Source: Tumidithrix helvetica PCC 7403 (GTDB lineage: Bacteria; Cyanobacteriota; Cyanobacteriia; Pseudanabaenales; Pseudanabaenaceae). Taken from it: a stretch of 18,557 bases of DNA. Position 1 is the stretch's first letter. Every line of letters begins with the position of its first letter. The stretch lies in assembly GCF_965232925.1 (NCBI RefSeq), contig NZ_CBDDRA010000001.1, forward strand, positions 128,001 to 146,557, in the 5' to 3' direction. Positions 1 through 18,557 of the stretch are shown piece by piece. Both the position numbers and the translations under genes were made by a program. The notes beneath the pieces were generated by a model. The model was not told where the DNA came from. It searched no databases and worked only from the letters and a program-made list of their open reading frames with translations.

Positions 1-2
1 AT

Positions 3-1568
3 TATGTAGAAACCCTACATGGCAGTGGTGATTCTCTACTTACTATTATTAATGACATTCTTGATTTCTCTAAAATTGAGTCTGGCAAGTTAGAAGTTGA
101 AGCTCATCCATTTAATCTCCAAGAATGCATCCAATCTTCCGTAAACTTTTTGACGCCTAAAGCACTGGAGAAGGGAATTGGGTTGCATTATACGATCGAG
201 CCTACAGTTCCATCCTATATTATCAGTGATGTAACAAGAGTTCGCCAAGTTTTAATCAACTTGCTAGGGAATGCGATTAAATTTACAGATATTGGTGAAG
301 TTTTCCTGTCTGTTACAGCGACTTCAGTCAATTCAGATTCAGTCAATTCAGACGCTCAAACTTGTGAAATTCTGTTTTCAGTGAAAGATACGGGTGTTGG
401 CATTCCAGCGGAACGGTTGGATCGGCTATTTAAGCCTTTTAGTCAAGTAGATACTTCCACGACTCGCAAGTATGGTGGGACTGGGCTAGGTTTAGCGATT
501 AGCAGCCGTTTGAGTATGATGATGGGCGGCACAATTTGGGTGGTAAGTCATGGCAATATTGGTGGCGAGCCTCCCCACAATTGGCAGCTTTCTGAGATAA
601 AAGATTATGGAGATCTTGAGAAAGATCGTGGAGCTACCTTTTACTTTACAATTGTAATTCCAATCTTGAGCCCATCCACTCAAGTCGGTTCCGATCGGAA
701 CGATTTAACGGTGACAGAGAAAAAAGATGTTGCTGTAATTATGGACTCAAGCATGGCAGAGCGATTGCCTTTACGCATTCTTTTAGCTGAAGATAGTAGA
801 GTTAATCAGAAGCTAGCTCAAATCATATTGCGAAAACTGGGCTATCAATCAGATGTAGCTTTGAATGGTGGTGAGGTGTTAAGAGCGATCGCGCAGAAAC
901 GCTATGACGTGATCTTAATGGATATCCGAATGCCCAGCCTAGATGGATTAGAAACAACAAGACGCATACGCATTTTAGAGAATGCTAATCAAAATCCATC
1001 AATACCTCCCATCCGAATTGTGGCGATGACTGCCAATGCCATGTATGGCGATCGTGAAATGTGTTTAGAGATAGGAATGGATGACTATATCACCAAGCCT
1101 ATTGAGATCGAACAGTTGGTGGAGGCTTTGTATCGCTGTCAGTCCCATGCATCTTCAGAGGTTCCTCTCTCTCTATCTATGGCAGATCTAGAGGAGCTAG
1201 TTGCCTTGCCTCAATTGCCAGATGAATCGATGAATGAGACGATCGATAGCTACTTGAAAAGCTCTCCGAAAATTTTAGAGCAGATGCAGGAAGCGATCGC
1301 CGCCCAAAATCTTTCTACGTTCGCACAGGCATGTCATGACTTTGCCTCGGATAGTTCATTCTTCGGTGCAACCACGCTAGTGCAAAAGTGCTTGGCATTA
1401 GAGAGTCTGGTTAATTCACAGGTTAAGCCTACGATCGACTTGGATAAAGATGAAAACATCAGCGATCGCTACTTAGAGCAGTGGCAAGATGCAATCCAAG
1501 ATTTAACCATAGTGCACGCTCGCGTGTTAGCAGCGCTTGTGAAATATCAAATTCAGCACTGGTTATGA
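3..1568 (+). CDS. Hybrid sensor histidine kinase, 5'-truncated at the window edge. C-terminal part of HisKA (LLTIINDILDFSKIESGKLEVE), then HATPase_c (N-box NLLGNAIKFT, G-boxes DTGVGI / GGTGLGLAI), a receiver domain (ILMDIRMP...KP) and a C-terminal Hpt-like domain (ACHDFASDSSFFGA).
   Basis: The reading frame is open from nt 3; the first in-frame start (TTG at 150) is only where the track begins. Canonical His-kinase and REC motifs read directly from the translation. Confidence 0.9.
   Translation, partial: YVETLHGSGDSLLTIINDILDFSKIESGKLEVEAHPFNLQECIQSSVNFLTPKALEKGIGLHYTIEPTVPSYIISDVTRVRQVLINLLGNAIKFTDIGEVFLSVTATSVNSDSVNSDAQTCEILFSVKDTGVGIPAERLDRLFKPFSQVDTSTTRKYGGTGLGLAISSRLSMMMGGTIWVVSHGNIGGEPPHNWQLSEIKDYGDLEKDRGATFYFTIVIPILSPSTQVGSDRNDLTVTEKKDVAVIMDSSMAERLPLRILLAEDSRVNQKLAQIILRKLGYQSDVALNGGEVLRAIAQKRYDVILMDIRMPSLDGLETTRRIRILENANQNPSIPPIRIVAMTANAMYGDREMCLEIGMDDYITKPIEIEQLVEALYRCQSHASSEVPLSLSMADLEELVALPQLPDESMNETIDSYLKSSPKILEQMQEAIAAQNLSTFAQACHDFASDSSFFGATTLVQKCLALESLVNSQVKPTIDLDKDENISDRYLEQWQDAIQDLTIVHARVLAALVKYQIQHWL
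324..353 (+). repeat. Tandem 15-nt direct duplication (tcagtcaattcagat / tcagtcaattcagac) encoding SVNSD-SVNSD inside the HATPase_c variable loop.
   Basis: Two adjacent 15-nt units differing at one base, read directly; in frame. Confidence 0.8.
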
Positions 1569-1674
1569 GAGCGATATGCTAGACTTACGACTTGGATTTT
1601 ATAGAGCCCACGTTCGCAAGACGCAAGTTGTATCCCTAGCTATGATTACACTGTAAAGAAAAGTTTTAACCAAG

Positions 1675-2850
1675 ATGACGCAGTTCTTAAAGTACTCAGT
1701 TTCAGCCTTGCTTACGACCTTATTTCTAACCTGCACGGCTCAAAGTCTAAGGGCAAGTAATTTAACGGGTGAAAAGAATCCGCAAATATCAAATAGCCAA
1801 GTAGATAGCCGCACTGCGAATCTTCAAATTGCAAGTCTTGAAAATCATTGGGCAAAGGCTTTTATCGAAAAGTTAGCGGCCCAGAACTTACTCGATATCC
1901 CTACAAGTAAAATATTCCAACCAGAGCAGGTGGTATCTCGCGCTCAACTCGCTGCAATTCTTCAGCTTGCGTTCTTAACTCAAAATACAAATTATGTTAC
2001 CCAACGTCGCTGGCAAGGATTTGATGATGTCCCCCCCGATCATTGGGCAGCTTCTGCGATCGTCCAGACTTACGAAAGTGGAATTCTCTCAGGGTATAAT
2101 TCGCGTTCCTTTCAGCCCGATGAACCCGTAACCAAAGCACAGGTTTTGGTGGCGATCGCCAATATCCTCAAATTAAATAACCGCAAGACCAATACACCGC
2201 ATTCCTATCTACTGACGATGTATCGCGATGCCAGTCAGATTCCCGAGTTTGCCGTGCAATCGATCGCTACCCTCACCGAGAGAGGACTAGTAGTAAACTA
2301 CCCCGACCCTAGAATTATCGCCGCCAATGGGAATATCACCAAAGCAGAGCTAGCTGCACTCGTCTATGTAGCTCTGGCGGATCGGGGACGACTGCCTAAG
2401 ATGGGTTCGCTCTACGCGATCGATCCAAATCGTCCTTTGTTTACGGTAGCGATCGCCCAAGTGACCCGTCTAGAAGTCAGCCTCAGCAAACGTACAGTTA
2501 CGGCTTACCAAGGGGATGTCAAGCTCAAAAGCTATCCAATCGCTGTCGGACGTGCAGGTTGGGAAACCCCGATAGGAAACCATCGTGTTTTGCAAATGAT
2601 CGAATATCCCGCATGGAAGAACCCATTCACAGGCGATGTGATCCAAGGCGCAGATCCTGAAAATCCTTTGGGTGAGCGTTGGATTGGCTTTTGGACAAAT
2701 GGGGAAGACTGGTCGGGATTTCATGGCACGCCCAATCGAGATTCTGTGGGGCAGGCAGTCTCCCATGGTTGCATTCGTATGTACAACGAAGATATTCGGG
2801 AATTGTTTACGCAGGTTTCCCCAGATACGGTCGTCCAAGTTTCCAATTAA
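1675..2850 (+). CDS. Secreted SLH-domain protein with a C-terminal L,D-transpeptidase (YkuD) catalytic domain.
   Basis: N-terminal signal peptide (MTQFLKYSVSALLTTLFLTCTAQS). Two SLH-like segments (FQPEQVVSRAQLAAIL; WQGFDDVPPDHWAASAIVQTYESGILSGY). YkuD core with catalytic motif SHGCIRM. Confidence 0.85.
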   Translation: MTQFLKYSVSALLTTLFLTCTAQSLRASNLTGEKNPQISNSQVDSRTANLQIASLENHWAKAFIEKLAAQNLLDIPTSKIFQPEQVVSRAQLAAILQLAFLTQNTNYVTQRRWQGFDDVPPDHWAASAIVQTYESGILSGYNSRSFQPDEPVTKAQVLVAIANILKLNNRKTNTPHSYLLTMYRDASQIPEFAVQSIATLTERGLVVNYPDPRIIAANGNITKAELAALVYVALADRGRLPKMGSLYAIDPNRPLFTVAIAQVTRLEVSLSKRTVTAYQGDVKLKSYPIAVGRAGWETPIGNHRVLQMIEYPAWKNPFTGDVIQGADPENPLGERWIGFWTNGEDWSGFHGTPNRDSVGQAVSHGCIRMYNEDIRELFTQVSPDTVVQVSN

Positions 2851-2865
2851 TCTATTCTTCAGTAT

Positions 2866-2893
2866 GTAGGGGCAATTCATGAATTGCCCCTAC
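2866..2893 (+). terminator. Perfect 13-bp inverted repeat GTAGGGGCAATTC..GAATTGCCCCTAC, 15 nt after the L,D-transpeptidase stop and followed by gaTTTTat. Candidate intrinsic terminator.
   Basis: Hairpin read directly; the U-tract is short. Confidence 0.45.
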
Positions 2894-3062
2894 GATTTTA
2901 TGGAAACTAAAAAATGGGATTAATCTTTCGGAATAAATTCCAGAGATTTGGCAATTTCTAGAGGTATGAATCTGATTTAAGCCTTCTGATGTTTGTATTG
3001 GGCTCCTGAATGGATGAAAATACACGAAGCAAATAAGCCGACAAAAATATAAAACTTCAAAA

Positions 3063-4088
3063 ATGTTTAGCTCTAAAACAACTTTGCCCGCTTTAGGCGA
3101 TCGCTTGCGCCTCGAGCGACTGATCGATGCTACGGATAAATCCTTGACTTCAGGACATGATGTGGTTGCGGGGCTCAGCAAAACCCCTAAGACCTTGCCT
3201 GCAAAATATTTTTACGACGATCTTGGTTCGCAGTTATTCGAGCAAATTTGCGAACTTCCCGAATATTATCTAACCCGTACGGAAACAGCGATTTTGCAAA
3301 CCTATGCAGTTGAAATTGCCCGACTGACAGGCTCTTGTGAATTGGTCGAATTAGGCAGTGGCAGTGCCACCAAAACCAGAATTTTGCTAGATGCCTACGC
3401 TAAGCTCGGCTATCCGCTACGCTATATGCCGATCGATATCAGTGCGGGGATTTTAGAAAGCAGTGCCTTTGCTCTATTGGCTGACTACCCCACCTTAGAA
3501 GTACATGGCTTGGTCAGTACGTACGAGCAGGCATTACAACGGCTAAATTTGCCACAACTACCTACGAGGATGCTTTGCTTTTTGGGGAGTACGCTTGGCA
3601 ACCTCAATTTACAGGAGTGCGACTTGTTTTTCGAACAGGTTGCAGGGGCGCTACGAATTGGTGAATATTTCCTTTTAGGTGTGGATTTAAAAACTTCAGA
3701 ACTAAAGCCCAAATCGTCGATTCATGCTGCTTATAACGATGCCCAAGCAGTAAGTGCTGCCTTTAACTTAAATATGCTGAGCCATCTCAACCGTAAATTT
3801 GATGGCAACTTTGACCTTGCCACATTTCAGCACTCCGCCATCTATAACGAGCGATCGCATCAAGTGGAAATGTACTTAACCAGTACCAAAGCCCAAACCA
3901 TTAACCTGCGATCGCTGTCGCTTGCGATAGCGTTTCAGTCGGGTGAAGCAATCTTGACCGAGATTTCACGCAAGTTCGATTTGCAACTGCTTGAAGCAGA
4001 TCTTAGCCATAAAGGGTTGCACAAAACCAGGGTCTGGACAGACCCCAACCAATGGTTCGCACTCATGCTATTTCAATTAAAAGGCTAG
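3063..4088 (+). CDS. EgtD-like SAM-dependent N-methyltransferase (Methyltransf_33 / DUF323 family; histidine N-alpha-methyltransferase-like).
   Basis: Signature YFYDDLGSQLFEQICELPEYYLTRTETAIL plus the ELGSGSATKTRILLDA SAM-binding motif match the EgtD family N-terminus. No egtB/egtC neighbour, so the substrate is not inferred. Confidence 0.75.
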   Translation: MFSSKTTLPALGDRLRLERLIDATDKSLTSGHDVVAGLSKTPKTLPAKYFYDDLGSQLFEQICELPEYYLTRTETAILQTYAVEIARLTGSCELVELGSGSATKTRILLDAYAKLGYPLRYMPIDISAGILESSAFALLADYPTLEVHGLVSTYEQALQRLNLPQLPTRMLCFLGSTLGNLNLQECDLFFEQVAGALRIGEYFLLGVDLKTSELKPKSSIHAAYNDAQAVSAAFNLNMLSHLNRKFDGNFDLATFQHSAIYNERSHQVEMYLTSTKAQTINLRSLSLAIAFQSGEAILTEISRKFDLQLLEADLSHKGLHKTRVWTDPNQWFALMLFQLKG

Positions 4089-4332
4089 ACAGACTAAAGG
4101 GTTAATCTGGTAAACCTTAAAATTTTCTGCTAAGTTTCTCGCAGGGACACTAACCTTGGCGTGCTTTGAATTTAGGATTTGACTTGCAAATAACATAAAC
4201 TCTGCCACGACGACGCACAATCTTGCAGTCTTTATGGCGAGTTTTGGCTGATTTTAGAGAGCTAACAACTTTCATTGGACTGTTGGTTACAATTACTAAA
4301 TTTTTTACGCACGGTCTTAAAGCTTAGCATGG

Positions 4333-4371
4333 AGAGTAGCATCTTCCCAAGATCCTACTCTTAGGTTTTTT
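4333..4371 (+). terminator. AT-rich imperfect hairpin (AGAGTAG-c-ATCTT-ccc-AAGAT-cc-CTACTCT) followed by a T6 run, in the 377-bp spacer upstream of the ATPase gene.
   Basis: Stem and T-tract read directly. The stem is GC-poor, so the call is weak. Confidence 0.25.
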
Positions 4372-4465
4372 GAAAATTCGCGCCCTATGCTATTACTAGG
4401 GTTAAAGAAATAGCAAAAGCACTTGCCTTAGAACCACGACTATACTTGTTCGGTTTTGTCAAATT

Positions 4466-5506
4466 ATGCTGAAGTCACTAAAAATCGAAAATTTTCGTTG
4501 CTTCCGATCGTTCGAGCTTCAGCAACTTGGCAGATTAAATTTGCTTGTGGGCACAAATAACAGTGGTAAAACATCAATTTTAGAAGCCATTCAACTGCTT
4601 TCTTCACGCCCAAATTTTGAGTCATTAGGAGGGTTGATGATTGGTCGTGGTGAATACATCTTAAGCAATGAAAGTGATGGGCAAATAGAGCTAGATATTC
4701 GTCATCTCTTCTATGGCAATGAAATTAATATAGGTAGTACCTTTTCGGTATTCGATAGCAGTCATGACAATGGCGAAAAAATCACTATATCTATAGAAGA
4801 AGAACAAAACCAACAAAGATCTAATTTAATTATAGAAAATTCGCGAATGAAAACAATTCTCCCCCTATCTTCCGAAGGTGGTCTTGTTTTTAACTTGAGT
4901 TACTTTAGACGCTCCCGTAAAGACTTTAAACATCCAAGTCATTTGATCACATCTTCTTCTCTGACAACCGAGACAATGATTGAGTTGTTCGATCAAGTTG
5001 TTCTTACTCCAGAAGAAGATCTTGTTACAGGAGCACTCCAGATTCTTGAACCTAATGTAGAACGTATTGCGATTATTGGCTCTGAAAAATTTAGAAAAAA
5101 TGGAGTACGTAGTGGATTTGTCGTGAGATTCTCAGATAGCGATCAACGTATACCGATTGGGAGTATGGGAGATGGAATGTGGCGAATGTTAGGACTTACA
5201 TTAGCAATTGTTAATGCTAGAAATGGGGTTTTGTTAGTTGATGAAATTGATACTGGACTTCACTTTAGTACCATGTCTAAGATGTGGAAACTAATCTGGG
5301 AAACTGCAAAACGACTTAACGTTCAAGTTTTTGCTACGACCCATAGTAATGACTGCTGGACAAGTTTGGCTGCGATCGCAAGTGCAGAAAACCCAAGCGA
5401 GGAAGGTATTACCATTCAAAGAATTGAAAAAGGAAAACCCCACAGTATTGTCTTTACGGAGCGACAAGTAGCGATCGCGGCTGAAAGAGGAATCGAGGTG
5501 CGATAG
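4466..5506 (+). CDS. ABC/AAA_21-type P-loop ATPase (RecF/SMC-like, OLD/AbiL/PARIS-AriA class): Walker A GTNNSGKTS, Walker B LLVDEID, H-loop ATTHS.
   Basis: Motifs read from the translation. Strong AAGGAG-less start but a clean ATG. Codon usage is AT-rich and HIP1 is almost absent, unlike the neighbouring genes. Confidence 0.8.
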   Translation: MLKSLKIENFRCFRSFELQQLGRLNLLVGTNNSGKTSILEAIQLLSSRPNFESLGGLMIGRGEYILSNESDGQIELDIRHLFYGNEINIGSTFSVFDSSHDNGEKITISIEEEQNQQRSNLIIENSRMKTILPLSSEGGLVFNLSYFRRSRKDFKHPSHLITSSSLTTETMIELFDQVVLTPEEDLVTGALQILEPNVERIAIIGSEKFRKNGVRSGFVVRFSDSDQRIPIGSMGDGMWRMLGLTLAIVNARNGVLLVDEIDTGLHFSTMSKMWKLIWETAKRLNVQVFATTHSNDCWTSLAAIASAENPSEEGITIQRIEKGKPHSIVFTERQVAIAAERGIEVR

Positions 5507-5509
5507 AGA

Positions 5510-6160
5510 ATGGCTAATATCCATCCAAAGATTCTGTTGGTAGAGGGTAAGCAAGATGTGCGGGTCATACCAGAGCTAATTGAAGCAAATGGTGTGGATT
5601 GGGGAACAAGGAAAAGTCCGATCGTATATATTCGTGATTGTGATGGCTATCAAAAGTTAGTCGATCCAGATGTAATCTCGACGGAACTACAGGCTTCTGG
5701 ACTTTCTGCACTTGGCATCATAGTTGATGCAGATGATAATCCTCAAGGGCGTTGGCAGAGTATCAGAAGTGCAAGCATTAGAAGTATCCCCGATCTTCCA
5801 GAAGCTTTACCAGAAGAAGGTTTGATTCATATTACCCCTAGTGGAATTAAGTTTGGAGTATGGATGATGCCAGACAACAAGATGCGCGGTATGTTAGAAA
5901 CTTTTTTGACATACCTGATCCCAGATGGGAATGAATCAATTTGGCAGTTTGCTCAAAAATCAGCCCTAGAAGCCAAAAATAAGGGGGCGATGTTTACGGA
6001 TGCTCATGGTGACAAAGCAAATATTTATACTTGGCTCGCTTGGCAAGATCCGCCAGGACGGCAACTACATCAAGCAATTATGGAACGCCTTTTAGATCCA
6101 AATCATCCCAATGCTCAAATGTTCGTGACATGGTTTAAAGCTTTGTATGGCTTACCTTAA
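5510..6160 (+). CDS. Small partner protein with TOPRIM-like signatures: N-terminal strand with a conserved Glu (ILLVEGKQD) and a later acidic DxD-type motif (GIIVDADDN). DUF4276 / RloB / AriB-like predicted nuclease.
   Basis: The start codon lies 4 nt after the ATPase stop (tagAGAatg), implying translational coupling. E...DxD spacing is typical of TOPRIM. The family assignment is by recollection, not a search. Confidence 0.6.
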   Translation: MANIHPKILLVEGKQDVRVIPELIEANGVDWGTRKSPIVYIRDCDGYQKLVDPDVISTELQASGLSALGIIVDADDNPQGRWQSIRSASIRSIPDLPEALPEEGLIHITPSGIKFGVWMMPDNKMRGMLETFLTYLIPDGNESIWQFAQKSALEAKNKGAMFTDAHGDKANIYTWLAWQDPPGRQLHQAIMERLLDPNHPNAQMFVTWFKALYGLP

Positions 6161-6210
6161 TAAATTTCTCAGAATCGTAATGACCAATATCAACCAACAG
6201 GATTCAAAAT

Positions 6211-6495
6211 ATGACTGAATCGGCGGGTCAGCAGCTAGAGCAATATACAGAAAAACATCCCCATGAGGTCTTGTTGGTCAAGATCGAACTGGAGGGCGAA
6301 GTTGATGAAGTGGCGATTTTTAAGGGTTTTTCTAGCTCTTTGATGCGTCCTACAACCTTTGATCCCGATATTCCCATCATTCCTGAAACAGCGAAGATCG
6401 TCAGCATCGATCGCGCCAAAGCCCCCTACAACCCTAGTAACCCACAATATATTCAGCAAGACCTAAGCTGGGAAGCCTTTCAGCTACTTCTGTAA
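6211..6495 (+). CDS. Hypothetical acidic 94-aa protein. Its 3' end overlaps the convergent menG by 12 nt.
   Basis: Complete ORF 50 nt downstream of the TOPRIM-like gene on the same strand. No motif recognised. Confidence 0.4.
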   Translation: MTESAGQQLEQYTEKHPHEVLLVKIELEGEVDEVAIFKGFSSSLMRPTTFDPDIPIIPETAKIVSIDRAKAPYNPSNPQYIQQDLSWEAFQLLL

Positions 6496-7212
6496 GACTA
6501 AAATCCCCATCATGCCATTTACGATTGGATAGTGGGTGGCTTGGCTAAAGCCAGCATTTTTTGCCAGCTTTACCTGCTCGGAACCGATAGGGAATCGCTC
6601 AATGCTGGGGGCAATATAGGCATAGTCCGCTTCGACGTTCTGTTGTTTTGCCATCGGCACGACGATATTCGCTAGGTAAAACTCCTGAAACTTGACCAAT
6701 GTCGGATCGCTAGGACGGTGAAAATCTAGAATCGCCACATTTGCGCCTGTTTTTAAAACGCGATGCAACTCTGCAAAGCATTTGGGAATATCGATCACGT
6801 TGCGAAGTCCGTAGGCGATAGTGGCTCCGTCAAAGGTGGCATCCGCAAAATCTAAAGCTAGAGCATCGCCTTCTTGCCAAGTTATGGATTTTTGTATGCT
6901 TGGGGCATGTTTTTGGGCAGCAATCGCCAATAGCTCCTTTGAGAAATCAACGCCAAACACATGCCCCGTCGGGGCGACCCGTCGCGCTAACAGGGCTGCA
7001 ACATCCCCACTGCCGCAACAAAGATCGAGCCAAGTTTGCCCTAGTTGGGGATTTCCCCATGACACCGCCATTTTTTTCCAAATCCGATGCTGCCCCAAAC
7101 TGAGCCAGTCGTTGAGGCGATCGTAGATTGGCGCAATGCGATTAAAGATTTGACGCACTTCGGTCGCAGAGGTGCTGTTGGGAACGTTGGGCTGAGATGT
7201 AAAAGAAGGCAT
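6484..7212 (-). CDS. menG: Demethylmenaquinone / 2-phytyl-1,4-naphthoquinone methyltransferase (UbiE/MenG family).
   Basis: The N-terminal UbiE/MenG signature FNRIAPIYDRLNDWLSLGQHRIWKK and the SAM motif LDLCCGSGD read directly. Confidence 0.85.
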   Translation of the reverse strand: MPSFTSQPNVPNSTSATEVRQIFNRIAPIYDRLNDWLSLGQHRIWKKMAVSWGNPQLGQTWLDLCCGSGDVAALLARRVAPTGHVFGVDFSKELLAIAAQKHAPSIQKSITWQEGDALALDFADATFDGATIAYGLRNVIDIPKCFAELHRVLKTGANVAILDFHRPSDPTLVKFQEFYLANIVVPMAKQQNVEADYAYIAPSIERFPIGSEQVKLAKNAGFSQATHYPIVNGMMGILVLQK

Positions 7213-7293
7213 AGGGATTGAATGACTGCTTACCTAATCCTCATACTAGATCGGCATAAGTTAAACTAAAGTAAAATAACTTTACTTATCTTT

Positions 7294-8739
7294 ATGGTTC
7301 AGGCGAAAAGTCCCAGCTTCACAAGAGAAGATTGGCAGAAGGGCTATCAATCTTTACGTACCGAGCAGAGTTACTGGATCGATGAGATTGAGGGGGAGAT
7401 TCCATCAGAATTACAAGGCACGCTGTTTCGGAATGGACCTGGTTTGCTCGATGTCAACGGTCAAGCTTACGGACACCCCTTTGATGGTGACGGCATGATC
7501 TGCGCGATCGCTTTTACCGATGGCAAAGCCCACTTCGCCAATAGCTTTGTCAAAACTCCCGAATTTCTTGCCGAGCAAAAAGAGGGGCGCATTCTCTATC
7601 GTGGTGTCTTTGGGACGCAAAAGCCGGGGGGCTGGTGGCAAAATCTGTTCGATCTCAAACTCAAGAATATCGCCAATACCAACGTTATCTACCACGGGAA
7701 GAGGCTTTTGGCTTTATGGGAGGCTAGCTTACCCTATCGACTCGATCCTAAAAACCTTGATACGCTTGGGGTAGAAACATTTAATGGGGCTTTAGCAGCA
7801 GGAAAGGCATTCACAGCGCATCCTAGACTCGATCCTGAGACTGGAGATCTCTGGGCTTTTGGAGTCGATGCAGGTCCAAAGTCAACCATTACGATCTATA
7901 GGATCGATCCTCAAGGCGAACTTACGGAATCTTGCAGTCAAAAAGTGTCGGGATTCTGCTTTTTACATGATTTTGCTTACACCCCTAACTACCGCATCTT
8001 TTTACAGAATCCCGTCTCGTTTGATTCCTTGCCATTTATCTTTGGCTTGAAAACCGCAGGGGCTTGTATCGATCTCAAACCCAATACACCGACAAAAATT
8101 CTGTTGTTCGATCGCTCGGGCAAACTGACAACCCTAGAAACCGACCCCGGATTTGTGTTTCACCACTGCAATGCCTTTGAACGAGGGGATGAAATCATCC
8201 TAGATTCGGTGTGCTATCAGGACTATCCCAAGCTAGAACCCAATGTTGACTATAAGAATGTGAATTTTGACACCGTTGTACCTGGGAAACTTTTCCGCTT
8301 TCGGATTAATCCCAAGACGGGCAGCGTCAGCCGTGAAATTTTGCTCGATCGCTCCTGTGAATTTCCGACAATTCATCCGCGCTGTGTGGGGCAACCTTAC
8401 CGCTATGCCTATATCGGCGCGATCGCCCAGCCCACAGGCAATGCCCCACTCCAAGCAATTCTCAAAATCGACCTAGAAACGGGCAAACAAGAAGCACATA
8501 GCTTTGCCCCAAGGGGCTTTATCGGAGAGCCTGTGTTTGTGCCGCGCAATGCCTCAGCTACGAGTGCTGAAGATGATGGCTGGATTATTACATTGATCTT
8601 TAATGCTGAGCGCGATCGCTCTGATGTCGTTATTCTCGACGCTCAAAATATCGCGGCTGCACCTGTGGCAACCTTGCACCTAAAACACCATGTCCCCTAT
8701 GGATTGCATGGCAACTTCACGCCCGAAGTCTGGCATTAA
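7294..8739 (+). CDS. Carotenoid cleavage oxygenase (RPE65 family; apocarotenoid-15,15'-oxygenase-like).
   Basis: FRNGPG...HPFDGDGM motif, conserved His residues (HHCNAFE, etc.), length about 480 aa. Confidence 0.85.
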   Translation: MVQAKSPSFTREDWQKGYQSLRTEQSYWIDEIEGEIPSELQGTLFRNGPGLLDVNGQAYGHPFDGDGMICAIAFTDGKAHFANSFVKTPEFLAEQKEGRILYRGVFGTQKPGGWWQNLFDLKLKNIANTNVIYHGKRLLALWEASLPYRLDPKNLDTLGVETFNGALAAGKAFTAHPRLDPETGDLWAFGVDAGPKSTITIYRIDPQGELTESCSQKVSGFCFLHDFAYTPNYRIFLQNPVSFDSLPFIFGLKTAGACIDLKPNTPTKILLFDRSGKLTTLETDPGFVFHHCNAFERGDEIILDSVCYQDYPKLEPNVDYKNVNFDTVVPGKLFRFRINPKTGSVSREILLDRSCEFPTIHPRCVGQPYRYAYIGAIAQPTGNAPLQAILKIDLETGKQEAHSFAPRGFIGEPVFVPRNASATSAEDDGWIITLIFNAERDRSDVVILDAQNIAAAPVATLHLKHHVPYGLHGNFTPEVWH

Positions 8740-8852
8740 ATCCCTCAATACCCCACCCAGCCTCCCCTTGAACTAGCCGCGAAGCGACTTCCCGCAGGGT
8801 AGACTACGGTGTACACACAAGTCGTCAAACCGAGTTAAATCAAAGGTTTATT

Positions 8853-8920
8853 GCCCCCTAGCCCCCAATTCTGGGGAAGGATTCTTAAAGTTCCCCAGAA
8901 TTGGGGGATTTAGGGGGCTA
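8853..8920. repeat. Copy 1 of a C5/G5-rich palindromic dispersed element (GCCCCCTAGCCCCCAATTCTGGGGAA-loop-TTCCCCAGAATTGGGGGATTTAGGGGGC), intergenic between the convergent oxygenase and rpmF genes.
   Basis: A stem of about 26 bp with one bulge, read directly. Shares the CCCCC-YRG-CCCCC terminal motif with the elements at 16251 and 17788. Confidence 0.7.
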
Positions 8921-8949
8921 GATCGATTGAAACAAGGTAGTCTGTCTAA

Positions 8950-8980
8950 ACGAAAATAGGGGCGAACAGCCGTTCGTCCC
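8950..8980 (-). terminator. rpmF intrinsic terminator: GGGACGAAC-GGCT-GTTCGCCCC hairpin on the minus strand, followed by UAUUUUCGUUU.
   Basis: Hairpin plus T-rich tail about 48 nt downstream of the rpmF stop; one mismatch in the stem. Confidence 0.5.
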
Positions 8981-9028
8981 TACCGATATATGTGGTGAAG
9001 TATTTGGTAAAACCTATGATGAGGCTAC

Positions 9029-9211
9029 TTATTCCTCGTCCTCGTCTCCTTCTTCCGCAGCTAAAGGATAGATAAATCCTTTGTTTTGACCTGTCAAAAT
9101 GGATTTGCCTAAAGAAATCGCTTTTTGTGCTGCTACGCCAGCCTTGCGCTTCCAAGCTGCTTTACGAATATTCTTTTTGGACTTTGATGTGCGTTTCTTG
9201 GGGACTGCCAT
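9029..9211 (-). CDS. rpmF: 50S ribosomal protein L32.
   Basis: [24 protein letters not shown]... is the canonical L32 N-terminus; 60 aa. Confidence 0.9.
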
Positions 9212-9340
9212 AACTTTGCTTTATGTTTTTGATATGAGTCGGTAAATTTTTCGGCTTTTTTATTCTAAGCCATGTCTTTAGTTTGCGATCGCGATTTATA
9301 ACTATAACATTGTACAGAACCTAAAATCATGCTCTGAGAA

Positions 9341-9628
9341 TTACTTTCTTGGCATTTGCGTTACATTACTGCGGTCTTGATTGCTCCTGCCTTGATGCTG
9401 ATTTTCCTCTTGGGCGTTATACAAAAGCAGTAAAAGCCCAGCGATCAATACACCGAGAAACACAAACTGATTAATCGGAATATTGGGTTTTTTCTTTTTA
9501 AATTCTTCTTTCTTTTTGATCGAGCGCTCTAAGCCACATTTCAAACATACATAGCGAAACGGGTCGGTTGGATCGACAACAAAGCAGCAATTCCCTTGAT
9601 GGTTATCCTCTTTACAGGCTTGTGACAT
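9341..9628 (-). CDS. Hypothetical small protein with a Cys cluster (CxxxxxxxCC...CxxC, zinc-ribbon-like) followed by one predicted TM helix (FVFLGVLIAGLLLLLY).
   Basis: Complete ORF upstream of rpmF on the same strand. No recognisable family, and the start is not validated. Confidence 0.35.
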   Translation of the reverse strand: MSQACKEDNHQGNCCFVVDPTDPFRYVCLKCGLERSIKKKEEFKKKKPNIPINQFVFLGVLIAGLLLLLYNAQEENQHQGRSNQDRSNVTQMPRK

Positions 9629-9826
9629 TGGGTGGATTGTTGGTACGAGATGCTCGGAATAATTTCTTTAAAAAGTATAAACGAATTTTTTAGGAAAGTA
9701 TCTTTTTTGAGAAAACAATTTATGCAGTGTGCTGCAATTTGAGCAAGTGTTAACTTAAACCAAATATTCCGCTCGATTTGTTTTTGCACCAGAGATAATA
9801 GTCAAGCGCACACTTCCCACATTCCT

Positions 9827-10738
9827 ATGACCAACACCCAGCTACCACAAGTAACCCAGCCGCTCAAATATGCCTATTATCCGGGTTGCGTTGCCAAAGG
9901 GGCTTGCAAAGAATTACATGCTTCGACCATTGCGATCGCAGCAGCTTTGGAAATTGAATTGGTGGAACTGCATCAGGCTTCCTGCTGCGGCTCAGGCACC
10001 TTTAAAGAAACCGACGAGCTGATGGAAGACACCGTAAATGCGCGGAATATTAGTTTGGCAGAAGAACTCAAACTTCCCCTGATGACTCAATGCAGTACCT
10101 GCCAAGGCGTGCTTGGGCGCGTGAATGACAAATTGAAGTTCACAGATTCAGCGCGACGTGACGAAGTGAATGAATTCCTCGGTGCTGAAGGACGGCATTT
10201 TCAAGGAACCACGGAAGTTCTGCACCTGTTATGGATTTTGATTCGCGATTATGGTATAGAACGACTACAACAGAAAGTGAAGCGTCCGCTCACAGCGCTT
10301 AAATGTGCTTCCTTTTATGGTTGTTACCTCCTCCGCGCCCAGACTGTGACTCGTTTTGACGATCCTTACAAGCCAGAATCCCTAGAGAAGGTATTTCGCG
10401 CCCTCGGCGCTACACCCGTCTATTACGAAGGGCGCGTGCAATGCTGCGGCTGGCCGATTTCTAGCTATGCTACCAATGCTTCATTTTCCATGGCAGGAAG
10501 ACATCTATCGGCAGCGATCGCTGCTGGAGCAGACTGCATTGTCACGCCTTGCCCCCTATGCCACTTAAATCTTGATTCGCGTCAACCAGAAGTGGAGAAA
10601 GTTATTGGACAAAAGTTGGGAATCCCGATTTTGCATCTACCGCAGTTAATAGGACTGGCTTTGGGCATCGATCCCGTTACGTTAGGATTGAATCGCCACA
10701 TTGTCTCAACCGTTCCCATTCTTAGGATTTTGATCTAG
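9827..10738 (+). CDS. HdrB-like protein with two cysteine-rich CCG domains (heterodisulfide reductase subunit B / GlcF / archaeal-type SdhE family).
   Basis: YYPGCvakgaCkE...CCGSG and ...CCGWP...CPLCHLN match the two-CCG-domain pattern. Confidence 0.75.
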   Translation: MTNTQLPQVTQPLKYAYYPGCVAKGACKELHASTIAIAAALEIELVELHQASCCGSGTFKETDELMEDTVNARNISLAEELKLPLMTQCSTCQGVLGRVNDKLKFTDSARRDEVNEFLGAEGRHFQGTTEVLHLLWILIRDYGIERLQQKVKRPLTALKCASFYGCYLLRAQTVTRFDDPYKPESLEKVFRALGATPVYYEGRVQCCGWPISSYATNASFSMAGRHLSAAIAAGADCIVTPCPLCHLNLDSRQPEVEKVIGQKLGIPILHLPQLIGLALGIDPVTLGLNRHIVSTVPILRILI

Positions 10739-10779
10739 GCATTCTAAAATCCCTGTATTGACCTTGTATTGACCTTATT

Positions 10780-12084
10780 ATGACCCCAGATGAATTTCTC
10801 GCTAGCTTTGGTAAATTTGGGATTCATCTGGGGCTGGAACGAATCGCTCAGCTTTTAGCAGATCTAGGAAACCCACACCAGAGATTTCCTGTGATTCATG
10901 TGGCGGGAACCAATGGCAAAGGTTCTGTCTGTGCTTACATTTCCTCTATTTTAGAGATGGCTGGCTATCGGGTCGGTCGGTATATTTCGCCGCATTTGGT
11001 CGATTGGCGAGAACGTATTTGTATAAATTCCGAATGGATTGCTTCAGAAGATTTGTTGAACGCACTGATGCAGGTCAAGCAAGCGATTCAGCCCCAACAT
11101 CCACCCACGCAGTTTGAAGCGATCACCGCTGCGGCTTGGTGGTATTTTGCCGATCGCCAAGTTGATGTCGCTGTGATTGAAACAGGGTTAGGTGGCAGAT
11201 TAGATGCTACCAATGTATGCGATCGCCCTCTAGTCTCGGTCATTACATCCATTAGTATGGAACACTGGCAGCGGTTGGGCTCCACCCTAGCAGCGATCGC
11301 ATCCGAAAAAGCCGGAATCATTAAACCCTCCTGCCCTGTCGTGATTGGGGAACTGCCTCCTGAAGCCGCTGCTGTCATGCTAGACAAAGTGGAAGCGAAT
11401 CACTGTCCCGTTACCTGGGTTCGTGCCGCTACCGAAATGCAGCCTACAGCATTCAATTCAGGATCTACACTAGACTCAAGCCTAGAGAATTTAGCAGTAT
11501 GGGAAGGGATTACCTATCCTTTGCCGCTTTTAGGCAAACATCAGTTGATTAATTCCGCGATCGCGCTCGGAACTATCCAAACGCTAAGAACGCAGGGTTG
11601 GGAAATTCCCGAGTCCGCCGTGACAGAAGGAATGCGGCGAACCCAATGGTTGGGAAGATTGCAATGGGTGGAATATCAACGTTTCGTTGGTGGGCAAAAA
11701 AGAACGCATAAACTATTGATCGATGGAGCCCATAATGTCGCTGCGGCTGAATACCTGCGCGAGTTTGTCGATCGCATCTTCCCAAACCAACCTAGATGCT
11801 GGGCGATCGGTATGCTAGACACCAAAGATCACCTTGGCATTCTCAAAGCTTTATTAAATCCCCAAGATAGACTGATTACTGTGCCTGTCCCTTTTCACCA
11901 GACTGCCGACCCAGAGATGCTTGCAAAGTTGGGGACGACAATCGTAAAAGAAACTCCAAGAGCCTATCCCGCTCTGGAATCAGGACTAGATGCGGCTTTC
12001 TGCGAGTATGAATCTCAGCATTATCCAGTCATCCTATGCGGTTCTCTCTATCTGATCGGGCAGTTTCTTAGCAAAGCCACATGA
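10780..12084 (+). CDS. folC: Folylpolyglutamate synthase / dihydrofolate synthase.
   Basis: P-loop VIHVAGTNGKGSV and the Mur-ligase-family motifs (YISPHL, IETGLGGRLDATN). Confidence 0.9.
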   Translation: MTPDEFLASFGKFGIHLGLERIAQLLADLGNPHQRFPVIHVAGTNGKGSVCAYISSILEMAGYRVGRYISPHLVDWRERICINSEWIASEDLLNALMQVKQAIQPQHPPTQFEAITAAAWWYFADRQVDVAVIETGLGGRLDATNVCDRPLVSVITSISMEHWQRLGSTLAAIASEKAGIIKPSCPVVIGELPPEAAAVMLDKVEANHCPVTWVRAATEMQPTAFNSGSTLDSSLENLAVWEGITYPLPLLGKHQLINSAIALGTIQTLRTQGWEIPESAVTEGMRRTQWLGRLQWVEYQRFVGGQKRTHKLLIDGAHNVAAAEYLREFVDRIFPNQPRCWAIGMLDTKDHLGILKALLNPQDRLITVPVPFHQTADPEMLAKLGTTIVKETPRAYPALESGLDAAFCEYESQHYPVILCGSLYLIGQFLSKAT

Positions 12085-12258
12085 TCCATTGTACGCCCAA
12101 TGTTTTGCCTCAAAATTCTTATCAGGAACTCATTTGCAAATAGAATCCATTCGAGATTCTTTGCAACCTCAAAAGATTTAGGGATTTACGTCTGTTGCCT
12201 ATGATATATTTTGGAAACTTTTGGGCATAATTCATGTCTTACCTCACTAAGATGTTTG

Positions 12259-12272
12259 ATCGATGCATCGAT
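12259..12272. promoter_or_regulatory. Perfect 14-bp palindrome ATCGATGCATCGAT, 47 nt upstream of the start codon of the secreted-protein gene. Candidate operator.
   Basis: Palindrome read directly; the function is inferred only. Confidence 0.3.
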
Positions 12273-12318
12273 TACAAATATCCTGAGGTTGTGGCGATCG
12301 GGAGTTAAGGAAATTATC

Positions 12319-13167
12319 ATGCTGAAATTGCAGTCTAGTCAGGTCTTCTTTTTCGTGCCGATCGTGCTAACTGCCGCTATCAGTCTTGAAGCTGTTGCTC
12401 AAGTTTCAGTGGTTCTACCCGCAAAAACCTGCCAACAACTTGGACCGAGAAATTATGTGGTTCTAGTGAATCGACCAGGCAATCTACTCCCTCAGTTACC
12501 AGAATTTTTAGCAATTTCTGCCATCCCCTGCGGCTATATGGCAAACTCCATCACTTTTTTTGGTAATTTCAACAATCTCAATGCGGCTTCCTATCGAGCC
12601 GAGCAACTGAGACAAATTGGACTAGATGCGATCGTGCATTCTTTTGCACTTGATAATGCTCAAATCTCTCCCAATTTACGAGGAGCCTCTGTCATTGTCG
12701 AACCTAATGCCGATCCAAATCTAGCGTTACAACAAGTCCAAGCTGCCACGAATTCCCACACGCAACTGGTCAATTTTGCGAATCGCCAAGTTGTTTTAGC
12801 CTCGCCTTTATCGAGTTTTCAGGTGGCAAATACGATCGCATCAAACCTGCGCAGTCGTGGCTTTGCTTCTCAGGCAGTCAGTGCTAGTTTGGTTAGTCAG
12901 CCCAATGCGCCAACCAGCACGGTTGCGCCCCCTGTATCAACGCCCAATGATTCCAGCGCTACCAAAAAAACATTTCGCGTGTTAGTGCCCGAGTTGAATC
13001 AAGCTACCTTGGGGTACGTGAGAGCGATCGCTTCCGATGCTTTTCCTCGTTCTTATCAGGGACGCAGGTATATCCAAGCTCGTACCTACACCGATCTGTC
13101 TAATGCTACCCGCGAACGCGATCGCTTTAATATTCGCTTCCCAGGCACGATTATCATTAGTGAATAA
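12319..13167 (+). CDS. Secreted hypothetical protein with three SPOR-like repeats. The ATG at 12319 is preferred over the track's 12211.
   Basis: GGAGttAAGGAAattatcATG is a strong RBS-start context. A signal peptide follows immediately (MLKLQSSQVFFFVPIVLTAAISLEAVAQ). The 36 codons upstream of 12319 look non-coding. The SPOR call is weak. Confidence 0.6.
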   Translation: MLKLQSSQVFFFVPIVLTAAISLEAVAQVSVVLPAKTCQQLGPRNYVVLVNRPGNLLPQLPEFLAISAIPCGYMANSITFFGNFNNLNAASYRAEQLRQIGLDAIVHSFALDNAQISPNLRGASVIVEPNADPNLALQQVQAATNSHTQLVNFANRQVVLASPLSSFQVANTIASNLRSRGFASQAVSASLVSQPNAPTSTVAPPVSTPNDSSATKKTFRVLVPELNQATLGYVRAIASDAFPRSYQGRRYIQARTYTDLSNATRERDRFNIRFPGTIIISE

Positions 13168-13258
13168 AGCGATCTCCCTCCCCTGTAAAAAACTATTGAT
13201 CCCTGACAAGCGTTATATTTAGAGAAAGCATATTAAGTATTGTTAAGGTAGTTCTCTG

Positions 13259-13870
13259 ATGCAGCGCTCTTCACAGGTAGAAATCAGCAATCCCTCAACC
13301 GCATGGCATCGCATTATCAATCCGATTTGGCAGGGTAGTGCCGATGAAATTAGTAAGGGCTTACCCTTCAACCAGATGTCCCCCCATTGGCAGATGTTTT
13401 TGCTGGGTGATGGCGCACCCACCCGCCATTTACAGCTACTCACCCAGTCAGAGATCGTGGTTGATGTGATTGCCATGACACCGATTGGCTATGACGACGA
13501 TCTTGCCCCCGCTGCGATCGCGGCAATTCCTGCCCCACGAACCCGTCGCCAAATTTGGCTACGCTGTGCGAAAACGGGTGAGGTTTTGTCTCATGCCACA
13601 TCATGGTGGTCTACGGCGCAAATCGATCGCTATCTTACCGATCCATCCCTACCGATCTGGGCAAGCCTCAATCAAAAACATACCGAGCTATACCGAGACT
13701 TACAAGGTATTTCTAAAGGGGCAAGTCCCGGACTGGTCAAAACCTTTGGTCAGCCCGAAACCTATTGGGGACGGCATTATCTTCTGTGGCATGGTGGTAA
13801 GCCTTTAACCCTAATTTACGAAATTTATGCGCCTGCGATCGCCAAATATCTCGGACCAAGCAGCCTGTAA
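13259..13870 (+). CDS. ubiC: Chorismate pyruvate-lyase (UbiC / Ycf21, DUF98 family).
   Basis: The C-terminal block [26 protein letters not shown] parallels E. coli UbiC [39 protein letters not shown] parallels LLLEDSMTKRFEQ. Confidence 0.75.
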   Translation: [203 protein letters not shown]

Positions 13871-13894
13871 CGACCTGCCTAAAAATCTGGTGAA

Positions 13895-15241
13895 TTGAAC
13901 GCTGAAATTGCTAGGATACGGGTATCGCTCTGGATGTACGGCATGGATCTCGAACTTTCCCGTTTTCTCAAGGCTTGTAACCCCACCCATCCTCTTGATG
14001 CGAGTAATCCAGAGGATCTCAGCTATTATGTCGATCTCTCGTCAGTGCGTGGGGCTGAGTTGATTAAAAGTTTGAAACGGACGATCGCTGTGATTTCGCC
14101 CGATGAGGCAACTTGTCAGTTATTTACGGGGCATATTGGCTGCGGCAAATCAACGGAATTATTGCGACTGAAGAACGAACTAGAAAAGCAAAAGTTTCAC
14201 GTTGCCTATTTTGAGTGCGACAAGCAGCTTGAGTTGAGCGATGTCGATGCTAGCGACGTGTTGCTGGCGATCGCGGGGCAAATTAGTGAGGGACTTGAGA
14301 AGGAAAATATCAGCATCGTTTCCGCATATTTCACAAAGTTATTTGGCGAGCTGAAAGATTTGCTGCAAACCAAGGTCGAGCTGAATGCAAATTTTAAACT
14401 ATCGGTTGGAATTGCCGAAATTACCGCTCAAGCAAAACACAGTCAATCGTTGCGTCGTCAGATTCACGAACGTTTAGAATCACGGACAAACAGCATTATT
14501 ACAGCGATTAATAACGAGTTGTTAAAACCAGCACGAGAAAAGTTAAAAGCAAAGGGCATGAAGGGATTGGTGGTGATTGTGGATAACCTCGATCGCATTG
14601 AAAATCGCATCGACCCTAAAGAACAATCGCGGGCGGGATATCTATTTGTGGAACGGGGCGATCAGTTGCGGGGCTTAGATTGCCATCTGGTCTATACGGT
14701 TCCCTTACTGCTGACCTTCTCGAATGATGCGGCGATCGTTACGGGTCGGTTTGGTACGGAAATTAAGACGCTACCGATGATTCCTGCGCGTTTAGCTGAT
14801 GGGAGTGAATGTGAAGAGGGAATGGCACTATTGCGACAGATCGTGATGGCAAGGGCATTTCCGACGCTTAGCCCCTTGCAAAGGATTGAGGATGTCCATG
14901 TTAAAGCTGTATTTGATTCGCCGCAAACGCTCGATCGCTTGTGTCAGGTGAGTGGAGGGCACGTTCGCAATCTATTTCGGTTTCTGCTGGGTTGTTTGCA
15001 GCAGGACGATCCGCCGATTTCGGCGAGTTTGCTAGAAAGTATCATTGCCAACGAACGCAATAAAATGCGTAAGATTATTACGGATGATGAATGGGAATTG
15101 ATTCGGAAGGTGCATCAGGATAAGCGGCTGAGCGGAGAAGCGCAGTATCAGATGCTGATTAAGAGCCAATTTGTGTTTGAGTATGAATATCAAGGGAATG
15201 GTTGGTTTGATTGCAATCCGATTTTAGATAAACTGTTATAG
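13895..15241 (+). CDS. P-loop NTPase of unknown family (Walker A TGHIGCGKST, Walker B LVVIVDNLD), 448 aa, immediately upstream of the giant NTPase-WD40 gene.
   Basis: Motifs read directly. The track start is a TTG; the real start may be the ATG at 13934 or 13943. Confidence 0.7.
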   Translation: MNAEIARIRVSLWMYGMDLELSRFLKACNPTHPLDASNPEDLSYYVDLSSVRGAELIKSLKRTIAVISPDEATCQLFTGHIGCGKSTELLRLKNELEKQKFHVAYFECDKQLELSDVDASDVLLAIAGQISEGLEKENISIVSAYFTKLFGELKDLLQTKVELNANFKLSVGIAEITAQAKHSQSLRRQIHERLESRTNSIITAINNELLKPAREKLKAKGMKGLVVIVDNLDRIENRIDPKEQSRAGYLFVERGDQLRGLDCHLVYTVPLLLTFSNDAAIVTGRFGTEIKTLPMIPARLADGSECEEGMALLRQIVMARAFPTLSPLQRIEDVHVKAVFDSPQTLDRLCQVSGGHVRNLFRFLLGCLQQDDPPISASLLESIIANERNKMRKIITDDEWELIRKVHQDKRLSGEAQYQMLIKSQFVFEYEYQGNGWFDCNPILDKLL

Positions 15242-15257
15242 GCATCTCGGCTACATC

Positions 15258-18200
15258 ATGGACGAGGAAATCGCATCCACTGCCACGCTCAACCAAAACT
15301 CTCTCAGGCTACTGAAGCGAGTCGCCACCAACGCGCAGGGATTTTCGCTGTCGATCGCTTTGTGTAACTATCGATCGCTGCAAAACCGTTACTTGGCAGA
15401 ATTAACAGCGCAATTGCCCGATCGGGCAATTGCCACAATCGAATTGGAACCCGATGCGACGACATTGCTGACACTGGTTCAGGATTTGATGGAGACGGTC
15501 GCACACGAACCGCCAGAGCGTCAGCCTAAGGTATTGATGGTATTGGGGCTAGAAGAGGTCAAAGATGTTTCTGCGGTACTGCAATCAGCAAATCGCGTGC
15601 GGGAAGAATTTGCCAACTGCCTAGATTTTCCGATGGTGCTCTGGCTCAACGATCGTACGCAGGATATTCTGACTCGCGATGCTAGCGATTTGGCGAACTG
15701 GGTAACAGCGGGGGCGCTCGAGTTTCGGTTTACGCCTGCGGAACTCGTGGGGTTTTTGCGCGAAACTACGGAATCGCTGTTTGCGAGATTTCTCAATCCT
15801 GAAACCGATGGGATGTTTCGCGGGGGGGCGATCGCCAAGGGCTTGCAAAAATTTGAGCTTGAGACCGCCGTGAAGGAGTTACAAGCCTCTGGGCAAGTTC
15901 TCAATCCCGAACTCGCGGCAAATTTGGATTTTGCCTTTGGGTTTTGCGCTTTATTGGAGAAGGAATTCGCCTCAGCAAAGCAGTCGTTTGGCAAGAGTTT
16001 GGAGGTTTGGCGTGGGAGGAACGCGCTAAAGCAGGCGGCTTGTTTGTTTCAGGTCGGGGTGTGCGATCGCACAGTAGCATTTCACCGTCGCTATGATAAG
16101 GTTCCGTTTTATCGCCTTGCGAGGGAGAGTTTTGCCGAAGCAATCGCGATTTTTCGAGATTTGGGGCGATCGGATTTGGTGGCAGAGTATCTTAATTTTT
16201 TGATGGCTGTGGTGGAGGATTTGGCACGGTTGGATAGGGATTTGAAGAGATCCCCCCCAGCCCCCCTTAATAAGGGGGGAGAATTTATTAGGGGTAAAGA
16301 GTTATTTGAGGAATTGGAGGGGTTGGCGCGGGAGGCGTTGGGACTGCGGCAGCGGTATCCAAATTTGTTGAAGGAGGCGCACGATCGCGGCATGATGGCG
16401 GCGGTAAAGATTGCGTTTGGGGAATATGTCGAGGCGCAGCAGTTTGCGGAGGGGGCACTGGCGCTATATCGAGAGGCGGAGAGGCAGCAGTTGCCCAATT
16501 TGGCTTGGACGCGACGTTATATCTATGGGCTGTATGAGATTTGGTTGGCGCGAGCTTTGGCAGGGCAGGGCAAGAGGGCAGAGGCGATCGCGGGTTTAGA
16601 GGGGGTGCGATCGCAGTGGCGGCATCAGTACGACGCGCAGATCTATGTGGGGGTGCTGGAAGAGTTGCGATCGCAATACACGCAGGCGGGGCGCTATCTC
16701 GATGCCTTTCATACAAAGCAGCACCAGCGATCGGTGGAGCAGCAGTATGGGTTGCGGGCGTTTATCGGGGCGGGAATGCTGCATCCCAGTCGGGAGGAGG
16801 TCGATCCTGCGACGGCGGCGATCGCGTTGCGGCAACCCGATGGCATTGCGGTGGAAATCGTGGCATCGGGCAGAAAGCAAAATGTGGAGGAACTGGTGGA
16901 ACGGATTCGCCAGCCGCGCTATCCCTTGACGGTGATTCATGGGGATTCGGGGGCGGGAAAGAGTTCGATTTTGAATGGTGGGGTCGTGCCTGCGTTGCGA
17001 TCGCGGGAAACGTTGGATGGTCGCAAGGTGCTGGTGTTGACGGTAAATACCTATAAGGAATGGAGTCGCGAGATTGAGCGGCAGTTGCAGGAGTTTTTTG
17101 GTGGTGCGCGTCCCGAGTTGAATCCGATCGAGCATTTTAAGCGCAATGTTGAGGAGAACTATCTGACCGTGTTGGTGTTCGATCAGTTTGAGGATTTCTT
17201 TTTTAAAAAGGAGGATTTTGCCGATCGCTTGCCGTTTTACAAATTCCTGAGAGCCTGTTTGCATACGGATTTTGTCCGAGTGGTGCTGTCGCTGCGCGAG
17301 GACTATCTGCATTATTTATTGGAATGCGATCGCGCCGTGAATCTAGAAAAGGTCGAGAACGATATTCTCGGCAAGCAGATTCGCTATTATTTGGGCGATT
17401 TTACGCCAGAGGAGGCAAGGCGGGTGATTGAGTCGCTGACGGCAAGGGCGGAGGTGAAGCTGGATGCGGATCTGTGCGATCGCTTGGTGGTGGATTTGAC
17501 GGGCGATCGGGGTAGGGTGTTGCCGATTGAGTTGCAGGTAGCGGGGGCGCAACTAGAGTCTGAGGAACCACAAATTTCGACGTTGGCGCAATATTTGGCA
17601 TTGACAAGCGATGTCTCGCAGCGTAAACCCAGTGAGGTTTTAGTGGAGCGCTGGCTAGAGAATGTGGTGAAGGATTGTGGCGAGGGAAATCAAGAGTTGG
17701 CGCAAAGGGTGCTGTACGCGTTGACGGGAATGGAGGAGAAGCGACCGCAAAAAACGCAGGAGGAATTGGCGGCTGAGTTACTGACATCTCCCCCTGCCCC
17801 TCTCCTAAAAGGCGAGGGGAGTAAGAATGAGTCTTTGCTCCCCCTCTCCCATGGGGAGAGGGGGCTGGGGGGAGATGTCAATCTCGAACTGGTGCTGGCG
17901 GTTTTGGTGGGGTCGGGTTTGGCGTTTCGGGTGAGCAGTACGCCAGAGGATCGCTATCAGTTGATTCACGATTATCTGACGGGCTTTATACGGAAGAAGT
18001 ATGGGATTGATGTGAATGCTGAGTTGAGAAAAGAGCGGAAGCGGCGGGAATTGGCGGAACTGGCAAGAGAACAGGCGGAAAAAGAGAAGGAGATATTTGC
18101 AGTTGCGAATCGTAAAGCTGGACAAAGAGTTCGGATCGGTTCAATTATTTTAGGAATTGCATCTATTGCTGCGATCGGAATTAGCATTTATGCAAGCAAA

Positions 18201-18557
18201 GCATTTCAGGCTTCGCAAGAAGCCATAGCGATCACGCAAATCGAAAAACAGAGTGCTGAAGCGGAGAGACTATTTAAAACCCAAGAATTCCAAGCACTTC
18301 TACCCGCAATGAGAGCGACAAAACTGTTAAAGGCGATCGTCAAGGATTCAATGCATACCGAACAATATCCTTCTGTTAGTCCTCTTGGGGCTTTGCAATT
18401 AATTTTGAGAGATGGACAAGAACGCTTACAATTTCGGGCAACTGGTATTGTATTTTCGCCCGATGGTACGAAGCTGGCGACGAGTGGCAGTGACGGCACG
18501 GCTAGGATTTGGGATCTACAGGGCAACCAGATTGCGATTCTCAAAGGGCATCAAGGG
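15258..18557 (+). CDS. Large NLR-like multidomain protein, 3'-truncated at the window end (at least 1100 aa). An N-terminal domain of unknown function is followed by TPR-like helices, a STAND-class P-loop NTPase (Walker A VIHGDSGAGKSSIL; Walker B LTVLVFDQFEDFFF) and a helical region. A coiled coil (ELRKERKRRELAELAREQAEKEKE) and a predicted TM helix (VRIGSIILGIASIAAIGISIYA) come next, then the first WD40 repeat (IVFSPDGTKLATSGSDGTARIWDLQG).
   Basis: Hand translation in frame 0 from the ATG at 15258, 17 nt after the upstream stop, to nt 18557 found no stop; the frame was re-checked at 15597, 16551, 16938, 17163, 17820, 18090 and 18528. The frame-0 stop at 15225 precludes an earlier start. The ORF track does not list it because it has no in-window stop. 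The minus-strand ORFs listed here (RRRRR / PPP-rich) are antisense artefacts. Confidence 0.8.
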   Translation, partial: MDEEIASTATLNQNSLRLLKRVATNAQGFSLSIALCNYRSLQNRYLAELTAQLPDRAIATIELEPDATTLLTLVQDLMETVAHEPPERQPKVLMVLGLEEVKDVSAVLQSANRVREEFANCLDFPMVLWLNDRTQDILTRDASDLANWVTAGALEFRFTPAELVGFLRETTESLFARFLNPETDGMFRGGAIAKGLQKFELETAVKELQASGQVLNPELAANLDFAFGFCALLEKEFASAKQSFGKSLEVWRGRNALKQAACLFQVGVCDRTVAFHRRYDKVPFYRLARESFAEAIAIFRDLGRSDLVAEYLNFLMAVVEDLARLDRDLKRSPPAPLNKGGEFIRGKELFEELEGLAREALGLRQRYPNLLKEAHDRGMMAAVKIAFGEYVEAQQFAEGALALYREAERQQLPNLAWTRRYIYGLYEIWLARALAGQGKRAEAIAGLEGVRSQWRHQYDAQIYVGVLEELRSQYTQAGRYLDAFHTKQHQRSVEQQYGLRAFIGAGMLHPSREEVDPATAAIALRQPDGIAVEIVASGRKQNVEELVERIRQPRYPLTVIHGDSGAGKSSILNGGVVPALRSRETLDGRKVLVLTVNTYKEWSREIERQLQEFFGGARPELNPIEHFKRNVEENYLTVLVFDQFEDFFFKKEDFADRLPFYKFLRACLHTDFVRVVLSLREDYLHYLLECDRAVNLEKVENDILGKQIRYYLGDFTPEEARRVIESLTARAEVKLDADLCDRLVVDLTGDRGRVLPIELQVAGAQLESEEPQISTLAQYLALTSDVSQRKPSEVLVERWLENVVKDCGEGNQELAQRVLYALTGMEEKRPQKTQEELAAELLTSPPAPLLKGEGSKNESLLPLSHGERGLGGDVNLELVLAVLVGSGLAFRVSSTPEDRYQLIHDYLTGFIRKKYGIDVNAELRKERKRRELAELAREQAEKEKEIFAVANRKAGQRVRIGSIILGIASIAAIGISIYASKAFQASQEAIAITQIEKQSAEAERLFKTQEFQALLPAMRATKLLKAIVKDSMHTEQYPSVSPLGALQLILRDGQERLQFRATGIVFSPDGTKLATSGSDGTARIWDLQGNQIAILKGHQG
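16251..16281 (+). repeat. Copy 2 (short form) of the C5/G5 palindromic element, TCCCCCCCAGCCCCCCTTAATAAGGGGGGAG, inserted in frame in the large NTPase gene and encoding SPPAPLNKGGE.
   Basis: The palindrome CCCCCCTTA-A-TAAGGGGGG read directly; the reading frame is preserved. Confidence 0.6.
17788..17874 (+). repeat. Copy 3 (long form, two hairpins) of the C5/G5 palindromic element, inserted in frame in the large NTPase gene and encoding SPPAPLLKGEGSKNESLLPLSHGERGLGGD.
   Basis: Hairpin 1 is CCCCTCTCC-TAAAA-GGCGAGGGG. Hairpin 2 is CCCCCTCTCCC-ATG-GGGAGAGGGGG (11-bp perfect stem). Terminal motifs are TCCCCCTGCCCC and GGGGGCTGGGGGGA. Same frame and orientation as copy 2. Confidence 0.7.

Follow-up and report, generated by a model that had tools for sequence, protein, structure and literature searches.

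A PDC-M38-type ABC-ATPase and DUF3226 TOPRIM gene pair in the cyanobacterium Tumidithrix helvetica, a mobile candidate anti-phage cassette

The window analysed here, by which we mean the whole stretch of 18,557 nucleotides from contig NZ_CBDDRA010000001.1 of the cyanobacterium Tumidithrix helvetica PCC 7403, carries two adjacent open reading frames with ATG starts on the + strand, gene A (4466..5506, 346 aa) and gene B (5510..6160, 216 aa). Both have the coordinates and strand given in a preliminary description of the locus, with Pfam support far beyond chance, and the neighbour annotations agree with its placing of the pair among cyanobacterial housekeeping genes, namely an EgtD-like methyltransferase, ribosomal protein L36, DUF7734, a UbiE-family methyltransferase and an RPE65-family oxygenase. 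This copy is chromosomal and lies outside any embedding system; PADLOC models recognised no other defence system elsewhere in the window, and neither tRNA genes nor Rfam families were found in it. The features are as follows, residue conservation having been counted over 38 homologues for A and over 50 diverse family members for B:

4466..5506, + strand: gene A, ABC/SMC-type ATPase, PDC-M38A; may act as sensor, regulator and antitoxin-like partner
4550..4576, + strand: Walker A (P-loop), G29-T-N-N-S-G-K-T-S37; G29 and N31-S37 invariant in the 38 homologues
4640..4960, + strand: hypervariable middle of A, residues ~59-165, with indels; an insert that may recognise the trigger or mediate oligomerisation
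5162..5176, + strand: ABC signature-like S233-M-G-D-G237; M234, G235 and G237 invariant, S233 and D236 at least 90% conserved
5228..5251, + strand: Walker B and D-loop, V255-L-L-V-D-E-I-D262; D259 and D262 invariant, E260 at least 90% conserved
5333..5347, + strand: H-loop, A290-T-T-H-S294; A290, T291, T292 and H293 invariant
5495..5509, + strand: coupling junction; GAGG ribosome-binding site, TAG at 5504-5506, 3-nt spacer before the ATG of B
5510..6160, + strand: gene B, DUF3226, OLD-type TOPRIM followed by a predicted helical domain, PDC-M38B; may act as nuclease effector or toxin
5534..5557, + strand: TOPRIM strand-1 motif, L9-L-V-E-G-K-Q-D16; E12 in 50/50, D or E at position 16 in 45/50
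5726..5734, + strand: TOPRIM DxD, D73-A-D75; D73 in 50/50, D75 in 45/50 with N in the other 5
5867..5899, + strand: M120-P-D-N...G127...E130 block; M120, P121, G127 and E130 in 50/50, D122 in 48/50, N123 in 47/50
6014..6016, + strand: K169, conserved lysine of the helical half; K in 49/50, R in 1
6156..6160, no strand: right edge of the cassette; blastn against locus L082 shows the window syntenic with Tumidithrix elongata from 6156 on (93% nucleotide identity)

Between the TAG stop of A and the ATG of B at 5510 stands a single AGA, so that the two genes are 3 nt apart, a gap which recurs in loci L001 and L083-L087. The Shine-Dalgarno-like GAGG (5495-5498) falls within the codons of the invariant C-terminal I-E-V-R of A, and the EVR is retained in a plasmid homologue of 32% identity. 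In all 80 related genome loci a full-length A immediately precedes B on the same strand, the same order and adjacency being seen in 5 further annotated loci and, at 25-32% identity, on proteobacterial plasmids, where A and B overlap. The tight coupling first proposed from the spacing is thus matched by an obligate pairing (80/80 loci), and junction and linkage together indicate that translation of B is coupled to that of A and that the two always move as a unit.

The motif strings quoted in the preliminary description are located at residues 29-37 (GTNNSGKTS), 259-262 (DEID) and 291-294 (TTHS) of A and at residues 9-16 (LLVEGKQD) and 71-77 (IVDADDN) of B. In A, Walker A, signature-like motif, Walker B, D-loop and H-loop follow one another in order and are all conserved; S233-M-G-D-G237 is taken as the probable signature motif from its position relative to Walker B. 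Pfam assigns A to AAA_15 (2e-30), AAA_21 (1e-20) and SMC_N (1e-12), and Foldseek with a low-confidence AlphaFold model (pLDDT 62), used for the general ABC/SMC neighbourhood alone and not for the detail of the insert, placed PtuA, SMC heads, Rad50, TsOLD and GajA on top (E ~1e-9 to 1e-8). Both lines agree with the earlier assignment to the AAA_21/ABC-like ATPases, and judged by its motifs A is evidently an intact ABC/SMC-type ATPase of the SMC/Rad50/OLD branch.

The middle of A behaves differently from the core, with identities to homologues of 25-42% over residues 101-160 versus 80-94% in the ATPase core. Against the L083 copy, which occupies the same genomic position, the hypervariable region is 36% identical and the cores 85-93%, and over 4657-4978 blastn gave no nucleotide match to L083. 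The A protein of the window is also the shortest in its clade: about 12 residues common to most relatives are missing after positions 114, 126 and 156, and because of this it aligns to its best PADLOC model in two pieces. The shortening and the split match could point to a real pair that is now a decaying or inactive passenger in T. helvetica, but both reading frames are intact, all ATPase and TOPRIM motifs are kept and the deletions are confined to a region whose length varies across the family, which makes such decay quite improbable.

In Pfam, B matches DUF3226 over its full length (1.8e-69) and otherwise only OLD-like_TOPRIM, weakly. The preliminary description had called B TOPRIM-like and had listed DUF4276, DUF4435 and RloB among the families to be searched; a TOPRIM-type family was indeed obtained, but none of those three, the actual family being DUF3226. 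A first-strand Glu and a later-strand DxD lie in a Rossmann-like beta-alpha core, in keeping with an OLD-type TOPRIM fold. The two-metal centre of BpOLD comprises E400, E404, D455, D457, T506, E508 and K562 (PMC6755086), and E12, D/E16, D73, D75, D122, E130 and K169 of B, kept in 45-50 of the 50 members, resemble it. Accordingly labelled by position, E12 is the predicted catalytic Glu and D16 would be the acidic +4 residue, like E400/E404 of BpOLD, while the M120-E130 block may supply the second-metal ligands equivalent to T506/E508, and K169 may correspond to K562. The last two assignments are drawn from sequence, since the AlphaFold model of B (pLDDT 71.8 overall) falls to ~50 over residues 121-200; its best Foldseek match is weak (E 9.7e-3). 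The conserved positions nevertheless indicate that B keeps a set of acidic residues and a lysine similar to those of the two-metal nuclease centre in OLD proteins. Sequence searches of solved structures with B alone and with the family profile returned noise, except for a marginal match to the TOPRIM protein 1t6t (E 0.61), so that among structural comparisons that of the folds alone was informative, and no NCBIfam model matched B. PH0156 of Pyrococcus horikoshii (PDB 2p62), an uncharacterised structural-genomics protein, is 18% identical to B and went undetected by the family profile at the sequence level.

When the pair was compared with PADLOC, as the preliminary description had suggested for its candidate two-gene anti-phage module, PDC-M38A and PDC-M38B were returned. 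For A the best model was PDLC04611 (1.2e-93, 313 bits), along with four more M38A models; B matched PDC-M38B models exclusively (PDLC04624 at 2.1e-75, positions 11-218 of 220, and PDLC04623 at 6.1e-35). With an M38A and an M38B match in adjacent, same-strand, A-then-B order, and no structural difference from that system, the pair belongs, by these model matches, to PDC-M38, a catalogued predicted defence candidate. PDC-M38 is one of 145 candidate "phage defence candidates" in PADLOC (Payne et al. bioRxiv 10.1101/2024.01.29.577857), predicted by 'guilt by embedding' from cassettes lying inside BREX, DISARM or type I RM systems. The find is unsurprising in that the pair already falls within a catalogued candidate system. 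A full-text literature search found no mention of DUF3226 or PDC-M38, nor of PF11536 or PH0156, and an anti-phage role of PDC-M38 or DUF3226 pairs is best described as a candidate function.

The family is large, with hundreds to thousands of homologues and ~2,200 clusters at 50% identity for Pfam DUF3226. At least 567 species-level genomes carry the cyanobacterial clade, whose effectors are 70-84% identical across orders. The best 150 family representatives measure 101-274 aa, mostly ~210-230 aa, and include no ATPase-TOPRIM fusion.

The preliminary description had likened the pair to the split ATPase/TOPRIM systems PARIS and AbiL, a likeness which holds for the architecture and not for strict membership. 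In PARIS, the ABC ATPase AriA and the DUF4435 TOPRIM tRNase AriB form a hexamer:trimer assembly, with Ocr as trigger and tRNA-Lys as target. The window's pair shares with it the order of two genes, ATPase then TOPRIM, an AAA_15/21 ATPase and an effector with the TOPRIM E...DxD core, and a weakly conserved portion of AriA, presumed to sense triggers, parallels the hypervariable middle of A. However, the proteins differ in size (AriA 55 kDa and AriB 35 kDa versus 346 and 216 aa), and A reaches 104 and 99 bits with the AriA models, AriA not being its best family; the resemblance of A to an AriA-like neighbour is confined to the Walker motifs. For B, neither AriB in PADLOC nor DUF4435 in Pfam gave a match at E up to 1, a single one of the 50 family members matched DUF4435 (E 0.31), and hhalign of the B family with an AriB-like protein reached a probability of 7.6%, with the E and DxD strands alone aligned. 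The AbiL system of Lactococcus plasmids is likewise two-gene and plasmid-associated with an OLD-like TOPRIM protein second, and its AbiLi model PDLC02336 covers A in full (5.6e-51, positions 1-340 of 340, 172 bits), scoring below PDC-M38A, whereas its effector AbiLii is RloB-type and B belongs to the DUF3226 TOPRIM family, with no AbiLii or RloB match at E up to 1 in PADLOC and Pfam. With no match of B to AriB or AbiLii models, strict membership in PARIS or AbiL was rejected. In the OLD nucleases (P2 Old, TsOLD, BpOLD) and GajA, ATPase and TOPRIM are fused in one polypeptide of 500-600 aa, while the window's pair consists of two separate frames with a stop between them, 562 aa in total; no GajB-like helicase or UvrD partner lies nearby.

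The preliminary description had suggested asking whether the pair is variably present, and it is missing from the gene map of L082, the syntenic locus in the congener T. elongata, whose homology to the window resumes 5 nt before the end of the stop codon of B. No T. elongata homologue of B with at least 70% identity was found among the matches listed. The third-position GC contents of A and B, 0.31 and 0.34, compare with 0.42-0.52 in the neighbours, the short L36 gene (0.33) being the exception, and B shares 83% identity with a Nostocales copy versus 61-69% with copies from Pseudanabaena, of the same family as the host. The cassette is patchily distributed and compositionally foreign, and we conclude that it is horizontally acquired, self-contained and mobile. 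A single flanking direct repeat (16 nt at 4317 and 6135, 14/16 matching) was rejected as an insertion scar since ~0.7 such pairs are estimated by chance in the region. DUF7734, which sits 50 nt after B in both the window and L083, was rejected as a third component because none of the other 80 loci has it beside the pair and T. elongata has it without the pair.

These observations bear on the idea of a housekeeping pair for nucleic-acid processing or repair, for instance a RecF/Rad50-like ATPase with a TOPRIM nuclease, or an RNase M5-like maturase. The window copy does have housekeeping neighbours, A has weak N-terminal NCBIfam matches to RecF, RecN and Rad50, and the active sites of RNase M5 and DnaG are similar to those of OLD-type TOPRIM proteins (PMC6755086). 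However, the NCBIfam scores are far under the family cut-offs (RecF 50 versus 172 bits), the context differs in every locus, and the absence from the congener, the lack there of a close B among the matches listed, the foreign GC3, the plasmid-borne copies and a phylogeny incongruent with taxonomy all stand against such a role. The conserved housekeeping pair that the preliminary description had set against its proposal is ruled out because the window's flanks are shared by none of the other 80 loci; we regard a repair function as very improbable and largely refuted.

The genomic surroundings of the relatives were scanned over 105 upstream neighbours of 80 loci, of which ~14% matched models of known or candidate defence systems. 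These matches were scattered, with Uma2/PDC-S03 in 11 cases, and pAgo, type IIG RM, IetA, PDC-M37B and DolB in 1 each. One homologous pair directly adjoins a PARIS pair. On the basis of these upstream neighbours, embedding in RM, BREX or DISARM systems was rejected for the cyanobacterial clade, where the large same-strand upstream ORFs are MetH, topoisomerase I, aminoacyl-tRNA synthetases and similar. No second A-like ATPase was seen in the flanks of the 80 loci, and no phage homologue of B in 50,697 phage records, the latter counting against a defence role. The plasmid relatives match the PDC-M38 models better than the window's pair does.

Like the window copy, most relatives are solitary among housekeeping genes and outside defence islands, which counts against a defence role and could suit a toxin-antitoxin-like addiction module, with B a toxic nuclease, A its neutraliser and stabilisation of a plasmid or islet, rather than phage defence, as the main role. 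On a 6.4-kb MOBQ mobilizable (ColE-type) plasmid, of which 5.2 kb were examined, the pair is the sole cargo in that part besides mobilisation-region genes, on an Acinetobacter plasmid it adjoins a RelE/ParE toxin-antitoxin pair, and in NetFlax assays AAA:TOPRIM_OLD pairs behaved as toxin-antitoxin pairs. However, toxin-antitoxin behaviour and abortive infection are compatible, as PARIS shows both, a large ATP-hydrolysing antitoxin would be unusual for pure addiction, and the hypervariable insert of A fits changing triggers more easily than plain neutralisation; addiction as the main role therefore appears unlikely, though less so than decay or repair.

We favour, as the probable reading, a mobile module of an ABC ATPase and an OLD-type TOPRIM nuclease, a member of PDC-M38 that likely acts in abortive infection and falls into one class with P2 Old, Gabija GajA, PARIS AriA/AriB and AbiL. 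Its mechanism can be inferred from PARIS, P2 Old and the NetFlax pairs, with trigger, target and complex formation taken by analogy. A would oligomerise and keep B inactive in a complex, and its hypervariable middle, which may be an arms-race signature parallel to the trigger-recognition parts of AriA, would sense a phage-derived cue in an ATP-dependent manner. B would then be freed or activated as a Mg2+-dependent nuclease on an essential nucleic acid, possibly tRNA, as AriB and P2 Old are both tRNases, or DNA, as for GajA and BpOLD, and this cutting would arrest the infected cell. It should be kept in mind that HEC-01, a candidate composed of an ABC ATPase and a separate TOPRIM protein, gave no protection in the one study testing it.

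More tentatively, and with rather less confidence, ATPase and DUF3226 pairs might form a distinct minimal 'fifth class' of OLD-like systems, of two genes and ~560 aa, and a widespread abortive-infection system against cyanophages. In such a class a swappable middle insert of the ATPase could set trigger specificity, and trigger or target could differ from those of PARIS and Old. DUF3226 pairs would then have been overlooked in published trees of AAA15/21 defence ATPases because these were annotated for TOPRIM-Old, DUF4435, RloB and DUF4276 and not for DUF3226.

What was already known is the database prediction PDC-M38; the comparative-genomic support is new and leaves existing knowledge unchanged. 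Cyanobacterial defences against cyanophages are poorly characterised and the cassette is common and well conserved in cyanobacteria, which makes the pair a practical candidate for testing. The conserved ATPase core set against the hypervariable insert offers a simple handle on phage recognition by OLD-like sensors. If the pair is a working defence, it would rank with the smallest ABC-ATPase/TOPRIM immune modules and would assign a function to Pfam DUF3226.

The genes at issue are laid out in the window as follows.

4150-4275, minus strand: ribosomal protein L36 gene, 41 aa (Pfam Ribosomal_L36, 2.9e-20)
4466-5506, plus strand: gene A, ABC/SMC-type ATPase, 346 aa
5510-6160, plus strand: gene B, DUF3226 TOPRIM protein, 216 aa

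Database entries 100% identical to both A and B come from Tumidithrix helvetica PCC 7403 (Pseudanabaenaceae). Only AGA lies between the TAG stop of A (5504-5506) and the ATG of B, and a GAGG sits 11 nt 5' of this ATG, within the final codons of A. The two-gene ATPase and TOPRIM locus of the preliminary description is confirmed, and all the motifs cited there for both proteins were found on reading the sequence. The pair is flanked by housekeeping genes: on one side a hybrid histidine kinase, a YkuD transpeptidase, an EgtD-like methyltransferase and then, between the latter and A, the L36 gene, which falls below the 60-aa floor of the ORF list; with this minus-strand gene counted, the seemingly intergenic stretch before A shrinks to a divergent promoter region of about 190 nt. 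On the other side are DUF7734, a UbiE-type methyltransferase, an RPE65-type oxygenase, a CCG-domain protein and a Mur-ligase-family protein. In the window (6161-6210) and in L083, a metagenome contig from a more distant relative (7952-8000), B and DUF7734 are separated by an equal distance of about 50 nt, with no terminator predicted between them; in both genomes DUF7734 may share a transcript with the cassette, of which it is not part at other loci. No further recognisable defence system was found elsewhere in the window. Past 12075, where synteny with the congener T. elongata ends, a 448-aa P-loop NTPase (13895-15241, plus strand) weakly matches AAA_22, KAP and STAND-like models in Pfam and candidate PDC-S20 in PADLOC (1e-7), and the minus-strand ORFs at 15300-18550 (157, 129, 238, 128, 106 and 112 aa) have no Pfam or PADLOC matches.

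Gene A is matched in Pfam by AAA_15 (2e-30), AAA_21 (1e-20) and SMC_N, and in PADLOC best by PDC-M38A (1.2e-93), the ATPase model of phage defence candidate PDC-M38, followed by AbiLi (5.6e-51, full length), AriA (about 1e-30) and, lower, NsnB, GajA and PtuA; the RecF, PtuA, MAD3 and Rad50 matches in NCBIfam cover the P-loop region only and lie far under their cut-offs. An alignment of 38 homologues shows conservation of the Walker A motif (G29TNNSGKTS), a signature-like S233MGDG, the Walker B and D-loop (V255LLVDEID262) and the H-loop (T291THS), and the C-terminal I-E-V-R (window 5492-5503) is invariant in these 38 sequences of the cyanobacterial clade. The E-V-R ending recurs in a plasmid homologue of 32% identity (plasmid locus L088, 3996-4007), and since its codons double as the ribosome-binding site of B, the constraint may be on protein, RNA or both. 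The AlphaFold model of A is poor (pLDDT 62), and its Foldseek neighbours are all ABC/SMC-type ATPases (PtuA, SMC and Rad50 heads, TsOLD and GajA; E about 1e-9 to 1e-8). Conservation across A is very uneven, with ATPase lobes 80-94% identical to relatives and residues 101-160 only 25-42%, with indels. With the L083 copy, which occupies the corresponding genomic position, A shares 85% identity over residues 1-58, 36% over 59-165, 61% over 166-232 and 93% over 233-346, and window 4657-4978 shows no nucleotide similarity to L083.

Gene B encodes a full-length DUF3226 protein (Pfam 1.8e-69) that matches PADLOC PDC-M38B (2.1e-75) and, below threshold, Pfam OLD-like_TOPRIM; the PADLOC AriB, AbiLii and HEC-01B models gave no match. 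Clustering yields 915 groups for the family at 90% identity, and 2,178 representatives at 50%, nearly all stand-alone proteins of about 215-225 aa. Among 50 diverse members, E12, D73, G116, W118, M120, P121, G127, E130 and W208 are invariant, D75, D122, N123 and K169 nearly so, 45 have D or E at position 16, and 18 match OLD-like_TOPRIM (best E 4e-5). The AlphaFold model (pLDDT 71.8 overall, 75-91 for residues 1-120, about 50 for 121-200) has the C-terminal region of a Xanthomonas OLD protein as its best Foldseek match, a weak one (E 9.7e-3). The nuclease centre of BpOLD consists of E400, E404, D455, D457, T506, E508 and K562 (PMC6755086). Like BpOLD, B has E12 and D16 at equal +4 spacing together with D73-x-D75, and on these canonical TOPRIM motifs the four residues are predicted to belong to a nuclease centre. 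B also carries an invariant MPDN...E130 block, and K169 in its helical half, which we infer to be the counterparts of the remaining BpOLD residues. The architecture and catalytic potential of the pair are shown.

Scanning a single genome from each species revealed B relatives at no fewer than 567 loci, mostly in cyanobacteria, with cable bacteria and Planctomycetes in addition. All 80 fetched loci have an A homologue immediately before the B relative in the same orientation, of full length where the contig extends far enough, and at none of the 80 do the flanking genes of the window adjoin the pair. The 3-nt A-B junction is repeated in five more annotated loci, in five different contexts. Distant B relatives (24-35% identical) occur on nine proteobacterial plasmids; one, a 6.4-kb ColE10/MOBQ plasmid (5.2 kb examined), carries beyond its mobilisation-region genes a sole cargo, an ATPase gene overlapping a DUF3226 gene, the ATPase being 32% identical to A, matching PDC-M38A at 2e-139 and ending in EVR. 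The B family was not found in 50,697 phage records. A and B form an obligate unit that is mobile.

The comparison with related cyanobacteria proposed in the preliminary description revealed variable presence. In T. elongata RA019 the DUF7734-UbiE-RPE65-L32-CCG-Mur block is syntenic with the window (92-93% nucleotide identity), similarity beginning at 6156, 5 nt ahead of the end of the B stop codon, and upstream of it two unrelated, unannotated genes stand in place of A and B. These lie on the minus strand (T. elongata locus L082, 5510-7777; 155 and 576 aa), have no Pfam or PADLOC matches and may be a further variable or defence cargo of this hotspot. No T. elongata protein is among the 120 B homologues listed (down to about 70% identity), though the genome is in the database. 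L083 shares the A-B-DUF7734 arrangement, with otherwise different flanks. GC3 is 0.31 in A and 0.34 in B against 0.42-0.52 in the neighbours, except for the short L36 gene (0.33). B shares 83% identity with a Nostocales copy and 61-69% with Pseudanabaena copies, a pattern at odds with taxonomy. A conserved housekeeping pair is ruled out by the absence from the syntenic T. elongata locus, the changing contexts, the low GC3 and the taxonomy-incongruent identities; these data indicate that the pair is subject to horizontal transfer and loss. The otherwise syntenic T. elongata locus also lacks (alignment gap at window 8771-8947) a MITE-like element, about 140 nt long (8801-8943), whose ends form imperfect inverted repeats of 12 nt (8801-8812 / 8932-8943) and which contains a perfect hairpin of 17 nt (8862-8878 / 8891-8907). 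It has no Rfam or tRNA matches, and an 88.6%-identical copy lies in unrelated intergenic DNA of L083 (3435-3566).

On all three counts of sequence and synteny the pair is a member of PDC-M38, and the earlier reading as a candidate split ATPase/TOPRIM module is supported. PDC-M38, a merger of three cassettes, is one of 145 'phage defence candidates' put into PADLOC untested, drawn from cassettes embedded in BREX, DISARM or type I RM systems. Among the upstream neighbours scanned in the cyanobacterial clade we found no such embedding; most copies there are solo. In a 7.6-Mb cyanobacterial genome (L086, 4600-6803) a PARIS pair (AriA-like, 451 aa; AriB/DUF4435, 283 aa, PADLOC AriB 7.5e-25) lies directly upstream of a PDC-M38 pair on the same strand, placing two ABC-ATPase/TOPRIM systems in tandem. 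Defence or candidate models are matched by about 14% of the neighbours on the upstream side, chiefly Uma2/PDC-S03 (putative restriction endonuclease), which accounts for 11-12 of the 105 nearest upstream ORFs at the 80 fetched loci, a raw count and no proof of enrichment; this family is abundant in cyanobacteria anyway.

PARIS, AbiL and OLD are taken as closest in their mode of working. Membership of PARIS itself was rejected, since B is not DUF4435/AriB and A resembles the AriA-like protein at the Walker motifs only; AbiL is half matched, A fitting AbiLi but B no AbiLii or RloB model; and a canonical OLD nuclease is rejected because the ATPase and TOPRIM parts are on separate genes. Partners annotated in the published AAA15/21 defence ATPase tree are TOPRIM-Old, DUF4435, RloB and DUF4276 and not DUF3226, so the DUF3226-linked branch seems to be described in PADLOC only.

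In PARIS, AriB is held by an AriA hexamer until ATP-dependent trigger binding frees it to dimerise and cut tRNAs; the inactive P2 Old tetramer opens into a tRNase, NetFlax AAA:TOPRIM_OLD pairs act as antitoxin and toxin, and BpOLD and GajA cleave DNA. Caution is advised by HEC-01, which likewise pairs an ATPase with a TOPRIM protein of its own gene and did not protect in its sole reported test. By analogy, complex formation, a trigger, a target and a defence phenotype are inferred: A would keep B inactive and sense infection via its variable insert, and B, once activated, would cut tRNA or DNA, which would halt the infected cell. This locus adds a cyanobacterial member to the split OLD-like ATPase/TOPRIM modules, already catalogued as a candidate, and would gain interest should experiments reveal a novel trigger or target or show that it matters greatly for resistance to cyanophages.

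Follow-up and report, generated by a model that had tools for sequence, protein, structure and literature searches.

To our knowledge, bacterial STAND proteins with a characterised immune role consist of one cytoplasmic polypeptide each, which includes its own nuclease, protease or NADase. Avs and bNACHT, reportedly described as antiviral STAND proteins by Gao and colleagues in 2022 and by Kibby and colleagues in 2023, share with the large protein analysed here an N-terminal output, a central STAND switch and a C-terminal repeat sensor, and in both cases oligomerisation would presumably occur on ligand. The large protein nevertheless belongs to a different NTPase clade, bears no nuclease, protease or TIR, and differs further in having a transmembrane (TM) helix, a probable extracytoplasmic sensor and an obligate partner ATPase. 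Systems built on the nSTAND1 NTPase have also been catalogued. In the source data of Kaur, Iyer, Burroughs and Aravind (eLife 2021) the architecture 'nSTAND1+TM+BetaPropeller' appears 278 times, and the common arrangement, 'TIR+DrHyd-> nSTAND1+TM+BetaPropeller', places the effector gene upstream. These systems and the present pair have in common the NTPase family, the order NTPase, TM, WD40 propeller and a partner gene directly upstream, the small ATPase holding the TIR+DrHyd effector slot. They differ in that the upstream partner is here an AAA+ ATPase and not a TIR/DrHyd enzyme, and in that the N-terminus consists of an alpha/beta domain and TPRs and not of a caspase, EAD or Death-like domain. 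The pair occurs incidentally in the tables of that study, as '<-TPR+nSTAND1+BetaPropeller<-AAA_22' in two Nostoc genomes; in the available parts of its main text nSTAND1 is mentioned once and the AAA+-partnered pair is not described. A sequence-only reading of the locus had called the combination of a small NTPase with an NLR-like protein unusual. Given that the layout with an upstream partner is already catalogued, the pair is less unusual than proposed, although its AAA+ variant is only incidental there.

Here we describe the pair from Tumidithrix helvetica PCC 7403, where it lies at the end of an 18,557-nt stretch of DNA (the window). It lacks an enzyme of the kind found on characterised STAND immune proteins and consists of a usually membrane-spanning receptor and a separate, strongly conserved AAA+ ATPase. 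We favour, with moderate confidence, an NLR-like (STAND) two-component system of conflict type, akin to NTP-dependent systems known from multicellular bacteria, encoded in one operon, with the small AAA+ ATPase as its dedicated output; the pair is most likely an immune- or cell-death-type signalling module. Its features are as follows.

13943..15241, + strand: small AAA+ ATPase gene, 432 aa; modelled ORC/Cdc6/TnsC/STAND-like fold, KAP-like Walker B, predicted C-terminal winged helix
14129..14155, + strand: Walker A GHIGCGKST, aa 63-71 (sequence motif; 44-homolog alignment)
14570..14596, + strand: Walker B VVIVDNLDR, aa 210-218 (sequence motif)
14684-14704, + strand: candidate sensor 1 HLVYTVP, by position in the AF2 secondary structure
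14744-14755, + strand: candidate Arg finger GRFG, by position in the AF2 secondary structure
14951-14971, + strand: putative Cdc6-like sensor 2 SGGHVRN, by position in the AF2 secondary structure
15242..15257, + strand: intergenic spacer, 16 nt, without a terminator-like site
15258..18557, + strand: large nSTAND1 gene, 5' 3.3 kb, 1100 codons, open to the end of the window and contig
15279..15725, + strand: N-terminal alpha/beta domain, aa 8-156 (AF2 model)
15840..16745, + strand: TPR superhelix, aa 195-496
16251..16286, + strand: short G/C-rich palindromic insert (SPPAPLNKGGEF; CCCCCCTTAATAAGGGGGG), in frame, in a TPR loop
16869..17783, + strand: nSTAND1 NTPase module, aa 538-842 (Pfam PF20703)
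16941-16967, + strand: Walker A GDSGAGKSS of the large protein, aa 562-570
17169-17195, + strand: Walker B VLVFDQFED of the large protein, aa 638-646
17782..17880, + strand: 99-nt palindromic MITE-like element with inverted-repeat arms, in frame, encoding ...PPAPLLKGEGSKNESLLPLSHGERGLGGD...
18009..18197, + strand: charged helix, likely coiled coil (judged by eye from sequence), aa 918-957, then TM helix
18135-18197, + strand: single TM helix IGSIILGIASIAAIGISIYAS, 21 residues, aa 960-980 (Kyte-Doolittle 19-residue mean 2.12)
18432..18557, + strand: first WD40 repeat, aa 1059-1100 (Pfam WD40 at aa 1062-1086); remaining propeller region past the contig end

The frame of the large gene is open from the ATG at 15258 to the end of the window, as the sequence-only reading had claimed, and translation gives 1100 codons with zero stops. 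This ATG is the sole possible start because an in-frame TAG lies at 15225-15227 and no ATG, GTG or TTG falls between the two; the frame is absent from the list of ORFs because those running off the source are omitted there. The window end (18557) is the end of the contig. The NCBI record for the large protein (P0121) reads 'WD40 repeat domain-containing protein, partial' and stands at the end of a 429-kb contig, and a Logan contig of the locus breaks at the same place. For the upstream gene, the mechanical ORF (13895-15241) starts with TTG and encodes 448 aa, whereas ortholog N-termini and the recorded gene call favour the ATG at 13943 (432 aa, to 15241). Of the 448-aa P-loop protein proposed earlier, the motifs GHIGCGKST and VVIVDNLD(R) are retained and the length is not, and the spacer measures 16 nt (15242-15257) and not 17 nt.

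The small protein has an intact AAA+ ATPase core and a predicted winged helix. All Walker A residues are invariant in 44 homologs with the exception of H64, which is nearly so, and alignment A2 shows D214, N215, L216, D217, R218, R269, G271, G338, G339, H340 and R342 to be invariant as well. The modelled fold appears nearest to DNA-binding initiator-type AAA+ proteins (ORC/Cdc6/TnsC), with a C-terminal winged helix; these and the KAP NTPases (PifA; RADAR RdrA) are its closest relatives. The likeness extends to a helical insert between Walker A and B and, as candidate features, to a Cdc6-like sensor 2 and the winged helix, and the Walker B core DNLDR resembles the DDLDR motif of KAP NTPases. 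The KAP P-loop domain, reportedly described by Aravind and colleagues in 2004, is said to contain inserted TM helices. The insert of the small ATPase (aa 128-203), in contrast, contains none (maximal 19-residue hydropathy 1.36; soluble helices in the model), and neither a deaminase nor another RADAR partner accompanies it. Pfam KAP_NTPase (PF07693) matches aa 57-237 of the 448-aa form with 24.9 bits, a small margin over the cut-off of 20, and the orthologs carry PF07693 in precomputed annotation. A profile-level match to any solved protein was not found, and the PADLOC candidate PDC-S20 gave only a weak partial match (E 1e-7, 30 bits) in which aa 64-218 align with model positions 48-197 of 464, short of full length. 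The protein belongs to no housekeeping family, a membership that the earlier reading had considered as a point against itself. At E<=1e-30 its family numbers 708 clusters. Within the pair the small ATPase is the best conserved component, and its identity between Pseudanabaenaceae and Nostocales is 51-56%.

From N- to C-terminus the large protein comprises an uncharacterised alpha/beta domain, then TPRs, the nSTAND1 NTPase, a probable coiled coil that leads into a single TM helix, and finally WD40 repeats; its full-length orthologs are mostly about 1550-2020 aa. Pfam PF20703 matches it with 108.5 bits (cut-off 27.1, E 7.9e-31) and also matches orthologs, P0176 among them. GDSGAGKSS and DQFED, named from the letters alone as its Walker A and B motifs, were both located, and the two motifs are nearly invariant in alignment A3. 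The proposed NLR- or Avs-type layout stands insofar as a STAND NTPase (nSTAND1) is combined with WD40 repeats, but membership in the Avs, NACHT or NB-ARC groups does not: Pfam gave no NACHT or NB-ARC match, and PADLOC gave only an insignificant 18-residue P-loop match (PbeC, E 0.0037). The N-terminus had further been described as effector-like; its first 530 aa are instead the uncharacterised alpha/beta domain and the TPRs, with no recognisable effector enzyme. In the AF2 model the N-domain is a helix followed by five strand-helix units. It has no P-loop, no Pfam or PDB sequence match and no profile relation to the small ATPase, and no described family fits it. Elsewhere the domain stands alone (about 164 aa) or is joined to a small-ATPase paralog, as in P0260, whose operon also encodes a full large protein. 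The free-standing form and the copy fused to the partner suggest that the N-domain is adaptor-like.

Of 74 cyanobacterial loci with sufficient DNA downstream, 70 have a same-strand large-protein homolog after the small ATPase; they come from Pseudanabaena, Nostoc, Microcoleus, Coleofasciculus, Moorena, Laspinema, Calothrix and others, and both reciprocal look-ups agree (2/2). The linkage that the sequence-only reading had made a test of its proposal is thus conserved in other genomes, and the two genes, which at least 584 species-level genomes contain, are co-inherited across the cyanobacteria. The commonest estimate of the spacing in orthologous loci is about 30 nt, and on the Acaryochloris plasmid pREB2 a 4-nt overlap replaces the spacer. 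Beside the pair no further gene is conserved, the flanking genes differing between orders. Together, the terminator-less 16-nt spacer, the 70/74 linkage, the Acaryochloris overlap and the absence of a conserved third gene indicate that the two genes probably form one operon.

Of 55 full-length orthologs, 42 have a TM helix that separates the NTPase from the WD40 region, and the large protein is accordingly predicted to be a single-pass membrane protein in most of them, with the alpha/beta domain, the TPR platform and the nSTAND1 NTPase in the cytoplasm. Lysine and arginine residues flanking the helix number 3.7 on the N-side versus 2.0 on the C-side, and by the positive-inside rule the WD40 propellers would lie outside the cytoplasm in TM-bearing forms. 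A sizeable Pseudanabaena clade, closest relative included, has a large protein without the helix. The sensing compartment is therefore not constant, which counts against the explanation that we favour.

The terminal WD40 repeat noted earlier is confirmed by Pfam, as a single repeat within the window. Full-length orthologs contain about 14 (14 WD40 matches in ortholog P0123), which would correspond to roughly two propellers, and WD40 was also confirmed in orthologs that a regular-expression search had missed. Each repeat spans 41 aa, identity among repeats is 67-82%, and the differences fall at a few positions. Between T. helvetica and T. elongata the large proteins are 91-96% identical over aa 1-905 and 22% identical over aa 906-1058, and the latter segment of T. 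helvetica shares 73-74% identity with proteins that reach no more than 54-58% in their N-terminal halves. This mosaic indicates exchange of a sensor cassette. Highly similar WD40 units that vary at few positions, and sensor exchange between close relatives, are also seen in the fungal HNWD/HET-E NLRs, although the fungal NTPase is a NACHT domain and the repeat region of the pair differs little from one Microcoleus species to the next.

Relatives of the small ATPase occur in conflict systems. P0280 (Nostoc sp. CALU 1950) is fused to TIR_2 and encoded between a second small ATPase and an N-domain+TPR+nSTAND1 gene, whereas P0297 has the composition CHAT+TRADD-N+ATPase and lies in an ArdA/UvrD mobile-element context. 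P0244, P0252 and P0285 are fusions with STAND-like NTPases. In P0241, P0245 and P0249 a SAV_2336_NTERM region precedes a C-terminal module that is 45-48% identical to the small ATPase. P0241, where the ATPase is fused to the vWA component of a MoxR/VMAP conflict system, is encoded downstream of EAD10-VMAP-C and MoxR and adjoins a caspase and an EAD10-NACHT gene; this agrees with the variable effector position that the vWA component has in the MoxR-vWA-VMAP ternary systems (Kaur et al., eLife 2020, PMC7159879). The pair differs from those systems: its ATPase is a polypeptide of its own that is coupled with a STAND receptor, and no MoxR, vWA or VMAP gene lies beside the two genes in the window or in the 70 linked loci.

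In the conflict-type system that we favour, the WD40 propellers would bind a ligand and free the nSTAND1 switch for nucleotide exchange and oligomerisation, and the clustered N-terminal alpha/beta-TPR platforms would then recruit or activate the small AAA+ ATPase as output module. In the canonical pair the ATPase would act alone, possibly through ATP-dependent oligomerisation on a target such as DNA, and in some lineages the same ATPase would bear a TIR or CHAT/TRADD-N effector. The expected outcome would be growth arrest or cell death upon infection or non-self contact. We infer the order of action of the two partners solely from gene position and fusions. Such a scheme would differ from the Apaf-1/CED-4 apoptosome in using nSTAND1 instead of NB-ARC and an adaptor other than CARD, in being membrane-anchored, and in recruiting an ATPase instead of a caspase. 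An ATPase that serves as output would be a novel type of executor or helper acting with NLR-like receptors, and would open a way into two domain families that lack names, that of the small ATPase and that of the N-terminal alpha/beta domain. A more specific version, which we regard as doubtful, is an 'outside-in' NLR whose WD40 region, in the periplasm or thylakoid lumen, would drive a dedicated ORC-like AAA+ executor by way of the alpha/beta domain, an adaptor not described before. Its cue could come from phage (adsorption or injection machinery), from damage to the cell wall or, in filaments, from a neighbouring cell or from non-self. We know of no such effector logic among characterised bacterial, plant or animal NLRs, and an extracytoplasmic WD40 region would make the pair a tractable case of NLR-type sensing across a membrane.

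The pair might instead serve non-immune signal transduction, a possible role that we nonetheless hold to be on the unlikely side: a membrane receptor would sense a periplasmic, cell-wall or environmental cue and the ORC/Cdc6-like winged-helix AAA+ protein would alter DNA transactions or the transcription of genes, perhaps during development, under stress or in communication between cells of the filament. Its initiator-type fold and its conservation between Pseudanabaenaceae and Nostocales fit such a role. In 15 Microcoleus species the pair occupies one fixed locus beside ftsQ/ftsZ with all parts, WD40 included, 92-96% identical, so that it looks like a stable resident gene under purifying selection and not an arms-race locus; this synteny and conservation appear to leave room for a non-immune signalling role. 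Against the immune reading also count the housekeeping neighbours in the window (chorismate lyase, FolC, an HdrB-like protein) and a HIP1 density in the two genes equal to that of the surrounding DNA, and the conflict reading is further weakened by the absence of any enzymatic effector recognisable by Pfam or PADLOC in either protein of the canonical pair. Distant actinobacterial nSTAND1-WD40 proteins have SARP/BTAD, XRE, sigma-70 or cyclase N-termini, which marks those proteins as regulators, and non-defence STAND clades are common, interspersed with clades that have defence roles (PMC13581612). These points are opposed by the TIR and CHAT+TRADD-N fusions of close small-ATPase relatives, by other relatives in the VMAP/MoxR effector position, by the sensor cassette swapped between close species and by the high, NLR-type internal identity of the WD40 repeats. 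Plasmid-borne copies, moreover, adjoin HicAB, RelE/ParE, integrases and a NACHT gene, Nostoc sp. UHCC 0302 has copies on four records (three plasmids and the chromosome; P0083), and some genomes hold truncated or frameshifted copies. No relatives were found in phage or viral collections, which is neutral as to defence. A non-immune regulator would be among the few widely shared filamentous-cyanobacterial signalling modules without an assigned function.

It is improbable, in our assessment, that the pair is a conflict system in which the small ATPase acts upstream, as a chaperone or threshold switch, holding the receptor or remodelling it as has been proposed for MoxR in ternary systems, with killing by clustered TM helices or unlinked effectors. 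The canonical ATPase has no effector domain, its conservation, the highest in the pair, is what would be expected of a component of a machine and not of an effector, 42/55 orthologs have a TM helix, and AAA+ chaperones have been proposed as thresholding switches in ternary conflict systems (Kaur et al. 2020, PMC7159879). However, TM-less orthologs remain paired with the small ATPase, and the TM helix can therefore not be a general effector. The fold, too, appears to be of the ORC/STAND type with a winged helix and not a classical unfoldase ring with pore loops; related loci carry the same ATPase with TIR or CHAT, or in the vWA effector position, and other nSTAND1+TM+propeller operons have the effector (TIR+DrHyd) as upstream gene. 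That the adjacency is meaningless, or that the large gene is the 'Hat/HatR' high-affinity carbon-uptake WD-repeat protein named in some annotations, is very improbable: WD40 proteins are numerous in cyanobacteria (PMC5587647), and in four loci as well as in Coleofasciculus PCC 7420 the small ATPase has no partner beside it, but the 70/74 linkage across orders with otherwise different flanking genes, the overlap or close spacing in most loci and the domain fusions that unite both families largely refute chance adjacency, and Hat is an inherited annotation name, also borne by a Flavobacteriales nSTAND1+TM fragment.

Two palindromic inserts interrupt the large gene in frame. The shorter one lies in a TPR loop, where AF2 pLDDT is low (aa 330-343). 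The 99-nt MITE-like element has inverted-repeat arms of 23 nt and a fold energy of -72.7 kcal/mol (z -6.9), and orthologs contain inserts of variable length at the same site.

In a scan of one genome per species, at least 584 species had a relative of the small ATPase, and the best 80 loci were fetched. Of these, 74 reach far enough downstream; in 70 of them the small ATPase is followed on the same strand by homologs of the large protein's N-terminal part and of its nSTAND1 part alike, with a commonest spacing estimate of about 30 nt. Reciprocal checks from two large-protein homologs found the small ATPase as the upstream gene in both. The linkage assumed in the sequence-only reading of a two-NTPase operon is thus conserved. 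Because the two genes are linked and no third gene common to several genera was found next to them, the minimal unit is the two genes; their flanks are conserved within genera only, ftsQ/ftsZ at 20 Microcoleus loci being one case. The partner-less loci are from Microcoleus/Oscillatoriales (L021, L027, L042 and L046) and from Coleofasciculus PCC 7420 (L083), and their small ATPases are a 442-aa subtype, about 51–54% identical, with no large partner within 10 kb. At L042 the orphan is followed by a shikimate dehydrogenase and a DDE transposase gene; one of the four Microcoleus/Oscillatoriales exceptions was examined, and there, as in PCC 7420, a transposase gene lies a few kb downstream of the orphan. 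Genome JAYTZD01 carries one orphan copy and one linked copy. Uma2-family (PF05685) genes follow the pair, immediately or at a short distance, at the unrelated loci L088 (7422–8036), L092 (11229–11930) and L093 (13761–14402), an adjacency that may be coincidence since this family is greatly expanded in cyanobacteria.

Both products are 100% identical to NCBI proteins of T. helvetica PCC 7403 (P0001 and P0121). Translation of 15258–18557 gave 1100 codons and no stops, in agreement with the open frame reported earlier from the ATG at 15258 to the window end, and the mechanical ORF list indeed leaves this frame out, because it runs off the window. An in-frame TAG is present at 15225–15227 with no alternative start codon from there to 15258, so this ATG is the sole possible start of the large gene. 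The large protein, encoded where a 429-kb contig ends, is labeled "partial" by NCBI; an independent Logan contig stops at nearly the same point, and both contigs break off within the first WD40 repeats. The WD40 units of orthologs are 41 aa long and 67–82% identical to each other, with variation concentrated at a few positions, and assemblies break in this region because the units are so alike. The upstream mechanical ORF has 448 aa from the TTG at 13895; orthologs, by their N-termini, and the recorded gene call both favor the ATG at 13943 as the start of the small ATPase, giving 432 aa. Exact-product look-ups matched this 432-aa form and returned no match for the 448-aa (TTG) and 435-aa (first-ATG) forms. 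As the small ATPase stop codon is at 15239–15241, the spacer is 16 nt; the close spacing claimed from the sequence stands, while its figure of 17 nt does not. No terminator-like site was seen between the two genes, promoter and terminator scans gave no signal above chance, and an Rfam search of the window gave no match. Every motif cited in that reading was found.

The small ATPase has weak, generic Pfam matches to AAA_22, ATPase_2, NPHP3_N and KAP_NTPase, the last at 24.9 bits (cut-off 20), and no solved structure matches it at the sequence-profile level. The AF2 model, built with 44 homologs, is confident (pLDDT 89, pTM 0.88) and shows three parts: an AAA+ core whose Walker A and B motifs are separated by a helical insert, a lid, and a winged helix at the C-terminus. 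Residues invariant among the homologs cover both Walker motifs (DNLDR in Walker B) and include a threonine after strand 4, R269 before strand 5 and the Cdc6-like lid motif SGGHVRN. Since these residues are invariant, we regard the small ATPase as probably active and oligomerising, the roles of the motifs being assigned by position in the modelled secondary structure. No TM helix was found in it, which led us to reject a canonical KAP assignment; the protein is KAP-like. The family comprises 708 clusters (50% identity) at E ≤ 1e-30 and 3805 at E ≤ 1e-3. When the small ATPase was compared with the large protein by hhalign, only the P-loops of the two aligned.

The large protein contains the central STAND NTPase recognized earlier, a Pfam nSTAND1 domain at residues 538–842 (E 8e-31), with a weak TPR_12 match and a single WD40 repeat as its other Pfam matches. 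Its layout was likened earlier to that of NLR-related and Avs-type conflict proteins; the protein is neither Avs, NACHT nor NB-ARC and belongs to the nSTAND1 family. The AF2 model of residues 1–541 (pLDDT 82) contains an N-terminal alpha/beta domain (N-domain, residues 8–156), in which one helix precedes five strand-helix units and there is no P-loop, and a TPR superhelix (residues 195–496). Profile searches of the N-domain against PDB sequences and, with 19 members, against Pfam gave no match, and hhalign did not relate its profile to that of the small ATPase; judging from the order of the modelled strands, the fold may be degenerate AAA+-like or flavodoxin-like. Between the NTPase and the first WD40 unit come a charged helix, a 21-residue hydrophobic helix (residues 960–980) and a linker. 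Most full-length orthologs have about 1550–2020 aa and carry about 14 WD40 repeats; an apparent class lacking WD40 proved to be an artefact of the regular expression. In 42 of 55 full-length orthologs the segment that joins the NTPase to the WD40 region contains a TM helix; a Pseudanabaena clade lacks it. Lys/Arg residues flanking the helix number 3.7 on the N-side versus 2.0 on the C-side (net charge +2.7 versus +0.5), and this greater N-side charge predicts a topology with the NTPase inside and the WD40 region outside. The large gene also harbors two G/C-rich, in-frame palindromic elements:

16251–16286, + strand, short CCCCCCTTAATAAGGGGGG palindromic insert
17782–17880, + strand, 99-nt palindromic element with 23-nt inverted arms

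The 99-nt element folds at −72.7 kcal/mol (z −6.9). In orthologs both loops hold other inserts of this kind, variable in length, and the insert is modelled with low confidence; the palindromes resemble small mobile repeats that surface loops can accommodate.

The large proteins of T. helvetica and T. elongata are 91–96% identical over residues 1–905 and 22% identical over residues 906–1058. The T. helvetica protein is thus a mosaic: in the comparison, made with the protein records P0123, P0122 and P0125, the latter segment (window 17973–18431, TM helix and linker) was 73–74% identical to proteins whose N-terminal halves are only 54–58% identical. As identity breaks at residue 905 and shifts to more distant proteins, the C-terminal sensor cassette has been exchanged by recombination.

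Several lines link the small-ATPase family with the NTP-dependent conflict systems that Aravind's group has described. Close relatives, 39–48% identical to the window protein, are fused to TIR_2 (P0280), CHAT+TRADD-N (P0297) and STAND-like NTPases (P0244, P0252 and P0285), and others to the SAV_2336 N-terminal domain (P0241, P0245 and P0249; E down to 1e-154). Upstream of the P0241 gene are EAD10-VMAP-C and a MoxR ATPase, and beside it are a caspase and an EAD10-NACHT gene; this locus resembles the MoxR-vWA-VMAP systems of Kaur et al. 2020 (PMC7159879) in having the same gene order, VMAP – MoxR – vWA, in which the vWA component bears variable C-terminal effector modules. Expanded three-gene versions of the operon are found at L088 (1–7400, Nostoc sp. 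CALU 1950; in order, small ATPase, small ATPase-TIR, an N-domain fragment and N-domain+TPR+nSTAND1) and at L090 (480–8800; in order, small ATPase, N-domain-small ATPase fusion and full large protein in one operon). Fusion of the N-domain to a small-ATPase paralog at L090 follows the syntax described for effector-associated adaptor domains. The N-domain is an unnamed domain family without a Pfam model and also occurs free-standing, at about 164 aa, on many cyanobacterial contigs (P0424, P0446, P0457, P0468 and P0478); in the loci examined (L094–L097, 7001–7495) these proteins adjoin an RlaP-family gene with no small ATPase nearby. Plasmid-borne copies of the pair are present in Acaryochloris, Calothrix and Nostoc, the copy on pREB2 being surrounded by HicAB, RelE/ParE, integrases and a NACHT gene. 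No relatives were found in phage and viral collections.

In the mechanism we propose, ligand binding by the WD40 propellers, which in TM-bearing forms probably lie outside the cytoplasm, would release the nSTAND1 switch; oligomerisation would then cluster the alpha/beta-TPR platforms, and the output would be the AAA+ partner, recruited or activated by these platforms. A non-immune signalling role is a less likely alternative to the conflict role: a recent systematic study (PMC13581612) emphasises that defence and non-defence STAND clades are interspersed, and in 15 Microcoleus species all parts including WD40 are 92–96% identical at one fixed locus, conservation that counts against an arms-race picture. 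That the small ATPase acts instead as an upstream chaperone or threshold switch is improbable; gene position and the fusions favor signalling from the large protein to the small ATPase.

The NTPase-TM-propeller layout of the large protein is already catalogued: "nSTAND1+TM+BetaPropeller" has 278 occurrences in the source data of Kaur et al. 2021, where the two-gene theme "TIR+DrHyd-> nSTAND1+TM+BetaPropeller" is frequent. In that theme an effector gene (TIR+DrHyd) occupies the place held here by the small ATPase. The pair itself is only incidental in those tables, as "<-TPR+nSTAND1+BetaPropeller<-AAA_22" in two Nostoc genomes, where the entries adjoin caspase/bDLD3 genes, and the retrieved passages of the main text contain no description of it. 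No publication describing the pair was found in the literature searched, within which there seems to be no account of the obligate AAA+ partner, of the N-domain family, or of how widely and stably the pair occurs in cyanobacteria.

The pair shares the window with housekeeping genes and a second candidate system:

4466–6160, + strand, PDC-M38A/B, two adjacent genes, a PADLOC candidate phage-defence pair
9827–10738, HdrB-like protein, housekeeping neighbour
10780–12084, FolC, housekeeping neighbour
13259–13870, chorismate lyase, housekeeping neighbour

The PADLOC matches are to an AbiLi/AriA-like AAA_15/AAA_21 ATPase (PDC-M38A, E 1e-93) and a DUF3226 protein (PDC-M38B, E 2e-75), about 8 kb upstream of the two-ATPase pair with the housekeeping genes in between. 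A 318-aa ORF in the FolC-chorismate lyase interval (12211–13167, + strand), shortened to 282 aa in the Logan gene call, matched nothing in Pfam, NCBIfam or PADLOC. Of the HIP1 octamer GCGATCGC the window contains 33 copies versus 0.36 expected from shuffles; the two genes hold 10 copies, a density like that of the remainder, and these counts suggest long residence in this genome. Within the large gene (15001–18000) G+C is 0.51–0.55 and GC skew +0.22 to +0.30, compared to about 0.40–0.49 and near 0 in the remainder, and this composition gives rise to many spurious antisense ORFs of 80–238 aa at 15521–18544. Finally, a perfect 17-nt inverted repeat with a 12-nt loop (CCCCCAATTCTGGGGAA ... TTCCCCAGAATTGGGGG, 8862–8907), located downstream of an RPE65-like gene (7294–8739) and before the ribosomal protein L32 gene (minus strand per the Logan gene call), may be a terminator hairpin.

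Follow-up and report, generated by a model that had tools for sequence, protein, structure and literature searches.

In-frame palindromic repeats of one dispersed family at two sites of an nSTAND1-WD40 gene of Tumidithrix helvetica

Two palindromic segments rich in C and G runs lie inside a single open reading frame of Tumidithrix helvetica, which raises the question of whether they are native parts of the protein, repeats that arrived from elsewhere, or linkers kept for some use. The original prediction, made on the 18,557-nucleotide stretch of DNA considered here (the window), was that one short repeat had been inserted twice into an NLR-like gene, the second time as a longer copy. Both palindromic elements, E1 and E2, are indeed present at the predicted places (Table 1), in the same orientation and codon phase, both reading SPPAPL.KG, and the gene stays open through the two of them.

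Table 1. Coordinates of the host gene and the repeat elements, as positions in the window
Feature	Position	Strand	Basis
Host gene, nSTAND1 STAND NTPase with WD40 repeats, partial	15258..18557	+	single open frame, Pfam, NCBI match
E1 (site 1), single type-A unit, 35 nt, GATCCCCCCCAGCCCCCCTTAATAAGGGGGGAGAA	16249-16283	+	palindrome, in frame, empty site in orthologues
E1 hairpin, CCCCCCTT-AAT-AAGGGGGG	16261-16279		
E2 (site 2), inverted dimer of type-B units (REPIN/MITE-like), 99 nt, 33 codons	17782-17880	+	terminal inverted repeats, fold, empty site
E2 terminal inverted repeats, 23 nt, 83% complementary	17782-17804 and 17858-17880		
E2 internal hairpins	17797-17819 and 17840-17864		
E2 left box and hairpin	17786-17821		
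E2 right hairpin and box	17838-17876		
E3, intergenic inverted dimer of a third subtype (CCCCCTAGCCCCC-AATTCT-GGGG ... CCCCAGAATTGGGGGATTTAGGGGGCTAG)	8851-8920		motif match, fold

Judged by its sequence, the host gene is a STAND or NLR-like NTPase, with a predicted P-loop module followed by a repeat sensor domain. Its architecture comprises an N-terminal helical/TPR region, a TM segment, the nSTAND1 NTPase and WD40 repeats, with Pfam matches to nSTAND1 at aa 538-842 (7.9e-31, above cutoff), to TPR_12 at aa 342-406 and to WD40 at the end. The frame leaves the window at its last base, where the contig also ends, and the product matches, at 100% identity, an NCBI entry named [quoted passage not shown]; in full-length orthologues the WD40 arrays are long. 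PADLOC did not place the gene convincingly in any defence system, a tRNA/tmRNA scan of the whole window found none, and neither the window nor five element-rich loci had Rfam matches at gathering thresholds. (In E-value mode, run on 8600-9350, only sub-threshold microRNA-hairpin look-alikes appeared, over E3, and were judged to be chance matches.)

The prediction of proline/glycine-rich segments in an NLR-like protein is borne out by the protein models. E1 is translated as (R)SPPAPLNKGGE, aa 332-342, and AlphaFold pLDDT falls below 50 at aa 331-343, between helices at 305-328 and 347-366. E2 reads SPPAPLLKGEGSKNESLLPLSHGERGLGGD in the host frame, giving TSPPAPLLKGEGSKNESLLPLSHGERGLGGD at aa 843-873, and pLDDT is below 50 exactly at residues 325-353 of the modelled fragment (aa 844-872), between confident helices. 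E2 also breaks the Pfam nSTAND1 match, which becomes continuous when the element is deleted in silico. Four of the six frames of E1 are free of stops, and two of the six in E2.

The two elements are less alike than had been supposed. E1 consists of a 5' box, GATCCCCCCCAG, the hairpin, and then AGAA; being a singlet, it has no terminal inverted repeats. E2 has two box-bearing hairpin halves around a spacer, AGTAAGAATGAGTCTTTG, and its stem, CCCCTCTCC/GGAGAGGGG, is a sister subtype of the E1 stem, CCCCCCTT/AAGGGGGG; only the 5' box TC(T)CCCCC-YRG-CCCC is common to both. E2 is not a longer copy of E1 but an inverted pair of a sister subtype. The gene thus does not hold "the same repeat twice": within one dispersed palindromic family, a type-A monomer stands at one site and a type-B inverted dimer at the other. 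As single-stranded DNA, E2 folds at -35 kcal/mol (z -6.8), whereas E1, at -8.7 kcal/mol (z -2.3), exceeds its shuffles in stability by a modest margin only. We considered the DNA just 3' of E1 (TTTATTAGGGGTAAAG...GAGGAATTGGAGGGG) as a decayed right half of a dimer and set the idea aside; every orthologue, even one with an empty site, has the part coding for ELEGLA as native sequence.

The motif CCCCCYRGCCCC, allowing at most one mismatch, occurs three times in the window against 0.20 expected, and none of 200 shuffles reached three. The third match is E3, which folds at -28.7 kcal/mol (z -7.2) and whose subtype is multi-copy on cyanobacterial plasmids. The intergenic E3 shows that in T. helvetica the family is not confined to the host gene but dispersed; the 28.5 kb of T. 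helvetica DNA examined held three elements, two of them in the host gene.

Orthologous genes establish the status of both segments. Site 2 is empty in the orthologue L003 (…GAGTTGTTG|GCTGAGGAAAAT…) and site 1 in the orthologue L146 and others, and because empty states are seen at both sites, E1 and E2 are insertions, as had been proposed. Nor are they conserved parts of the protein in genomes devoid of the family: some orthologues lack them, and where they are present the genome has members of the family at other places too. The picture of two simple, private insertion events did not hold, however. Most orthologues have some element at both sites, and across 53 homologues the segment measures 13 to 81 aa at site 2 and 11 to 54 aa at site 1. 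At site 2 a type-B dimer is found in T. helvetica, L002 and L146, a canonical type-A dimer in Ps. biceps (L125), an E3-type dimer in Pseudanabaena sp. Chao 1811 (L124), and in T. elongata (L001) a hybrid of a type-B left-arm remnant and a type-A unit, whose hairpin and loop (CCCCCCTTGATAAGGGGGG) are identical to those of the site-1 unit of the same gene, 1.5 kb away. Site 1 is filled by a type-A monomer or by type-B dimers or trimers. As the same codon positions hold different subfamilies across the Pseudanabaenaceae, the two sites are recurrent or overwritten hot spots of long standing, with turnover by three subfamilies. In-frame insertion of REP/REPIN-like repeats has been described before; this family, and the way in which two sites are used again and again, make an unusually clear case of it.

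The inserts are also conserved as DNA. In the comparison with L002, identity outside the inserts is 68.9%, and 52% at third codon positions, whereas E1 matches at 34/36 positions (94%) and E2 at 91/102 (89%), and 41 of 46 third codon positions within the two elements are matched (Fisher p = 2e-7). Against the congener T. elongata the relation is reversed, the gene being 90.6% identical and E2, which has been replaced there, matching at only 38/72 positions (p = 5e-16). For L146 the figures are 73.5% for E2 and 67.5% for the gene, so that E2 is not significantly more conserved.

The excess conservation against L002 could also reflect a selected DNA or RNA function, and we considered the possibility that the inserts or their DNA or RNA hairpins are kept for use, for example as flexible linkers that tune the STAND switch, or as hairpins in the mRNA with an influence on translation, on stability or on transcription within the gene. 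Such exaptation would account for the far better conservation of E1 and E2 than of synonymous sites in that comparison, for the presence of some element at both sites in most orthologues, and for the terminator-like score that a pattern scan gave to the E1 hairpin followed by AGAATTTATT. We nevertheless consider it improbable, since both sites have empty alleles, the fillings belong to different subfamilies and encode different peptides (0 to +68 aa), E2 is replaced in the closest relative, both peptides are low-confidence AlphaFold loops, and the same units occur in many unrelated genes and in intergenic DNA. A terminator role for E1 was set aside, as the region has 6 terminator-like matches against 3.8 ± 1.6 in shuffles, which is not above chance. 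The insert peptides are most probably carried along neutrally and not selected as linkers. Recurrent filling of the same sites in most orthologues is, for its part, also to be expected of a useful linker.

The extent of the family was estimated from a pattern scan of genome contigs for the type-A unit only, which gives a lower bound. A near-verbatim E1-type unit is present in at least 120 genomic stretches, from the cyanobacteria and about ten other bacterial groups (Beta-, Gamma- and Deltaproteobacteria, Deinococcota, Chloroflexota, Nitrospirota and others, besides phage contigs); among the matches listed, about 78 stretches are cyanobacterial and about 42 come from other phyla. The matches include two further T. 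elongata contigs. The unit is found in 17 viral contigs, and one 217-kb Pseudanabaena plasmid carries units of the family at 14 places. About a third of the matches listed (45/131) are intragenic, in open frames of at least 200 codons, and all ten of the host frames tested are supported by Pfam, among them CobN, MutS, CHAT/TPR, NACHT-HEAT, kinases, RsmE and an Eco57I methylase. Units are 26-35 nt long, preceded 5' of the stem by CCAG, CTAG or CCTG, and we found 30 canonical type-A dimers of 72-95 nt. In E3 and in L026/L056, the short units are nested in larger repeats.

These dispersed copies bear on another reading of the locus, that the segments are native low-complexity Pro/Gly linkers that arose in place by slippage or duplication. 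E1 and E2 do sit where domains or helices meet, and variable linkers are frequent at such places, but their DNA is palindromic, the same sequences are found between genes in the window and verbatim at hundreds of unrelated loci across phyla, third codon positions are conserved rather than free, and the subtypes occupying one site cannot be derived from each other by slippage. We regard this reading as effectively refuted by the dispersed copies and by the replacement of subtypes at one site.

What we think likely, rather, is that E1 and E2 belong to a large family of C5-7/G5-7 hairpin repeats, members of which were inserted, and then overwritten, at two permissive loops and are translated as tolerated Pro/Gly loops. 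A unit of the family consists of a C-run/G-run hairpin with the box ATC-C5-7-YRG on its 5' side, and is found singly or in inverted doublets able to fold into one long hairpin. Entry and later overwriting would take place at two structurally permissive loops of the nSTAND1-WD40 gene, each predicted to lie between two helices, one in the N-terminal helical-repeat region (site 1) and the other in the winged-helix part of the NTPase module (site 2). Only copies with a length that is a multiple of three and a stop-free frame would survive; in translation these give Pro/Gly-rich loops, probably disordered and tolerated by the protein.

How the units move is a separate matter. At the junctions of the 30 canonical type-A dimers, 27 have a direct repeat of 0 nt and three have one of 2 nt; target-site duplication is thus absent, and the TGACA/TGTCA flanks of E2 are inverted, not direct. 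When 1,976 ORFs from 137 loci were clustered all against all, no recurrent transposase family emerged, and in about 1.1 Mb of flanking sequence we saw no RAYT and no IS with the family's termini. The distant inverted pairs L035 and L050 were examined as autonomous partners and discarded, as the genes between their units encode an NtrC-type regulator and an SMC/DndD-like ATPase rather than transposases; the ORFs tightly bracketed by inverted units encode FabZ-like, GHMP-kinase-like or phage proteins and were likewise dismissed as mobilisers. Because no mobilising enzyme adjoins any copy examined, we infer the mode of spread from architecture only.

A classical MITE, that is, a deletion derivative of an IS, moved by a DDE transposase that acts on terminal inverted repeats and duplicates the target site, is quite improbable on these results. 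E2, E3 and the canonical dimers do have terminal inverted repeats, E2 and E3 are 70-99 nt in size, and cyanobacterial genomes are rich in MITEs, which can form fusions with ORFs (PMC3184786), but 27 of the 30 dimers, and E2, lack flanking direct repeats, singlets such as E1 have no terminal inverted repeats, and the flanks gave neither a matching IS nor a recurrent transposase. Cyanobacterial MITEs such as Nezha, MaeMITE and those of Anabaena resemble E2 and E3 in being non-autonomous, with stable hairpins and ORF fusions, yet they measure 130-435 bp and have flanking direct repeats and known-IS termini (PMC3184786), whereas the present elements measure 35-99 nt, have no direct repeats, and no IS counterpart was found for them.

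We tentatively favor, as the most likely route, a REP/REPIN-like spread directed by single-strand hairpins, through either an HUH/Y1-type enzyme or hairpin-primed template switching, and aided by gene conversion between copies, which would hold resident copies near the family consensus. Spread without any dedicated enzyme, in which gene conversion (homologous or microhomology-mediated) or template switching from one C-run/G-run hairpin to another pastes in copies and repeatedly overwrites occupied sites, seems to us somewhat unlikely. It would fit the T. elongata hybrid, with a site-2 hairpin and loop (CCCCCCTTGATAAGGGGGG) identical to the gene's own site-1 unit, as well as the all-or-none replacement in place of gradual divergence, the lack of target-site duplications in 27/30 dimers and the lack of a transposase in the flanks searched, but it leaves unexplained both the first arrival at empty sites and the near-identical units in many phyla and phage contigs.

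The original prediction also likened the elements to cyanobacterial short dispersed repeats and MITEs. They are dispersed palindromic repeats, but membership in a named family was not established. Elhai and colleagues are said to have described in 2008 eight cyanobacterial small dispersed repeats, SDR1-8, of about 21-27 nt and capable of forming hairpins. Like the present family, SDRs are very short, dispersed, hairpin-capable and often nested in larger repeats; as far as the account in PMC5861425 goes, SDR-like repeats are reported only in the Nostocaceae and none outside, while the present family occurs in the Pseudanabaenaceae, many other cyanobacteria and other phyla, for the most part outside the Nostocaceae. 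A literature search with repeat DNA strings (CCCCCAGCCCCCC, GGGGGATTTAGGGGGATC) and peptides including KGDLGG and PPQPPL returned unrelated papers only, and the family is apparently unnamed.

REPs and REPINs are similar in architecture, with a hairpin unit of 20-40 nt, a short conserved sequence 5' of the stem, singlets and inverted doublets that fold into one long hairpin, many copies and no target-site duplication; correspondingly, the present palindrome is short and dispersed (at least 120 stretches), and its inverted doublets, E2 and E3, form long hairpins (z -6.8 and -7.2). Now and then REPs lie within genes; their dimers then encode 20-30 aa, and some ORFs have received two (PMC3733652; PMC3116915). 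The REP superfamilies studied so far are, however, defined by a GTAG or CGTC tag at the stem (PMC3733652), in place of which CCAG, CTAG or CCTG is found here; REPs are mobilised by a RAYT Y1 transposase, none of which was seen in the flanks; and a REP sequence is as a rule specific to one species, whereas the present unit recurs almost unchanged in about ten bacterial groups. At about one third of the sampled copies, the intragenic share is much higher than the roughly 10% given for MITE-like elements (PMC11602168). The palindromic elements of Rickettsia (RPE), for which PMC3733652 and PMC3184786 cite Ogata et al. 2000, offer an analogy of behavior only: as those citing papers present them, they too are in-frame palindromic repeats in functional genes, adding surface segments, sometimes in several copies per gene, but they are presumably unrelated in sequence, larger and confined to Rickettsia, whereas the host here is a cyanobacterium, and they are not described as recurrently replacing one another at one site by several subfamilies.

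It is conceivable, but in our view unlikely, that the E1-type unit, (G/A)ATC-C5-7-AG-CCCCCCTT-loop-AAGGGGGG-AG, and its inverted doublets constitute an undescribed pan-bacterial class of hairpin elements, near letter-for-letter the same across groups, without target-site duplication or GTAG/CGTC tag, with an exceptional intragenic habit, and with permissive loops re-used and overwritten by sister subfamilies. If such a class is real, its conservation across groups would imply a conserved machinery that mobilises or maintains it, or a host factor that reads the hairpin, and would point to a widespread hairpin-element system.

As a source of length variation in proteins, in-frame palindromic repeats have been little charted, and the DNA-level evidence here shows two loops of one NLR-like gene serving as landing pads: within a single bacterial family, elements have arrived there, been exchanged and been lost many times, the addition ranging from 0 to about 68 residues while the protein remains intact. 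For annotation, such segments should be read as repeat-derived, not as conserved motifs, and they interrupt domain models; they probably contribute to assembly breaks as well. Should the cross-phylum conservation of the unit hold, the family would provide a natural map of insertion-tolerant loops in CobN, MutS, kinases, STAND NTPases, defence methyltransferases and other families. E2-like dimers also lie inside methyltransferase genes of Pseudanabaena plasmids.

The window holds three matches to the motif shared by E1 and E2, against 0.2 expected; three are reached in 0 of 200 shuffles. Both E1 and E2 open with TC(T)CCCCC-YRG-CCCC in identical codon phase, and the peptides read are SPPAPLNKGGE (E1) and SPPAPLLKGEG... 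(E2). E2 contains two internal hairpins, CCCCTCTCCT-aaa-AGGCGAGGGG and CCCCCTCTCCC-atg-GGGAGAGGGGG. Folded as single-stranded DNA, E2 (z -6.8) and E3 (z -7.2) do far better than their shuffles, and E1 (z -2.3) modestly better. The motif excess, the hairpins and the common codon phase therefore confirm the original prediction that one repeat occurs twice, in frame, in a single gene, with the refinement that the two differ in subtype: E1 is a subtype-A singlet, and E2, rather than a "long copy" of it, belongs to the sister subtype B and is an inverted doublet. A box, CTACGGTGTACACACAAGTC, lies just 5' of E3, and the same box precedes type-A dimers in Pseudanabaena (L026) and Phormidium lacuna (L056). 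In these two loci an inverted copy, TGTGTACACGGTAG, lies downstream of the dimer, so that the C/G hairpin dimer is nested in a larger composite inverted-repeat element; the window has the left box only.

Positions of elements, domains and related features (window coordinates unless another locus or protein residues are named)
Feature	Position	Strand	Description
Box	8812-8831		CTACGGTGTACACACAAGTC
E3	8851-8920		70-nt intergenic inverted dimer; third motif match
P-loop NTPase gene	13895-15241	+	KAP/AAA_22/NPHP3_N-type, 448 aa; directly upstream of host gene
E1	16249-16283		GATCCCCCCCAG-CCCCCCTT-AAT-AAGGGGGG-AGAA
E2	17782-17880		99 nt; 23-nt terminal inverted repeats, 83% complementary
TPR_12	host protein aa 342-406		Pfam match
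nSTAND1	host protein aa 538-842		Pfam, E 8e-31
First WD40 repeat	host protein		Pfam match
Spacer hairpin units, Pseudanabaena	L124 9824-9950; L125 9901-9954; L126 9903-9964		between NTPase and nSTAND1 genes
Repeated hairpin and loop, T. elongata	L001 10992-11010; 12561-12579		19 nt, sites 1 and 2
E2-type dimer, Pseudanabaena galeata plasmid pPg_01	L145 3001-3089		in 1457-aa DNA methyltransferase beside DISARM drmD
E3-type unit, T. elongata	L001 17868-17892		overlaps aminotransferase gene (16662-17963, minus)

The host ORF runs on the plus strand from 15258 to the window end at 18557, where it stops because the contig stops, and matches at 100% identity the NCBI entry [quoted passage not shown]. 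Its nSTAND1, TPR_12 and WD40 matches in Pfam make "NLR-like", as the protein had been called, a fair label. In each of the eight loci looked at, a P-loop NTPase gene lies immediately 5' of the nSTAND1-WD40 gene, and the pair is a conserved two-gene unit; this unit weakly matches the PADLOC candidate PDC-S20 (1e-7). The spacer between the two genes holds C/G hairpin units in Pseudanabaena, and is only 16 nt long, without such a unit, in T. helvetica. The DNA of the window is cyanobacterial, and the HIP1 octamer GCGATCGC is present in it 33 times against 0.36 expected; seven of these copies lie within the host gene between E1 and E2.

A protein search returned 53 homologues, almost all from Pseudanabaenaceae. 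In alignments, sites 1 and 2 are the sole regions of large indels within the N-terminal 900 residues, the segments between fixed anchors ranging from 11 to 54 aa at site 1 and from 13 to 81 aa at site 2. We read the state of both sites in the DNA of seven orthologues. Site 2 is empty in L003 (GAGTTGTTG|GCTGAGGAAAAT), and holds a type-B dimer in T. helvetica, L002 and L146, a canonical type-A dimer in Pseudanabaena biceps L125 (CGATCCCCCCCAGCCCCCCTTAAAAAGGGGGGAGAA...CCCCCTTTTTAAGGGGGAT...GGGGGATC), an E3-type dimer in Pseudanabaena sp. Chao 1811 L124 (GCCCCCCTAGCCCCCCAATTCTGGGGGG...GGGGGATTTAGGGGGCTAG), and in T. elongata L001 a hybrid, a B left-arm remnant followed by a type-A unit. Site 1 is empty in L146, carries a type-A singlet in both Tumidithrix species and L002, and two or three type-B units in L003, L124 and L126. 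Thus, in a single bacterial family, one codon-level position has housed three subfamilies or stood empty. The comparison shows E1 and E2 to be insertions, located at two hot spots, and the empty sites in L003 (site 2) and L146 (site 1) bear out the proposal of insertion inside the gene.

The elements behave as DNA, unlike ordinary coding sequence. Compared with L002, the host gene outside the elements is 68.9% identical (52% at third codon positions), whereas E1 matches at 34 of 36 positions and E2 at 91 of 102, with 41 of their 46 third codon positions matching (Fisher p = 2e-7); changes in the right hairpin of E2 sit in the loop, and the stem is retained. With T. elongata the gene shares 90.6% identity, but the E2 region matches at only 38 of 72 positions (p = 5e-16), having been replaced there. 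The T. elongata gene has an identical hairpin and loop (CCCCCCTTGATAAGGGGGG) at both sites, although loop sequence varies widely across the repeat family, which suggests copying between two sites of the same gene. In L146, which is more distant, both hairpins of the E2-type dimer are preserved, and its 73.5% identity is not significantly higher than the 67.5% of the gene. Near-identity or wholesale replacement is the pattern of a multi-copy element under concerted evolution, and constraint on the hairpins themselves is compatible with it.

Scanning species-representative genomes with the subtype-A pattern CCCCCAGCCCCCCTTN{1,7}AAGGGGGG gave at least 120 stretches. Judged by record titles, and with MAGs included, about 78 of the matches listed are cyanobacterial (Pseudanabaena, two further contigs of Tumidithrix elongata, Microcoleus, Lyngbya, Calothrix, Moorena, Spirulina, Prochloron and others) and about 42 come from elsewhere: Beta-, Gamma- and Deltaproteobacteria, Calidithermus, Chloroflexota, Nitrospirota/Nitrospinota, Ignavibacteria, Deferribacteres and one CPR bacterium. 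Lysobacter sp. Root916, Calidithermus chliarophilus DSM 9957 and Geomonas edaphica are examples of cultured isolates among the latter. The flanks of the unit, (G/A)ATCC...AG, are also conserved, and in its common complete form the element is a 72-95-nt inverted doublet, GATCCCCCCCAG-CCCCCCTT..AAGGGGGG-spacer-CCCCCTT..AAGGGGG-ATTGA-GGGGGATC; in a proteobacterial variant the stem is longer by one T·A pair. The unit is present on 17 viral contigs (IMG/VR), and all three subtypes are multi-copy on cyanobacterial plasmids, in up to 14 places per plasmid. No further unit was seen in the 10 kb of T. helvetica upstream of the window (L144), which brings the DNA covered to 28.5 kb. In the Deinococcota Calidithermus chliarophilus (L008, L045, L046, L094) and C. 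roseus (L101, L116), the type-A unit sits within a composite repeat, preceded by a GC-rich hairpin (e.g. CCCCGCC..GGCGGGG) and followed by tandem heptamers (GGCGTTT / GACGTAC). A copy in a Geobacter MAG (L021) is identical, flanks included, to one on an IMG/VR contig (L135); a terminase-like protein is encoded on both contigs, and the Geobacter copy is probably in a prophage.

The elements had been described as MITE-like. In 27 of 30 canonical doublets the ends lack a direct repeat, and what extends beyond them, by 1-2 nt, is the inverted symmetry; the flanks of E2 are inverted too (TGACA/TGTCA). Both observations argue against a DDE-type MITE. The hairpin unit with its short 5' box, the occurrence of singlets and inverted doublets, and the lack of target duplication resemble REPs and REPINs, although the defining GTAG/CGTC tag is absent from the present units; no RAYT or other transposase was found near any copy looked at. 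The T. elongata hybrid supports gene conversion or template switching between copies, which probably explains the overwriting of occupied sites. The family would most likely have spread by a hairpin-directed, REPIN-like mechanism together with conversion.

In-frame palindromic repeats are an established kind of event, known from the Rickettsia RPEs (PMC3733652; PMC3184786). GTAG/CGTC REPs likewise include in-frame copies, some ORFs struck twice, and dimers encoding 20-30 aa (PMC3733652; PMC3184786), and REPINs are present in cyanobacteria (PMC3116915). Elhai's SDRs share the small size of our units, and their reported hosts are Nostocaceae only (PMC5861425). No Rfam family matched, and in the literature searched no paper was found with the DNA or peptide strings of the elements. 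Less ordinary are the alternation of three subfamilies at identical codon positions of one gene, the conservation of resident copies at synonymous sites, and a unit kept near-verbatim across phyla.

That E1 and E2 are translated we infer from the intact ORF and the database annotation. With E2 present, the nSTAND1 match ends at aa 842, profile position 306; once E1 and E2 are removed, it runs across the junction to position 340. For aa 520-930, AlphaFold2 gives a model (mean pLDDT 79) in which values drop under 50 at fragment residues 1-4 and again at 325-353, the latter being the E2 peptide. This peptide is flanked by helices 315-324 and 357-367; a β-hairpin comes after these helices, in a winged-helix-like arrangement. 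In the model of aa 1-526 (mean pLDDT 83), a stretch below 50 is the E1 peptide (331-343), with helix 305-328 before it and helix 347-366 after it. The prediction for both inserts is therefore a floppy loop where two helices join.

An intragenic location is typical of the family, whereas conserved prokaryotic MITEs are about 90% intergenic in a published census (PMC11602168). A stop-free frame of at least 200 codons, reaching 40 codons or more to each side, surrounds 45 of the 131 units sampled; some such frames, in GC-rich genomes, may be spurious. Pfam domains surround the unit in all ten cyanobacterial examples tested, the carriers being CobN, MutS, RsmE, a Ser/Thr kinase domain, a histidine kinase, an Eco57I-type methylase, CHAT/TPR proteins, a NACHT-HEAT protein and a CHAT-AAA_16-TPR protein. 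In cobN (cobaltochelatase) the units lie at the same place, aa ~197-217, antisense in Microcoleus (L073/L085) and sense in Pseudanabaena (L102), which has a second unit cluster further downstream; CobN, a housekeeping enzyme, independently shows such re-use of a permissive loop. E1 is stop-free in four of six frames and E2 in two; none of the six is open in the intact canonical type-A doublet (74 nt), and the intragenic L125 version has a changed spacer. Defence genes seem to be frequent carriers: E2-type dimers lie within methyltransferase genes annotated as DISARM and BREX and within cas10d, with the L145 dimer in the DNA methyltransferase beside drmD and others in BREX pglX (Nostoc) and cas10d (Stanieria). 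In T. elongata, an E3-type unit overlaps the first ~30 codons of an annotated aminotransferase gene, and is either an N-terminal in-frame insertion or the sign of a start codon called too far upstream.
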